Source of the DNA: an uncultured Verrucomicrobiae bacterium
Lineage (GTDB): Bacteria > Verrucomicrobiota > Verrucomicrobiia > Limisphaerales > Palsa-1400
DNA: 64,000 bases
NCBI GenBank assembly: GCA_963707025.1
Contig: CAVPOM010000012.1
Span: 416,001 to 480,000 of the forward strand
Direction: 5' to 3'
The position numbers and the translations under genes are program-made. Below are positions 1 through 64,000 of the stretch, in pieces. How positions within the stretch are numbered: the first letter of the stretch is position 1; each line of letters begins with the position of its first letter. Under the pieces are notes generated by a model, which saw nothing but the letters and a program-made list of their open reading frames with translations, was not told where the DNA came from and made no database searches.

Positions 1-1
1 G

Positions 2-579
2 GCCTCCAAGCAAACGCTGACCAGGCTTGCGCAAGGCGGCCCGTTTACCGACCACAATTGGCGGCGTCAGGAACTGCTCGTGCGTGCGCTCGTCAGCGTC
101 CGCCCGGCCACCCCGCCATCTGTCAAGTATTGGGACGAGCAGAGCACACCCGCCGCGGTCAACCGCCATGTCACGATTGAAATGCTGTGTGACAACGGCA
201 CCGGCCCGGCGTTGAGCTTGCTGGAAAGGAAACTTCTCGATCCCAAGCAGGAAAACATCTACAAGGTTTCATGGATCCATGCCTTCATGCTGCCACATCG
301 CCACGACTTGCCATTGCTACAGGCGTCGGCGCGCATGTTGACCGGAAGTTTGCCTCCCGATCTCCGCTGCATATTACTGGAAACGTTGTGCGATTACGAC
401 GAGCGTTGGTATCCTTGTTGTTACCACCCCCAACCCCCGTCGCGCCTGTTGATCAAGGAAGAGGCAAAGCAGGTGCTGCGCGGGATTTGCCGGGCATGCC
501 CGTGGAAAACATGGAACTGACGCCAGCCTTGAAGCTGGCGGTGGAGAAAACGTTGTTGGAAATTGGCGATCCGAAATAG
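2..579 (+). CDS. 5'-truncated alpha-helical hypothetical protein, paralogue of 641..1591; apparent frameshift at about 493-501
   Basis: Frame is open from nt 2 (ASKQTLTRLAQGGPFTDHNWRRQELLVRALVSVRP...) and aligns by eye with the downstream ORF (RALVSVRP/RALGTQRP, LLERKLLD/LLGRKLED, KVSWI/KISWI, LCDYDERW/LFDYRPREW). The C-terminus continues in another frame (VENMELTPALKLAVEKTLLEIGDPK*, stop 579). Confidence 0.7.
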
Positions 580-640
580 AAAACGGTTCATCCCGATGCC
601 TCCCGCCTCTTGGCGCGACTGGCGCAAAAAAAACTTCCCA

Positions 641-1591
641 ATGAAAACACAAAGATGGCGCATCTGGAGTGACGATCATCGGCGTCCCGGGGCCTGGCGC
701 GCGGCGTTTGTGCTTTACGCCATTGCTTGCATGGCGCAAGCTGCCGTCATGTGCTCTGGCGCTCCTCCTCCAACCGGATCTTCCGGCGGTCTCGCCGCTC
801 CGCCCCTGTCCAACGGGCCGGTCACGCCGGAAACCGAAGCGTTGCTCAAACACCTCGCCTCCTTGGCCGACAGCCAAAGCAACCAAGCTCAGAGTGAGCT
901 TGCCAAGCAGTTGGCGGACGTCGCCACGCTCGACCGGCTGGACGAGCCGAAAGAACGCAACCAACGAACACCACAGGATCTTCGGGTTGCCCGCGTGTTC
1001 GATCATTTGCGTGACAATCCGTCACACGCCGCCGCGAACACCCTTTCGGCACTCTCCCGCAGTGAGGTGTTCAATTCAGATTGGCGTCTCCAAGCACTGG
1101 TGATTCGCGCGCTGGGCACACAGCGTCCGTTGCTCGCTGAGTCCGCGGCTTTTCTGGATGCCCAAAGCCAGTCTAATTCGCTCAACTTGCAGAATGTAAT
1201 CATCACCCTCATTGAAAATGAGTCGGCCCCGGCGGCCGCACTGCTCGGTCGCAAGTTGGAGGACTCAAACCTCGACGATAATAACAAGATTTCCTGGATA
1301 CGCTACCAGCTCCTGCCCAAGCGCCGGTCGGCGCAATTGCTGTATGGCGTCGAAAAATGGCTTGCCGCCGGCAAGCTCGATGAGACGGTGCGAATCGCCT
1401 TGGTGGATGCTCTTTTTGATTACCGACCGCGCGAGTGGGGTGGCACGGATCTGCCGGCTCCTCCGAGCGAGAGTTCCACCAGTGCAGAGGCGGCCAAGGT
1501 TGTGCGCCGCATCGCGGAGTTGGTGCTGGCTTCCAATTATCCCTCGTCCGTGAGAGATTCCGTCCGTCAAACACTGACAAGATTGCCTTGA
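641..1591 (+). CDS. Exported alpha-helical (HEAT-like) hypothetical protein, candidate T6SS immunity/accessory protein
   Basis: ATG at 641 is in frame with ORF 563..1591. Basic N-terminus plus hydrophobic AAFVLYAIACMAQA suggests a signal peptide. Leu/Ala-rich helical pattern; tandem paralogue upstream. Confidence 0.7.
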   Translation: MKTQRWRIWSDDHRRPGAWRAAFVLYAIACMAQAAVMCSGAPPPTGSSGGLAAPPLSNGPVTPETEALLKHLASLADSQSNQAQSELAKQLADVATLDRLDEPKERNQRTPQDLRVARVFDHLRDNPSHAAANTLSALSRSEVFNSDWRLQALVIRALGTQRPLLAESAAFLDAQSQSNSLNLQNVIITLIENESAPAAALLGRKLEDSNLDDNNKISWIRYQLLPKRRSAQLLYGVEKWLAAGKLDETVRIALVDALFDYRPREWGGTDLPAPPSESSTSAEAAKVVRRIAELVLASNYPSSVRDSVRQTLTRLP

Positions 1592-1755
1592 CACCTTGCC
1601 CGGGCCATCACCCAGGAGTGGAATAGATGCTTGTTTGAAAACCCTTGAAGCCGGAATCGCTTCGGCTGAGCCGGCGGTCCGTTCTGGATTTCATTTGGCG
1701 CGGACCAAATGGCTTGACAAAACAAAATAATGGTTGACTTTATTGAACTTGATCT

Positions 1756-2160
1756 ATGCCCTCACCAAAAAGTGGAAATGCCGGTTCGACGGTTTCGCCC
1801 GCCGCTCCCGACACGGCTGCGGAGGCCGACGACGCCGTCGCCGGCGACGTTGACCAGGCCCAGGGCGGCTCGGCCACCAAGGCGGCGAGCAGCCAGGACT
1901 CCGCCCAGGTCAAGCCCTACAAACCCCCGCAAACGCAGGAGGAAAAAAAGAAAAAAACAAGCTGGATCGAGATCGAACTGGTGGATGCCCAAAACAACCC
2001 CGTGCCCGGCGAAGCCTACAGCATCACCCTGCCCGACGGCGAAACCGTCGCGGAGGGGACCCTGGACGAGAAAGGCTTCGCCCGCGTGGACGGCATCGAA
2101 CCGGGAACGTGCAAAGTCACTTTCCCGGAAATGGATGGGAGGTCTTGGACCAAGACGTGA
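1756..2160 (+). CDS. Stand-alone VgrG-C-terminal-like protein with transthyretin-like domain (copy 1)
   Basis: 134 aa: low-complexity N-terminus (SPAAPDTAAEADDA) plus WIEIELVDAQNNPVPGEAYSITLPDG..EGTLDEKGFARVDGIEPGTCKVTFP, the prealbumin/TTR-like pattern seen in VgrG/PAAR extensions. Near-identical copy at 6083. Confidence 0.75.
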   Translation: MPSPKSGNAGSTVSPAAPDTAAEADDAVAGDVDQAQGGSATKAASSQDSAQVKPYKPPQTQEEKKKKTSWIEIELVDAQNNPVPGEAYSITLPDGETVAEGTLDEKGFARVDGIEPGTCKVTFPEMDGRSWTKT

Positions 2161-2170
2161 ATTCCTTTCT

Positions 2171-2908
2171 ATGAGCAGAAGCAAACCGCCCGAAGACGGC
2201 AAACATCAAGTGGAGGACGGGGAGTGGGCCGGGAGCATTGCCGCCGCCTACGGTTATTTGGATTGGGAGCACGATGTCTGGAAACGGGGCGAAAATGCCG
2301 CCTTGCGTGAACGCCGCCCAAATCCGCGTGTTCTGGGCGAAGGGGATGTTCTGTTTATTCCACCATGGGAAGAGAAGAAAGAATCCTGCGCGACGGAGTT
2401 GAAGCACCGATTCAAGCTCAAGGCGCCCACCGAACTCCTGCGCATCCGGCTGCTGGACCTGGAGGGCAAACCGCTGAAGAACGAAGACTATGCGCTGCAG
2501 ATTGATTACGCTCCAGGCGGAGGCAAATACGAACAAAAAAACAAGCAAACCGATGGCGATGGCTTTCTGCAAGAGTGCATTCCTTCGACCGCGATGAAAG
2601 GCCTGCTCAGCTTTGCCAAAGCGCCGCAAAAGATCCTGCTGCGCCTGGGTTATCTCACTCCGATGGATCTGAATGACAACCCCAAATTGATCCGCGGAGC
2701 ACAGCAGCGCTTGCTGGCCATTGGCTTCGATCCCGGTTCCATTGATGGCTTGGATGGGCCCAGAACCCAAAGCGCCGTCACGGCCTTCCAGCAGTTCTGC
2801 GCCGACAACAAGAACCAGGGCAATGCCCGGATCATTGATGCCGGCCCCGTCAACGGAACCATCGGCAAGATGACCCGGGATGCCTTGTTAAAGTACTACG
2901 GCTGTTGA
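2171..2908 (+). CDS. LysM-like / TTR-like / PG_binding_1 domain protein (copy 1)
   Basis: ATG 2171. HQVEDGEWAGSIAAAYG...NPRVLGEGDVLFIP (LysM-like); LRIRLLDLEGKPL...TDGDG (TTR-like); QQRLLAIGFDPGSIDGLDGPRTQSAVTAFQ (PG_binding_1). Confidence 0.8.
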   Translation: MSRSKPPEDGKHQVEDGEWAGSIAAAYGYLDWEHDVWKRGENAALRERRPNPRVLGEGDVLFIPPWEEKKESCATELKHRFKLKAPTELLRIRLLDLEGKPLKNEDYALQIDYAPGGGKYEQKNKQTDGDGFLQECIPSTAMKGLLSFAKAPQKILLRLGYLTPMDLNDNPKLIRGAQQRLLAIGFDPGSIDGLDGPRTQSAVTAFQQFCADNKNQGNARIIDAGPVNGTIGKMTRDALLKYYGC

Positions 2909-2919
2909 ACAGGCTCGCC

Positions 2920-5157
2920 ATGCCCGACAATAACAAACTCCTTCAGGTCAAGATCACCATTGACGACCAGGGCAAAATCGGCAAGGTGGTGCATCCGGAC
3001 TGCAAACTAAACAGGGATGCCGATCTGCCATTTTCCGGAAGACAGTACGGATGGCGCCTGGCCGGTTATAATGACACGGGCCTGGATCTGAAAGCGTTCT
3101 TCGCCCAAGCAGTGGACGTGGCCACCAATTCGCCGGATAAGAAAGAAGATTTTAATACGATCCAATTCCGGGGTCCTGAATTGCTTAAGTTGGATGTTGG
3201 CCACTGGGGGGCCTACCACCGCTGGCGCGAGTACCCCGGCGGCCCGGATGCGGATGACGCTTCCAAGGAGAAAGGCATCCAGCGGGAGTTCGGCCTGATT
3301 GAAAACCATCATGTTTGGCTTTGCCGCTTCAACGGCCAGCAGGCCGTTCCTGCCACGCTCTCCAATTTTCAGTCCGCCAAGGCCACCTTGGCCGCTCAAA
3401 TCCTCAACAACCTGGCTCCGGGCTTTGGCATTGATATCGTCGCAGATGCTCCGGTCACCGATCCGCGCTCGGCCGAGTTGGACAACCAGACCCTTTACGT
3501 CATCTTTCCTGACTTGCACCTGCCCGAAACCCTGCCGGACTTTCCCCTCCCGGCGCAACGTCATCCGGTCGTCGCGGCGCGCCCGACTCCGCAACGCAAT
3601 CCGAACGCCGATGCGCGCAAGGCGTTGCGCAAGTTCCTGGTCAATGCGCAACACCAGCCGGGCTGGCTGGGCGCCAACCCGCTGGGCGAGAGCGACCAGC
3701 AAAAGGTGCAGGCTTATCTGGAAGCCATTCACGTTGAACCCGGGGCACCGCTGCCCGAACAGCCCCTTTGGCCGGTGAAACCAGGCCTGCTTGATTTTTG
3801 GAAGCCGGCGGATTTCTCCCCGGAGCAGTTTCTGGCGGAGAAAGCCATTGTGGACCGGGAAATCATGCTGACCGGCACCTGGTTTTACGCCCGGGGGCCG
3901 GGTTGGAAGAAGGAGGCCCAGACCGATCGCGATACTTGGGCCGCAGCCGACGATGACGGGGACCCTACGCCGGCGATTGAACTCGCCCACTTGCTTTGCG
4001 CCATCAAGAAGGCGCGCCAGGACTCCGCTGCCAACATCCAGGTCATTCAAGTCGGGGACCTTTACGAACTCTGGTTGAACCATGAGTTTCTTTATCGCGA
4101 CTTTCTCGTGGATACCTCCTTCAATGTGAGCGGGGCGGAGAAGCGCGCCTACTTCGGCATCTGGCAACAGGGCAGCAAATCGGATGACTATCAATACCGG
4201 TTGGATGCGGGCTTGCAGAATTCCGCCGGGGGCGGCTCCGCCAAAGAAAAGAGGTATGTTTATAATTATTGGCCCAAGGCGGACATGCTGTTGCGCTACA
4301 GGATCGGCGAACCAATGTATGCAGGACTCGACGACGATGATCTCCTGGAGGAGTTGTCCCTTCGGCCGCCGCAATTGCAGCGGGTGCAGGGCCTCTTGAA
4401 AGACCGGGTGGATCGGGTCCGCGCCTATTCGCTCCACCAACCCAACACGCCGGCTTGCGCGAGTCTTCTCGCCATGGATCCTGCCGTGCTCGATTTCAAG
4501 TATTTCTACCGCAGACAAAGGGACCTGAGGAAAGGCGGGACTGAATACGGCCCGGGCCAGGAGACGGAAAGGGAATATTTTATAGATCCGAATGGCCGCA
4601 AGGAGGTTTTTTGGAATGAAATGATCCTCAAACTTTTGGGTGACCTTGATTTCCGGAATATCGGCGGCAACCATGATGGTTATCGTTCGGATCCGTTGGT
4701 GAACGTGCTGCTGGATGACGTCGATCAGGCGGAGACGGTCATTAGCGAGCCGGGTTTGTGGATCGAACACAGCCATCGTTGGGACGAGTTCAACCGCGAT
4801 GGCATGGCCTTTGGCGCGGGCGCGGCCAACTACGTGTATTATTACTTCACCAGCCTCTGCTCCAAGAGCGCCGGCTGGTGGGAGGATATGCTCGGGCAGC
4901 AGGAGCAGAAATGCTTTGTTCCAGGCGCGGCCTTTTGGTTTGGGGTTGCCAATTTTGGGGACGACCTGAAATGGGCCGCCGACCAGGGCATTCCCGGCAG
5001 CGTCCAGCCTTTCGGCGTTTACGTTTCCGGCCACACCCACAGCGCCAGCCTGGCCCGCATCACCTTCGATTTGCCCCCCAAGTTAAAACAACCCAAACCC
5101 GCCGTGCCTGCTGCCCAGACCGCTGATCCCAACCAAACAGGTCCAACAGGGTGGTGA
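2920..5157 (+). CDS. Large calcineurin-like metallophosphoesterase, candidate T6SS effector
   Basis: All five metallophosphoesterase motifs occur in order: PDLH (3511), GDLYE (4054), GNHD (4666), EHSH (about 4765), GHTH (5029). No signal peptide; starts 11 nt after the LysM gene. Confidence 0.75.
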   Translation: MPDNNKLLQVKITIDDQGKIGKVVHPDCKLNRDADLPFSGRQYGWRLAGYNDTGLDLKAFFAQAVDVATNSPDKKEDFNTIQFRGPELLKLDVGHWGAYHRWREYPGGPDADDASKEKGIQREFGLIENHHVWLCRFNGQQAVPATLSNFQSAKATLAAQILNNLAPGFGIDIVADAPVTDPRSAELDNQTLYVIFPDLHLPETLPDFPLPAQRHPVVAARPTPQRNPNADARKALRKFLVNAQHQPGWLGANPLGESDQQKVQAYLEAIHVEPGAPLPEQPLWPVKPGLLDFWKPADFSPEQFLAEKAIVDREIMLTGTWFYARGPGWKKEAQTDRDTWAAADDDGDPTPAIELAHLLCAIKKARQDSAANIQVIQVGDLYELWLNHEFLYRDFLVDTSFNVSGAEKRAYFGIWQQGSKSDDYQYRLDAGLQNSAGGGSAKEKRYVYNYWPKADMLLRYRIGEPMYAGLDDDDLLEELSLRPPQLQRVQGLLKDRVDRVRAYSLHQPNTPACASLLAMDPAVLDFKYFYRRQRDLRKGGTEYGPGQETEREYFIDPNGRKEVFWNEMILKLLGDLDFRNIGGNHDGYRSDPLVNVLLDDVDQAETVISEPGLWIEHSHRWDEFNRDGMAFGAGAANYVYYYFTSLCSKSAGWWEDMLGQQEQKCFVPGAAFWFGVANFGDDLKWAADQGIPGSVQPFGVYVSGHTHSASLARITFDLPPKLKQPKPAVPAAQTADPNQTGPTGW

Positions 5158-5205
5158 CATGCTTTAATCTCGACAAAACCGCTCTTTCATCTCCACATAT
5201 CAGCC

Positions 5206-6036
5206 ATGGATATTCCACACACCAACATAGTTTACCACTTCGAACAGCGCGTCGAAATCATGTATCGCGAATCCGAAAAGACCAGCCCGACCAACGAGGC
5301 CTATCAACGTCAAGGCCTGATCCTCCTCTCCACCGGAGTCGAAGACTCTCGTTGGAAACGGGAGATAGCAGAATACGAAGTCGCGCCGGCTGAACTCGAC
5401 AAAATCCGCCAGCGGGACAAGGTGGATCGTGCTGAACTCCAGAAGGCGCAGCTCAAGGCCCTGGGCGCCCGGCGCACCCCCTTTGGCCTGGACTTCTCCG
5501 TCGAGGTGGACTCTGACATGCACAATAAGGAGGTCGTTATGACGGGCACCCAGGGCGCGCCTCTCCGGCAAGACCTGCTCTACCTTCCCACACTCCTGCC
5601 GGCCGTCCCGGATAAGCGCCCGGAACCCGGGGATGAATGGAACGGCGCCATTGAGATTGCCGGCGGCCCCGCCAGATTCCGCGTTTCCTATACCGCAAAA
5701 ATGCTGGAACGAATAGGTGACGACCCCAAAATCAACGTGACGCTTCAGCCCCAAAGCGCCACCCAGACCGTCAAGGATTTCACTTTCACCCTTTCCCCGC
5801 AAGGCCACTTGGTAACCCTCATTGCCAAAGCCGGCGGTTCGCCGCTATCTTCCGAAGGAGACTTCCGCATCAGCATCCGGGCCAAATTCGACCGCGACGG
5901 CACCCCCGTTGACGTTGAGGTCTTGAACTGCCACCAAACATTCACTCTGACGCGCGTCCCCGCCTCTTTTAATGACGACACTTTCCTGCCGGCAGGATGG
6001 AAATTGCCCCCAGAAAAGAAGCCAAATCCGCCTTGA
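5206..6036 (+). CDS. Hypothetical beta-rich protein, candidate cognate immunity/partner of the phosphoesterase
   Basis: 276-aa ORF directly after the cargo gene. Contains LPAVPDKRPEPGDEW; no recognisable catalytic motif. Confidence 0.6.
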   Translation: MDIPHTNIVYHFEQRVEIMYRESEKTSPTNEAYQRQGLILLSTGVEDSRWKREIAEYEVAPAELDKIRQRDKVDRAELQKAQLKALGARRTPFGLDFSVEVDSDMHNKEVVMTGTQGAPLRQDLLYLPTLLPAVPDKRPEPGDEWNGAIEIAGGPARFRVSYTAKMLERIGDDPKINVTLQPQSATQTVKDFTFTLSPQGHLVTLIAKAGGSPLSSEGDFRISIRAKFDRDGTPVDVEVLNCHQTFTLTRVPASFNDDTFLPAGWKLPPEKKPNPP

Positions 6037-6082
6037 AAAATCTGTTCATTCCCCGTGGAATACTGACCATTAGATCAAACCT

Positions 6083-6487
6083 ATGCCCAGTCCAAAAAGT
6101 GGAAATGCCGGCACGGCGGTTTCGCCCGCCGCTCCCGACACGGCCGCGGAGGCCGACGACGCCGTCGCCGGCGACGTTGACCAGGCCCAGGGCGGCTCGG
6201 CCACCAGGGCGGCGAGCAGCCAGGACTCCGTCCTGGTCAAACCCTGCAAACGCCCGCAAACCCAGGAGGAAAAAGAGAAAAAACCAAGCTGGATTGAGAT
6301 CAAACCCGTGCATGAGCAGAACAACCCAGTGGCAGGCGAACCCTACAGCATCACCCTTCCCGACGGCGAAACCGTCGCCGAAGGCACGCTCTACGAGAAG
6401 GGTCTCGCCCGCGTGGACGGCATCGAACCGGGAACGTGCCGAATCACCTTTCCGCAACGGGATAAAGAAGCCTGGAAGAAGGCCTGA
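6083..6487 (+). CDS. Stand-alone VgrG-C-terminal-like TTR-domain protein (copy 2)
   Basis: 134 aa, same length as 1756..2160 and nearly identical to it at the DNA level over the 5' half. Confidence 0.75.
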   Translation: MPSPKSGNAGTAVSPAAPDTAAEADDAVAGDVDQAQGGSATRAASSQDSVLVKPCKRPQTQEEKEKKPSWIEIKPVHEQNNPVAGEPYSITLPDGETVAEGTLYEKGLARVDGIEPGTCRITFPQRDKEAWKKA

Positions 6488-6508
6488 GCGCGCAGCATTT
6501 TGCCTTTT

Positions 6509-7180
6509 ATGGCTGAAGACTACACCGTGGAACCAGGCGACTGCATGAGCAGCATCGCCTATGAGCGCGGCTTCTTTTGGAAAACGCTGTGGAACGATTC
6601 CTCCAACGCCGAGCTCAAAGCCAGGCGCAAAAACCCAAATGTGCTGATGACCGGCGACGTCGTCCACATTCCCGACTTGACCGTCAAGAAGGAACCGGGC
6701 GCGACGGAAACCACCCACAAGTTCATGCTCAAGGGCGTGCCGGAGATATTGCGCATGAAACTGCTGGACGCCAACCATCAGCCGCGCGCCAACCTCGACT
6801 ACCTCATTGTCATCGAGGGCAACTCCCGGAAAGGCAAGACCGACGGCAACGGCGAGCTAAAAGAAAGCATCCCGCCCAACGCCAAGGCCGGCAAGCTCAC
6901 GTTCGCGACCTGTCCGGACAAGACCGGCAAGCCGATTCCGGGAAAGCCAAAAAACCAGGTCATGAACTTGCAGTTGGGCAACCTCAATCCCGTTTCCGAG
7001 GTGAGCGGCCTCAAGTCCAGATTGGCCAACCTGGGATTTTACAAAGGCCCGATTGACGATAATCTCGATAAGGCCGCCAAACAGGCCATTCGCGCTTTTC
7101 AGCGCCGGAAGGGCCTGCCGGTGACCGGCGTGGCCGATGAGGCCACCAAGGGCCAGTTACTAAAAATTCATGGCCACTGA
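6509..7180 (+). CDS. LysM / TTR-like / PG_binding_1 domain protein (copy 2)
   Basis: YTVEPGDCMSSIAYERG...NPNVLMTGDVVHIP (LysM); LRMKLLDANHQPRAN...KTDGNG; LKSRLANLGFYKGPIDD...AIRAFQRRKGLPVTGVAD (PG_binding_1). Confidence 0.85.
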   Translation: MAEDYTVEPGDCMSSIAYERGFFWKTLWNDSSNAELKARRKNPNVLMTGDVVHIPDLTVKKEPGATETTHKFMLKGVPEILRMKLLDANHQPRANLDYLIVIEGNSRKGKTDGNGELKESIPPNAKAGKLTFATCPDKTGKPIPGKPKNQVMNLQLGNLNPVSEVSGLKSRLANLGFYKGPIDDNLDKAAKQAIRAFQRRKGLPVTGVADEATKGQLLKIHGH

Positions 7181-7263
7181 ACCGGCTTGGCCAGGTGCCC
7201 GGTATGAAAGCGGGCAAATCGCCAAACGACAACAGATTTTGAGAAAATCACAAAAGTAAAAGT

Positions 7264-8661
7264 ATGCCTGATGACCCCGATGCCGGCGCACCGCAGGATG
7301 GTGGCGCACCGCAAGATGGTGGAGCGCCGCAGGATGCCGGAGCGCCGCAGGATGCAGGCGCGCCTGCCGGAGCGCCGCAGGATGGTGGCGCACCGCAAGA
7401 TGGTGGCGCACCGCAGGATGCCGCTGCGCCGCAGGATGCCGCCGCGCCACAGGATGTTGATGCGGCTCGGGGCGATGACACCAATACGACGGCAGATCCT
7501 GTCAATATCAGTCTGACCGTGCAATGCGGTCACACCACCAGCGGCCTCCGTCAGGTAGTCGGCAACCCGGGAGCGGACGGCAGGCTTCAGATTGTGCCGT
7601 CCGACGGGCAGAATAGCAATGCGGTGAGTCTAAAAATCGCGGCGCTCGTCCAAATACAAGGTCAAGAAAACACCGATGGAACCGATACCATTCAAGCCTC
7701 GATTACGGATAACTCCGGCAACGGAGTGCCCAACCCACAAATCGCGATTACCCAGGCCGATGCGCCCTCCGATGGCGACTGGCAGAGCGGCATGAGCGCG
7801 ACGTTGCCGCCCATTCCAAGCCCTGGGGACAACAGCACCGTTTGGCTGGCGGACGCCCAAGCCACCGTGTGGAACGTCTTCGCGGCGGGCAATCCGGATG
7901 ACACTCCCGTAAAAGTGCAAGTGGAGGCATTTCCCGCCTATGCCGTGCAGGGAGCGGTTAATCTGGATTTTTTAGGCGACGTCACCAAGAAGATCAACGA
8001 CGCTTGCAAGAATGTCATCAACCCACTGACCGGCGGGACCGTTACCATAGAACCGCAGTTTCAGTTGCCGCAAGGAACGCTGCAGGTCTCGTGCGGCTGG
8101 AAGGAAAACAGCGACTGGCAGGCCTATTACGGTTGGAGCGTCGCTGCCGGACTCAACCCATTTTTTGGCATGGGAGTGAAGTTTGGGGTGGACTTTGTGG
8201 CGATAATCGGACTCTGCGCGGACATCCCTCCCATGATAACCAAGTATGCAGCCTCCCTTGTCCTCAGTGTGAAGGTGAGCGGCCAGGTGGGCATCAGCGG
8301 CACGGTCAGTTGTAATGGACCGCTTAGTTTTACGGGAACATTAAATCCCAATGGACAGATTTCCGTGGAGTTGGCCCTGACCGCGAAGGTCGGAAATGAA
8401 AATGTGTTGAGCGCCTCCATCTCGGGGGGCTGCACGGCGGGGATCAAGTGGGCCGGGCAAATTCCCCAGCCGGCCTCGCCCGGCGGAAGCGTGGTCTTGA
8501 AGCACACCCTCAATTTCACCGGCATCGTCCTGACCGTGACGATTGTCACCACCGCCTTTTCATGTGAGATGACCAACACCCAAAACTCGGTGAGTTTAAT
8601 GTCCGCCGGTGATCCGGTGGCCTTGGATGACATCACCTTGATCGGCGCTGACAACAGTTAA
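7264..8661 (+). CDS. Hypothetical protein with N-terminal PQDGGA repeats and beta-strand-rich C-terminal half; candidate secreted cargo
   Basis: 465-aa ORF in the same cassette position as the phosphoesterase. Alternating Gly/Val/Ser beta pattern in the C-terminal half. Confidence 0.7.
   Translation: MPDDPDAGAPQDGGAPQDGGAPQDAGAPQDAGAPAGAPQDGGAPQDGGAPQDAAAPQDAAAPQDVDAARGDDTNTTADPVNISLTVQCGHTTSGLRQVVGNPGADGRLQIVPSDGQNSNAVSLKIAALVQIQGQENTDGTDTIQASITDNSGNGVPNPQIAITQADAPSDGDWQSGMSATLPPIPSPGDNSTVWLADAQATVWNVFAAGNPDDTPVKVQVEAFPAYAVQGAVNLDFLGDVTKKINDACKNVINPLTGGTVTIEPQFQLPQGTLQVSCGWKENSDWQAYYGWSVAAGLNPFFGMGVKFGVDFVAIIGLCADIPPMITKYAASLVLSVKVSGQVGISGTVSCNGPLSFTGTLNPNGQISVELALTAKVGNENVLSASISGGCTAGIKWAGQIPQPASPGGSVVLKHTLNFTGIVLTVTIVTTAFSCEMTNTQNSVSLMSAGDPVALDDITLIGADNS
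7279..7462 (+). repeat. Coding 18-bp tandem repeat (PQDxxA x9)
   Basis: Units like ccgcaggatggtggcgca / ccgcaagatggtggagcg / ccgcaggatgccggagcg; nine PQD units and one short PAGA unit. Confidence 0.95.
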
Positions 8662-8667
8662 AATTCC

Positions 8668-9438
8668 ATGATACATCATTTGCTTAAACTTGTCACCGGC
8701 GGGCTGACCGCCAGCGCCGGCATTAATGGCGCTCCCCTTTTGATTGATTCGACCGGCATCGGGCTGAATGGGACCATGCCGGCCAACCCCTGGCTCAAAC
8801 CCACGGGAAACACCCTCAGTATTTCTCTGGCCAGGCCGCCGGCCACGCCCAACGTCAACCTTGCCGAAGTCCAGGTTCGCGCCGAGGTTTACACCGTCCA
8901 GTCCGGTTCCCGCACCATGGAGCCGGAAACATGGCTGGCCAGATTCGCGTGGCATGCGGGCGATCCGGCCCCCTTGCCGGTGACTCGCGAGATTGCCTTT
9001 GAAATTGCGGCCCCGCCGCCGACCAGCCTGTGGGCCGAAGCGGCGCGGGTCAATGACCTTTCCGCGACGGACCAGCAACAGTTGAGGACGCTGATGCAAA
9101 AGCTGGCCGGGGCCATTCTAAGCCGCGACCTGGATGGCATCTCCGTTTTGCTGGATTACAAAACAATGGACTGCGCTTTGGCCAACGGCCAGGACCCGGA
9201 TCGCATGCGCCAGGTCATTCGCGAGCTGTACACAACCGACATGTTCTCCGAACCATCACTCCGGGTGGAAGGGGCTGGAGCAAACGAGTTGGAATTTAAG
9301 CTGGTCGCCGGAGGCCAGGCCGTCTGGGTATTCCAAGGTCCGGGCAAACCCGCCTTGGTGGTGGTGTCGCCCAACAAGCGGTTCGGCCTGACGGTCTTTG
9401 CCGCCAAAACCGCAGGCGCCTGGAGGATTGTCAGATGA
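8668..9438 (+). CDS. Hypothetical protein, candidate immunity/partner of 7264..8661
   Basis: 256-aa ORF starting 6 nt after the cargo stop. N-terminal beta region (GINGAPL...PANPWLKPTGNTLSI) and C-terminal region ending GAWRIVR. Confidence 0.65.
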   Translation: MIHHLLKLVTGGLTASAGINGAPLLIDSTGIGLNGTMPANPWLKPTGNTLSISLARPPATPNVNLAEVQVRAEVYTVQSGSRTMEPETWLARFAWHAGDPAPLPVTREIAFEIAAPPPTSLWAEAARVNDLSATDQQQLRTLMQKLAGAILSRDLDGISVLLDYKTMDCALANGQDPDRMRQVIRELYTTDMFSEPSLRVEGAGANELEFKLVAGGQAVWVFQGPGKPALVVVSPNKRFGLTVFAAKTAGAWRIVR

Positions 9439-9504
9439 ACCGGGGAAAACAGCCTCGTGCCTGGACAACACCGAGTTGATAGTTCCCCAAAGAGCACCTC
9501 ATAT

Positions 9505-10239
9505 ATGATTCAAGCGCCACTCGTTAAAATCACCCAGCCTCCCAGCGAGGTTGCGGCCAAATACCAGCCGCATCCGGAAGCCAAGGCCTTGCTGCAGCCG
9601 GCGCAGACGCCGACGCAATACGCGGAGGCGTTGCAAAAGGGAAGCTTTTCGCACGACCAAATTCATTTCCTGGCGCACGGGATGCCGGAAAGGGAATCGG
9701 TCGGCTGGGCATGCAAAAGTTCCGCCAAAGTGTCCGATAAACTGGAACCGGCGGACAAGTCTGCCTTGGGCGCGGCCCAGGCATGGGTGAAAAATCCAAC
9801 GCCCGCCAACCAAGCGGCGGCGGCGGCGGCAGCCGCCAAAACAAATTATCAGGGGCCGGGCGCCTGGGCGGCGCAAGGCGCGGCTTGGGCCAAGGCTCCA
9901 GGCGCGCCGGCCGCGCCCGCGGCGCCGAATCTCACCGGCCACGCTGTGGCGGGTTCGGTCATGCTGGCGGCCGCCAAGTCCGCCGGCAAAATGCCGGCAA
10001 TCCAGCCTCCCGCGCTCGCGGCGCCAGCCATGCCGAAAGTTCCCACCCTCCAAGCGCCCCAGGTGGCCGCGCCGAAAGTTCCCGCGCTCCAACCGCCCCA
10101 GATGGCCCTGCCAAAGCCGCCGGCCCTCTCGCCCCCAAAGCCGCCCGCGCTGCCCGAACGGGTTGAAACTGCCAAAATCCACCAGCCCTTCATTGATCTG
10201 GGCCACGGCATCGCCAGCGGCCAGCACCCGTTTATTTGA
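9505..10239 (+). CDS. DUF6931-like (Imm5-related) T6SS-associated protein with Pro/Ala-rich tail
   Basis: FLAHGMPERESVGWAC...ALGAAQAWVKNPT...GPGAWAAQGAAWA...LTGHAVAGSVMLAAA pattern of the family commonly found next to PAAR genes. Confidence 0.7.
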   Translation: MIQAPLVKITQPPSEVAAKYQPHPEAKALLQPAQTPTQYAEALQKGSFSHDQIHFLAHGMPERESVGWACKSSAKVSDKLEPADKSALGAAQAWVKNPTPANQAAAAAAAAKTNYQGPGAWAAQGAAWAKAPGAPAAPAAPNLTGHAVAGSVMLAAAKSAGKMPAIQPPALAAPAMPKVPTLQAPQVAAPKVPALQPPQMALPKPPALSPPKPPALPERVETAKIHQPFIDLGHGIASGQHPFI

Positions 10240-10338
10240 TTTCGCCCGTCCAGCTCAGAACAACATTTTTGCCGCGACCATTTGCAGCTTTTGGGTAGTG
10301 TCCCGATTTGTTGCAGCGTCGAGCCTGTGGCTCGAAAT

Positions 10339-10383
10339 CGGCGCACATCCCCCTGCGCCAAGGCTACGGCGGACAGGGCGCCG
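10339..10383. repeat. REP-like palindromic intergenic element
   Basis: atccccctgcgccaaggctacggcggacagg flanked by the inverted cggcgc/gcgccg. Reverse strand reads PVRRSLGAGG, matching a short interspersed repeat I recognise from other genomes. Confidence 0.5.
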
Positions 10384-10428
10384 ACACTGCAACAATCAAA
10401 TCAGCCCACTCCCAGCTTTTGGGAGCGC

Positions 10429-10457
10429 TTGACAGTCAGGCACAAATCCTCCATATT
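10429..10457 (+). promoter_or_regulatory. Sigma70-type promoter of the PAAR gene, probably leaderless
   Basis: TTGACA (10429-34), 17 nt, CATATT (10452-57), 6 nt, ATG (10464). No Shine-Dalgarno. Confidence 0.55.
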
Positions 10458-10463
10458 CCAACC

Positions 10464-10763
10464 ATGCCGATGGCCGCTCGTTTAACCGACATGCATGTCT
10501 GCCCGATGGTGACGCCGGCTGTGCCGCCTGTTCCCCATGTCGGCGGCCCCATTACCGGCCCGGGCGCTCCCACCGTGTTGATCGGCGGCATGCCTGCGGC
10601 AGTGGTGGGTGACATGGTTGTTTGTGTCGGTCCGCCCGATACGATTGCCATGGGTTCAACCACGGTGTTGATTGGCGGCAAACCGGCCGCCCGCATGGGT
10701 GACCCCACTGCGCATGGCGGTTCGATTGTTCTTGGCTGTCCGACAGTGATGATTGGCGGATGA
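10464..10763 (+). CDS. PAAR domain spike-tip protein
   Basis: 99 aa: MAARLTDMHVCP...PHVGGPI...GGMPAAVVGD...C...GGKPAARMGDPTAHGG, with Zn-binding Cys/His residues. Confidence 0.95.
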   Translation: MPMAARLTDMHVCPMVTPAVPPVPHVGGPITGPGAPTVLIGGMPAAVVGDMVVCVGPPDTIAMGSTTVLIGGKPAARMGDPTAHGGSIVLGCPTVMIGG

Positions 10764-10819
10764 GCCGCCAGGACACCCTGGGTCCAACCCCGCACTTTCC
10801 TCCGACCTTGACTCGCGCC

Positions 10820-11504
10820 TAGAGCATTTTCTATTTAGATAGACGCATTCGGGGTTTGCTGCTATTTTCTGGTTATGAAAAGAGAATTATGCGTCCTTTG
10901 AGTCAGGATTTGCGTCAGCGGATCATTGCCGCGCGGGAGCGCGGGGAGGGCACTGGGGCAGTGTGCCAACGTTTTGGTGTCAGTCGTAAGAGCGTGGAGC
11001 GGTTTTGGAAACAGCACTGCCGGACGGGCGCGTGCGAGCCCAAACAGATTGGAGGTTACCGGCGCTCGCGCTTGGAAAAGCATGACCGAACCCTGTGCGG
11101 TTGGATTGCCGCTCAGTCGGACCTGACGTTGAGGGAGCTGCAAAAGCGGTGCCGGGAGCAACTGCATGTAGCCATCGGCATCACCGCGTTGTGGCACCGT
11201 TTGGAACGGCTCGGTCTGAGCTATAAAAAAAACGACGCGCGCCGCCGAGCAAGATCGGCCTGATGTCAAAGCCGCCCGGAGGCTTTGGCGCAGGCAACAG
11301 CCTGGCTGGGATGTCCGCCAGTTGGTATTTCTCGATGAAACCGGCTTGAACACCAAGATGGCCCGTCACTACGGGCACTGCCCGATGGGGCAGCGTTGCG
11401 CCAGCGCGGTCCCGCACGGTCACTGGCAAAGCTCCACCTTCCTGGCGGCCTTGCGCCACGAAAGCATCGAAGCGCCCTTCTTGGTCGAAGGGCCTGTCGA
11501 TGCC
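10820..11504 (+). mobile_element. Truncated IS630-family element (left end and split transposase, 3' part deleted)
   Basis: Left end TA|GAGCATTTTC at 10820. HTH orfA 10889..11263 (MRPLSQDLRQRII...LGLSYKK); A8 run at 11225-32 joins to the +1 frame KTTRAAEQDRPDV...LVFLDETG. Similarity stops at EGPVDA, before the second Asp and the Glu of the DDE triad; no right end seen. Confidence 0.85.
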
Positions 11505-11560
11505 GATACCCTCGCCCTCACGCCGCACATGGGCTGGAACAGTTGGTATGTATGGGAGAG
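11505..11560 (+). pseudogene. Short GH27 alpha-galactosidase remnant fused to the IS630 fragment
   Basis: DTLALTPHMGWNSWYVWE matches the GH27 N-terminal signature L(A)xTPxMGWNSW. Confidence 0.6.
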
Positions 11561-11792
11561 CTGCTCATTGAGCCCGACGCAGTGAGTCAGCCGGCTTCGA
11601 TCCTTGTTCCGAGGATCAGCCAACCACTTGGGAGCGGATGGTGAAGGTGCGGCACCGGTTTGCGGCGCCAAAGGTAGAGAGCGTTTACTTTGCCGTTGAT
11701 ACGGACGATGAATGAGGTGGGCCGCGCATTTAGCCTTTGCCGCGCGCCATTGGAAATCCCACTTTCGAACGTTTCATCCTCCCGCCGGCCCC

Positions 11793-12551
11793 TTAAGCCG
11801 CCGCACGCGGAGCAGGCACGCACGTATGGAGTCCTTGTTGTCCCGGCCATTTCCAACAACAGAGGCGCGCGTAGCGGCATGTTGCAGCCAAAGCAGCCGT
11901 ATAGTGCAAAGCGGGCCTGAATGATTGCACCGACTATGGTGCGCCGCCGGATATATCGTGAGTAGATAAAAGATCTGTCTGGTCCATTCCTTCGCCGATG
12001 CCGTTGCCTTGTGCCTTCAACAAGGCTTCCTTCCGTGTCCAAGATCTGAAAAACGCATCGGTCTTTCTGTCGCTTGGAAGTGAATGCCATGGCGCACGTT
12101 CGCGTTCGTGGAAAAAATGCGCCACATTTTCCCCCGCCTCACAAACCGAATGGATGCGCTCGAGATCAACACCGACTTCGTGCGCGCTCGACACCGCATA
12201 AACAGCCAGGGCATCAGAATGCGCGAGCTTGAAATACAATCGATTCCGAGCGCCTGGCAGAGCAAGGCGGGGTTTGCCGTGGGTGCCATAGGAAAAAATC
12301 AATTGACCTGGGTTGGCGCGGAGCAACCAGGCAAGAATCTCCCGCAAAATTCCGCGGCCAGCCAGAAATCGTGTTTTGTGCCTTTCAAGATAAAACCGCG
12401 CAGCCTTCTCGCATTCATCGATTGATAATGTTTCTGCCAGGCGTTCAATTCGTGGGAGAGGCAAATCGAGGAGGGCGCAAAAGACATGGATCTCGTCCTT
12501 GATGAATTCCAAGTCTTCTGGCGGCGGGCCAAATAAAATGACCGGTATCAT
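11793..12551 (-). pseudogene. Sfp-type 4'-phosphopantetheinyl transferase with premature TAG at 11934-36
   Basis: YGTHGKPRL, LAHS, VGVDLE and WTRKEALLKAQG motifs. After the TAG the frame continues SVQSFRPALHYTAALAA...RLCCWKW, a typical Sfp C-terminus, to TAA at 11793, so the TAG is probably a TGG (Trp) mutation. Confidence 0.8.
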
Positions 12552-12600
12552 GCGTATTGGGTTAACTGGCTTTCTGCTTCCACCATGATATTTGTGGGGG

Positions 12601-15600
12601 TCAATGCGTGTTATACACCGGAGGCCGAGTCTCTTCCTCGCTCAATTGGCTGATTTCCTTGGCCAGCAATTCTTCGATCACTCTGGCCAACTTGGCGATG
12701 GTGGGCGAGGCGAAGAAGCGGCGGATCGGCAACTCGATCTGAAAGGCCTCACGCAAGCGCGAGATAATTTGCGTCATCAAGAGCGAATGGCCGCCCAGTT
12801 CAAAAAAGCTCTCGTGAAGGCCGACCCGTTCCAGATGCAGGACCTCGCGCCAAATCTCGGCCACCGCGATTTCGGTGGGTGTCTGTGGGGCGGCAAACGA
12901 TTCGTCCAATTCCGGCCGGGCTTGCTCCGGCACAGGCAGAGCCGTGCGGTCCAGCTTGCTGTTCGGCGTCAAAGGAAGCGCTTCGAGGAAAACGAACGCG
13001 GCCGGAATCATGTAGTCGGGCAGTTTTGTGTTCAGAAAGCGGCGCAGTTCGCTCAGCGCAGGGCTGGCCTGGTCAGGCTCGGCCACGACATAACCGACCA
13101 GCCGCCTGTCACCGGGGGAATCTTCGCGCAGCACCACGACGCACTCGCTCACCGCCGGATGTTCCCTGAGGGCCGATTCCACCTCGCCCAGTTCGATGCG
13201 GTGCCCGCGAAGCTTCACCTGCCCGTCAGCCCGCCCCAAATATTCGATGTCGCCATCCGTCAGGCAGCGGGCGAGGTCGCCGGTTTTGTAGAGGCGCGCG
13301 CCTGGCTTATTGCGAAACGGATTGGGAATGAATCTTTCCGTTGTGAGTTCGGGACGATTCAGATAGCCGCGCGCCACACCGGAGCCGCCCACATACATTT
13401 CGCCCGGCAGGCCGATGGGGACAGGTTGCATCCTGGCGTCTAAAATATAAATTCGCAAATCGGGAATTGGTTGGCCAATGACGCTGCCGGATGCAAGGTC
13501 TTTGGCAAAGATGGGCCGATAGGTCACATGCACCGTGGTCTCGGTGATGCCATACATGTTGACCAGGCGCGGCTTCTGGTCACCGTGCTTGTCGAACCAC
13601 GGTTGCAGGCTTCTCATCTCGAGCGTCTCACCGCCAAAAATGACGTAGCGCAACGCAAGTTGGTGCGGACGCCCGCTGCGTTGATCGGCTTGGACCAGTT
13701 GCCGGAAAGCGGAAGGCGTCTGGTTCAACACCGTCACGCCTTCGCGCGCGAGCAGCTCGAGAAAATCTTCGGGCGAACGGCTTACCGGATGCGGCACAAT
13801 GACCAGCCGTCCGCCGTAGAGCAAGGCGCCCCAGATTTCCCAGACCGAGAAATCGAAGGCATAAGAATGAAAGAGAGTCCAAACGTCGCTCTCGTTGAAT
13901 TGATACCACGGCTGCGTCGCGTGAAGCAGGCGTGTGATGTTTTGGTGTGTGACCATAACCCCCTTCGGCTTGCCGGTCGAGCCGGAAGTGTAAATCACGT
14001 AAGCCAGATTCTCCAGGCTCACTTCGGTGCCGGGGTTGTTGTCCTGAGACGGGTCTTGAGAATCGAAAACATCCTCCACGCAGACGACTTGATTTTGAAA
14101 GGCAGGGAACTTGGCCACAAAGGCCCGCTCGGTCACCAGCACTCGTGCGTTGGCATCCTGCAACACGAATTCCAGCCGTTCAGCCGGATAAGCTGGATCC
14201 ATCGGCACATAAGCCGCACCGGCCTTCAAAACACCGAGGATGCCGACGACCATCTCGACCGAGCGTTCCTGGCAAAGTCCGACCATGTCCTCTGGACCGA
14301 CCCCGAGCGAGCGCAAGCGATGCGCCAGGCGGTTGGCGCGACGATTCAATTCGCCATAACTTAACCGCTGTTCTTCCAAGCTCACTGCCACCGCTTCTGG
14401 CGTCCGCGCCACCTGCTCTTCAAAAAGTTGATGAACACACTTGGGGCATGGAAAATCAGCCTGTCCACCGCTCCAGTCATGCAGAATTCTGCGTCTATCT
14501 TCCGAGGACAGCAGTGAAAGATTGGATACTTCTTGCTGCGGATCGGCGGCGATATTTTCGAGCAAGGCGCGGAAATGTCCAAGCCAGCACCGCATGGTCG
14601 GGGCTGAAAACAGCCTGGTGTTGTAACGGCAATCGAGTTGTAAGGCGCCGTCGATTTCGGTCAGGTTTAGGCCAAGATCAAAATGGGTGTGGGCATGGGG
14701 ATTGGGCTGGAGACTCGGTTTCCAGGCCAAGGAATTTCAATGGTTCGCCAAGCCGCTGCACGTTGAGGGTCACCGAGACCAGCGGCATTCGGCCGGCATC
14801 GCGCGGAAGGTTCAACTTCTGCACCAGGCGCCCGAACGGACAGTGCTGGTGGTCATAAGCATCGAGAAATTCTCTTTGCATCCCGGCCAGAAAATCGGCG
14901 AAGGTTCCGCCGTTGACCCTGGCCCGCAGCGGAAGAAAGTTGACACAATGGCCGACGAGCGTGTCGCCGCCTTCCATGGCCCGGTCGGCCAACGGAATGC
15001 CGATCACCATTTCGTTTTGACCGCTCAACTTGTTGAGCCACACCGCGCAGCCAGCCAGCAAGGTGGTGAACAACGTGCCGCCGTGCCGTCCACTGAGGCG
15101 CTTCAAGGCGAGCCCGAGGCTTTCCGGCAGCAATAGACTTTCCATGGCTCCGTCGAAGGTCCATGCGGCAGGGCGCGGACCGTCGGTGGGCAATTCCAAA
15201 ACGGGCGCGCCCTGGCCGAATTGCTTCAGCCAAAAGGCCTCGTCCGCCAGTTGCCTGTCAAAATGTGGCGATTGCCGGCAGACGTATTCCCTCAATTGCA
15301 ATGGCGCGACCAATTCGACGCGTCCGCCCCGGCATTCGCCAGAATAAATTTCCGCCAACTCGCGCAGAACAATTCCAAGCGAATGGCCGTCACAAATGAT
15401 GTGGTGAACGGTAACCAGGAGAACGTGATGATCTTCGCCCAGGCTGATCAGGCGCGCGCGGAGCAGCGGGCCGTGGACTAAATCGAACGGTCGCGCGGAT
15501 TCTTCAGCTTGAATCGCGTCCAGGCGCGTCGCGCGCTCCTCTGGGCTAAGCTTCAACCAGTCCAGCATTGGAACTTCCATGTTCAAAGTGGGATGGACTT

Positions 15601-18600
15601 GCTGAGTGTTGCCATCGGGCGCCAAAGTGGTTCGCAGGGCCTGGTGTCGGTCCACCAATTTCCGCACAGCCCCGAGCAGCGCGTCCCGGTTCAAGGCTCC
15701 GCGCAAATGCAGCAGCCGGGATTCGTTGTAAGCGCAGGAAGCGGCGTCGCTCATTTGCGAGGCAAACCACAATTCCCGTTGCGCCTCCGTCAACGGAATG
15801 GTGACCATGTGTTTTGGCTCATTTTGGGCGGCCGCCGCCGTTTCCTTTGCGATGACGGCGGAATTTTTGTCCGTCGCGCTTGGCGGGGCTTTCGCCAGGC
15901 GGGCCGCCAGCGCGTTCAGGGTGGAAAATTCCTCGAGCAATTGCCGGAACGCGACGCGCACGCCGAACTTCTTTTCCATCATCACGGTGGCTTGGGTAAG
16001 GAACAGGGAATCGAAACCCATTTCGATGAACGTCGTCGTGCCGTTCATGGTCGCGAGGTTCAGCCCTGACAACTCGCCGAAAAGTTGGAGCAAGGTTGCC
16101 GCAATTTGATCTTCCCGCGTCGCCGGGCCAGTTGCGGTCGAATGATGAATAGGGATGACCACCGCTTCTTCCACCTCGCGATCCCGTGCCTGGGCCAGGG
16201 GTGCGATCGTTTGTTCCTGGATGGACTTCGCCGGCTCGACCCAAAAGCGCTTGCGCTCGAACGGATAGGCCGGCAAAGGCACACGGCGGCGCTTCTCGCT
16301 CGTGTAGAAAGATCTCCAATCTATTCTGACCCCAGAGAGCCACAGTTGGCCGAGCGCGCTCAACAGAATGTCCCAACCCGAAGCAGATTCTGTCGCGTGC
16401 CGCAGAGAAGGAATGCTGACGCCGCCGGCGTTCCATGCTGGATGCCGCCTCGCCAAATTACTCAAGGTCCGTCCCGGACCGACTTCCAAAAGAATTCGTC
16501 GCTCGTCTTTGCAGAGTTCGGCGACACCGTTGGCAAAGCGCACGGTCTGGCGCAGATGTGTCGCCCAATAATGGGGATCGGTGGCCTGCAAGGCTGAGAT
16601 CCAGGCGCCAGTGACATTTGAAATGTAAGGAATTTGCGGGGCGTGCAATTCCACTTTGCCAACGAGTTGGGCGAACGGTTCCAAAATCGCATCCATCATG
16701 GCCGAGTGAAACGCGTGCGAGGTTTGAAGGGGCGTCGAGGCGACGTTGCGCTGGGTCAACTCGCGCCGCATCCTTTCGACGGCCTCGGCCGGGCCGGAGA
16801 CGACGCAGAGAGAGGGCAAATTGATGGCGGCCAGGGAAATTCTATCGTTGAGAAATGGCACCACTTCGTTTTCAGGGAGACGCACCGCGAGCATCGTGCC
16901 GCCGGGCAACTGTTGCATCATGCGCCCGCGCGCGGCGATGAGCAAAAGCGCGTCCTGAAGTGAGAACACGCCGGCCAGACACGCCGCCACATATTCGCCG
17001 ACGCTGTGGCCGATCATCGCTTCCGGCCGCACTCCCCAACTGATCCACAGTTTCGCCAACGTGTACTCGATGACGAACAGCGCGGGTTGTGTGACCGCGG
17101 TTTGCGTGAGGCGGCTTTCAGCTTCCTCCATCTTATCCGCCGCTGGATAGAGCACAGCACGCAGATCCAATCCGAGGTGCGGATTTAGAATCGCGCCGCA
17201 GGCATCCACTTGCTCACGGAAGGTGGGTTCGTGTTCGTAGAGGTCCAAGCCCATGTTCACGTGCTGCGCGCCCTGGCCGGGAAACATGAACACGATGGGC
17301 GGATTGTCCTGCTTGGCGACACGTGTGAAAAGTCGTTTCGTGTCCGGGGCTTGCAATGCGTTCACAGCGTCGGTCGCGCCGCGGCAAACCAACATGCGGC
17401 GGTGCGCGAAATGATGACGGCCCACCTGCAAAGTGTAAGCCGCGTCGGCCAGGTTGACCGCGGGATTCTGTTGCAGATGCGCGGGCAGATTCGCCGTCGC
17501 CTTGGCCAGCGCCGTTTCCGTTTTGGCAGAGAGCAGAAGCAACTGCGCCTGGCCGTGTCCGGACAGGAGATGGCGGCGCCGGCGCTTCTTCCAGAACGAC
17601 ATGAGCGTTGGTGCCGCCGATGCCAAACGAACTGACGCCAGCGCGGCGCGGGGCCGCCCCGGCTTTCCATTCGGCCAGCTCTCCATTGACGTAAAAGGGA
17701 CTGTTGGCGAAATCAATTTTTGGATTGGGCGACTCGAAATGCAAGCTGGGCGGCAGCTTCTTGTGATGCAGCGCCAGCGCGGTTTTGATCAAGCCAGCGA
17801 CGCCGGCGGCCGTGTCAAGATGACCGATGTTGGATTTAAGCGAACCGACCGCACAGTAATTTTTGGCAGGCGAACGGGCGCGAAAGGCCCTGGTCAGCGC
17901 TTCGATTTCAATGGGATCTCCCAGCGGCGTGCCCGTGCCGTGGGCTTCGATGTAACTGATGGTCTCGGGCGCGAAGCCAGCCATGGCCTGCGCGGTGGCG
18001 ATGACCTCGGCCTGGCCTTCAACGCCCGGCGCAGTGTAGCCAATTTTATTGGAACCGTCGTTGTTGATGGCGAAACCCTTGATGACGGCGTAGATCGTGT
18101 CCCCATCCGTCAGCGCGTCTTCGAGCCGCTTCAAGAGGACGATGCCGACGCCATCGCCTGGCACCGTACCCGCAGCCTGCGCGTCGAACGCGCGGCAGTG
18201 CCCATCCGGGGACCCAATTCCGCCTTCTTGGAAAAAATAACCGCGCTTTTGCGGAAAGGTGATGGAGACGGCGCCCGCCAGCGCCATGTCGCACTCGTAA
18301 TTGAGCAAATTTTGGCACGCCACACAGACCGCGACGAGCGAAGTGGAGCAGGCGGTCTGGATGGTCAGGCTGGGTCCGCGCAGGTTCAGCTTGTAGGAAA
18401 CGCGCGTGGGCAAAAAGTCCTTGTCGTTGCCGAACATCACCTGATGTTCACTCAGTTGCGCCATTAGTTCCGGGCGGGTGAGCAGGTTTTGCGCAAGGTA
18501 AGTGTTCATGCTCATGCCGGCGAAGACGCCGATGGCGCCGTTGAACCTGGCGGGATCGTAGCCGGCGCTTTCCAACGTCTCCCAGGCGCATTCGAGGAAG

Positions 18601-18887
18601 ACGCGATGCTGTGGGTCGAGCACTTCGGCTTCGCGCGGATTCAACCCAAAAAATGCGGCGTCGAACAAATCGGCTTCTTCGAGAATGCCGCGCGCTTTGA
18701 CATAATTTGCATTGTCTTTCGGCGCTCCCACGCCCGCCGCTGCCAGTTCCTCGTCGGTGAAGAAGGAAATGGCATCAACGCCCTGGCATAAATTGCGCCA
18801 GAACTCATCCATGCTCTTTGCCTTCGGAAAACGTCCGGCCATCCCAATGATGGCCAGGCCATGTTCGGTGCTGGGTCGGGGATTCAT
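12601..18887 (-). CDS. Hybrid PKS-NRPS KS-AT-ACP-C-A(Thr)-PCP, split by two single-base insertions (about 17550 and about 14713)
   Basis: KS QTACSTS / EAHGTGT / KSNIGH; AT GHSVGE and HAFHS (malonyl type); ACP GFDSL; C HHIICDG; A with FDFSVWE and NMYGITETTVHVT (Thr code DFWNIGMVHK); PCP GGHSL. ORFs 17214..18887, 14678..17716 and 12601..14730 join seamlessly after removing one base at each junction. No KR or TE. Confidence 0.9.
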
Positions 18888-21800
18888 GCCGTCACTTCGG
18901 GTTTGCGCTTCTGATGCTGGTTGAAGATGGCTTGTTTTAGGCGGCCACGATCGGGTGTCTTGCCTGGAGAAGTGGGTTCGCTTTGGTCGAGAAATCCGGC
19001 CAGGGCGTTGATGGTGGGGTACTGAAATAATTTGACCACGGGCAAGGTGCGGCCCAGAGCCTCACCCAAACGGGCTTGCGCCTGCACGACCAGCAGGGAA
19101 TTGCCACCCAGATCAAAGAAATTGTCATGCAAACCTGCTTGCTCGACGCCCAGCAGTTCCCGCCAAACTTTGGCGATCGTTTTCTCGATCCTGCTGCGGG
19201 GCGCGAGGTAAGCCGTATCCAATTCCGGCCGGCGACCCTCGGGCACGGGCAAGGCGACGCGATTGACTTTGCCGTTGGGCGTCAAGGGCAGCGCGTCGAG
19301 AAACACAAACGCGGAAGGGATCATGGCTTCAGGCAGGGTCGCTTGGGCAAAGCGGCGCAGTTCGGATGCGGTCGGTTTTGTATTCGAAGCGGCCACAACG
19401 TATGCAACCAGTCGTTTGTCACCGGGCGAATCTTCGCGGGCGACCACGACCATTTCCCGCACCGCTGCATGGCGGCTGAGCGCCAGCTCGATTTCGCTCA
19501 ACTCGATGCGATGGCCGCGAATCTTCACTTGATGATCAAGACGCCCCAGAAATTCAATGGTCCCGTCGGCGCCAAAACGGCCCAGGTCCCCTGTGCGATA
19601 GAGGCGCGCGCGGGCATCGGCGCTGAACGGATGGCGTATGAATTTTTCCTCCGTTAATTCGGGGCGATTGAGATAGCCGCGCGCGACTCCTTCGCCGCCG
19701 ATGAGAATTTCTCCCGGCACGCCGATAGGCACGGGACGGAGATGTGGATCGAGAATGTAGATTTCGGTATTGGCCAGCGGCCGGCCAATCGGAACGATTG
19801 GGTCCCTTCCATCCAGGCGATGGACGGTGGACCAAACGGTGGTTTCCGTTGGGCCATACATATTGAGGATCTCGCCGCGCATGATTTCGCGCAGCCGCTT
19901 GGCCAGGGAATTAGGCAGCGCCTCCCCACCGACCAGCAATGTTTCCAGTTGCCGCATGGCCTGCGACGCCTCCGGCGCCAGGACCAGCATTTTCGCCAAA
20001 GAGGGAGTGCATTGCAGGTGGGTGGCGCCGTGGCGGCGGATTTGCTCCGGCACGGATCGCCCGGCGGTACGGCTGGAGGCTGGGGCGTTGCTCAATTCCA
20101 GGAGTCGCTGAAGCTCCGGCAAACTGTCTATGACCGAATGGTGATCGACGCCGAAATTGATTAGGCAGGCGACTTCATCCACGCCGATGGATTTGAGTTG
20201 GTTGATGAGCGGTTGGCAGCTTTCCGGCGTCCCCAGCAGGCCAAAGCGCGTGAAATAGCGGTCAAAGGCGCGTTGCGCCATGGCATCGAGGTCATGCTCG
20301 GCAACATTCTTTAAATCACTTCCCTCGCCCGATCCATCGCGGCCCAGACTTTTTAGCAGGTCGGTCGAGGATTTCAGATAATCACAGAAAGGCTTGCGCA
20401 CTTTTTCGCGGACGGCATTCAGGTCCTGACCCACGAAGGTGTGCAGCATGAGGGCGACTCTGCCTTCGCCCTCGTGATGTTCCGCCCGCGCCGCGCGGTA
20501 AATCCGGATTTTTGCGGCCAGCTCTTCCAGGCTCTGGCCGAGCAAATGCGTGAGCAAATTCGCCCCCAGTTCGCCCGCTTTGCGAAAGGTCTCCTGCTGG
20601 CCCGAGCCCGTGATCCAGACCGGCAATTCCGTTTGCACAGGCCGGGGGAAAGTCCTGATCTCTGTTTCCACGCCCGCGCCGGTCAGGCAGCGCACGGTCT
20701 CACCACGCCAGAGTTTGCGGACAGTTTCGATGCCGTCGAACATGATCTTCTTGCGGCTCTCATAATTTACCGGGGCGAACGCAAAATCCCGATCATGCCA
20801 TCCAGAAGCGAACGAAACGGCGATGCGACCATTGGATAGATTATCCACCACCGACCATTCCTCGGCGATGCGAATAGGATGATGGAGCGGGAGCACGACG
20901 CTGCCAGCGCGAATCTGAATTCGCTTCGTCACCATTGCAAGGGCCGCGCTGGTGACCGATGCGTTCGGAAACAGCGCGCCAAAAGCATGAAAATGCCGTT
21001 CCGGAGTCCACACCGCGGCAAATCCGTGCTCGTCGGCAAATTTAGCGCCTTCGATGAGCAATCGGTATTTGTCCCCGTTTCCATTTCCGGCGTCGTTCGC
21101 GAAATAAAACAAGCTGAAATCCAACTTCTTGTCTGGGGCCTCTCCGCCCGGCGCTGAAGTTGGAACGCGGTCGTCCTCGGACTGGATGATGACCTTGAAT
21201 CCGCGGGCGAGCGTCCAAAAAAGTTCCAGCACGGAAATGTCGAAGGAAATACTTGTGACCGCCAGCCAGACGCCAGGGTCTGTTCCCAACACCGCATCGA
21301 TGCCGGCAAAAAAATTGACCACGTTGCGGTGCGTCACCATGACGCCCTTGGGCTTGCCGGTCGAACCGGATGTGTACATCACATAGGCTAAATTCTCCGG
21401 CTTTACGTCAGTCTGCCGGGTGGCGGCGGGGTTGGCGCCGGGCGCCTTGGGGTGTGGCGCGTCAAGGCAGAGCAGTTTGAGATTTGGCGCCTCTAATTTC
21501 AATTCATCCCGCAACTTCTCCTGGGTGAGCAGCACCGGCACTTGCGCGTCTTGGAGCATGAATGCCAGACGCTCCTTCGGATAAGCCGGGTCGAGTGGCA
21601 CGTAACAGCCGCCCGCTTTGAGAATGGCCAGCAGTCCGACCATCATGTCGAGCGAACGTCTCACACAAATGCCGACGCGCGTGTCAGGCCCGACGCCGAG
21701 GCTTTGCAACTCCATCGCCAAATGATTCGCGCCATCGTTCAGTGCGCGATAAGTGAGCGGCTTATCTTCAAAGACCACTGCCACGGCGTCGGGCCTCCCT

Positions 21801-24800
21801 TCCGCTTGCTCCTCGAAAAGCTGGTGAACACATTGATCTTGCGCGAATTCAGCTCGCGTATCATTCCACTCGGTGAGAATCTTCTTTTGTTCGACTTCGG
21901 TTAGCAGCGGCAGTTGCGAAACGCGTTGCTCCACATCGGCGGCGATGCCTTCGAGCAGCCTTTGATAATGCCCCAGCAGCCGCGCGATGGTTTCCCGCTG
22001 GAACAAGTCCGTGTTGTATTCGATAAAACCGCCCAAACCGCCGGCCATTTCCTCCAGCGAAAGCATGAAATCGAACTTCGCCGTGCCGCTGTGCGTCGGA
22101 AGGAGCGTGAGCTTCAGCCCGGCAAGCTCCAGCGGCTGCATCGGCTCGTTTTGCAGAACGAACATGACTTGGAAGAGAGGTGGGCGACTCAAATCGCGCC
22201 CGGGTTGCAGCGCATCAACGATTTTTTCAAAGGGCACTTCCTGATGGGCATAAGCATCCAGCGCCACGCGCCGGTTCCGTCTCAACAATTCCCGGAATGT
22301 CGCATCGCCGGTCAAATCGCCTCGCAGCACAACGGTGTTGAGGAAAAGGCCGATGAGGCATTCCGTCTCAACGCGCGTTCGTCCTGCAACAGGCGAGCCA
22401 ATAAGAATGTCCTGTTGTCCCGTGTAACGATGCAATAAGGCCTGAAACGCTGAGAGCAGAAGCATGAACAGCGTGACGTCCTCTCTCCGACTCAATTGCC
22501 GCAGTTCCTCCAGCAGGTTCGCTGGCAGCGCGAAGTGTTGTGTCGCGCCGCGATAGGTCTGCATAGGCGCACGCGGGTAATCGGTGGGCAAAGCAAGCGC
22601 TGTGGCCGCGCCCTGGAGTTGTTTTATCCAGAAGTTGAGTTGTTTTTCAAGGGCGCCGCCTTGCAGGCGCTCGCGCTGCCAGCGTGCGAAGTCCGCGTAA
22701 TCAAATTTCAATTCCGGCAGCGGCGAGGGTTTTTCATTTGAGAAAGCCTGGTAAAGGGCCGAAAATTCGCGATAGAACACACCCATGGACCAGCCGTCGC
22801 AAACGATGTGGTGCGTGGTCAGCAGGAGCAGATGCTGGGCCTCAGCGAGCCGAATCAACGTTGCCCGGAGCAACGGCCTTTTTGCCAGATCAAACGGTCG
22901 CCGCGCCTCTTCCAACATGCATCGCTTTGCCCTGTCCTCCTGCGCCGTGGCCGTCAACAAACTCAGGTCAACGATGGGAATGGCGACGGCCGCTGCGGGG
23001 ACAACCACAGCCACAGGTCGGCCACCGGCGTCCTTGAAGGAGGTTCGCAATGGTTTGTGACGGCGGACCATTTCCGCCATCGCACGCTCCAACGCCGACA
23101 GGTTGAGCGCGCCTTCCATCCGGAAGGCAACCGGAATATTGTTGAACGGCTGGCCCGGCTCGAGCTGCTCCATAAACCAGAGCCGTTCCTGCGCGAATGA
23201 GAGCGGAGATGCGCCGTTGCGCTCCGGGGGCGCGGGCGCGGGGCCTGCCGGCGGCGTGGCGTGGCTTAAGGCCTCCATCTTTTCCGCCAACTCCGCCACG
23301 GTGGGCGAACTGAATAAATCCTGGAGCGGCAGATCAACCTGAAAGGCGTTGCGCGCCCGCAAGACCACCTGGGTGGCCGTGAGTGAGTGGCCGCCGATGG
23401 CAAAAAAATCATCATGCACCCCGACTTCTTTGCGGCCGAGAACTTCGCTCCAGATTTGAGCCAGCGCTGTTTCAGCCGGCGTTCGCGGCGCGACAAATGA
23501 TTTCTCCGAATCGGCCGAAAAATCCGGCGGCGGCAGAGCTCTGCGGTCCACTTTCCCGTTCGGTGACAGCGGCAGCGCGTCCAGCAGCACGAAAGCTGAA
23601 GGCACCATGGCTCCGGGCAGTATCTGTTTCAGAAATTCGCGCAAAACGCCGGGAGTCAAGGACGGCCCCGGCGCCGGCACCACGTAAGCCGCCAGACGAT
23701 TCTCTCCGCGCGCATCCGCACACGCGACGACGACGGATTCACGCACGCCGACATGCCGGAGAAGAGTGGCTTCGACTTCACCCAGTTCGATGCGCTGACC
23801 GCGAACCTTGACCTGATAGTCCAAGCGACCGAGGAACTCGATTTGGCCGTCCGGCCGCCAGCGGACCAGGTCGCCTGTTTTATACAGACGCGCCTGGGGA
23901 TTTCTGTGGAACGGGTTGGGAATGAATTTCTCGGCCGTGAGTTCAGGGCGGTTGTGGTAGCCGCGCGCCAGGCCAACGCCGCCGATGTGCAACTCGCCCG
24001 GCACGCCAAGGGGCACGGGTTGGGCGTGCCGGTCCAGAATGAAAACCTGCGTGTTGGCAATAGGCCGGCCGATGGGCGGTGGCTTGGCCGGGGCCTCCTG
24101 CGCAGGAACCAAAGCCGAGGTTGCCACCACCGTGCTCTCGGTCGGCCCATAGTGGTTAATCAAACCACAGGGCAGATCTGGCCGCGGGCCATGGTGCAGC
24201 TTGTCGCCCCCGGTCAGCAAGGCCCGCAACGCGCTTTGCCCCGGCCACGATCCGTTGAGCATCGCTTCGGCCAGGGGGGTGGGCACGAACGCCAGCGTGA
24301 TGTTGTTGGCGGCCAGCCAAGCCGGAAGCTTCTCCGGCGAAAGGCGGGTTTCTTGGTCGGGAATATGGATGCTGGCGCCCGCCGTCAGATACGGCCACAA
24401 TTCCCAAACGGAAGCATCGAAGGCCGGCGTGGCGATCTGACTGGCGCGATCGGCGGGCGTCACTCTGTAAGTGCGCTGGTGCCAGGCGATCAGATTGACC
24501 AGGCTGGCGTGTTCGATCTCCACGCCTTTGGGCGCGCCGGTGGAGCCGGAAGTGTAAATGACATAGGCCAGATGGGTTGGAGATGGATTGGCCGCGCGCG
24601 AGTTGCAGCCCTCTTCGGGCGGTGCGGCTGGCGGCGCGGCATCAAGAGAATCCACGCAGACAAATTTTAGATTTGACCTCTCGAAATTCAGTGTCTGGCT
24701 CCAGGATTGCCGCGTGATCAGCACGGGCGTTCTGGCGTCTTCCAGCATGAACTTGAGCCTTTCGTTTGGAGAGGCCGGGTCGAGTGGCACGCAAGCTCCG

Positions 24801-26422
24801 CCGGCTTTCCATACGGCCAGCCAGGCCACCACCATTTCGGCCGAGCGTTCCAGGCACACTCCCACGCAAACATCCGGTCCAACTCCGAACCTTCGCAATT
24901 CCGCGGCCAACCAGTTGGCGCGAGCATTCAATTCGCAGTAGCTCAACCGCGTTGATGGATCTGCCACGGCCAGCGCGTCCGGAGTGCGCCCGGCTTGTTC
25001 CTGGAAGAGTTGATGGACGCATTTGTCTTTTGGAAAATCAGCGCGTGTATTATTCCATTTGACGAGCAACTGATGGCGCTCGCTCTCGCTCAACATGGGC
25101 AGCTCGGAAACCTTCCCTCCCGCATCCGCCGCCATGCCTTCGAGCAGCGTTCTGAAATGGGTCAGCATCCGCGTGATGGCCTCGTCGTCAAAACGGGTGC
25201 GGTGGTAAAGAATCTTGATCAACACCGTTTCGTCGCCGTAGGCGTCCACGACCAGAGGATAGTTGGATTGGCTGCATATTCCGAACTCGCGTGCCGTCCA
25301 CGGGCCGCCTTGCGCGCGCAAGGCGGCGTCCCAGGACGGGGCTTGGAAATTCAAAATGCTCTCGAACAACGGCTGGCCTCGGGGCGCCTCACTCCAGCTC
25401 TGGATGTCCACCAGCGGTGTATGCTCAAATTCGCGCAACTCGACCCACTGGCTTCTTAACTCCGTCAGCCAGCGCACAACCTCGCTGTCCGCCCTCACCT
25501 GAACCCGCAGCGGGACGGTGTTGATGCAAAGCCCGACCAGGGATTCCGCCTCTTCGATGGTGGCATGACGGCAGGCCCGGACCACGCCGAAGACCACGTC
25601 TTCCTCGCCGCTGTAGCGGCTCAGCAGAAGAGCCCACGCGCCTTGGACCAGAGTGTTCAGCGTCAATTTATTTGTTTTGGCGAAGGACTTGAGCGCCGAG
25701 GTGGTCAGTTCGGACAACTGGATTTGCTGCTCGCCACGAATTCTACCAGCTTCGTCCTCACCACTTGCGTTGCGGGCCACGACCAATGATGTCGGCGTGT
25801 TGAAGCCTTTGAGGTGCTGCCGCCAAAAAACTTCTGCCTTGGCCCTGTCCCTTTTCCGCACCCAATCAATAAAACCGCGGTAGGAACGAGGCGGAGGCAG
25901 TTCCAAATCTGCACCGCGACTGAAGGCTTCGTAGGAGGCGAAAACTTCGTTGAGTAAGATGACCACGGCGCGGCCATCGAGCAAAAGATGGTGGAAAGTC
26001 CAAAGAAACTGCCATGCCTGCTCGCCAAGGCGGAAGATCGCCAGGCGCATCAGTGGCGCAGTGGCCAGATCAAAACCGCGTTTGCGCTCGGTTTCGAGCC
26101 AATCGGAGAACAGCTCTTTCCGTTCGGTATCGGAAAGGCCGCGCCAGTCTTGCTGGGAGAACTCAATTTCGGCTTGGGGATGAACTTCCTGCCACGGCTC
26201 GGTGGATTGGTGCCAGTGAAAGCTTGTGCGCAGCACGGCATGGCGGGCCACCGCGCGCCGCCAAGCCGATTGGAAGGCCGCCACATTCAAGTCCTCGTGC
26301 AACGCGCAGAATATCTGTTCCACATCCACGCCTGCCGCGGGCGTGGAGGACAGGCTGTGGAAGAGCATCCCCTGCTGCATAGGAGAGAGTGGATAAGAGT
26401 CTGTTGTCAGTTCCGTGCTCAT
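18884..26422 (-). CDS. Two-module NRPS C-A-PCP-C-A[LLM monooxygenase insert]-PCP
   Basis: Likely start at 26422 (MSTELTTDSYPLSPMQQGML). C1 HHLLLDG; A1 hand-read code DAWFLGHVVK (Leu-like); PCP GGHSL; C2 HHIVCDG; A2 code DILQLGMVWK (Gly-like), interrupted by a MupA/Atu3671-type luciferase-like domain (FSLFYF, WTPERHF, AEEWSVVDNLSNGR; about 20090-21130); PCP GGNSL. Confidence 0.92.
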   Translation of the reverse strand: MSTELTTDSYPLSPMQQGMLFHSLSSTPAAGVDVEQIFCALHEDLNVAAFQSAWRRAVARHAVLRTSFHWHQSTEPWQEVHPQAEIEFSQQDWRGLSDTERKELFSDWLETERKRGFDLATAPLMRLAIFRLGEQAWQFLWTFHHLLLDGRAVVILLNEVFASYEAFSRGADLELPPPRSYRGFIDWVRKRDRAKAEVFWRQHLKGFNTPTSLVVARNASGEDEAGRIRGEQQIQLSELTTSALKSFAKTNKLTLNTLVQGAWALLLSRYSGEEDVVFGVVRACRHATIEEAESLVGLCINTVPLRVQVRADSEVVRWLTELRSQWVELREFEHTPLVDIQSWSEAPRGQPLFESILNFQAPSWDAALRAQGGPWTAREFGICSQSNYPLVVDAYGDETVLIKILYHRTRFDDEAITRMLTHFRTLLEGMAADAGGKVSELPMLSESERHQLLVKWNNTRADFPKDKCVHQLFQEQAGRTPDALAVADPSTRLSYCELNARANWLAAELRRFGVGPDVCVGVCLERSAEMVVAWLAVWKAGGACVPLDPASPNERLKFMLEDARTPVLITRQSWSQTLNFERSNLKFVCVDSLDAAPPAAPPEEGCNSRAANPSPTHLAYVIYTSGSTGAPKGVEIEHASLVNLIAWHQRTYRVTPADRASQIATPAFDASVWELWPYLTAGASIHIPDQETRLSPEKLPAWLAANNITLAFVPTPLAEAMLNGSWPGQSALRALLTGGDKLHHGPRPDLPCGLINHYGPTESTVVATSALVPAQEAPAKPPPIGRPIANTQVFILDRHAQPVPLGVPGELHIGGVGLARGYHNRPELTAEKFIPNPFHRNPQARLYKTGDLVRWRPDGQIEFLGRLDYQVKVRGQRIELGEVEATLLRHVGVRESVVVACADARGENRLAAYVVPAPGPSLTPGVLREFLKQILPGAMVPSAFVLLDALPLSPNGKVDRRALPPPDFSADSEKSFVAPRTPAETALAQIWSEVLGRKEVGVHDDFFAIGGHSLTATQVVLRARNAFQVDLPLQDLFSSPTVAELAEKMEALSHATPPAGPAPAPPERNGASPLSFAQERLWFMEQLEPGQPFNNIPVAFRMEGALNLSALERAMAEMVRRHKPLRTSFKDAGGRPVAVVVPAAAVAIPIVDLSLLTATAQEDRAKRCMLEEARRPFDLAKRPLLRATLIRLAEAQHLLLLTTHHIVCDGWSMGVFYREFSALYQAFSNEKPSPLPELKFDYADFARWQRERLQGGALEKQLNFWIKQLQGAATALALPTDYPRAPMQTYRGATQHFALPANLLEELRQLSRREDVTLFMLLLSAFQALLHRYTGQQDILIGSPVAGRTRVETECLIGLFLNTVVLRGDLTGDATFRELLRRNRRVALDAYAHQEVPFEKIVDALQPGRDLSRPPLFQVMFVLQNEPMQPLELAGLKLTLLPTHSGTAKFDFMLSLEEMAGGLGGFIEYNTDLFQRETIARLLGHYQRLLEGIAADVEQRVSQLPLLTEVEQKKILTEWNDTRAEFAQDQCVHQLFEEQAEGRPDAVAVVFEDKPLTYRALNDGANHLAMELQSLGVGPDTRVGICVRRSLDMMVGLLAILKAGGCYVPLDPAYPKERLAFMLQDAQVPVLLTQEKLRDELKLEAPNLKLLCLDAPHPKAPGANPAATRQTDVKPENLAYVMYTSGSTGKPKGVMVTHRNVVNFFAGIDAVLGTDPGVWLAVTSISFDISVLELFWTLARGFKVIIQSEDDRVPTSAPGGEAPDKKLDFSLFYFANDAGNGNGDKYRLLIEGAKFADEHGFAAVWTPERHFHAFGALFPNASVTSAALAMVTKRIQIRAGSVVLPLHHPIRIAEEWSVVDNLSNGRIAVSFASGWHDRDFAFAPVNYESRKKIMFDGIETVRKLWRGETVRCLTGAGVETEIRTFPRPVQTELPVWITGSGQQETFRKAGELGANLLTHLLGQSLEELAAKIRIYRAARAEHHEGEGRVALMLHTFVGQDLNAVREKVRKPFCDYLKSSTDLLKSLGRDGSGEGSDLKNVAEHDLDAMAQRAFDRYFTRFGLLGTPESCQPLINQLKSIGVDEVACLINFGVDHHSVIDSLPELQRLLELSNAPASSRTAGRSVPEQIRRHGATHLQCTPSLAKMLVLAPEASQAMRQLETLLVGGEALPNSLAKRLREIMRGEILNMYGPTETTVWSTVHRLDGRDPIVPIGRPLANTEIYILDPHLRPVPIGVPGEILIGGEGVARGYLNRPELTEEKFIRHPFSADARARLYRTGDLGRFGADGTIEFLGRLDHQVKIRGHRIELSEIELALSRHAAVREMVVVAREDSPGDKRLVAYVVAASNTKPTASELRRFAQATLPEAMIPSAFVFLDALPLTPNGKVNRVALPVPEGRRPELDTAYLAPRSRIEKTIAKVWRELLGVEQAGLHDNFFDLGGNSLLVVQAQARLGEALGRTLPVVKLFQYPTINALAGFLDQSEPTSPGKTPDRGRLKQAIFNQHQKRKPEVTA

Positions 26423-26838
26423 TTGGCCGTTTAAAACATGCCGCAACGTTAAACGAGCCAGCGCCGGGAGTATAAGTGGGTGAAAACCTCTAATGAGGCG
26501 GATGAACACCCCAGTCAGTGACACCACATTGTAACAGTCGCTGAAAAGAGAGGGCCATCAATCCATGTCGCCGCACGGCTTTGGCGCGTTATTAATCAAT
26601 CATGCCGGCAACGACTTTATCATTCAGGAGGACGCGCGGCGTGGGATTACGCCGGACGAAGTTCGGCTCCCCAGCCCGCCTCCAAATCAAGAAAGTGTCT
26701 GACAAAATCAAACCCGGCGCATGGGGTTGATTACCCCGAGGTTTTCCGGGTTTCACCCATCTATTAAAAAAATTCAGCCGCCGTAAGGTTGGCGGCGACA
26801 TGAGTAGATTAAACAAGGAAAAATTCGCCTTATGAATT

Positions 26839-29800
26839 ATGAAAACAGGAAAAACACTTTCGCACGCAACCGACCTTCTCCGGACACGGTGGCCTCGGCC
26901 CATTATCATCGGCGCCACACTGCTGCTGGGCCTTTGGGCGCCAACGCAAGTCCGCGCCCAAACCAGCGTCAATACCAAATTGACCGCGAGTGTGAGCGGC
27001 GGCCAGGTTCAATTGCGACTGCAAGGTCAGGCCAACCAAACCTATCTCGTTCAGGTCTCCTCGGACTTGAAAAACTGGACGACTGTCGCCAGAGGGCAGA
27101 CGGCAGGCGATGGCAGCATGACCGTTACGGACACGTGGGCCACGCGTGTTCAAGGGCGATATTACCGCTCCGTGCTGTTGGGTTTCCCGACCGGCAATGC
27201 GTCGGCGAGCCTGTACCGGCCGGATCGAATCCTGGTCAAACCCAAAGCGGGCGTGAATTTGGGCGGGCTGAACCTGACCCTGGGTGTGAATATGTTGCAG
27301 GAATTCCCTGCCATCGGACATTTGCAAGTTCTACAAGTGCCGCCCGGCAAGACGGCGGATCTGCTCATCGCCTCTTTTCAAGCCAGCGGTCAGGTTCAAT
27401 ACGCCGAACACGATTACATCGTGCATGCGCTGGTGACGCCCAACGATTTTTATTACAACGACGATGACACGCTTTGGGGATTGCACAACGACGGTTCAAA
27501 CGGCGGCCTCACCAATGCCGATATCCACGCACCGGAAGCCTGGGACATTCAGAACACTGCCAGCAACGTGACCGTGGCCGTCATTGATACGGGCGTGCGC
27601 TACACCCACGAAGACCTGGCCTCCAACATGTGGGTCAATCCCAACGATGGCAGTCACGGCCTCAATACCGTGACCAACGGCAATGCCGCCAACGACCCCA
27701 ACGACGATTACGGTCACGGCTCACACGTGGCTGGCATCCTTGGCGCCGTGGGCGACAATTTCGTCGGCGTGGTCGGAGTGGCCTGGAGTGTGCCGATCAT
27801 GGCCTGCTGTTTCCTGGATTCCACCGGCAACGGCACCATTTCCGACGCCATCGCCTGCATGGACTACGCCCGCACCAACGGCGCGGAAATTGTCAACGCC
27901 AGTTGGGGCACCACCAATTTCGATTCGCAGGCCCTGTATGATGCCATTGATAATTTGCGCCAGGCCGGAATTATTTTTGTGGCGGCCGCCGGCAATTCGT
28001 CCTACGACAACGATATGACCCCCATTTATCCCGCTAGCTACAACCTGGACAATATTATCGCCGTGGCCGCCACAACGCGCAGCGATCAATTGGCCAGCTT
28101 TTCGGATTACGGACCGACCAACGTGGCCCTCGGCGCGCCCGGCGTGGACATTGAGTCGTGCTGGAACGGGTCCGACCACGATTACGAAAGCCAATCCGGA
28201 ACGTCCATGGCCGCCGCCTATGTTTCGGGTGCGTGCGCCATCTTGCGCGCGCATTTTCCCAACGAGGATTATCACCAGATCATCAGCCAAATTTTAACCA
28301 ACGTCGATCAGGTGCCCAGCCTGCAAGGCCAATGCCGCAGCGGCGGTCGCCTGAATCTGTACAGAGCGCTGACGTCCGGCTCTCCGGCGCATCCTCCCTT
28401 GGCGGCCAATTTCACGGCCAGTCCAACCAACGGCCAGGCGCCGTTAGCCGTCCAATTCACCGACACGTCCACCGGCAGCCCGACGGCGTGGGATTGGAAT
28501 TTTGGCGACGGCTCGACGGACAGCACAACGGAGAATCCGTCGCACATTTACACCAATGCGGGAACTTTCACGGTGACCTTGACCGTGACCGGCAGCGGCG
28601 GCGCGACCAGCAGCGCGAGTGGAACGATTACGGCCACCAACACGAGTCCGCCGCCTCCGCCTCCCTTGGCGGCCAGTTTCACGGCCAGTCCAACCAACGG
28701 CCAGGCGCCATTAACCGTCCAATTCACCGACACGTCCATCGGCAGCCCGACGGCGTGGGATTGGAATTTTGGCGACGGCTCGACGGACGGCACAACGGAG
28801 AATCCGTCGCACATTTACACCAATGCGGGAACTTTCACGGTGACCTTGACCGTGACCGGCAGCGGCGGCGCGACCAGTAGCACGAGTGGAACGATTACGG
28901 CCACCAACGCCAGTCCGCCGCCTCCTCCACCCTTGGCGGCCAATTTCACGGCCAGTCCGACCAACGGCCAGGCGCCGTTAGCCGTCCAATTCACCGACAT
29001 GTCCACCGGCAGCCCGACGGCGTGGGATTGGAATTTTGGCGACGGCTCGACGGACAGTACAACGGGGAATCCGTCACATACCTTCACGAGCGCGGGCAAT
29101 TTCACCGTGACTTTGACCGTGAGCGGCAGCGCTGGGCAAACCAGCAGTGGCAGTCAATCCATCACCGTCACAAACCCACCGGCAGCAGTAACGGCGCAAT
29201 TCTCGGCGAACCCGGCTTCGGGCCAGGCGCCTTTGGCGGTGCAGTTCACCGATCAATCCACCGGACCGGTGACGGCCTGGAAGTGGAACTTCGGCGACGG
29301 CTCGACCAGTTCGGCGCAAAATCCGTCGCACACTTACAGCAGCGCGGGATCGTTCACCGCCATGTTGACCGTGAGCGGCAGCGCTGGGCAAACCAGCAGT
29401 GGCAGTCAATCCATCACCGTCACAAACCCACCGGCAGCCGTGACGGCTCAATTCTCGGCGAACCCGACTTCGGGCCAGGCGCCTTTGGCGGTGCAATTCA
29501 CCGATCAATCCACCGGACCGGTGACGGCCTGGAAGTGGAGCTTCGGCGACGGCTCGACCAGTTCGGCGCAAAATCCGTCGCACACTTACAGCAGCGCGGG
29601 ATCGTTCACCGCCATGTTGACCGTGAGCGGCAGCAGCCAACAGATTAGCAGCGCAAGTCAGACCATTACGGTCACCAATGCGCCACCGCCACCCATTGTG
29701 GTGACCGTGGTTACCTCGCAATCGTTGGCCACGACTTTGACCCCTGGAGCGTTCACCCTGACGCGCACCGGGAGCACCAGTTCGCCTCTGACAATCAACT

Positions 29801-30015
29801 ATGGTCTTGGCGGCACGGCGGTGAATGGAGTTAATTACGAGTCGTTGAGTGGTTCGGCGGTGATTCCTGCTGGCTCGTCCTCCGTCACGGTGCTGGTCGA
29901 GCCCATAGGGCTGCTGGACTTGTTGAGGACCGTCGTGCTGACCGTTTCGCCCGGCCAGGCTTACGCTGTGGGGTCGCCCGGTTCAGCCACGGTGACCATT
30001 GTGGTCTCCTTTTAA
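26839..30015 (+). CDS. Secreted S8 subtilase with five PKD domains and a C-terminal Calx-beta-like domain
   Basis: Signal peptide (IIGATLLLGLWAPTQVRA); triad VIDTG, HGSHVAG, GTSMAA; oxyanion AAGN; five WxFGDG PKD repeats; terminal FTLTRTGSTSSPLTINYGLGGTA. Confidence 0.92.
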   Translation: MKTGKTLSHATDLLRTRWPRPIIIGATLLLGLWAPTQVRAQTSVNTKLTASVSGGQVQLRLQGQANQTYLVQVSSDLKNWTTVARGQTAGDGSMTVTDTWATRVQGRYYRSVLLGFPTGNASASLYRPDRILVKPKAGVNLGGLNLTLGVNMLQEFPAIGHLQVLQVPPGKTADLLIASFQASGQVQYAEHDYIVHALVTPNDFYYNDDDTLWGLHNDGSNGGLTNADIHAPEAWDIQNTASNVTVAVIDTGVRYTHEDLASNMWVNPNDGSHGLNTVTNGNAANDPNDDYGHGSHVAGILGAVGDNFVGVVGVAWSVPIMACCFLDSTGNGTISDAIACMDYARTNGAEIVNASWGTTNFDSQALYDAIDNLRQAGIIFVAAAGNSSYDNDMTPIYPASYNLDNIIAVAATTRSDQLASFSDYGPTNVALGAPGVDIESCWNGSDHDYESQSGTSMAAAYVSGACAILRAHFPNEDYHQIISQILTNVDQVPSLQGQCRSGGRLNLYRALTSGSPAHPPLAANFTASPTNGQAPLAVQFTDTSTGSPTAWDWNFGDGSTDSTTENPSHIYTNAGTFTVTLTVTGSGGATSSASGTITATNTSPPPPPPLAASFTASPTNGQAPLTVQFTDTSIGSPTAWDWNFGDGSTDGTTENPSHIYTNAGTFTVTLTVTGSGGATSSTSGTITATNASPPPPPPLAANFTASPTNGQAPLAVQFTDMSTGSPTAWDWNFGDGSTDSTTGNPSHTFTSAGNFTVTLTVSGSAGQTSSGSQSITVTNPPAAVTAQFSANPASGQAPLAVQFTDQSTGPVTAWKWNFGDGSTSSAQNPSHTYSSAGSFTAMLTVSGSAGQTSSGSQSITVTNPPAAVTAQFSANPTSGQAPLAVQFTDQSTGPVTAWKWSFGDGSTSSAQNPSHTYSSAGSFTAMLTVSGSSQQISSASQTITVTNAPPPPIVVTVVTSQSLATTLTPGAFTLTRTGSTSSPLTINYGLGGTAVNGVNYESLSGSAVIPAGSSSVTVLVEPIGLLDLLRTVVLTVSPGQAYAVGSPGSATVTIVVSF
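28396..29680 (+). repeat. Five tandem near-identical PKD-domain DNA repeats (units about 267 and about 249 bp)
   Basis: Repeated acggccagtccaaccaacggccaggcgcc...tgggattggaattttggcgacggctcgacg (x3) and gcgcctttggcggtgca...ttcggcgacggctcgaccagttcggcgcaaaatccg (x2). Confidence 0.9.
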
Positions 30016-30175
30016 CTGGGGGAGGAAACCAGGAATGAGAAGGTTTTGGACGATGACAACGGCCGCTCCTGACATCCAGGTGACGCGGGGCCAAATAACC
30101 GGTGTTCAACCCACCGGTTTTAGGGTGTTCACCCACTTTCCAACGGCGGGAGGCGTTCTATGCAGAAAATAAATT

Positions 30176-32548
30176 GTGTTTGTGAAAAAGGAGATACGCG
30201 TTCTATGTGTGGAAGACACGCCGGCTGACGTGGTGATGCTGAATCGTGCCTTGCGCCGAGGCGGCTTCAATTTTCGCTTGAAGCGGGTCGAAACCAAAGA
30301 GGTGTTTCTCGATGAATTGGAGCATCAACCGCCGGATTTGATCCTGTCCGATCACGGTTTGCCCACTTTTGACGGCTTCACGGCGCTGGAGATAGCGCGC
30401 CAAAGATGCCCAGACATTCCCTTCATTTTTGTCGCCGGCGCGCTGGGCGAGGAGAAGACGATCGAGACCTTTGAACGCGGCGCCACGGGTTACATCCTCA
30501 AAAAGGATCTTTCCAAACTTGTGCCGGCGGTCGAGCGCGCCTTGCAGGCGGCCGAGGAGCGGAAGGCGCTCAAACTTAAAGAGCAGCAATTGCGCGAAAG
30601 CGAGGAGCGCTACCGCCGGTTGATTGAATTCTGCCCGGATGCCTTCCTGGTCGAATGCGACCGGCACATTTTGTTTGCCAACATGGCCGCCGCCCGTTTG
30701 TTCGGCGTCGAAAACGCCGAACAACTCGTCGGCCAACCGATCCAGAACGTCGTCCACCCGGATTCCTGGCAAGTGCTTGAACAACAGATGGCCCGCCTGC
30801 GCGAAAATGGCACCACCTTCTTCTGGAGAAGAATTGCCAGGGGCAACGTCCAAAGCCTCGGTAATCAGGGCACCATTGTCCCGTTCATGGAGGCCAGATT
30901 CATCCGCCAGGACGGCTCGGTGGTGGAGGTGGAAGTGGCGGCCACGCCCATGACCCTGCGCCAGCGCCAGGCCGTTCAAATCATGGTCCGCAACATCACC
31001 GAGCGCAAAGAAACCGTGGAAAAATTGCGCCGCAGCGAGAGCATAAAAGCACTCATTCTGGAAACCGCGCTCGACGCCATTTTATTCATTGACTCCGAAG
31101 GGAGAGTCCAGGAATGGAACTCCGCCGCGCAGAAAATGTTCGGTTACAGTCGTGACCAGGCCGTGGGACAATTGATGGATGAATTGATCATTCCGCCCGC
31201 GCTGCGGGAAGTCCATCACGACGGCTTGACCAATTACCTGATGACCGGCGCGGGCAGCTTGATTGGGCGGCCCATCGAATTGACGCTTCGTCGCAAGGAC
31301 GGCCGCGAATTCCGCGCGGAAATCGGCATCAGCCGCATTTTGACGGAAGATTCCACGCACTGCACCGTGCTCATCCGCGACATCACCGAACGCAAGCAGG
31401 CCGAGGCCTCCTTGCGCGAAAGTGAGGAACGGTCCCGTTTGCTCTTGGAAAACGTGAAGGACTATGCCATCTACATGCTCGACTCACAAGGCAACGTCGT
31501 GACCTGGAACGCGGGGGCGGAGCAGGTCGAAGGTTTTCGGGCCGGGGAAATTATCGGAAAACATCTCTCCGCATTTTTCACTCCGGACGACGTGGCGCGC
31601 GGCGTGCCGCAGGAGGCGTTGCAACGCGCGGAACGCGAAGGCCGGGTTCTTAGCGAAGGCTGGCGCGTGCGCAAGGACGGCTCGCGCTTTTGGTTGCAGG
31701 GCGTCATCACCGCCTTGTACGATGAAGCGGGTCATCTGCAGGGTTTTTCCAAGATCGCCCACAACGTCACCAAAGAGAAGGAAGCGGAGGAAAAAATCCG
31801 TCAGATCAACGAGGAGTTGGAACAGCGCGTCCGCCACCGCACGGCGCAACTGGAAGCCGCCAACAGGGAACTGGAGGCCTTCAGCTATTCGATTTCGCAC
31901 GATTTGCGCGCGCCCTTGCGCCACATCACCCGCCACGTGGAAATCCTGCAAAACGAACTGGCGGCCAGCTTGGACGAAACCCGCCGCCAATACCTCCAAA
32001 CCATTGCCGATTCGGCCAAAAATCTCGGCAACTTGATCAACGCCCTGCTGGCCTTCTCTCGCATGGGCCGCTCGGAAATGCGCGTGCAACGCGTGAATCT
32101 GGCCGCCCTGGTCGAGGAGGCGCGCCAGGAGTTGCGCCACGACCTGGAGGGCCGCGACATTGACTGGCAAATCGGCCCTTTGCCCGAAGCGCAAGGCGAT
32201 CCGCTCATGCTCAGGCAGGTCATCGTCAATCTTATTTCCAACGCCTTGAAATACACCCGCCCGCGCGCGCAGGCCAAAATCGAAATCGGCGCCACCGATT
32301 CCGAAAACGAGATTGTATTCTTCATCCGCGATAACGGGGTCGGCTTCGAAATGGAATACATGGACAAATTATTCGGTCTTTTTCAGCGGCTGCATCCGGC
32401 CAACGAATTCGAAGGCATCGGCATCGGGCTGGCCAATGTGCGGCGCATCGTCCACCGGCATGGTGGACGCACTGGCGCCGTGGGCAAAGTGAACGACGGC
32501 GCGACTTTCTATTTCTCGATTCCAAAAATTCCAAAGGAGGGAACATGA
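30176..32548 (+). CDS. Hybrid sensor kinase REC-PAS-PAS-PAS-HisKA-HATPase
   Basis: VLCVEDT...LILSDH (receiver); three PAS/PAC repeats ending RNITER, RDITER, HNVTKE; H-box FSYSISHDLRAPL; NLISNALKY, DNGVGF, GIGIGLA. Confidence 0.93.
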   Translation: MFVKKEIRVLCVEDTPADVVMLNRALRRGGFNFRLKRVETKEVFLDELEHQPPDLILSDHGLPTFDGFTALEIARQRCPDIPFIFVAGALGEEKTIETFERGATGYILKKDLSKLVPAVERALQAAEERKALKLKEQQLRESEERYRRLIEFCPDAFLVECDRHILFANMAAARLFGVENAEQLVGQPIQNVVHPDSWQVLEQQMARLRENGTTFFWRRIARGNVQSLGNQGTIVPFMEARFIRQDGSVVEVEVAATPMTLRQRQAVQIMVRNITERKETVEKLRRSESIKALILETALDAILFIDSEGRVQEWNSAAQKMFGYSRDQAVGQLMDELIIPPALREVHHDGLTNYLMTGAGSLIGRPIELTLRRKDGREFRAEIGISRILTEDSTHCTVLIRDITERKQAEASLRESEERSRLLLENVKDYAIYMLDSQGNVVTWNAGAEQVEGFRAGEIIGKHLSAFFTPDDVARGVPQEALQRAEREGRVLSEGWRVRKDGSRFWLQGVITALYDEAGHLQGFSKIAHNVTKEKEAEEKIRQINEELEQRVRHRTAQLEAANRELEAFSYSISHDLRAPLRHITRHVEILQNELAASLDETRRQYLQTIADSAKNLGNLINALLAFSRMGRSEMRVQRVNLAALVEEARQELRHDLEGRDIDWQIGPLPEAQGDPLMLRQVIVNLISNALKYTRPRAQAKIEIGATDSENEIVFFIRDNGVGFEMEYMDKLFGLFQRLHPANEFEGIGIGLANVRRIVHRHGGRTGAVGKVNDGATFYFSIPKIPKEGT

Positions 32549-33045
32549 CCGAAGGCAGATGGATTTTGCTGGCTGAAGACAACGCCAATGACGCCGATTT
32601 GGCCCTGCGCGCTCTGGCGGCTCACCAAGTGCCCAGCAGCGTCGTTCTGGTGGCCGATGGCGTGGAGGCGCTCGATTGCCTCTATCGGCGCGGCGCGTTT
32701 CGAGGCCATGATCCCGGTCTGCCGGCGGTGGTGCTGCTGGGTTTGAAGATGCCTAAAGTGGACGGCTTGGAAGTGTTGCGACAAATCAAGAACGACGCCG
32801 CGCTGAAGCACATTCCAGTCGTCGTCTTCACTTCTTCCCGAGAAGGAGCGGATCTCACCCGGACTTACCAATTGGGCGTCAACTCCTATGTCGTCAAGCC
32901 GCTCGGCTTTCAGGAATTTGTGGCTACGCTCAAGGACGTGAGAAGTTTCTGGCTCACCATTAGCGAGTTGCCGCCGGTGGCATCAACACCCGGCACGGGT
33001 CCGCCGGTCCAACTCGCGCAACCGGAACCGGCCCAGGCCGTTTGA
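32545..33045 (+). CDS. Single-domain response regulator (Rcp1-like) lacking the phospho-acceptor Asp
   Basis: ILLAEDNAND...VVLLGLKMPKVDG...VFTSS...NSYVVKP; GGT at 32740 where GAT (Asp) is expected. Confidence 0.85.
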   Translation: MTEGRWILLAEDNANDADLALRALAAHQVPSSVVLVADGVEALDCLYRRGAFRGHDPGLPAVVLLGLKMPKVDGLEVLRQIKNDAALKHIPVVVFTSSREGADLTRTYQLGVNSYVVKPLGFQEFVATLKDVRSFWLTISELPPVASTPGTGPPVQLAQPEPAQAV

Positions 33046-33050
33046 ACTTA

Positions 33051-33808
33051 TTGAAAAATGAAATTCGCATCCTCCTGCTTGAGGACAGCGCGACCGATGC
33101 CGACCTTATCCGGCACGCGCTGCGCCTGGGCGGTTTTGTCTTTTCCTGGGCCCAAGTGGACAACAAAACCGACTTCATCCGGTAATTGGGCCAATTCGCG
33201 CCGGATTTGATCCTGGCCGATTTTTCCTTGCCCTCGCTGGACGGTTACACGGGGCCGGACCTGGCCCGGGAAGAATGTTCCGACGTGCCCTTCATTTTCG
33301 TCACCGGCACCCTGGGCGAGGAAGTGGCGATTGAAACGCTCAAGAAGGGCGCGACCGATTACGTGCTCAAGCATCGCCTCTCGCGCCTGGTGCCCCCCGT
33401 GCAGCGCGCCCTGCGCGAAGCGGAGGGCAGGGGGTGCGCAGACTCGCCGAGGAACAACTGCGGGAATCGCACGCCCAACTCCACCAAAGTCGCGGCGCGC
33501 TTGTTCGAGGCGGCCGAACATTTCATTCTGGAAGTCAAGGACAACGGGCGCGGCATTTCCCAAAGTGAGACGCTGAACACCAAATCCATCGGGTTGATTG
33601 GCATGCGCGAACGGGCCTCCTTGCTGGGGGCGAAGTGCGCTGGCGCGGTGATGCGGGCAAGGCCACCACCGTCAGCCAGATCGCGAGGGAACTTTCCTTG
33701 AGCGTCAAAACGATCAGCACCTATCGCGCCCGTCTGCTGCAAAAGATGGACCTGAAAAACAACGCCGAACTGACGCACTACGCCATGCAAAATGAACTGG
33801 TGGATTGA
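33051..33808 (+). pseudogene. Collapsed REC + NarX-like HATPase + LuxR-HTH remnants
   Basis: TTG start; IRILLLEDSATDA, in-frame TAA at 33183, DLILADFSLP...DYVLK; then LEVKDNGRGI...SIGLIGMRERA; then, in another frame, TVSQIARELSLSVKTISTYRARLLQKMDLKNNAELTHYA...VD* (stop 33808). Confidence 0.8.
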
Positions 33809-33878
33809 TTCGGGTCCGAACCCGCGCCGCACCCACCCAGCTGACAGTTGATCATCCGGGCCCTGAACGCGCCGGCCC

Positions 33879-34083
33879 TTACGGACTGACACTGCTTTTG
33901 ATGATCCCTCGGGAAATGGCGGAACGCGTCAGACCGGCCGTGTGGTGAATGTTGAGCTTGTTCATCACCTCCTGGCCGTGTTTCTCCACCGTCTTGACGC
34001 TAATGCACAGTTCGGCAGAAATCTGTTTGTTGACCTTGCCTTCGGCCACCAGTTGCAACACTTCCGCCTCGCGGGAAGTCAGC
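33879..34083 (-). pseudogene. Orphan LuxR/NarL HTH fragment
   Basis: LTSREAEVLQLVAEGKVNKQISAELCISVKTVEKH...KLNIHHTAGLTR; no receiver domain upstream. Confidence 0.7.
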
Positions 34084-34568
34084 CGCTCCCTCTGTGTCCC
34101 GGCTGGAACTCCATTCCAGAACGCCTAGGACCGTGGGTGTCGGACAGAATCGGACAAGCAGACAGGCGGAACACTGACGGAAAAATCAGACGGCCAAGAC
34201 ATGGCTGCACTGGAGTGAATGGGCCATGCTGGTAACGCATGAGAAGGATTGCTGAGCAAATCGCGGGCCGCACCGCTGGCCAGGCGCTCTGTCACAAGAC
34301 AGCGCGTCCGACTGGGCGCCTGCCACAAAAAAGGGCAACCGCCAGGTTCTCAATCGCACTGGAAAAGGAAATCTTCCTGGGAAAATCAACTGGCCTAAGA
34401 ATTAGCTGCCAATTTGCTCAAGGAATCTCATGAACCGGGTCCACAAACAGATTGGGACCTTCCTCTTGCTGGCGGAGCAAGCAACCGCCTCTCCTGACGT
34501 GACATCGGTCAGGCTCAAAGGGTTGGCCATAACGAACCGGACAGTCACACCGAAAACGTAGATTAGAA

Positions 34569-36372
34569 ATGAATTCCATCAAGCATCAAACGCTGGCGTG
34601 CCGGTGTCTCTTTACCTCCTGGCTCCTCTTGACCTTGGCCTGCCTTTGGTCGCCTTCGGCTCAAGCGACGGAATATTATGTGTCCACCCAGGGCAGCGAT
34701 TCGAATCCGGGAACGGCGGCGCAGCCGTTCCAGACCGTAACGCATGCCTACAGCCTGGCCGGTCCGGGTACCACCATCATTGTTCTGCCCGGGGTCTATA
34801 CCGACTACACCAGCGGCTGGGGACTGCATTTGGGCGCCAGCGGGACGGCCGCCAACCCCATCGTGCTGGTCTCGCAAGTCCGCGGCGCAGCCATTATTGA
34901 TGGCCAGAACGCTTCGGATCGCAACCTGGCCATCTATCTGGACGGCAGTTACAATGTGGTGCAGGGCTTTGGCATCCGCAACGGCCCCAACGGCGGCATC
35001 TCCATCTGGGGCAACGGCAATCAAATCCTGGACAACGAAATTTATAACAACGGCAACCCGGCCAGCACCAGCAGCAACGGCCGGGATGGGGTCTATTCCG
35101 ACCAGACCACCAGCGCCAACGTGTATGCGGGCAACTTGGTTCACGACAACGGGCGGCCGGGCAGCAATCTCGATCACGGTTTGTATCTGTGCGGCCAGAA
35201 CGAGTTGGTCATCAACAACGTCCTGCTGCGCAATGCCGCCTGCGGCCTGCAGATCGCCGGCTACACCACGGTGGTCAATCTGCGGGTGTATAACAACGTC
35301 ATCGCCTGGAACGGCCATGACGGCATCATCCTCTGGCAGGCGCTGAGCGGGGTGGACATCCAGAACAATGTCCTTTACCAAAACGGCGAATACGGGCTGG
35401 GCTCTTATGCGGCCACGGGCAGCGGGGTGGTGGTTGATCACAATCTCTGCTTTGGCAACGGCTCCGGGGACTACGATTTCACCGCCGGAGGCTCCACTTA
35501 CAGCTACACCCTGGGCACGGCGCTCTCAGCCGACCCGCTCTTCGTCAATGAGAACCTCGTCCGGGTTCGACGCGCACTTGGGCGCCGGCTCCCCGGCCAT
35601 CGGTGCCGGACTCAATTTTTACACGACCTTTACCACCGACCTGGCCGGGGCGGCGCGGCCAGCCTCCGGCCCGTGGGGCCTGGGCGCCTATGTCTATGGC
35701 GGGGGCGCGACGACGCCACCCGCCGCTTCCATGAGCACGCCGGCCAACGACGCGACGGTGTCGGGTTCCATCACCGTCTCCGCCACCGCCTCGGACCAAG
35801 TTGGCGTGGCCAGTGTTCAATTCCTGCTGGATGGCGCGAACCTTGACGCCGCGCTGACCGCCGCCCCGTTTGCCATCACATGGGATTCAACCACGGTGGC
35901 CGACGGCTCGCATACGCTGACCGCGCTGGCCACCGACGCCTCCGGCAACCAAGCCACGGCCGCGCCGGTCAACATTCTGGTCAGCAACACCGTCTCCTCG
36001 CTTGGCTTGCCGACGGTGGCGGTGGTGGCTAACCCAGCCACGGCCGTGATCGGCACGGCCAACGACGCGGTGTTGACGTTCGTGCGGACGGGGGACACCA
36101 CGCAGCCGTTGACGGTGAATTTCGCCCTCGGTGGCACGGCGGCCCAAGGGACCGACTACCACACGACTAGCGGCGACATGCCAGTGTCTGTGACCATTCC
36201 CGCCGGCTACAGCCAGGCCAATCTGACCATTGTGGGCGTGAGCAATTCCACCGGCGCAAATCCAGAAACGGCCACGTTTACACTGACGCCCAGCGCAGCC
36301 TACACCATCGGCTCGCCAGACAGCGCGACCATTACGATTGTCAAGCAGGCAGTTCGTAAGAGAAAACATTGA
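34569..36372 (+). CDS. Secreted right-handed beta-helix + bacterial Ig + Calx-beta-like protein (copy 1; extra A at about 35553)
   Basis: Signal peptide; YYVSTQGSDSNPGTAAQPFQT (DUF1565-type start); Asn-rich beta-helix; VASVQFLLDG...WDSTTVADGSHTLTA (Ig). The frameshift is identified by comparison with copy 2. Confidence 0.85.
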
Positions 36373-36777
36373 GGCCGGGACGACCCTCAAGCGCAATGGC
36401 TGGCGGGGCTATTCTCAGATAGCCCTGTCGCCTCATCAGCACGGACCGGCCTCGGGTCCAATGGCCCGCCACATCCATCGAGGCTTGGGTAATCCAAATA
36501 CTAGCGTAGTGTAACAGCCTCAGGCTTACAATCGCCCCGGCCTTCTTGCCCAGCGTACGCCAATTCAACGCTGGAGGGCATTGTAAAGACATCTCTGTTA
36601 CACATCACTAGCATCAGGGGCATCCCTAGACCCAATCCTGGACCGCGGCTCCAGCCAGGCCCCGTGTCGCAAATCCGGGCGTCCGACCATGCGCCTGTCG
36701 CAAAAGGGGGCAACCAGGAGGTCCTTGATCGTGATGGAGAAAAGAAGCCTCCGGGGAAAATCAATCGGACTAAGAAG

Positions 36778-36792
36778 TGGCCAGCGATTTGC
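36778..36792 (+). promoter_or_regulatory. Sigma54 -24/-12 promoter candidate
   Basis: TGGC-CAGCGAT-TTGC with exact spacing; the paralogous site at 34403-34417 reads TAGC-TGCCAAT-TTGC. Confidence 0.5.
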
Positions 36793-36942
36793 TTAAGAGA
36801 GTCATGAAGCGGATCGACACGTGGCTGGGGATCCCCCTCTCGTTGGCGGAGCAAGCAACCGCCTCTCCTGACGTGACATCGGTCAGGCTCAAAGGGTTCA
36901 CCATAACGAACCCGACAGTCACGCCAAAAACTCAATTAGATA

Positions 36943-39289
36943 ATGAAATACATCAATCATCATACGCTGGCGTGCCGGTGTCTCTTTACCTCCTGGCTCC
37001 TCTTGACCTTGGCCTGCCTTTGGCCACCTTTCGGCTCAAGCGACAGAATATTATGTGTCCACCCAGGGCAGCGATTCGAATCCGGGAACGGCGGCGCAGC
37101 CGTTCCAGACCGTAACGCATGCCTACAGCCTGGCCGGTCCGGGTACCACCATCATTGTTCTGCCCGGGGTCTATACCGACTACACCAGCGGCTGGGGACT
37201 GCATTTGGGCGCCAGCGGGACGGCCGCCAACCCCATCGTGCTGGTCTCGCAAGTCCGCGGCGCAGCCATTATTGATGGCCAGAACGCTTCGGATCGCAAC
37301 CTGGCCATCTATCTGGACGGCAGTTACAATGTGGTGCAGGGCTTTGGCATCCGCAACGGCCCCAACGGCGGCATCTCCATCTGGGGCAACGGCAATCAAA
37401 TCCTGGACAACGAAATTTATAACAACGGCAACCCGGCCAGCACCAGCAGCAACGGCCGGGATGGGGTCTATTCCGACCAGACCACCAGCGCCAACGTGTA
37501 TGCGGGCAACTTGGTTCACGACAACGGGCGGCCGGGCAGCAATCTCGATCACGGTTTGTATCTGTGCGGCCAGAACGAGTTGGTCATCAACAACGTCCTG
37601 CTGCGCAATGCCGCCTGCGGCCTGCAGATCGCCGGCTACACCACGGTGGTCAATCTGCGGGTGTATAACAACGTCATCGCCTGGAACGGCCATGACGGCA
37701 TCATCCTCTGGCAGGCGCTGAGCGGGGTGGACATCCAGAACAATGTCCTTTACCAAAACGGCGAATACGGGCTGGGCTCTTATGCGGCCACGGGCAGCGG
37801 GGTGGTGGTTGATCACAATCTCTGCTTTGGCAACGGCTCCGGGGACTACGATTTCACCGCCGGAGGCTCCACTTACAGCTACACCCTGGGCACGGCGCTC
37901 TCAGCCGACCCGCTCTTCGTCAATGAGACCTCGTCCGGGTTCGACGCGCACTTGGGCGCCGGCTCCCCGGCCATCGGTGCCGGACTCAATTTTTACACGA
38001 CCTTTACCACCGACCTGGCCGGGGCGGCGCGGCCAGCCTCCGGCCCGTGGGGCCTGGGCGCCTATGTCTATGGCGGGGGCGCGACGACGCCACCCGCCGC
38101 TTCCATGAGCACGCCGGCCAACGACGCGACGGTGTCGGGTTCCATCACCGTCTCCGCCACCGCCTCGGACCAAGTTGGCGTGGCCAGTGTTCAATTCCTG
38201 CTGGATGGCGCGAACCTTGACGCCGCGCTGACCGCCGCCCCGTTTGCCATCACATGGGATTCAACCACGGTGGCCGACGGCTCGCATACGCTGACCGCGC
38301 TGGCCACCGACGCCTCCGGCAACCAAGCCACGGCCGCGCCGGTCAACATTCTGGTCAGCAACACCGTCTCCTCGCTTGGCTTGCCGACGGTGGCGGTGGT
38401 GGCTAACCCAGCCACGGCCGTGATCGGCACGGCCAACGACGCGGTGTTGACGTTCGTGCGGACGGGGGACACCACGCAGCCGTTGACGGTGAATTTCGCC
38501 CTCGGTGGCACGGCGGCCCAAGGGACCGACTACCACACGACTAGCGGCGACATGCCAGTGTCTGTGACCATTCCCGCCGGCTACAGCCAGGCCAATCTGA
38601 CCATTGTGGGCGTGAGCAATTCCACCGGCGCAAATCCAGAAACGGCCACGTTTACACTGACGCCCAGCGCAGCCTACACCGTCGGCTCGCCGGCCAGCGC
38701 GACCATCACGATTGTGAGCAATCCCGTCGCCCCATTGCCGACCGTCTCCGTGACGGCCACAACGCCCAACGCTTCGCGCGTGGGCCCCACCGAAGGCAAT
38801 TTCACTCTCACGCGCAACGGCAGCACGGCGTCATCACTCACGGTGAATTTCTCGCTCGGCGGCACGGCGGCGAACGGGGTCGCTTACGGCACGCTTGGCA
38901 CGTCCGCCACGATTCCGGCGGGCGCGGTTTCAACCAACGTCACTATCGCGCCCTTGGACAGCGCGAGCTATGTCGGCGCGGAAACGGCCGTGCTCACACT
39001 GTCGGTCAATTCGGCCTATACGGTGGGTTTGGCGGACAGTGCCACGGTCAAGATCGCGGGCAATAATGTGCCGGTCAGCGGCCGCAAAACTACGGCCAAC
39101 AACCTCAAAATTACCTGGCCCAGCGTGGTGGGCAAAGTTTATCGCGTTGCCTGCGTGACCAGCCTGAGCGAGACGGTCTGGAGCAACTTGAGCGGCCTGA
39201 TCACCGCTACCGGCACCACCACTTCCTATACCGACACAACGGCCAACAAGGTTGCCACCCGCTATTACCTGGTCTATGTGACGGATTAA
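36943..39289 (+). CDS. Secreted beta-helix + Ig + 2x Calx-beta-like + C-terminal verrucomicrobial beta-domain protein (copy 2; extra T at about 37030)
   Basis: The signal peptide in ORF 36943.. joins ORF 37055..39289 after removing one T (ccttt vs cctt in copy 1). Longer C-terminus ending YTDTTANKVATRYYLVYVTD. Confidence 0.85.
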
Positions 39290-39318
39290 TCCTGAGGCGC
39301 CTCCCTCAGAGACAAGAC

Positions 39319-39347
39319 GGCCGCTGTTTTCGGCGGCCCTTTTTTTT
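39319..39347 (+). terminator. Rho-independent terminator
   Basis: ggccgctg-tttt-cggcggcc followed by c and T8. Confidence 0.85.
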
Positions 39348-39602
39348 GTTTATGGAAGGCGGTGGCCATGAATTCAGCAATGGGTTCCAGAGACTGGCGG
39401 GTCCCAAGCCGGCCTTCACCCTCCTCCCGCCCCCGTCCGGGCGCCTTGGTGTTACGAAGGAGCAACATCCGCCTAGGGTGTTTCCAACCCGCATTTTGCG
39501 GGTTCCAACCCATATCCACGCGGCCAGGCAGTGAGTAGCCTGTTCGCGCTTACCGGCACGGGTTCGTGCCGCAAGCAAGTGCGGCAGACAATTTACGCCA
39601 GC

Positions 39603-40250
39603 GTGAAAACGGAGTTGGAAACCACTTCTTCACCAAGTGCGGAGCTTTGCCCGCGCCGCACCGAGACGGGCTGGTATTGTATTCGCACCCATTTGAAACA
39701 TGAGCACATTGCCTCAGCTCACCTGCGGCGGCTTCCCGGCGTGGAGGTATTCAATCCGCAACTGCGCATTTTGCGCTCCACGCGGCAGGGTCGCCGGTGG
39801 AGCACGGAATCTCTGTTCCCCAATTACGTCTTCGCGCGTTTTGTTTTGGAATCCATGCTGGAGAAGATCATCTACACTCCGGCCGTCAAGGTGGTGCTCC
39901 GGTTTGGCCCCCGGACGCCGGCCATCCCGAACACGGAGATTGAGGAGTTGCGGCAGGGGCTGGACGGGCTGAGTTCCACCGTCTTAGTGGATGCACCGGC
40001 GCAGGGGGAGGAAGTGGAAATCGCCTGCGGAGCCTTCGCCGGTCTTAAGGCCTCGGTCACCCGCGTCCTGCCAGGCAAACACCGCGCCAAGATTCTTCTG
40101 GAAGTCATGGGGCGCTCCGTGCCAGCCGAACTGAGTCTGGACTTGGTGCTCTTTAACCGCAGGGACGCGTTGCAGATAGCGCTCGGCCGGGTTGAGCCGG
40201 TGATCGGGTGTCGGGCGGATGATTCCACTCTTGCCCTGATGTCGCTTTAA
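39603..40250 (+). CDS. NusG paralogue (RfaH/UpxY-like) antiterminator heading the EPS operon
   Basis: WYCIRTHLKHE...VEVFNP...SLFPNYVFARF (NGN domain); GEEVEIACGAFAGLKASV (KOW). Start uncertain (GTG 39603 or 39531). Confidence 0.85.
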   Translation: MKTELETTSSPSAELCPRRTETGWYCIRTHLKHEHIASAHLRRLPGVEVFNPQLRILRSTRQGRRWSTESLFPNYVFARFVLESMLEKIIYTPAVKVVLRFGPRTPAIPNTEIEELRQGLDGLSSTVLVDAPAQGEEVEIACGAFAGLKASVTRVLPGKHRAKILLEVMGRSVPAELSLDLVLFNRRDALQIALGRVEPVIGCRADDSTLALMSL

Positions 40251-40264
40251 CCACGGATGCAGCG

Positions 40265-41965
40265 ATGTTCCACCCCGCCCTCAGCGTCCGCTTACTGGTT
40301 CGCTGCCTTCTCCTTGTTCCGATCGGGATGGAAGGAGAAGATCTGTATGTTTCCCCAAACGGGGCTCCGTCAGGGCCAGGCACGATCACCCAACCCTACG
40401 ACCTGGCTACGGCCCTCTCCGGCAAGGTGGGGCAACCGGGTGACACCTTCTGGCTGAATAGCGGGGACTATGTGATCGGACACATCAACACGAGAATCCA
40501 GGGAGCGCCCGGGCTGCCCATCACCTTTCGCCAATTGCCCGGAGCGTGGGCGCGCCTGGATGGTTCGCTGACCTTTTATGAAAGCACCGGCAATGTGATC
40601 CTCAGGGATTTGGAGCTGTATAGCTCGGACACCAACCGGGCCAGCGCCGAAACCAACGTCGGGTTCAACCCGACTGACATCAATATCATACCAGGCATTT
40701 CCTCCTATTCGCCGAATATGTGCTTCATCAACCTCTTCGTGCATGATCAAACACGGCACGGCTTTTACGTTTCGCAGGAATCTTCCAACAACCTGATTTA
40801 TGGCTGCGTAATCTGCAACAACGGCTGGAGGTCACCCGACAATGCGGAGGGGCACGGCATTTACGTGCAGGGGTCCAACGGGGGCAGGTGGGTTTCCAAC
40901 AACATCGTCTTCAATAATTCCGGGGTCGGCCTGCATATTTACGATAACACGGCCAATCTCTACTTGGCCGGCATCACCCTGGACGGCAATGTGGCCTTCA
41001 ATGCGGGTGCCATTCAAAATGTGCGCTTTTACCGGGATTGGATCGTGGGAGTGGACGCCCCGGCCATCAGCGCGGATCGAATTGAGTTTGACAACAATCT
41101 GGGTTACTTCCTGCCCACCGCGGGCCAAGAAGACCAGGTGCAGATCGGTCGCCAAGGGGTCAACGGCAGTGTGACTATCCTCAGCAATTACCTGCCCCAG
41201 GGACTGGAAATGAACAACTGGACCGTCGCGACGGTGGCCGGCAACGCGTTCTCAGCGACGGCCGGAAATCCCATGGTCACTTTGAACCAGACCTTCACGC
41301 ATTTGGCGGCCGGTTGGAATAACAACACTTACGTGGCGCCGGCCACAGACACAGAGTTCTTGTACAACTTCATACCGCTCGGCTTTCAAAGCTGGCAAAA
41401 CGCCACGAGATACGACTCCCACAGCCTCTGGAGCATAGGGAGCCCGAGCGGCGCCAAAGTTTTTATACAGCCCAACCTGTATGAGACCGGACGGGCGAAC
41501 ATCATTGTCTATAACTGGGAGAATCTGAGCAATGTCGCCGTTGATCTTAGTTCCGTGTTGGCTGCCGGCGCGGCCTATGAAGTGCGCAATGCCGAGGATT
41601 TCTCCGCTGCACCTGTGTTGACCGGGGTCTTCGATGGCAATCCGGTGATCCTGCCCATGACCGGGTTGGCGGCGGCTGTTCCCAATGGTCCGATGTTGGC
41701 TCCGGCGCCCACCGGACCGACATTCAATGTCTTTGTCCTGCTGCCGCGCCAGATTCGGCTGGAAGCCACGCTCGCGGATGGCCAGGTCCAGATTTCCTGG
41801 CCGACGAACAGCGGCAATTGGGTCCTGCAATTCGCCCCCAGCCTGTCACCGGGGGCGACTTGGACGGATGTGCCAACCAATCTTGCCGTTCTTGGTTACC
41901 AAACATCCTGGGCCGTGCCCGTGTCCGGAAACTGCGCGTTTTATCGGCTCAGAGGCGTCCCGTGA
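40265..41965 (+). CDS. Secreted right-handed beta-helix protein (polysaccharide lyase/hydrolase-like) with C-terminal verrucomicrobial beta-domain
   Basis: LYVSPNGAPSGPGTITQPYDL start; GHGIYVQ, NNIVFNNSG repeats; tail QVQISWPTN...WTDVP...AFYRL. Confidence 0.8.
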   Translation: MFHPALSVRLLVRCLLLVPIGMEGEDLYVSPNGAPSGPGTITQPYDLATALSGKVGQPGDTFWLNSGDYVIGHINTRIQGAPGLPITFRQLPGAWARLDGSLTFYESTGNVILRDLELYSSDTNRASAETNVGFNPTDINIIPGISSYSPNMCFINLFVHDQTRHGFYVSQESSNNLIYGCVICNNGWRSPDNAEGHGIYVQGSNGGRWVSNNIVFNNSGVGLHIYDNTANLYLAGITLDGNVAFNAGAIQNVRFYRDWIVGVDAPAISADRIEFDNNLGYFLPTAGQEDQVQIGRQGVNGSVTILSNYLPQGLEMNNWTVATVAGNAFSATAGNPMVTLNQTFTHLAAGWNNNTYVAPATDTEFLYNFIPLGFQSWQNATRYDSHSLWSIGSPSGAKVFIQPNLYETGRANIIVYNWENLSNVAVDLSSVLAAGAAYEVRNAEDFSAAPVLTGVFDGNPVILPMTGLAAAVPNGPMLAPAPTGPTFNVFVLLPRQIRLEATLADGQVQISWPTNSGNWVLQFAPSLSPGATWTDVPTNLAVLGYQTSWAVPVSGNCAFYRLRGVP

Positions 41966-41974
41966 GCGCCCGAT

Positions 41975-43282
41975 TTGAAACCCGTGAATGCTCTCCCGCC
42001 ACGATGCGGTCGCGCGAAACCAACCGGGCGCTTCCGGCTCCTGCTGGCCCTGCTCGGCTGCGGAGGACTATTCGCCGGAGAAAACGGCCGCGCCCAATCC
42101 TGGGGATCACTGGGCAGCGAGAACGCGGCTGAGGCCCTGGCCCGGGCCATCCAGAACGAACCCTACAGCCAAATTTACGGCCCGCTGCGGGTCAGAGCCG
42201 GGGCGGGCGTGAGCGTCAACTACACGGACAATGTCTTCTACTCCAGTCAACCAAAGGAAGACATCATGATCGAACCCCAGGTTTCGCTGGACGCTTTATG
42301 GCCCATCAGCAAACTCAACACGCTCAGGCTGTCCCTGGGCCTGTCCTACCAGTGGTACTTGAAAAATCCGGTGCTGAACGCCGATGCCCCTCTGGTTAAC
42401 CCGGGTTCGGAACTGGCCTTCAATTTTTTTGTCGGCGATTTTCACATCCAGGTGCATGAGCGTTTTTCCTATCAGAAAAGCCTGTTCTTCAACAGCATCG
42501 CGACTGAGAACATGCCCTTTTACAATGTCCACGACGTGGGCTTGTTTTCTCAGCTCAATAACGACGCCGGCGTTGATGTCACCTATAACCTGCACAAGGC
42601 CGTGCTTTCCGCCGGCTACAATCACGAAGATTTCGATACTTCAACGAGTCTTTTCGAGTATCTGAATCGGGCCTCTGAACAGTTGACCGCCAGCGCCAGT
42701 TATGCTTTGGGTGACCACCTGCAAACGGGTTTGGAAGCACGGGGGTCCTTCAACGATTATTATCGCGAGACCATTCTGAACGACAACTGGCGGGCCCGCG
42801 GCGGGGCGTTTGTGGATGTGACTCTTTGGCATGGCCTCAGCTTGCGGGCCGGCGGCGGCTACGACACGGCCGACTACGATGCGACCGCGCTTCCAAACTG
42901 CGATTATGCCAGCTACTATGCCTACGCCCGAATTCGCCAGGACACACGGCTTTTCTCGCACGCGCTGGACGTGGGGCGCGACAACGTGCTGGGTTTCAAC
43001 GCCAACAATCTGAGAATGGCCCACGCGCGATACTCCATCTCCTCACCCATCGTCAGCCACGTGGACCTGGGAGCTTTTGCTTCGGTGAATGCGGGGGAGG
43101 AGTACGGCGGGGTTTACGACGAAAGATTCACTTACTACGGCGCGGGCTTTGGTGTTGGCTACGTTTTGGCCAAGCATTGGCGGACCAACCTCGCCTACGA
43201 GTTTGAATCCAAGCACTCGGACCTGGCGCTGGAGAGTTTCCAGCGCAACCGGGTGACTTTGGGCATAGACTGGAGTTTCTGA
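41975..43282 (+). CDS. Outer-membrane beta-barrel for polysaccharide export (BBP2-like)
   Basis: Signal peptide, alternating aromatic beta pattern, YTDNV motif, C-terminal NRVTLGIDWSF; lies directly before wza/wzc. Confidence 0.8.
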   Translation: MKPVNALPPRCGRAKPTGRFRLLLALLGCGGLFAGENGRAQSWGSLGSENAAEALARAIQNEPYSQIYGPLRVRAGAGVSVNYTDNVFYSSQPKEDIMIEPQVSLDALWPISKLNTLRLSLGLSYQWYLKNPVLNADAPLVNPGSELAFNFFVGDFHIQVHERFSYQKSLFFNSIATENMPFYNVHDVGLFSQLNNDAGVDVTYNLHKAVLSAGYNHEDFDTSTSLFEYLNRASEQLTASASYALGDHLQTGLEARGSFNDYYRETILNDNWRARGGAFVDVTLWHGLSLRAGGGYDTADYDATALPNCDYASYYAYARIRQDTRLFSHALDVGRDNVLGFNANNLRMAHARYSISSPIVSHVDLGAFASVNAGEEYGGVYDERFTYYGAGFGVGYVLAKHWRTNLAYEFESKHSDLALESFQRNRVTLGIDWSF

Positions 43283-43400
43283 CTGCCTCACCGCTTCCGC
43301 CCAAGCGCTCCGTCGAAATCGGCGCGGCCACGCGGAACTTGGAAAAGATTCGTTCACCGTGCAATTCGCGCTCCAAATGCGCTCGGAGAGTCTCGGCTTT

Positions 43401-44045
43401 ATGACCAGGCGATTTATCATTCTAGTGGCGGCCCTTGCCGCCTTGCAATACGGCGGCCCCGCGCTGGCTGGGGACACCAACCAAACGGTTTGGGCGGCCA
43501 CCGGCATGGCGATGGACTCTCTGGACGACCACTACAAGCTCGGCCTCGGCGACGTCGTGATCTATCAGGTGACCGAGGACCGGGACCTGCCTCGTTCCCT
43601 CAAAGTCACCGATTCCGGGGATCTGCAAGCGCCTTACTATGGATTGGTTCACGCGGCCGGCAAAACCTGCCGCCAACTGGCCCAAGAGATCAAGGCCTTG
43701 TTGGAGAAGAAGCTTTACTATCGAGCCACGGTCGTGATTGCGCTGGAGGTGACGGATAAGGCCTGGGTCACAGGCAAGGTCTATGTCACCGGTCAAGTGC
43801 GCCTGCCCGGCGGCTTTAACCTGAAGGGGGGGGAGAATCTGACGGTCAGCAAGGCGATTCTGGACGCGGGAGGATTCAGCGACTTTTCCGATAAAAAGCA
43901 CGTCCGGCTCATCCGCAAGACGGCCCGCGGAGACAAACCTTTCATCGTCAACGTGCTCGACGTTTGGGCTGGGCACCTGGACAAAGACCTCGCTGTGCAA
44001 CCAGGCGACATGATCGTGGTGCCGGCCCGCCTGGTCAATTATTGA
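43401..44045 (+). CDS. wza: Polysaccharide export protein (Poly_export + SLBB), short OPX type
   Basis: YKLGLGDVV...VTDSGDLQAPYYGLVHAAGKT; VYVTGQVRLPG; AGGFSDFS; VQPGDMIVVP. Confidence 0.88.
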   Translation: MTRRFIILVAALAALQYGGPALAGDTNQTVWAATGMAMDSLDDHYKLGLGDVVIYQVTEDRDLPRSLKVTDSGDLQAPYYGLVHAAGKTCRQLAQEIKALLEKKLYYRATVVIALEVTDKAWVTGKVYVTGQVRLPGGFNLKGGENLTVSKAILDAGGFSDFSDKKHVRLIRKTARGDKPFIVNVLDVWAGHLDKDLAVQPGDMIVVPARLVNY

Positions 44046-44056
44046 GGCGCAATTTC

Positions 44057-46375
44057 ATGAAACTCAACGGAAACAGTTTTAACACCGGCGTGGTGGATTT
44101 CTTTGCTCCCTCCAGCCGGTTTGTGTCGGCATCCAGGATCTATCGTCGGCTGCACCGGTGGTGGCTTGTTCTGCTCAGATACTGGTGGATGCTGGTGGTG
44201 ATCGTGGTGGCCGTGACCGGTGCGGCTTATGCCTACACCACTCGCTCCGGGCCGACGTATGAGTCCAAAGCGCGCATGTGCCTGACGGGCAAAATCAACA
44301 TCTCCGGGGACCAGCTCTACACGGAGGAGTTGATCAATTTCCTCGGCACCCAGGCCGAGTTGCTCCGCAGTCCAGCCATTCAGAGGCGGGCCATGGCCAG
44401 TTTGCCGGCGGAGTTCAGACCGGCCCCTCGTCGAGGCGTGGTTGGCGGCGGGCCCGATTTGAAGGACCTCGGCAAGGCCCAAGTGCCGGCGCGAAAACTT
44501 TTTGCCTCCGGCTCGGCCCCTGGCAGCAATGCGCCCCCCCCGATTCCTTTTGACGTCAAAGTTCAGGAAGGGTCCAAAAGCAGCACGCTTGATTTGCGAG
44601 TGACGGGACCGGACCCAATCTCCACCCGGAGATTTCTGGATAGCTTGATGGAGGCCTACCTGAGTTACAAAAAGGAATCTCTTGACCAGGCTTCCGCGCA
44701 GGCCACGGCCTCTCTGACCGCCGAGGCGGGGCAGTTGAAGAGCCAGTTGGACCAGGCCCAAGCCAAGCTGCACGACTTGGAGGCCTCCAACAATGTGGTC
44801 TTTCTCCAGCAGCAAGGCGCTGGGGCCGAAAGCTACCTGGCCTCCTTGAACCGGCGACTTGCCATTCTGCGCACTGAACTCAGGCTGCTCGATTCCCTTA
44901 CGCCCGAGCAGTGGGTGGAGACCGATGCCGCCGGCGCAAGCGCCCTCTCTGGTCCATCTTCCGGCGACGAAGCGGCGGCCCGGCAAACTCTGGCCAACCT
45001 GAAGGAATCCCAAACTGCCTTGTTCCAGGCAGACCAGAAGATGCATCAGCTTATGGCCGAGCGTGATGAGCTGGCCCGTTTCCTGCGGCCGGCGCACCCC
45101 AAGATCGTCAATCTCAACCAGCAGATTGCGGCCCAGGATGCTGTGGTGGGAGCGTCGCGGGAGGAAGCAGCCAAGGAGCTGACGCTTCGGCGCCAGGCCC
45201 TGCAGTTGCAGGTGCGAAATCTGGAAGCCGCCTTTGAAGATTGGAGTGCCAAAGCCATTGCGGCCAGCCACACCATGGCCGATTATGAACAAATCCGCCA
45301 AACGGTGCAGCGCCTTCAAAACGCCTACGACAAGACCCTTGATATCATCCAGAACATTAACGTCCGCAAACGGGTCGAGCAGGAAAACGTCGGCATCCTT
45401 GATCCGGCCTCCGTCGCGACGCCAACCCATCGGGTGTTGATCAACATGACGATCGCGACCGCCGTTTCTCTCCTGTTGGGTTTTGGCTTGCTCTATGGTA
45501 CGGCCCTGTTTCAGGATGACTTTGCCTCGCACATGGAATTGGCCGAGGAGCTGGCCGAGCCGGTGGTGGGTCAGGTCCCGTCCATCTCCATGAGCAAGTC
45601 CAAGTCCCCCCTGGGCATCGAGGGGTTGGAAAGGGGACATTATGAGTTCCTGGAGGCCTTTCGCAACATCCGGGCTTCGCTCCTGTTTGGGAAAAATGGC
45701 GGCGCCAGGCCAAAAACGATCATGGTCGCCAGTTCGGTGCCAGCGGAAGGCAAATCCACCCTCGCACTGTATCTGGCCGCTATGCTGGCCCGAGGCAACT
45801 CGCGTGTGCTCCTGGTTGATGGAGATTTGCGCCGGCCCAGCTTGCACAAGTACCTTCGCCTGCCACCCGGTCCGGGCCTGGCGGAGGTTCTGGGGGATGA
45901 AATTTCTCCCCCGGACGCGATTCTCGCCACTGACGTTCAGAATCTGTCCTTGCTGCCGGCCGGCCAAGCCGCGCGCAATCCCGGAGACCTTCTGCTCAGT
46001 CCCATCTGGGAGCAATTCCTGGCCTCGGTCAAGCCGCGCTTCGATTACATCCTGGTGGACACCCCGCCGGTGATGGCCACCGACGATGCGGTCGCCCTGG
46101 CCTCCAAAGCGGACGGCGTTCTTTTTGTGGTGCGGGCCCTGTCCACTTCCGCTCGCGTCGTGCGCGGCGCGTTGGACTTGCTCCGGCAGCGGCAGGCGCA
46201 TGTGGTCGGCTTGGTTTTCAACCGCGCTGTGTCTTCACCCTGCGAGCGTCAGTATTACAAGCCCTACGCCCGCGCCTATCGCTGGCAGCCGGAGAAGACC
46301 GGGCTTGGCGGCGTGCTGGTGGCGGGCAACCCTGCTCCCAACACCACGGCCGCCGGTTCCAGTGAATCGGCCTGA
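44057..46375 (+). CDS. wzc: Polysaccharide co-polymerase / BY-kinase
   Basis: Two TM segments flanking a coiled coil; EAFRNIR, SSVPAEGKST (Walker A), LLVDGDLRRP, ILVDTPP; Tyr-containing tail QYYKPYARAY. Confidence 0.92.
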   Translation: MKLNGNSFNTGVVDFFAPSSRFVSASRIYRRLHRWWLVLLRYWWMLVVIVVAVTGAAYAYTTRSGPTYESKARMCLTGKINISGDQLYTEELINFLGTQAELLRSPAIQRRAMASLPAEFRPAPRRGVVGGGPDLKDLGKAQVPARKLFASGSAPGSNAPPPIPFDVKVQEGSKSSTLDLRVTGPDPISTRRFLDSLMEAYLSYKKESLDQASAQATASLTAEAGQLKSQLDQAQAKLHDLEASNNVVFLQQQGAGAESYLASLNRRLAILRTELRLLDSLTPEQWVETDAAGASALSGPSSGDEAAARQTLANLKESQTALFQADQKMHQLMAERDELARFLRPAHPKIVNLNQQIAAQDAVVGASREEAAKELTLRRQALQLQVRNLEAAFEDWSAKAIAASHTMADYEQIRQTVQRLQNAYDKTLDIIQNINVRKRVEQENVGILDPASVATPTHRVLINMTIATAVSLLLGFGLLYGTALFQDDFASHMELAEELAEPVVGQVPSISMSKSKSPLGIEGLERGHYEFLEAFRNIRASLLFGKNGGARPKTIMVASSVPAEGKSTLALYLAAMLARGNSRVLLVDGDLRRPSLHKYLRLPPGPGLAEVLGDEISPPDAILATDVQNLSLLPAGQAARNPGDLLLSPIWEQFLASVKPRFDYILVDTPPVMATDDAVALASKADGVLFVVRALSTSARVVRGALDLLRQRQAHVVGLVFNRAVSSPCERQYYKPYARAYRWQPEKTGLGGVLVAGNPAPNTTAAGSSESA

Positions 46376-46438
46376 TGGATTTGGCATCCTCGCAGGGTGA
46401 TCACAATCCCGTCCGTATGATGGGAACGAAATCTAAAT

Positions 46439-47599
46439 ATGCGCCAACTGCAACTTGATTCCTTGCGCGGCTTGGCGGCTTGTATCGTCGTGTTTTGCCA
46501 TGCCACAAATTTGCTGCCGGGGGTCTATGACGATCCGCGGCAACATTGGTGGCTGACGGAGACGCCGTTGGCGCTGCTGCGGGAGGGCCACGCGGCGGTG
46601 ATTTTCTTCTTTGTTCTTAGCGGTTATGTCCTGGCACTGCCTTTCTTGAAGGGACCGGTGGCTTACGAGGCGTTTATATTCCGGCGCATTTGCCGCATCT
46701 GGATCCCCTACATTACGGCCACGGCCGTGGCCATGGCCTGTGCCATTTGGTTCTATCCAGGCAGGGTAGCGGGTCTGAGCCACTGGGCCAACCGACCCAT
46801 CCCGTTCCCCAGCGCGCGGTTGATTCTGGATCATCTCCTTTTGGTGGGGTCCTTTGCCCACCAGACGTATAACGGCGTCATTTGGTCTTTGGTTTACGAG
46901 ATGCGTATCTCGTTGGTTTTCCCGCTCCTGGTCCTTCTACTGCGGCTGGGCGCCTGGTGGCGGGTGCTGGGCGCCGCGGCGGCCTTGTCGGCGGCCGAGT
47001 TGGTGGTGGAACGATTCCCGTTCTGGTCCGGTTCGGACGATTTGCCCATGACGTTGCATTACGCGGGACTTTTTGTGCTGGGGATGGTCTTGGCGCGGGA
47101 CATGCCCAAGGTTCAGGCGCTCTACAGTCGTTTTACATTTTGGGCTAAAGCCTGGCTGTGGCTGTTGGCGTTGGCTTGCTTCGGCCATGAGACATGGCTC
47201 TTCTCCAGTTCCAGGATACAACATCTCCCGATTTATCGGGATGGGATGACCGCCATGGGCGTGTCGCTCTTGATTATTTTCGCCCTTTCGCCGTCACGGT
47301 TCTCCACTTGGTTGGAAGGAAGGATACCGGTTTTTCTGGGGAAAATCTCCTACAGTGTCTATCTTTATCATGCGGTGATCCTCCTGTCGTTGGCGCATGT
47401 TTTTTACCCAAGGGCTTCCTGGAGTTTGCTCTGGCTGGGGACCGGTGTGCTGACCCTCGGCGTGGCGGCGCTTTCCTACCAGTTCGTGGAGCTTCCGTCC
47501 ATCCGGCTAGGCAAATGTGTCTGCTTGCAGCGCGAAGCGGCGGCCACTCCGCGCATCGAACTATCGGCTAACGGGAAACAAGATTCTGCTGTCGGTTAA
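46439..47599 (+). CDS. Acyltransferase-3 (OafA-like O-acyltransferase)
   Basis: LDSLRGLAA, FFVLSGYVL, RRICRI, WSLVYE, LGKISYSVYLYH. Confidence 0.92.
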   Translation: MRQLQLDSLRGLAACIVVFCHATNLLPGVYDDPRQHWWLTETPLALLREGHAAVIFFFVLSGYVLALPFLKGPVAYEAFIFRRICRIWIPYITATAVAMACAIWFYPGRVAGLSHWANRPIPFPSARLILDHLLLVGSFAHQTYNGVIWSLVYEMRISLVFPLLVLLLRLGAWWRVLGAAAALSAAELVVERFPFWSGSDDLPMTLHYAGLFVLGMVLARDMPKVQALYSRFTFWAKAWLWLLALACFGHETWLFSSSRIQHLPIYRDGMTAMGVSLLIIFALSPSRFSTWLEGRIPVFLGKISYSVYLYHAVILLSLAHVFYPRASWSLLWLGTGVLTLGVAALSYQFVELPSIRLGKCVCLQREAAATPRIELSANGKQDSAVG

Positions 47600-47612
47600 C
47601 TTAAGGTTTAAG

Positions 47613-49169
47613 ATGGGAACAGAAGCATCAGCCGGCACCATCCCGATGGTGGCGCCAGCCAGGTCGGGCCGCTTTGCACTCAACCTGGCCAGCAATGTTG
47701 GCAAGCTCGGCTTGACCATGCTGGTGGGCGCCTGGTACGTGCCCTTTCTGGTCCGCCGGCTTGGCCCGGCTGCCTACGGGCTCGTGCCGCTGGCTTCCAC
47801 GATCACCTCCTACATGGCGCTGATCACCTTTGGCCTCGACGCGGCCATGGGACGGTCCCTGACCATCACCCTGGAGCAGAAGGATTACCGAAAGGCGAAC
47901 GTGATCTTCAACGTGGCCTTTTGGGGCAATCTGGCCATCGCCCTTCTGCTGGTGATTCCCGCAGTCTTCGCCATTGCCAACGTGGAGCATTTGGTGCGGA
48001 TTCCGCCAGGTTATGAGTCGGCCACACGCTGGCTCTTTGCCGCCACGGTCGCCGCCTTTCTGCTGAACCAAGTCAAGTCTCCGTTCGGCGTCTCTTGCTT
48101 CAGCCTTAACCGGCTCGATTTGGCCAACGTGGTCATCGTTGGCGAAACGCTGACACGAGTGGGGTTGGTCGTTTGCTTGTTCCTCGTCGTAGCGCCCAGG
48201 ATTGAGTTTGTCGGGGCCGCCATCCTGGCCGGAACCATCTTTTCCACCATCGGAGCCATCTGGCTGTGGAAGCTGCTGACGCCAAGCCTTCATCTCCGTC
48301 TGGGCGATTTTGACTGGACCATGCTCAAGGGGTTGTGCAGCACGGGTGGCTGGGTCATTGTCAGCCAGATTGGCGTCATGTTGTATATGAACATTGACCT
48401 GTTGCTGGCGAATCGGCTTTTCGGTCCCTCGCAAAGCGGACGCTATGCGGCCGTCCTCCAATTGCCAGCCTTGTTGCGCTCACTGGGCATCGCGGTGGGC
48501 GAAATCTTCGCGCCAACCATGTTTCACATGTATGCCCGCGGCGACATGGACGGCTTGGCCGTTTACCTGAACCGCGCCATCGAGTTCCTGGGCTTCGTCA
48601 TGGCCCTGGCCATCGGGCTGATTTGCGGATTTGCAAAACCGCTGTTGCACCTGTGGCTGGGCGCGGATTTCGGGAACATGGCACCCTTGTTGTTCCTCAT
48701 GTCTATTCACTTGTGCATTAATCTTTCCATGTATCCACTCTACGCGGTCCCCTTGGCAGCTAATCGGGTCAAGATTCCGGGGTTGGTGACGCTGGCTGTC
48801 GGCGCGCTTAATTTGGCGCTGGCCTTGCTCTTGGCGAGGGCGCTCGGTTGGGGTCTTTATGGTCTGGCTGCGGCAGGCGCCATTTCCTTGACACTCCGGC
48901 ATCTGGTGTTCACGCCGCTTTACGGCGCGCGAGTTCTCCACCGACCCTGCAAGACTTTCTACCGCAGGGTGGTTCCAATAATTGGCGCCACGCTGGCCAC
49001 CATTGGACTGTGCCGGTTGATCTTGTGGGGATGGACTATTTCCAACTGGTCGGATTTGGCCACGGCGGCGATGGCGGTCTCGGCCTTGTTTGCAGCCATT
49101 ACCTACTGGCTTCTCAAGCCGGAAGAACGCCTGGCGCTCAAGGAAATAATCGTGCGCTGGCGGAAGTAA
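47613..49169 (+). CDS. wzx: Oligosaccharide flippase
   Basis: About 14 hydrophobic segments; LGPAAYGL, NIDLLLANRLFG...GRYA; EPS context. Confidence 0.85.
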   Translation: MGTEASAGTIPMVAPARSGRFALNLASNVGKLGLTMLVGAWYVPFLVRRLGPAAYGLVPLASTITSYMALITFGLDAAMGRSLTITLEQKDYRKANVIFNVAFWGNLAIALLLVIPAVFAIANVEHLVRIPPGYESATRWLFAATVAAFLLNQVKSPFGVSCFSLNRLDLANVVIVGETLTRVGLVVCLFLVVAPRIEFVGAAILAGTIFSTIGAIWLWKLLTPSLHLRLGDFDWTMLKGLCSTGGWVIVSQIGVMLYMNIDLLLANRLFGPSQSGRYAAVLQLPALLRSLGIAVGEIFAPTMFHMYARGDMDGLAVYLNRAIEFLGFVMALAIGLICGFAKPLLHLWLGADFGNMAPLLFLMSIHLCINLSMYPLYAVPLAANRVKIPGLVTLAVGALNLALALLLARALGWGLYGLAAAGAISLTLRHLVFTPLYGARVLHRPCKTFYRRVVPIIGATLATIGLCRLILWGWTISNWSDLATAAMAVSALFAAITYWLLKPEERLALKEIIVRWRK

Positions 49170-49198
49170 ATCCGTCCGGACTGCTTCAAACGATTTCA

Positions 49199-50545
49199 AT
49201 GAACTGGCGCAAATCAGCTTGCCTTTCCTACGCGGCCTTGCGCGGCTACCGTTTCCCCTCCTTGCTTTCGGGCTATTGGCGGGAATATGAGCGCGGGGCG
49301 GGTTATGAGACGGCCGCCCGCGCGCTGGTCAAACTGCTGCGCCACTGCCGGCAATCCGTTCCCTTTTATGCCGGGCCGGTGCAGCGCCTGGACCATATCC
49401 GCTGGGAAGACGCGGACCCCAGCGTGTATCTGCCCCGCCTGCCCATCTTGACCAAAGAAACCATTCGGGCCAATTTCCTCGGACTCCAGTCTGTGGATCT
49501 GGACCGGCGAAAGTGGTCCTATAACACCTCCGGCGGCTCCACTGGCCAGCCTGTCCGGCTGATTCAAGACCAGGAATATGACGACCGCAGCACAGCCACC
49601 AGCCTGCTCTGCCATGCCTTGCTGGGCTGCGACGTGGGACAGCCCATCGTCCGCCTTTGGGGATCGGAGCGCAACGTCCAGAACGGCACGCAGTCGGCCA
49701 AGGCCGCATTTTTTAACTGGCTGAGCAACACGACCTGGCTCAACGCGTTTCGCATGTCACCGCCGCGCATGCGCCAATACATTGACGCCCTCAACCGGGT
49801 GCGGCCGCATTTAATCCTGGCTTATGCGCAGGCCGCGTATGAACTGGCGCGGTTCGCCGAACGCGAAAAGCTTTCCGTGGCGCCGCAGCAGGCCGTTCTG
49901 GCTTCAGCAGGCACCCTTTATCCATTCATGCGCGAGAAAATCGCCCAGGTGTTCGGCTGCCGGGTCTATAACCTCTATGGTTCGCGTGAAGTGAGCGTCA
50001 TCGGTTGTGAGGTTCCGGAACGCAACGGTCTTTGGGTCGTCCCTTGGAGCAATTATGTTGAGATCCTGGACGACGACGCAAGCCCCGTGCGCTCCGGCGA
50101 AGAAGGGAACATCGTCGTGACCTGCCTGACCAACCTTGCCATGCCGCTGGTCCGCTATTGGATCGGCGATCGGGGCGCCTTGGTGTCCGATCTCGCGACC
50201 GGCGGTCGCTGGACCTCGCAGGTGCTCAAGTATGTGTCCGGTCGCAGCGTGGACGTGTTCCGCACACGGGACCAGCAACTGGTGGACGGGGAATACTTTA
50301 CCCACCTGCTCTACTTTCGGCCCTGGGTCTGGAAATTTCAGGTCGTGCAGAAAGCGCACGAGCACATCTTGTTCAAGATCGTCAAAACCAACGGCGGCCC
50401 GAGCCGTATTGAACTCGAAGACATCGCCGCCAAATCGCGCCTGGTGATGGGCCATGACTGCCGGATTGATTTTGAATTTCCCGGCGAATTGCCACCGCAT
50501 CCCGCTGGCAAATACCGCTACACCATCTCGGAAGTGAGCGCTTAA
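49199..50545 (+). CDS. CapK/phenylacetate-CoA ligase-like adenylate-forming enzyme
   Basis: SVPFY, LPILTKE, TSGGSTG, YGSRE, MPLVRYWIGD, GKYRY. Confidence 0.88.
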   Translation: MNWRKSACLSYAALRGYRFPSLLSGYWREYERGAGYETAARALVKLLRHCRQSVPFYAGPVQRLDHIRWEDADPSVYLPRLPILTKETIRANFLGLQSVDLDRRKWSYNTSGGSTGQPVRLIQDQEYDDRSTATSLLCHALLGCDVGQPIVRLWGSERNVQNGTQSAKAAFFNWLSNTTWLNAFRMSPPRMRQYIDALNRVRPHLILAYAQAAYELARFAEREKLSVAPQQAVLASAGTLYPFMREKIAQVFGCRVYNLYGSREVSVIGCEVPERNGLWVVPWSNYVEILDDDASPVRSGEEGNIVVTCLTNLAMPLVRYWIGDRGALVSDLATGGRWTSQVLKYVSGRSVDVFRTRDQQLVDGEYFTHLLYFRPWVWKFQVVQKAHEHILFKIVKTNGGPSRIELEDIAAKSRLVMGHDCRIDFEFPGELPPHPAGKYRYTISEVSA

Positions 50546-50609
50546 GGAGATTGGTCCTTCTCAATATGCGCCCGGCTGCACTTTCTTGAGTCAGGGTATT
50601 GCCATAGTC

Positions 50610-51584
50610 ATGATTACCTATCGATCCCGTTTTCTGATCCGCGGGGAAGTTTGGTTCGACGACGAGCCGGATCACACCCGCGCGGTGGATTGGATGATCT
50701 ATCACCAGCGTTCCCAACCGGTTCCGGGAGCCAAGACGTCGCATTTCCACACCTACGTCATTGATCTGAAGCAGGGCCGTGAGCAACTGCTGGCCAATTT
50801 GAACAAGGACGCCGCCTACAAAATCCGGCGCGCCCGCGAGCGGGACCATATCCTCTGTGAATGTTGCGATCCGCGCGGGGAGGGTATCCTCGATCAGTTC
50901 GAGGAGATGTACAACACCTTCGCCACCCTCAAAGGCCTGGCCCCGCTGGACCGGCCACGCCTGGAGGGCATGGCCGCCGCAGGGGCGCTGGATTTGTCCG
51001 TCGCCAAAGCACCGCAAGGCAACGCCTTGGTGTATCACTCCTATTATCGCGATCACCGCCGAGCCAGGGCCTTGGAGTTGCCGTCTCTCTACCGGAACAT
51101 GGCGGACAGCGCGGCGCGGAACCTCATCGGCAGGGCCAACCGCTACCTGACCTGGAGTGACATGGTGCGATTCCAAGAGCAAGGATTGAAATGCTTTGAC
51201 TTCGGCGGCTGGTATCAGGGCGCCGATCCTGCCATGCTCAAGATCAATGACTTCAAAAGGGGCTTTGGCGGACAGGTCGTGCGTGAATACCAATGCGAAC
51301 GGATCCTGACCTTGAAGGGTTGGGTCGTGCTCCAGGCCGCCCGCCTGCTCAAACAGGCCAGACTGTTTCCGTCTGTGTCAAAGCAGCCGAGTGCCATCGC
51401 CCAACCAGATTTTGCTCACGGCTGCGCTTCGGTTTCAATGGATGAGCAAGACCGGGATCGGACGCGCCACCGTCCCGCGAGCCTCGAGGATTTCACCCAT
51501 GCCATACCCAAAAACCGCCCAGTATCTGCTGCGATTCGACGACCTCTGCCCGACCATGAATTGGGCGGTCTGGTCGGAGATTGA
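50610..51584 (+). CDS. FemABX/GNAT-like (aminoacyl)transferase
   Basis: TYVIDL...LNKDAAYKIRRA, ANRYLTWSDM...FDFGG...INDFKRGFGG. The tail overlaps the next gene by about 85 nt. Confidence 0.75.
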   Translation: MITYRSRFLIRGEVWFDDEPDHTRAVDWMIYHQRSQPVPGAKTSHFHTYVIDLKQGREQLLANLNKDAAYKIRRARERDHILCECCDPRGEGILDQFEEMYNTFATLKGLAPLDRPRLEGMAAAGALDLSVAKAPQGNALVYHSYYRDHRRARALELPSLYRNMADSAARNLIGRANRYLTWSDMVRFQEQGLKCFDFGGWYQGADPAMLKINDFKRGFGGQVVREYQCERILTLKGWVVLQAARLLKQARLFPSVSKQPSAIAQPDFAHGCASVSMDEQDRDRTRHRPASLEDFTHAIPKNRPVSAAIRRPLPDHELGGLVGD

Positions 51585-52338
51585 AGCGGCTTTGCTCGAG
51601 CATCGGCTCAAGCCCATCCTGGCGGTGGTTCCCGATAACCAGGACCCGGTGCTGCGGGTCGCTGCGCCAATACAAGATTTTTGGCAACGCGCGCGCCAAT
51701 GGCAAGCGCGCGGTTGGACTCTCGCCCTGCATGGATTTCAGCACAAATACACCGCCAGACGCAGCGGCCTCGTTACGCCCAGAAAGTTGACAGAATTCGC
51801 CGGCCTCCCGGCCGCGGAACAAGAGGAAAAGCTGCGGCGCGGCGCGGAGATCTTTGAGCGGCAGGGCATCAAACCCCGGGTCTGGATCGCGCCCAACGAC
51901 TCCTTTGATCGCACCACCGTTTCCCTGCTTGCTCAATTCGGCATTCGCATCATATGCGATGGCTATTTCCGCGTCCCATTCGTGTGCCGGCAGAAGATGG
52001 TTTGGATCCCACAGCAACTCTACGGCTTTCGCCCCGCTCCGCCCGGGGTTTGGACGGTGTGCTATCACCACAATCACTGGACCGCTTCTGACCTGGGCCG
52101 ATTTCGAAAGGACCTGATTTGGCACCGGCCTGACATCTGGTCGCTCGACCAAGTCACGCAGGCTTGGGCCGACCGACGATGGCGCGGGCCGGCCTGGCTC
52201 TATACATGGCCGCGTCTTTCCCAACTGGTGATCCGTTGCGAACTCAAACTCTGGGAGAAGTGGATCTCGATCCGAGACCAGCTCCGGCCGATCAAAAGTT
52301 CACCTCGACCTGCTGAACAAGGCGGCACTTTGAACTAA
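51499..52338 (+). CDS. DUF2334 / CE4-like polysaccharide deacetylase
   Basis: LLRFDDLCP, LAVVPDN, ALHGFQH, EFAGLP, WIAP. Confidence 0.82.
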   Translation: MPYPKTAQYLLRFDDLCPTMNWAVWSEIEAALLEHRLKPILAVVPDNQDPVLRVAAPIQDFWQRARQWQARGWTLALHGFQHKYTARRSGLVTPRKLTEFAGLPAAEQEEKLRRGAEIFERQGIKPRVWIAPNDSFDRTTVSLLAQFGIRIICDGYFRVPFVCRQKMVWIPQQLYGFRPAPPGVWTVCYHHNHWTASDLGRFRKDLIWHRPDIWSLDQVTQAWADRRWRGPAWLYTWPRLSQLVIRCELKLWEKWISIRDQLRPIKSSPRPAEQGGTLN

Positions 52339-52340
52339 GT

Positions 52341-54344
52341 ATGTGCGGTATTGCTGGATTCTGGGATGCGTGCGGCCGGGCTGGGTCGGCTGAACTGGAG
52401 CAGAGCGCCCTGCGCATGGCTTCGGCCCTGCAACATCGGGGGCCGGATGATCAAGGGACGTGGGCGGACGAGAATGCGTCTCTCGCGCTGGGGCATCGTC
52501 GTCTGGCCATCCTGGACCTCAGCCGTGAAGGCCACCAGCCCATGTTTTCGGCCGACCAGCGATTTGTGCTGGTTTTTAACGGAGAGATTTACAATTTCCA
52601 GGCCTTGCGAACTGCCTTGGAAGACCGGGGTCACGCTTTCCGCGGGCGATCCGATACGGAGGTCATGCTGGCCGCCTTTGGTGAATGGGGGCTCCGCCCG
52701 GCCCTTGAGCGGCTGGCCGGCATGTTCGCCTTCGCGCTGTGGGACCGGCGCTGTAGAAGGTTGCATCTGGCTCGCGATCGGGCGGGTGAAAAGCCGTTGT
52801 ATTATGGCTGGATCGGCGGCGCGTTCGTCTTCGGTTCGGAATTGAAAGCGCTCCGGGCCCATCCCCGATGGCGCGGGGAAATCAACCGCGGCGCTTTGGC
52901 GCTGCTGGTCCGCTATGGCTACATCCCGGTGCCCCACTGCATTTATGATCACATTCAGAAGTTGCCGCCGGGTTGCGTGCTGACCTTGACCGAGTCCCAT
53001 CTCCGGGCCTGGAGCACACCCGAGCCGGAGCCGTACTGGTCGGCGCAAGCCATGGCTGAAGCGGGGGCGGCCCATCCCTTCCGAGGCGGCGAAGATGAGG
53101 CGCGGGAACGGCTGCGGGCACTGTTGCTGGAGTCGGTCGAGCAGCAAATGGTCGCTGACGTGCCTCTGGGGGCCTTCCTTTCAGGCGGGATCAATTCCTC
53201 GCTCGTGGTCGCGCTCATGCAGACGCAAAGCCGGCGGGCCATCAAGACCTTCAGCATTGGATTCCAGCAGGAGAAGTTTAACGAGGCCCCCTTTGCCAAA
53301 GCCGTTGCCGCACACCTTGGCACCGACCACACGGAATTGTATGTCCAGGACTGTGACCTTCGGCGGGTCATTTCCCGGTTGCCCAACATCTATGATGAAC
53401 CCCTGGCCGATCCCTCCCAAATCCCGACCGTCCTGCTCTGCCGATTGGCAAGTGCCAACGTGAAGGTAAGTTTGTCAGGCGACGCGGGGGACGAGTTGTT
53501 CGGAGGCTACGATCATTATGACAAAGCCCGGCGCCTCTGGCGCGCGATGGGCCGGACACCCGGTCCGTTGCGCCAACACATGGCCCGCAGTTTGAAGTCC
53601 TTCTCCAGCGCCGGGCTGGAGCTGGCCACCGGCTCTGGGCGGGTCCGGCAAATTCTTAACCGCCTCTCCAATCTGGCGGACGTTCTGCCTGCGCCGAGTG
53701 ACCTCTGGCTTTACCATCTGCTGATGTCGCCCAACCGCGATCCCCGAGCGTGGTTGAAAGATGCAGATGAGCCGCCGACCCATTTTGAAGAGACGGCAAC
53801 CTGGGCGAGTTTGCCTGAGCCGTTGCAGCGAATGACGTATCTGGACTTCGTTACTTATCTGCCGGACGACATCCTGGTGAAAGTTGACCGCGCCGCCATG
53901 GCGGTCGGCCTGGAGACTCGTGTGCCCTTACTGGACCATCGCGTCATCGAACTTGCCTGGCGTCTTCCAGCTTCCTTCAAACAAAACAGGAGCCAAGGCA
54001 AATGGCTGCTGCGGCAAATCCTGCATCAGTATGTCCCGCCCGCCCTGGTGGACCGCCCAAAGAAAGGATTTGCGGCGCCGATTGCCGAATGGCTGCGCGG
54101 CCCGATGCGCGAGTGGGCTGAGCAACTCCTAGGCGAAACCCACCTGCGCCAGGAAGGGTTTTTCGATGCCCGCCAAATACGACGAAAGTGGCAGGAACAC
54201 CTGGCTCAAAAGCGGGATTGGTCGCCTGGACTCTGGCACGTGCTGATGTTTCAGGCTTGGCTGGAGGAGCAATCTGTTGCCCCGTGCTCAACGGATACGA
54301 ACACGCCCCCGGCTGCCCGGAACCTGATGGAAGCGCGGGTATGA
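52341..54344 (+). CDS. asnB: Asparagine synthase (glutamine-hydrolysing)-like amidotransferase
   Basis: MCGIAG, HRGPDD, FNGEIYN, GEKPLYY, SGDAGDELFGGY, KVDRAAM, RPKKGF. The PP-loop reads SGGINSS rather than SGGIDSS. Confidence 0.92.
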   Translation: MCGIAGFWDACGRAGSAELEQSALRMASALQHRGPDDQGTWADENASLALGHRRLAILDLSREGHQPMFSADQRFVLVFNGEIYNFQALRTALEDRGHAFRGRSDTEVMLAAFGEWGLRPALERLAGMFAFALWDRRCRRLHLARDRAGEKPLYYGWIGGAFVFGSELKALRAHPRWRGEINRGALALLVRYGYIPVPHCIYDHIQKLPPGCVLTLTESHLRAWSTPEPEPYWSAQAMAEAGAAHPFRGGEDEARERLRALLLESVEQQMVADVPLGAFLSGGINSSLVVALMQTQSRRAIKTFSIGFQQEKFNEAPFAKAVAAHLGTDHTELYVQDCDLRRVISRLPNIYDEPLADPSQIPTVLLCRLASANVKVSLSGDAGDELFGGYDHYDKARRLWRAMGRTPGPLRQHMARSLKSFSSAGLELATGSGRVRQILNRLSNLADVLPAPSDLWLYHLLMSPNRDPRAWLKDADEPPTHFEETATWASLPEPLQRMTYLDFVTYLPDDILVKVDRAAMAVGLETRVPLLDHRVIELAWRLPASFKQNRSQGKWLLRQILHQYVPPALVDRPKKGFAAPIAEWLRGPMREWAEQLLGETHLRQEGFFDARQIRRKWQEHLAQKRDWSPGLWHVLMFQAWLEEQSVAPCSTDTNTPPAARNLMEARV

Positions 54345-55627
54345 CGCAGATGATTTCAGCCTATAGCCCGACGAGCGTGGGCGGTTTGCCGCCGCCCGCG
54401 TGGACGGAATCCAGCGCGGTTCAGCCCGGTTCCGGTGGGCCGGCGAGCGCTGCGTTAAGACCCAACGTGTTGGTGCGTTGGGCCTTTTATCTGTCGGTGT
54501 TCTCAATCCCGTTGAGCCATCTCTATCTGCCCGGCACGGGTGGGAGAGTCGGTGTGCTCCGGTTGGTGCAGATGGTTCTCGTCTGCGCCGTCCTCTCCCA
54601 ACCCCGAATCTGTCTGCGCATGGCGCCAACGGCGCTGTTCTGGTTTCTGGCCTATGTCGCGCTGCGCATTCTGTGGGGCTTCTGGCTCACTCCGGAGATG
54701 TTCTCATTATGGTGGCCGAACAGTCGTGAATTCCTGGAATTTGTCCTGTGGCTCTGGGTGATGTTCAACGTGCTCCAGTTTCCTGAGACGCGCCGGGGCG
54801 GCTTGTGGGCTTTGGGTTTGGGCTGTGCGCTCTGCGCCTTGTTCCACCTTGCCGGGATCGGCGTGGCTGAAGTGGCCGACGATCCCAATGGTCGTTCATC
54901 CGTCTTTGGTTTGAATGCCAATGAGCTTGGCGCCACCTACGCCACGGCCGCGGTCGCCCTGCTCGGACTGTGGATGGTCCGGCCCGGCACCTGGACCCAA
55001 CGGCTTCTGCCCTTTCCGTTGATCGCTTTGATCGGAGTGGCCATGGCCAAAACGGGTTCCCGCACCGCCCTTCTAATCCTGGCTTTGGGCGTTTTCGTGC
55101 TGCTCCTTTTGGGCCATTCGTTCGGCTCAAGAACCAGACGTTTCGCCAGCCTGCTCGCGTTTGCAGCGGTCCTGAGCGCGATCATGTGGAGGATACCGAC
55201 TGTCATGGAACGGTTCGAAGAGATCAACCCGCAAAATATCGGCCAGGACAACCCTCGGGCACGCATGGCGCCTGTGCTGTGGGAGATGTTCCTGAGAAGC
55301 CCGATCTACGGATCAGGGCCGGATGGTTACGAATTCGAATTGACACGGCGGGCGATGCCGTATTTGATCAAACAGCAAGGGCTCATCGTCGCTCATAATC
55401 TCGCTCTGCTGTTGTTGGTCGAAACGGGAATCGCGGGACTGCTGCTTTTCTCCTTCGGCCTCAAGGCGGCCCTGGCGGCGGCCTGGAGGGCGAGGCTTAA
55501 TCCTTGCGGCTCGCTGCCTCTGGCTCTGCTGCTGCCGCTGGCCATCGCTGGCGCCACTGTCTGTAATCCAAGTCATCACATGGTCTTCTGGGTGGCCATG
55601 GCCTATGGGCTGGCCGGAGTGGCCTGA
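54341..55627 (+). CDS. O-antigen ligase/Wzy-type polymerase
   Basis: Multi-TM protein with NANELG, TGSRTA, RSPIYGSG and AHN...ETGIAG motifs. Confidence 0.82.
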   Translation: MTQMISAYSPTSVGGLPPPAWTESSAVQPGSGGPASAALRPNVLVRWAFYLSVFSIPLSHLYLPGTGGRVGVLRLVQMVLVCAVLSQPRICLRMAPTALFWFLAYVALRILWGFWLTPEMFSLWWPNSREFLEFVLWLWVMFNVLQFPETRRGGLWALGLGCALCALFHLAGIGVAEVADDPNGRSSVFGLNANELGATYATAAVALLGLWMVRPGTWTQRLLPFPLIALIGVAMAKTGSRTALLILALGVFVLLLLGHSFGSRTRRFASLLAFAAVLSAIMWRIPTVMERFEEINPQNIGQDNPRARMAPVLWEMFLRSPIYGSGPDGYEFELTRRAMPYLIKQQGLIVAHNLALLLLVETGIAGLLLFSFGLKAALAAAWRARLNPCGSLPLALLLPLAIAGATVCNPSHHMVFWVAMAYGLAGVA

Positions 55628-55638
55628 ATTTCGCTGCG

Positions 55639-56880
55639 ATGTCCGATCTCTCCATCAACTTAGGACGGCCGAGCGCCCGGACCCGCCCAGTGCGCGTTGC
55701 CGTCATCGCTTCCAGCCTGAGGTTGGCCGGGGCGGAGAAACAGACCGTTTATATGGCGCGAGCCTTGCTCGAGGCCGGGCTCCATGTGAGATTATTTTAC
55801 CTCGGCGCCGGCGGGCATTACGAAACTGTCTTGCGACAAACCGGCGTGCCCCTGTGCCAGATTTACACCCCGAACCGACCGTGGGTCATGCTGGCCTGCT
55901 TGATCGGGGCCTTATCTCGGTGGCGGCCCCAGATCGTCCTGGCGGCCCAATTCAGCGACTTGCTATACGGCGCCGCAGCCGGTCGTTGCTGCTATGCGCT
56001 GATTCTGGGAGGCGTAAGAAGCGATGGTCTGTACGAACTCAACTCTCATGGCCGCCTCAGCCGGTGGATGGTCCGCCTGACACATGGTCTGGTGGCCAAT
56101 TCCTGTCGCGCCAGACAAAATCTGGTCTCCCAAGGGGTCCACTCCCGAAGAATTGAAGTGCTGCCCAACGTCATTGACCTGCAAGATTTTGACCTGCGAA
56201 CCTCGCTGCCTTCCAGCGTTTCTCTGCCATCGGAACGCCTTATCGTGGCCGCCGTTGGCAGCCTCCACCCGTGCAAGCGGTTTGATCGTTTCCTGGAGGC
56301 GCTGGCGCTGGCGCGCCGCAGCGAGCCGGCGCTGGCGGGCGTCATTGCTGGAGCTGACTGCGGGCTCAAGGGGGAATTGCAGGCCAGAGCCAATGCCTTG
56401 GGCTTGGCCCCGCGCGATCTGGCGTTTCTGGGGGAGGTTGACACGGTTCCAGCCCTGCTTGCCCAATCTGCGATGCTCGTCCTAACCTCGGATTACGAGG
56501 GGTTTCCCAATGTCATTCTCGAGGCGATGGCGGCTCGGTTGCCGGTGATTTCGACTCCGGCTGGAGAGGCCGGTTCCATCATACAACATGGAAAAACCGG
56601 CTATGTCGTGGAGGCGGAGGACACCCGGAGCATGGCCGCATTCATGGTTCAATTGGCGCGATTGCCTGCGACGAGAAGGAACTTTGGCCAAGCAGGCCGC
56701 CAGCGCGTTGAGCAGGAATATAACTATCAATCGCTGGCGGATCGCCTTCTGGCTGCCTTTCATGGTTTTGCCCGCCAAGGGCGAAGATTCTCCTTGAGCG
56801 AAATGCTGGAGTGCAGCGTCCACGCCAAGTTCACCGAGACGCTTTCCGGGGATTTGTTACGCCAGCGGCCTGCAGTTTGA
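55639..56880 (+). CDS. GT4 glycosyltransferase
   Basis: GAEKQ; SDYEGFPNVILEAMAARLPVI. Confidence 0.92.
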   Translation: MSDLSINLGRPSARTRPVRVAVIASSLRLAGAEKQTVYMARALLEAGLHVRLFYLGAGGHYETVLRQTGVPLCQIYTPNRPWVMLACLIGALSRWRPQIVLAAQFSDLLYGAAAGRCCYALILGGVRSDGLYELNSHGRLSRWMVRLTHGLVANSCRARQNLVSQGVHSRRIEVLPNVIDLQDFDLRTSLPSSVSLPSERLIVAAVGSLHPCKRFDRFLEALALARRSEPALAGVIAGADCGLKGELQARANALGLAPRDLAFLGEVDTVPALLAQSAMLVLTSDYEGFPNVILEAMAARLPVISTPAGEAGSIIQHGKTGYVVEAEDTRSMAAFMVQLARLPATRRNFGQAGRQRVEQEYNYQSLADRLLAAFHGFARQGRRFSLSEMLECSVHAKFTETLSGDLLRQRPAV

Positions 56881-56929
56881 TTTCCCCGGCGTGCGGGTGC
56901 CGGCCCGCGAAAACTGTCACTACAATCTC

Positions 56930-58078
56930 ATGCGCAACTTATCCAGGTTGAAGGTCTGTTTTTTGGCCGGGACGCTGGAGCACGGTGGAGCCGAACGCCA
57001 ACTTTTTTATATCCTTCAGGCCCTCTGTCAGGCGGGAACCGCACCCCGATTGCTTTCATTGGATCAGGGCCAATTCTGGGAGGAGAGGATCAAGCGCCTG
57101 GGGGTTCCCGTCACCTGCGTGGGTGATCAACCCTCGCGCCTGAAGCGGCTTCTTCGCGTCCTGAAGGAAGTGCGCAAGGATCGGCCCGACGTGCTGCAGA
57201 GCCAGCATTTCTATGCCAATGCCTACGCCGGTCTGGCCGCGCGGCTCTGTCAGGCCGGCGGCATCGGCGCCATGCGCAACAACGGACGCACGGAAGTCAG
57301 TCAGAGTGGGCTTTTAGGAGGATGCCTCAATCTGCACTGCCCCGGAACATTGGCGGCAAACTCGCTCATGGCCATCCAATTCGCCATCGCTCAGGGCGTC
57401 CCTGCGTCGCGCCTCTATTTTCTGCCGAATGTGGTGGATACGGAGTGGTTCAAGCCGCCCGGCGATTTTCCCAAGGAACCATTGACGTGCCTCGCGGTGG
57501 GACGCTTGGTAAAACAGAAGCGGCTGGATCGGTTCATTACCATACTCGACCGTCTGCGCACGGCTTTTCACTTGAACGTCAGAGGGCTGATCGTCGGGCC
57601 AGGATGTCAAAACGAGGACTTGCGACCCGAGCTGGAACATCAGGCCCGGCGACTTGGTTTGTTGCCGGACTTCGTTCAATTCCGAGGCGGCGTCTCCGAC
57701 AGCCGAATGGTTTATCGCCAGGCAGCGGTTTGCGTTCTGACCTCGGATTATGAAGGCACACCCAATGTTTTGCTGGAGGCGATGGCCTCTGGTTTGCCCG
57801 TGGTGGCGGCCAGGGTGGGTGGAGTGCCCGATATTGTCCAACACGGGCAGACGGGCTATTTGCTCCAGCCCGACGATATCGAAGGATTCACGGCGGCCTT
57901 GGTTAAGTTGGTGAGCAGCTCCGAACTTAGAACCGAAATGGGGCGGCGTGCCCGGGCCTACGTGGAGGAGAACCATTCGCTGCGCCGGCTGCCCGCCTAT
58001 TTGGAAGGCCTCTACCAACTGGTTTTCCCGACCGCACGCCCTGCGAGCACCCCTGTTGCCGAAAGGGCCTCGATCTGA
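56930..58078 (+). CDS. GT4 glycosyltransferase
   Basis: GGAERQ; SDYEGTPNVLLEAMASGLPVV. Confidence 0.92.
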   Translation: MRNLSRLKVCFLAGTLEHGGAERQLFYILQALCQAGTAPRLLSLDQGQFWEERIKRLGVPVTCVGDQPSRLKRLLRVLKEVRKDRPDVLQSQHFYANAYAGLAARLCQAGGIGAMRNNGRTEVSQSGLLGGCLNLHCPGTLAANSLMAIQFAIAQGVPASRLYFLPNVVDTEWFKPPGDFPKEPLTCLAVGRLVKQKRLDRFITILDRLRTAFHLNVRGLIVGPGCQNEDLRPELEHQARRLGLLPDFVQFRGGVSDSRMVYRQAAVCVLTSDYEGTPNVLLEAMASGLPVVAARVGGVPDIVQHGQTGYLLQPDDIEGFTAALVKLVSSSELRTEMGRRARAYVEENHSLRRLPAYLEGLYQLVFPTARPASTPVAERASI

Positions 58079-58127
58079 TCCGGACCACCGTCGCCGCCTC
58101 AGGATGGTGAGTAGCACAGGACTTCAC

Positions 58128-59057
58128 ATGTTTCACTTTGTGACGTCGTTTCTTCTGGCGCTGGCCAGCAAGTTGCAGCGGGGAGGGATCATTGTGAACG
58201 GACATACCCTCACGCGCAGTCAGACGCGCCGGCAAATAAAGACGCTGGGCCGGTGGTTCGACTTTATCCGCCTGGAAGAACTCCCGCGCCATTTGATCCG
58301 AGAGGGCGGACGCCCCTTCTGTCTGCTCACCTTTGATGATGGCAAGCGCAACAATTTCACGGAGATCGCGCCCGAACTGGAACAAGGACGCGTGCCGGCC
58401 GTCTTTTACGTCACCACCGAGCCTCTCTCGACGGGGACTTGCCTTTGGTTTGATCGGCACAGCCGTTTGGTGAAGCAACTGGGCTATTGTCCAATCGGCC
58501 TCGAACTCCCGACTCTGAAACAGCTCCCCTTCGACATCCTGATGGACCATTTGGACCGTGCCTGTGCGCACTATGGCTTCACGCCCAGCCACGAATCGGA
58601 CAACTTCCTGCCCATGTCTTGGGAGCAGGCGCGGGATTTGGGCCGACGGGGTTTTACCATCGGCGCCCATGGTCTGACCCACGCCATTCTGACCCGAGAG
58701 ACCCAAGACAAAGCCTTCGCGGAAATCGAAGGCAGCCTGGCCAAAGTAAGCTCTGAACTGGGCCGCCCTTGCACCACTTTCGCTTTTCCCAACGGCAATT
58801 ACACGCCGGAATTGGCCCGGCATGCATTTCGCTGCGGGGCCACCACCGCCATGACGACCGAGCCAATGTGGGTGGATAACCGGTCGCCCTTCTGGCGGCT
58901 GCCCCGCATCCAGCTCTTTGGAGGGTTTGTTGAAGCCAGCATTGAACTCAAGATCGCGTTGGCGGCGTTGCGCGGAGTGTTAGCCAATCCAGACGGCTCA
59001 GGACGGACCTACCGACAGGCCGATCAACAAAGCGAACAAAGAATGCCCTGGACCTGA
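58128..59057 (+). CDS. NodB/CE4 polysaccharide deacetylase
   Basis: LTFDDG, IGAHGLTH, FAFPNG, LPRI. Start is 58104 or 58128. Confidence 0.88.
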   Translation: MFHFVTSFLLALASKLQRGGIIVNGHTLTRSQTRRQIKTLGRWFDFIRLEELPRHLIREGGRPFCLLTFDDGKRNNFTEIAPELEQGRVPAVFYVTTEPLSTGTCLWFDRHSRLVKQLGYCPIGLELPTLKQLPFDILMDHLDRACAHYGFTPSHESDNFLPMSWEQARDLGRRGFTIGAHGLTHAILTRETQDKAFAEIEGSLAKVSSELGRPCTTFAFPNGNYTPELARHAFRCGATTAMTTEPMWVDNRSPFWRLPRIQLFGGFVEASIELKIALAALRGVLANPDGSGRTYRQADQQSEQRMPWT

Positions 59058-59060
59058 TCT

Positions 59061-60164
59061 ATGACAACATCCCAATCAAATCCCTTGGTTTCAATCGTGC
59101 TGCCCTGTCGCAATGAGCAGGGTTACATCCAGGCCTGCCTGCAATCCATTCTCCAGCAGGAGCCGCCGGCGGGTGGCCTCGAAATCCTGGTCGCGGACGG
59201 GATGTCAACCGATGGCACGCGCGAATACTTGCAGCAGATTGCCAGGGAGCAGCCCCAAATCCGTGTCCTTGACAATCCTGGCCGCATTGTCTCCACGGGG
59301 CTGAACGCCGCCATCAGAGCTGCCCGGGGCGAAATCATCGTGCGCATGGACGCCCACACGATCTATGCGCCGGACTATGTGCGGCAGTGCCTGGCCGTGC
59401 TGAGTGAAACCGGGGCCGACAATGTGGGCGGGCCGATGCAGACCACCGCCACGACGATTATGGAACGAGCGATTCGCGCCGTGTTTCATTCCACCTGCGC
59501 GGTGGGCGGAGCACGCTCCCATCAAGCCGGCTATGAGGGCTATGTGGACACCGTCATTTACGGTTGCTGGAACAAGGCGGTCTTTGAACGCATCGGCAAT
59601 TTTGACGAAGAATTAGTCCGCAACCAGGATGACGAGCACAATCTGCGCCTCGTGCGGGCGGGCGGTAAGATTTATCAGTCCACGCGCATTCGCAGTTGGT
59701 ATCATGTGCGAGGCTCGTTGCAGGCTCTGTTCCGTCAGTATATGCAATACGGCTACTGGAAAGTTCTGGTCATTCGAAGGCATCACACGCCCGCTTCCTG
59801 GCGGCACGTGGTGCCCGGAACTTTTCTGGCCTGTCTTTGCCTGCTGGCAGCCTTGGGCTTATTCTGGACTCCGGCATGGTGGGGGGCGGTCGCGCTGGCA
59901 GTCCTCTACGCTGCCACCGCTCTGGCCGCCGCGGTGGTCATCGCGGCTCGCACATCCTGGATCTTGCTCCCCGTCCTCCCGGTGGTCCTGGGCTGCTTCC
60001 ATTTCGGTTATGGATACGGATTCCTGCGCGGCATTCTAGATTTTGTGGTTCTGAATAATGCGCCTGAAGCGAAGTTTGTTCAATTAACCAGGGAACGCTC
60101 TCGCAAGCTGGGCCGTGCCTCGGCCCTTAAATCGAATGGGTCGCCTGGCACCGGGCAGCTCTGA
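59061..60164 (+). CDS. GT2 glycosyltransferase (ExoA-like)
   Basis: PCRNE, DGMSTDGT, RMDAH, RNQDDE, QYMQYGYWK, C-terminal TMs. Confidence 0.92.
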   Translation: MTTSQSNPLVSIVLPCRNEQGYIQACLQSILQQEPPAGGLEILVADGMSTDGTREYLQQIAREQPQIRVLDNPGRIVSTGLNAAIRAARGEIIVRMDAHTIYAPDYVRQCLAVLSETGADNVGGPMQTTATTIMERAIRAVFHSTCAVGGARSHQAGYEGYVDTVIYGCWNKAVFERIGNFDEELVRNQDDEHNLRLVRAGGKIYQSTRIRSWYHVRGSLQALFRQYMQYGYWKVLVIRRHHTPASWRHVVPGTFLACLCLLAALGLFWTPAWWGAVALAVLYAATALAAAVVIAARTSWILLPVLPVVLGCFHFGYGYGFLRGILDFVVLNNAPEAKFVQLTRERSRKLGRASALKSNGSPGTGQL

Positions 60165-60213
60165 CCACGGACGGCTTGCCGAAAGTCACCAATCACGAGA
60201 ATTTGATTGCCCC

Positions 60214-60915
60214 ATGCAAACCAGCCTCGAAGTTGATCGCCTTAGGAAAGTTTACCGCTTCTACGCGCTGCGCGGATTCGGACAATCGAAATGGTCGCTG
60301 GCCAACAAGGGTAACCAAGCCATCCTGGAGGAATGTCTTCTCAGAATCCGCGCGAGTTTGCAGAACTCCGGTTTTTTCCCGCTGGATGAGAGGCAAATCC
60401 TCGATGTCGGTTGCGGCACAGGACAACGCCTGGCGGCGTTCGCCGATTTGGGAGCCAAGCCGGAACACCTGTTTGGGGTTGATTTGATCGCCGATCGCAT
60501 CAACGTGGCGCGGCAGCACCACCCGCGGATCACCTTTCAATTGGCCAATGCGGAGGCTTTGCCCTTTGCCGATGGCACTTTTGATCTGGTGACGGTCTTC
60601 ACGGTGTTCAGTTCGATTCTCCATGCCCGCATGGCGGCCAATGTCGGCCTCGAAATCAATCGTGTCCTCAGGCGCGGTGGCGCTGTCCTCTGGTACGATT
60701 TCAGGATGCATAACCCATGGAACCGGCATGTCCGCGGCATCTCACGCCACCGGATTCAGAATCTGTTTCCTGGCTTCAAGACAGACCTGGAGACCATCTC
60801 CTTGCTGCCGCCGCTGGCGCGGCGCCTGGGACGGCTGACCAAACTGCTCTATTCTCCTCTCAGTTCACTGCCATTGCTACGGAGCCATTATTTGGGAGTG
60901 CTGACCAAGCCGTGA
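60214..60915 (+). CDS. Class I SAM-dependent methyltransferase
   Basis: ILDVGCGTG, GVDL, LPFADGTFDLV. Confidence 0.9.
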   Translation: MQTSLEVDRLRKVYRFYALRGFGQSKWSLANKGNQAILEECLLRIRASLQNSGFFPLDERQILDVGCGTGQRLAAFADLGAKPEHLFGVDLIADRINVARQHHPRITFQLANAEALPFADGTFDLVTVFTVFSSILHARMAANVGLEINRVLRRGGAVLWYDFRMHNPWNRHVRGISRHRIQNLFPGFKTDLETISLLPPLARRLGRLTKLLYSPLSSLPLLRSHYLGVLTKP

Positions 60916-60954
60916 CTAACCGGAGGTTCATTCCATTTCGTTCATAAAAACATT

Positions 60955-62184
60955 ATGCGTTCCATTCCTTTCTATAAACCCAGCATCGGCCGGCCCGAAA
61001 TCGATGAGGTGGTTGATTGCCTGCAATCGGGCTGGCTCACCACCGGCCCGAAGACGAAGCAATTCGAGCAGGAATTCGCCGGCTACCTTCAGCGCCGTCA
61101 CGCCGTGGCGGTCAATTCCTGCACCGCGGCCCTCCATCTGGCGTTGGAAGCGATCGGCCTTAAAGCCGGACAGCGGGTGGTGGTGCCGACCATGACATTC
61201 GCGGCCACGGCCGAAGTAGTGCGCTATTTCAATGCCGCTCCTTTGTTTGCCGATTGCCGGCCGGAGGACTTCAACCTCGATGTCGCCGATGCCGCTTGCA
61301 GGATCGAACGCGCCCGGGCCAGCGGCGAAGAAGTCGTCGCCATTATCCCGGTGCATTACGGGGGACAGATCGGCGACGTAACCGGCGTGACCGCACTGGC
61401 CCGCAAGTATCACCTTCGGATTATTGAGGATGCCGCCCACTGTTGCCCCGCCTATTATCGCGACGAGGTGGCTGCGCCTTGGAAAACGGTCGGAAGCGAC
61501 GCGGAGATAAGTTGTTTTTCCTTTTACGCCAATAAAACCATTACGACTGGGGAAGGCGGCATGGCCTGCACCGACTCTCCGGAACAGGCGGACAGGATGC
61601 GGATCATGTCCTTGCATGGCATTTCGCGCGATGCCTGGAAGCGCTACACTGCGGAAGGCTCCTGGTATTATGAAATCGTTGCGCCCGGTTACAAATACAA
61701 CCTCACCGACTTGGCAGCCGCCATCGGCCTGCACCAGCTTCGCAAGGCCGACCTCTTGCACGAACGCCGCACCCAGTGGGCCAGGCTTTACTCGCAATGC
61801 CTCGGCGACGTTGAGGAACTGGTCCTCCCCACCGTCATGCCCAACCGCATCCATTCCTGGCACCTCTTTTCCGTCCGTTTAAACCTGGACCGATGCCATC
61901 TGGGCCGGGCGGAACTGATTTCCGAGATGAAAAGGGCCGGCATCGGCACCAGCGTGCATTGGATGCCGCTGCATCTGCACCCCTATTACCGCCAGCAACT
62001 TGGCTGCACACCGTCCGATTATCCTTGTGCAACTTCCCTTTATCCCCGGTTGATGACCCTGCCTCTCTATCCGGACATGACGGCCGAGGATGTGCAATAT
62101 GTTTGCCGAACCTTGAAGGGGATCATGGCGGATTCCAAATCCACAGTCGCGGGCGCGAGCCTCTTGGCGGGCCGCTCACCTTGA
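60955..62184 (+). CDS. DegT/DnrJ/EryC1/StrS nucleotide-sugar aminotransferase
   Basis: NSCTAALH, PVHYGG, IEDAAH, SFYANKTITTGEGG, GYKYNLTD. Confidence 0.95.
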   Translation: MRSIPFYKPSIGRPEIDEVVDCLQSGWLTTGPKTKQFEQEFAGYLQRRHAVAVNSCTAALHLALEAIGLKAGQRVVVPTMTFAATAEVVRYFNAAPLFADCRPEDFNLDVADAACRIERARASGEEVVAIIPVHYGGQIGDVTGVTALARKYHLRIIEDAAHCCPAYYRDEVAAPWKTVGSDAEISCFSFYANKTITTGEGGMACTDSPEQADRMRIMSLHGISRDAWKRYTAEGSWYYEIVAPGYKYNLTDLAAAIGLHQLRKADLLHERRTQWARLYSQCLGDVEELVLPTVMPNRIHSWHLFSVRLNLDRCHLGRAELISEMKRAGIGTSVHWMPLHLHPYYRQQLGCTPSDYPCATSLYPRLMTLPLYPDMTAEDVQYVCRTLKGIMADSKSTVAGASLLAGRSP

Positions 62185-62483
62185 CGCAGATGGCGCCGCC
62201 GCTGGCCTTGGCCATGCGCCCGCATCGCCCGTGACGATAAACCAATGGGATGAGGTGTTTACCGGCGACTTTTGCGGGTTTTAGCCCTCTTTGATGGACG
62301 CCAATTGGCGTTAAACTGGTGGCGGTTTTTACGTTAGCGGTGTGCCGCGAATGACCCATGGCTGATGTGACAAACGGAAATGGTCCTGACAATAGCGAAA
62401 GAGGCAATGCATGCGCCGATTCAAACGGACGACGGTGACACCGGGCCAACGAGGCTTTCCCGCAGGGTTGCCTTCCCCCGCTT

Positions 62484-63935
62484 ATGAGTTACTCTGATTA
62501 CAATACCCCCGATGACAATCTGGCAGACGCGGCCCTTTGCCGCCGCACTCCATCGGATTCCGCCCCCATCCTTACGCCTAAGCGTCTCTACGACGTCTGC
62601 CTTTCTTTCTGCGGCCTGGCGCTGCTCAGCCCCCTGTTCGTAGTCATCGGGGCCTTGGTGAAATTGGCCGACGGCGGCCCCATTTTTTACCGTCAGGCGC
62701 GGGTGGGCCGTGGCGGCCGGCAATTCCTGATCTGCAAATTCCGCACCATGGTGGTTCCGGCAGAACAGACCGGGCCCTCCCTCACCAAAAGCGGCGACGC
62801 GCGCGTTACCCGGATTGGCCGGATCTTGCGCCAGACCAAGCTGGACGAATTGCCCCAGCTTTGGAACGTGTTCAAAGGCGACATGAGCCTGGTCGGCCCC
62901 AGACCGGAAGTGCCTTGCTACGTTCAACATTACACCCCGGAACAGCGCGCTATTTTGCTGCTTAAACCAGGCATCACCGATCTGGCCTCGCTCTGTTTCC
63001 GCGAGGAGGAGGCCTTGCTGGGCAACGCGGACGATTTGGAGCAGTTTTACATTCGCCACTGCCTGCCGCGCAAGCTGCAACTCAACCGGGACTACGCTCA
63101 GCGCGCCAACCTGTTCAGCGATACCTGGATCATCCTGCAAACCATTTGCCCTTATTGGGCCGGCGTGCTGGCCTGTTATGGAATCATCCTGGCCGCGTCC
63201 TTTTGGCTTTCCTGCGCCCTGATTTTCAATTTCGCTCCGCTGCCCCTTTCCGCCCTTGCCTTCAGCCGCGATCTTGCTGTGGCGCTCGCCTTGCAACTGG
63301 CCAGCCTGACCTGGCGCAAACAGTGGCGGGGCTTGCTCAGCTACTTCAGTTTTCCCGAACTGAGGCAACTCGGTGCCGCCCTCGGCCTGGCCGGGGCCGG
63401 CCTGCTGGCCTGGTCGGCCCTTGGCGATGGCCGCCCTCCGCGCAACCTCATTCTGGTTGATGCTCTCCTGTCCTTCGCCTTGCTCGCCGGCTTTCGACTC
63501 ATGCTGCGGCGCTGGCGCGAACGTTCGGAGGGAGAAGAGGATGCGCGGACTAATCCCCCGAACGCGAGTCGGCATCATCGGGCCGGCAGCACAGGCGCGC
63601 AACTCGCCCTGGAACTGACCGGTCACGGGAATTCCGGCCGCATGGCCGTCGCTTTTTTTGACGATGACTTTCACAAATGGCAAAAGAGCATTCATGGCGT
63701 GCCGGTGGCGGGCATGCCGGAATGCCTGCTGGAGGGCTGGAAGGACAAGCTGGACGAGGTGGTCATCGCCCTGCCCGCTGCTCGCGCGCATCGGCTCCGT
63801 GAAATCGAGCAACTGCTCCGCAAAACCAATTTGAAGGCATATACGGCCTCCCGCCCCGCTCGATTCTGGGAGCGGCAGCCTGTGGCGTTATCCACCGCCA
63901 ACACCCCTTGCGCCACCGCCTTTTCCACCGACTGA
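62484..63935 (+). CDS. Initiating phosphoglycosyl transferase (Bac_transf) fused to a CapD/PglF-like membrane + CoA-binding region
   Basis: KRLYD, KFRTM, LDELPQLWNVFKGDMSLVGPRPE, KPGITDLAS; then TMs (PPRNLILVD) and a Rossmann-like segment (VAFFDDD...IHGVPV...DEVVIALP). Confidence 0.88.
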   Translation: MSYSDYNTPDDNLADAALCRRTPSDSAPILTPKRLYDVCLSFCGLALLSPLFVVIGALVKLADGGPIFYRQARVGRGGRQFLICKFRTMVVPAEQTGPSLTKSGDARVTRIGRILRQTKLDELPQLWNVFKGDMSLVGPRPEVPCYVQHYTPEQRAILLLKPGITDLASLCFREEEALLGNADDLEQFYIRHCLPRKLQLNRDYAQRANLFSDTWIILQTICPYWAGVLACYGIILAASFWLSCALIFNFAPLPLSALAFSRDLAVALALQLASLTWRKQWRGLLSYFSFPELRQLGAALGLAGAGLLAWSALGDGRPPRNLILVDALLSFALLAGFRLMLRRWRERSEGEEDARTNPPNASRHHRAGSTGAQLALELTGHGNSGRMAVAFFDDDFHKWQKSIHGVPVAGMPECLLEGWKDKLDEVVIALPAARAHRLREIEQLLRKTNLKAYTASRPARFWERQPVALSTANTPCATAFSTD

Positions 63936-63948
63936 ACTGCCCTTCGCC

Positions 63949-64000
63949 ATGAAATCTACACGCGCCAACCTTGTCCTGTTCTATGCTGCCGGCCTGGCCG
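63949..64000 (+). CDS. Start of next operon gene (truncated by window)
   Basis: ATG 13 nt after the previous stop; MKSTRANLVLFYAAGLA, open to the window end. Confidence 0.5.
   Translation, partial: MKSTRANLVLFYAAGLA

Follow-up and report, generated by a model that had tools for sequence, protein, structure and literature searches.

A standing question of T6SS biology is how a single spike can recruit many unrelated effectors, and it is posed here by a payload array that runs from the end of a T6SS gene cluster into the window, that is, the whole 64,000-nucleotide stretch analyzed. An earlier note had described two tandem two-gene heads, each followed by an unrelated large gene and an unrelated small gene. 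Both heads exist, namely H1 (1756-2160) with L1 (2171-2908), and H2 (6083-6487) with L2 (6509-7180), all on the forward strand, as are all features located below; the array, however, has three, since the first head, H0/L0, lies just upstream of the window (412561-413867 of the contig), which makes H2 the third copy. H1 and H2 are 134 aa each and share 81% identity, L1 and L2 share 35% in BLAST, and the large and small genes behind them (C1, I1, C2, and I2) indeed have no mutual BLAST match at E<0.01. The block terminates, as the note had read it, in a DUF6931 protein (9457-10239; Pfam E 8e-28; ATG start probably at 9505) and a PAAR spike tip (10308-10763; Pfam E 4e-26; ATG start probably at ~10464), which is the sole PAAR found in the genome. 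Upstream, the gene order is tssK-L-M...A-B-C-hcp-tagJ...F-G-clpV-vgrG, and H0/L0 adjoin the sole vgrG found, at the terminus of this full T6SS cluster. A scan for promoters and terminators gave nothing better than chance.

Judged by homology, H is the C-terminal tail of VgrG released as a separate gene, with a new N-terminal motif and a truncated TTR-like domain; the detachment that the earlier note had supposed thus holds. The last ~135 aa of ~780-aa VgrGs match H nearly over its full length at ~45-60% identity (most of the 120 matches listed among 627), and free-size relatives of H number 1092. Among the VgrGs that directly precede an H-motif gene, 43 of 46 end in ...IN*, where fused forms continue into the tail, and spikes are longer in VgrGs with a free tail. 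The host vgrG, which carries a frameshift in the assembly as deposited, ends in ...GGAVMIN*, and H0 begins 19 nt beyond its stop in a different frame. Residues ~1-35 of H1 hold the conserved motif SPKSGxAGSxVxPxxPxxAxxADxAxxG, which is rich in Ala, Pro, Gly, Ser, and Lys (Arg makes up 1.0% of residues 1-60 across 109 rows); a linker follows, and then, at residues ~68-134, the TTR-like domain. The latter assignment is suggested by (i) weak Pfam prealbumin-like matches, below the cut-off, and (ii) a profile alignment with the middle domain of L (probability 92%), relative to which the H domain stops one strand short; against solved-structure sequences, the H profile found no significant match. 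The H motif also occurs without the TTR-like domain, as a solitary gene after vgrG in two loci (L008 and L056), and it is fused directly to payloads in locus L009 and in a C2 homolog of genome G013. The dN/dS among H paralogs is 0.30-0.35, and H is under purifying selection.

The second head gene encodes a three-domain protein, which in L1 comprises a LysM domain (residues 1-65), an exposed segment (63-86) that the monomer model leaves without secondary structure, a TTR-like domain (87-160), and PG_binding_1 (165-245); L2 is likewise a LysM-TTR-PG_binding_1 protein. PG_binding_1 scores above the Pfam cut-off. The LysM domain named in the earlier note has no Pfam match in L1 or L2 at E<0.1, but is predicted by a profile search together with the structure model. 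The middle domain aligns with the TTR domain of VgrG in its Tle1 complex (6sjl_A, Z 6.9, rmsd 2.5, 57 aa), a score no better than that of many matches to unrelated Ig-like domains, and a Foldseek search with L1 returned no match at E<=0.001. Within the exposed segment, position 79 is His or Tyr and position 81 is Phe or Tyr in 79/79 aligned rows. Further, the N-terminal part of L is fused to HExxH domains in four aligned proteins. A single family uniting these with C0, the HExxH protein that is the first payload of the array, was considered and rejected; the two are kept apart because the HExxH motif alone aligns (probability 12%), with no alignment beyond it.

The remaining array genes are predicted to form pairs of cargo effector and immunity protein. 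C0 lies upstream of the window and is followed by I0a (250 aa; 3' part at 1-520, start at 415768 of the contig), its first partner and a predicted immunity gene, and by I0b (563-1591), a paralog of I0a (35%) whose N-terminus includes a hydrophobic stretch, whose start codon is uncertain, and which is a predicted second immunity copy; homologs of I0a come after C0 homologs in two related loci. C1 (2920-5157), which had been described as a phosphoesterase, is predicted to be a calcineurin-like metallophosphoesterase with large inserts. The model supports this fold: in VIA-align, the best match is LpxH (Z 7.3, rmsd 3.7, 175 aa), and the 50 matches listed belong nearly all to the same superfamily. 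The metal-binding motifs DxH, GD, GNH, H, and HxH are present, with D198/H200, G379/D380, G583-N-H-D, and H617 invariant across 26 rows and H705-T-H707 retained in at least 90% of them; Foldseek at E<=0.001 and a C1 profile search of solved-structure sequences gave no match. I1 (5206-6036), the partner of C1, has no family match and is a predicted immunity gene, and a homolog (56%) comes after a C1 homolog in another locus. C2 (7264-8661) starts with a low-complexity N-terminus (an 18-nt unit repeated 10 times at 7279-7456), continues with a region without a known family, and is followed by its predicted immunity partner I2 (8668-9438). In G013, the C2 homolog (E 2e-6) with the H motif at its N-terminus sits directly after vgrG and precedes an I2 homolog (35%). 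The ESM Atlas yielded one 0.75 lead for C2 and placed I2 near unnamed clusters, and none of the toxin families described in Pfam and NCBIfam matched a payload.

We compared 86 related loci; the H motif is present in T6SS clusters of Verrucomicrobiota, Planctomycetota, Nitrospirota, and further groups. Candidatus Thiodictyon syntrophicum carries VgrG-H, L, L', and a payload, and Eleftheria terrae has an orphan unit. T6SS markers occur in 27 of the 29 loci of at least 5 kb, and the downstream payload pairs, in which most payloads lack a Pfam family match, differ between loci, which upholds the conserved neighborhood with variable cargo that had been foreseen. An L-family gene stands behind 50 of 66 free H genes. 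The idea that H and L form one reusable module survives in part, as the two are separable: 16 of the 66 have no L, L occurs without a preceding H in six loci, some arrays hold additional L genes without an H of their own, and no natural H-L fusion was seen among the 120 longer matches listed.

Two short motifs suggest how these parts may be joined. Motif 1 (K.E..ATE..H.F..K; 2375-2422 in L1) covers strands predicted to be donated to the H domain, and motif 2 (consensus [HFY]NT[LIV]; FNTI at residues 78-81 of C1, 3151-3162) is a strand predicted to be donated to the L domain. Counted in the same loci that served to define both, motif 1 is present in 51/79 L rows versus 3/256 other ORFs, and motif 2 lies within the first 100 aa of 17/33 genes directly after L (9/20 sequence families) versus 1/22 second genes and 5/256 others. 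All three carriers of motif 1 outside L are payloads that follow H or a VgrG-H fusion without an L. Of the 33 post-L genes, 16 (11/20 families), C0 and C2 among them, lack motif 2 in their first 100 aa. A complex prediction in which L1 was the partner of H1 (55-134) and C1 (1-190) scored 0.87 (0.75 with C1 replaced, 0.00 with L1 replaced) but returned neither a verdict nor an interface, and we weigh it neither for nor against binding. The sharing of motifs and the unpaired segments in the monomer models would be compatible with completion of the fold by a beta-strand of the cargo.

We therefore propose, and on balance lean toward, a relay from spike to H to L to payload through serial beta-strand complementation, whose binding steps we infer. 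The block would be a three-unit payload array ending the T6SS cluster, with the VgrG tail as the separate gene H. The N-terminal motif of H would act as a spike-loading signal that docks H on the spike, the ATExxHxF segment of L would complete the H domain, and the TTR-like domain of L would accept the [HFY]NT[LIV] strand of many payloads, each a variable putative toxin encoded beside a putative immunity gene. The whole complex would leave with the spike, and LysM and PG_binding_1 would retain the payload at the target cell wall. With the tail freed from VgrG, several different payloads per vgrG would become possible. If true, the relay would add a new loading signal and an adaptor logic with two tiers, and its two short sequence tags could serve to find effectors in Verrucomicrobiota, Planctomycetota, Nitrospirota, and some Proteobacteria; moreover, its parts occur in nature in fused, split, and bypass versions, which open each step to direct testing. 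A bolder version, possible but rather doubtful, has pilus-like chains on the spike (spike - H - L - (L') - toxin), each strand donated to the previous TTR domain and up to three chains per VgrG trimer. Here the H motif would be a new MIX/FIX/RIX-class signal arising from repeated VgrG fission, the spike would lengthen to receive it, and the two strand motifs would mark many as yet undescribed effectors in little-studied phyla.

The spike-H-L-payload relay has to be weighed against a parallel arrangement, in which L binds VgrG via its LysM domain and bridges the payload, with H as a separate adaptor or a spike-stabilizing subunit. The stand-alone LysM protein Kalk_10460 was required for co-immunoprecipitation of VgrG and effector, which places it directly between the two, with no free tail described in the available text (PMC10673891). 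In locus L067, L follows vgrG immediately with no H in between; this, the further L genes without their own H, and the motif-only peptides after vgrG in L008 and L056, which point to the H motif as a structural element, would fit as well. Against it speak the L-family gene behind most free H genes, the motif 1 common to L and to the payloads that replace L behind H, and Eleftheria terrae, where an H-type domain on another N-terminus still precedes L and the annotation shows no vgrG within 9 kb. We consider the parallel arrangement unlikely. Alternatively, L could be a structural or envelope part of the T6SS that was duplicated with H (a LysM baseplate component, a tube initiator, or a peptidoglycan anchor that compensates for the lack of a wall-binding domain in TssL); its best LysM match is the phage tail tube initiator 9g8s_T, and TssL matches DotU only. 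This is quite improbable: L0-L2 have no signal peptide-like or membrane stretch, the three copies have diverged (29-41% identity) with each preceding a payload, the L N-terminus is fused to HExxH domains, and the vgrG regions retrieved for G013 and L008 showed no L. It is very improbable that H and L act as payload-loading chaperones in the cytoplasm and stay behind, as DUF4123 or DUF2169 proteins do; known chaperones likewise sit between vgrG and payload (PMC10673891), but many relatives have H covalently joined to VgrG, and some payloads bear its motif as a fusion, so that in such forms H must leave the cell, and L has two wall-binding domains without a cytoplasmic role. Highly improbable, finally, are downstream heads that serve as silent reserve cassettes or as anchors for recombination, in the manner of orphan toxin modules, with the first unit alone in use: over their 5' thirds, the three H genes share 90-94% DNA identity, sufficient for recombination, and the H1/H2 motif-only dN/dS of 0.77 (few changes) would fit, but H genes have their own ATG at a conserved position (77/88 by strict pattern, most of the rest by eye), whole-gene dN/dS is ~0.3, all 13 genes of the array are unbroken ORFs of one orientation, and the repeats have no sequence in common with vgrG.

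The literature searched, mostly non-subscription, holds no description of the H-L architecture, and the following comparisons draw on the accessible portions of the cited papers. The earlier note knew of no adaptor class of this kind, and H0-H2 and L0-L2 have no match to DUF4123, DUF1795, or DUF2169 in Pfam or NCBIfam, nor does any protein of the window match these families; RIX-TTR proteins (PMC10435454) and stand-alone LysM, PG_binding_1, and DUF2345 genes (PMC10673891) are, however, published. DUF4123 (Tap/Tec), DUF1795 (Eag), and DUF2169/Tvp adaptors are likewise accessory genes between vgrG and effector (PMC11883445, PMC13373197) and are described as nonsecreted chaperones (PMC10673891). 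A relation to PIPY was rejected, as PIPY designates DUF4150, a tip protein resembling PAAR (PMC11883445).

Completion of a TTR domain by the N-terminal strand of a cargo has precedent (PMC10715212; PMC10435454). In EAEC VgrG1-Tle1 (PDB 6SJL), the TTR domain is a covalent part of VgrG, and the toxin docks on it directly (PMC10715212). Shared features would be a TTR-like domain after the VgrG beta-helix on a flexible linker and three sites per spike, together with, under the proposed relay, cargo held by fold complementation. Here, in contrast, the TTR-like domain is a separate multi-copy gene with L between it and the payload genes; the vgrG stop precedes H0 in the host, and the two are fused in relatives. 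Wang et al. (2023) described LysM, PG_binding_1, and DUF2345 as stand-alone genes between vgrG and toxin in vgrG loci, or as fusions to either, with PG_binding_1 reported from Gammaproteobacteria only (PMC10673891). L0, the second gene downstream of vgrG, falls within the three genes after vgrG used there, and the L N-terminus on HExxH proteins (putative toxins) provides a fused form beside the stand-alone one; the free TTR tail, the LysM-TTR-PG protein, the strand motifs, and the repeated heads are absent from the accessible text of that study.

A close likeness is to the RIX-TTR secreted adaptor, a free protein of 134 aa that begins with a loading motif and ends in a TTR domain (PMC10435454, Kanarek et al. 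2023). As described there, the module is elsewhere fused to VgrG or PAAR, toxins, too, can carry the loading motif as a direct fusion, and the N-terminal strand of the cargo is predicted to complete the fold; H shares this plan, its C-terminal TTR-like domain being assigned through the profile match to L. RIX itself is ~55 aa long, arginine-rich, and two-helical, and is confined to Vibrionaceae and Moritellaceae, where it lies outside T6SS clusters. H, in contrast, has 1% Arg and is set apart by this composition and by homology to VgrG tails, lies inside T6SS clusters of other phyla, has a second TTR protein behind it, and recurs in arrays. By analogy, the H-L relay would function like the RIX-TTR adaptors, yet would not be RIX.

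An earlier note on this DNA had placed a two-gene head, comprising a 134-aa H protein and an L protein with LysM and PG_binding_1 domains, at window 1756-2908 and 6083-7180. Both copies were confirmed, and the count of two holds for the window but is incomplete for the array, as searching the genome revealed one more copy of each gene upstream. On contig C12, the T6SS part runs in the order tssK, tssL, tssM, two uncalled genes, tssA, tssB, tssC, hcp, tagJ, tssF, tssG, clpV, a lysozyme-like gene, and vgrG, after which the array follows as H0-L0-C0-I0a-I0b, H1-L1-C1-I1, H2-L2-C2-I2, DUF6931, and PAAR, where C denotes payloads (predicted effectors) and I their partners (predicted immunity proteins). 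The H copies are 80-81% identical and the L copies 29-41%, and comparison of C0-C2 with each other gave no match. One vgrG and one PAAR gene were detected in the genome (88% complete), whose host is probably a verrucomicrobium, judging by how close homologues are labelled. This vgrG (L001:14465-16541, equivalent to C12:410465-412541) is frameshifted in the assembly, with two frames near L001:15880; because a single depth-2 contig from soil run X1 has a one-base gap at the frameshift and is otherwise identical across 268 nt, an assembly error is possible, as this low-depth contig weakly suggests. Between clpV and vgrG lies a gene for a 286-aa protein (L001:13590-14450) with a weak phage-lysozyme match (E 0.01); in other loci this slot holds varied genes, including GH19 and CHAP matches, with no obvious immunity gene. 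PAAR is directly followed by fragments of an IS630-like transposase (window 10889-11585), and a phosphopantetheinyl transferase with NRPS/PKS-like ORFs, bearing no relation to the array, occupies window 11934-17716 on the minus strand. Directly ahead of the T6SS cluster lies what is probably a two-partner secretion pair (L002:2623-11271), consisting of a ShlB/FhaC transporter and a protein of 2287 aa.

The proposal that H is a tail detached from VgrG was borne out, in that the last ~135 residues of VgrGs align with nearly all of H, namely its N-terminal H motif and truncated TTR-like domain. H1 has 1092 relatives of free size (73-235 aa), the best 120 listed being mostly 127-134 aa; of 8000 longer candidates that were scored, 627 match H, and the best 120 of these are mostly 760-810-aa VgrGs that are H-like over that same terminal stretch. 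Our census, after removal of loci from the own genome, of short regions duplicating larger ones, and of four loci nearly identical to others, covered 92 H copies in 86 loci: 86 free (the one in L084 probably a fusion severed at the contig end), two with a C-terminal extension, two VgrG fusions, and two motifs without TTR. Since the loci were chosen as best free-H matches, the free-to-fused ratio is not the natural one. A vgrG directly precedes 42 of the 76 free copies having upstream room, and 43 of 46 VgrGs ahead of an H-motif gene terminate in IN.

A profile of H residues 1-45 found the H motif without TTR in four distinct proteins. It occurs (i) as motif-only peptides of 67 and 54 aa directly behind vgrG (L008:10001-10204 and L056:651-815), (ii) as a payload fusion in L009, and (iii) at the N-terminus of a C2 homologue in the related genome G013, with vgrG directly before and an I2 homologue and DUF6931 after. 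The C2/I2 pair thus exists in two settings, preceded by H and L in one and with the motif built into its payload in the other, and the H motif is a self-contained unit. The VgrG spike segment measures 167-223 aa in free-tail VgrGs (ending IN*; n = 36), often stepping by about 8, and 152-162 aa in fused VgrGs (n = 67), from which we infer that the longer spike receives H. Fused and split VgrGs were interleaved in a quick, unfinished tree (10 changes, at least seven of them forced).

An L-family gene lies behind 50 of the 66 free H copies having downstream room (34 whole, eight fusions by length, and eight cut). The neighbourhood tabulation that the earlier note had called for found the pair kept beside T6SS genes, with T6SS markers in 27 of 29 loci of at least 5 kb and in 55 of all 86. 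Arrays with several heads also occur in L004, L007, L027, L057, and L100, and the genomes G025 and G331 have three H copies each. The array is real, conserved, T6SS linked, and modular. Its occurrence is patchy: counting the own genome, it was present in 4 of the 251 genomes from the order and 2 of the 401 from the phylum, and it was not found in the family's other five genomes. An Eleftheria terrae plasmid carries an orphan unit (L110:8719-12741), comprising an H-type domain on a different N-terminus, L, and a 924-aa protein with what we take to be nuclease/phosphatase-like motifs, with no annotated vgrG within 9 kb. Another protein, P0124, is a fusion of an FHA domain with the N-terminal module of L and three domains of the H type.

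The L model (pLDDT 90) contains a LysM domain (9g8s_T, Z 7.2; 4uz2_A, Z 6.4) and a six-stranded, TTR-like middle domain (6sjl_A, Z 6.9, one of many similar Ig-like matches); a PG_binding_1 domain is also present. The TTR-like domains of L and H are homologous, with the match stopping short of L's last strand. Residues 63-86 of L, in the LysM-TTR gap, are conserved, yet unpaired in the model. The ATELKHxF motif found in L is also the start of three related payloads encoded behind H or VgrG-H where L is missing (L049, L055, and L075), an amidase behind H (L067) has a looser version, and L's N-terminal module is fused to HExxH domains as well. Of the 33 genes directly after L, 17 (9 of 20 families) encode a second motif, [HFYWLKG]N[TL][LIV], close to the N-terminus, compared with 1 of 22 and 5 of 256 in controls; both strand motifs were defined post hoc. 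In C1 this second motif falls in a loop without secondary structure, N79-T80 being kept across the C1 family, and C0 and C2 lack it by the near-N-terminus rule.

C1 carries the complete set of five metallophosphoesterase motifs together with a core resembling that of LpxH; a HExxH is conserved in C0, and C2 had no family match. Partners co-occur with their own payload families elsewhere (C0/I0 in L007 and L030, C1/I1 in L020, and C2/I2 in G013), and I0 is duplicated (I0a and I0b), as immunity genes often are. In other loci, payload slots are taken by proteins of amidase, deiminase, lipase-like, and OmpA-like types, including a protein-arginine deiminase (L025:2964-5585; PAD, E 1e-58); most of the 107 neighbour proteins scanned had no Pfam family match. 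Genes after close L2 relatives (L021:7284, L027:11052, L044:5091, and L074:5749) have long Gly/Ser/Asp/Pro low-complexity starts, like the C2 repeat.

We modestly favor a spike-H-L-payload chain that is secreted with the spike and anchored at the target envelope by its wall-binding domains. The H motif would dock H onto the spike, the TTR fold of H would be completed by L and that of L by the payload, the whole chain would exit together with the spike, and the wall-binding domains would retain it at the target envelope. There is a minor but real chance that L binds VgrG directly, with H acting apart. A structural or anchoring role for L is improbable, and retention of H and L in the cell as chaperones slightly more so; least likely are silent spare cassettes, and dN/dS among the H paralogues is 0.30-0.35. 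As regards the spike-H-L-payload chain, some loci have a short L' protein (TTR-like and PG_binding_1, without LysM) placed after L and before the payload (L027:14494-15018, L029, L057, L078, L081, and L111:9102-9611); four L' proteins start with HNTL, and L' is possibly a third link.

The individual parts have published cousins. For VgrG1-Tle1, complementation of the TTR fold is established (PMC10715212), and stand-alone LysM, PG_binding_1, and DUF2345 genes have been described at vgrG loci, including one LysM protein studied by co-IP (PMC10673891). The H motif, found alone or fused straight to a payload, shows the kind of pattern that served to define MIX, FIX, and RIX as loading domains (PMC10435454, PMC10673891). 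A free 134-aa RIX-TTR adaptor is required for its effector's secretion (PMC10435454); the array would work similarly, but it falls outside RIX. In the accessible portions of two further papers, TTR is named only as a spike-protein C-terminal domain (PMC11148199) or not mentioned (PMC3482391); a term search of a 2026 accessory-gene review (PMC13584744) found neither TTR nor LysM, which PMC11582642 does not mention either. No paper found in our literature searches describes the H-L architecture. The features that appear to be new are a loading motif derived from VgrG, a second tier of TTR domains, the recurrence of heads behind a single vgrG, and the association with spike length.
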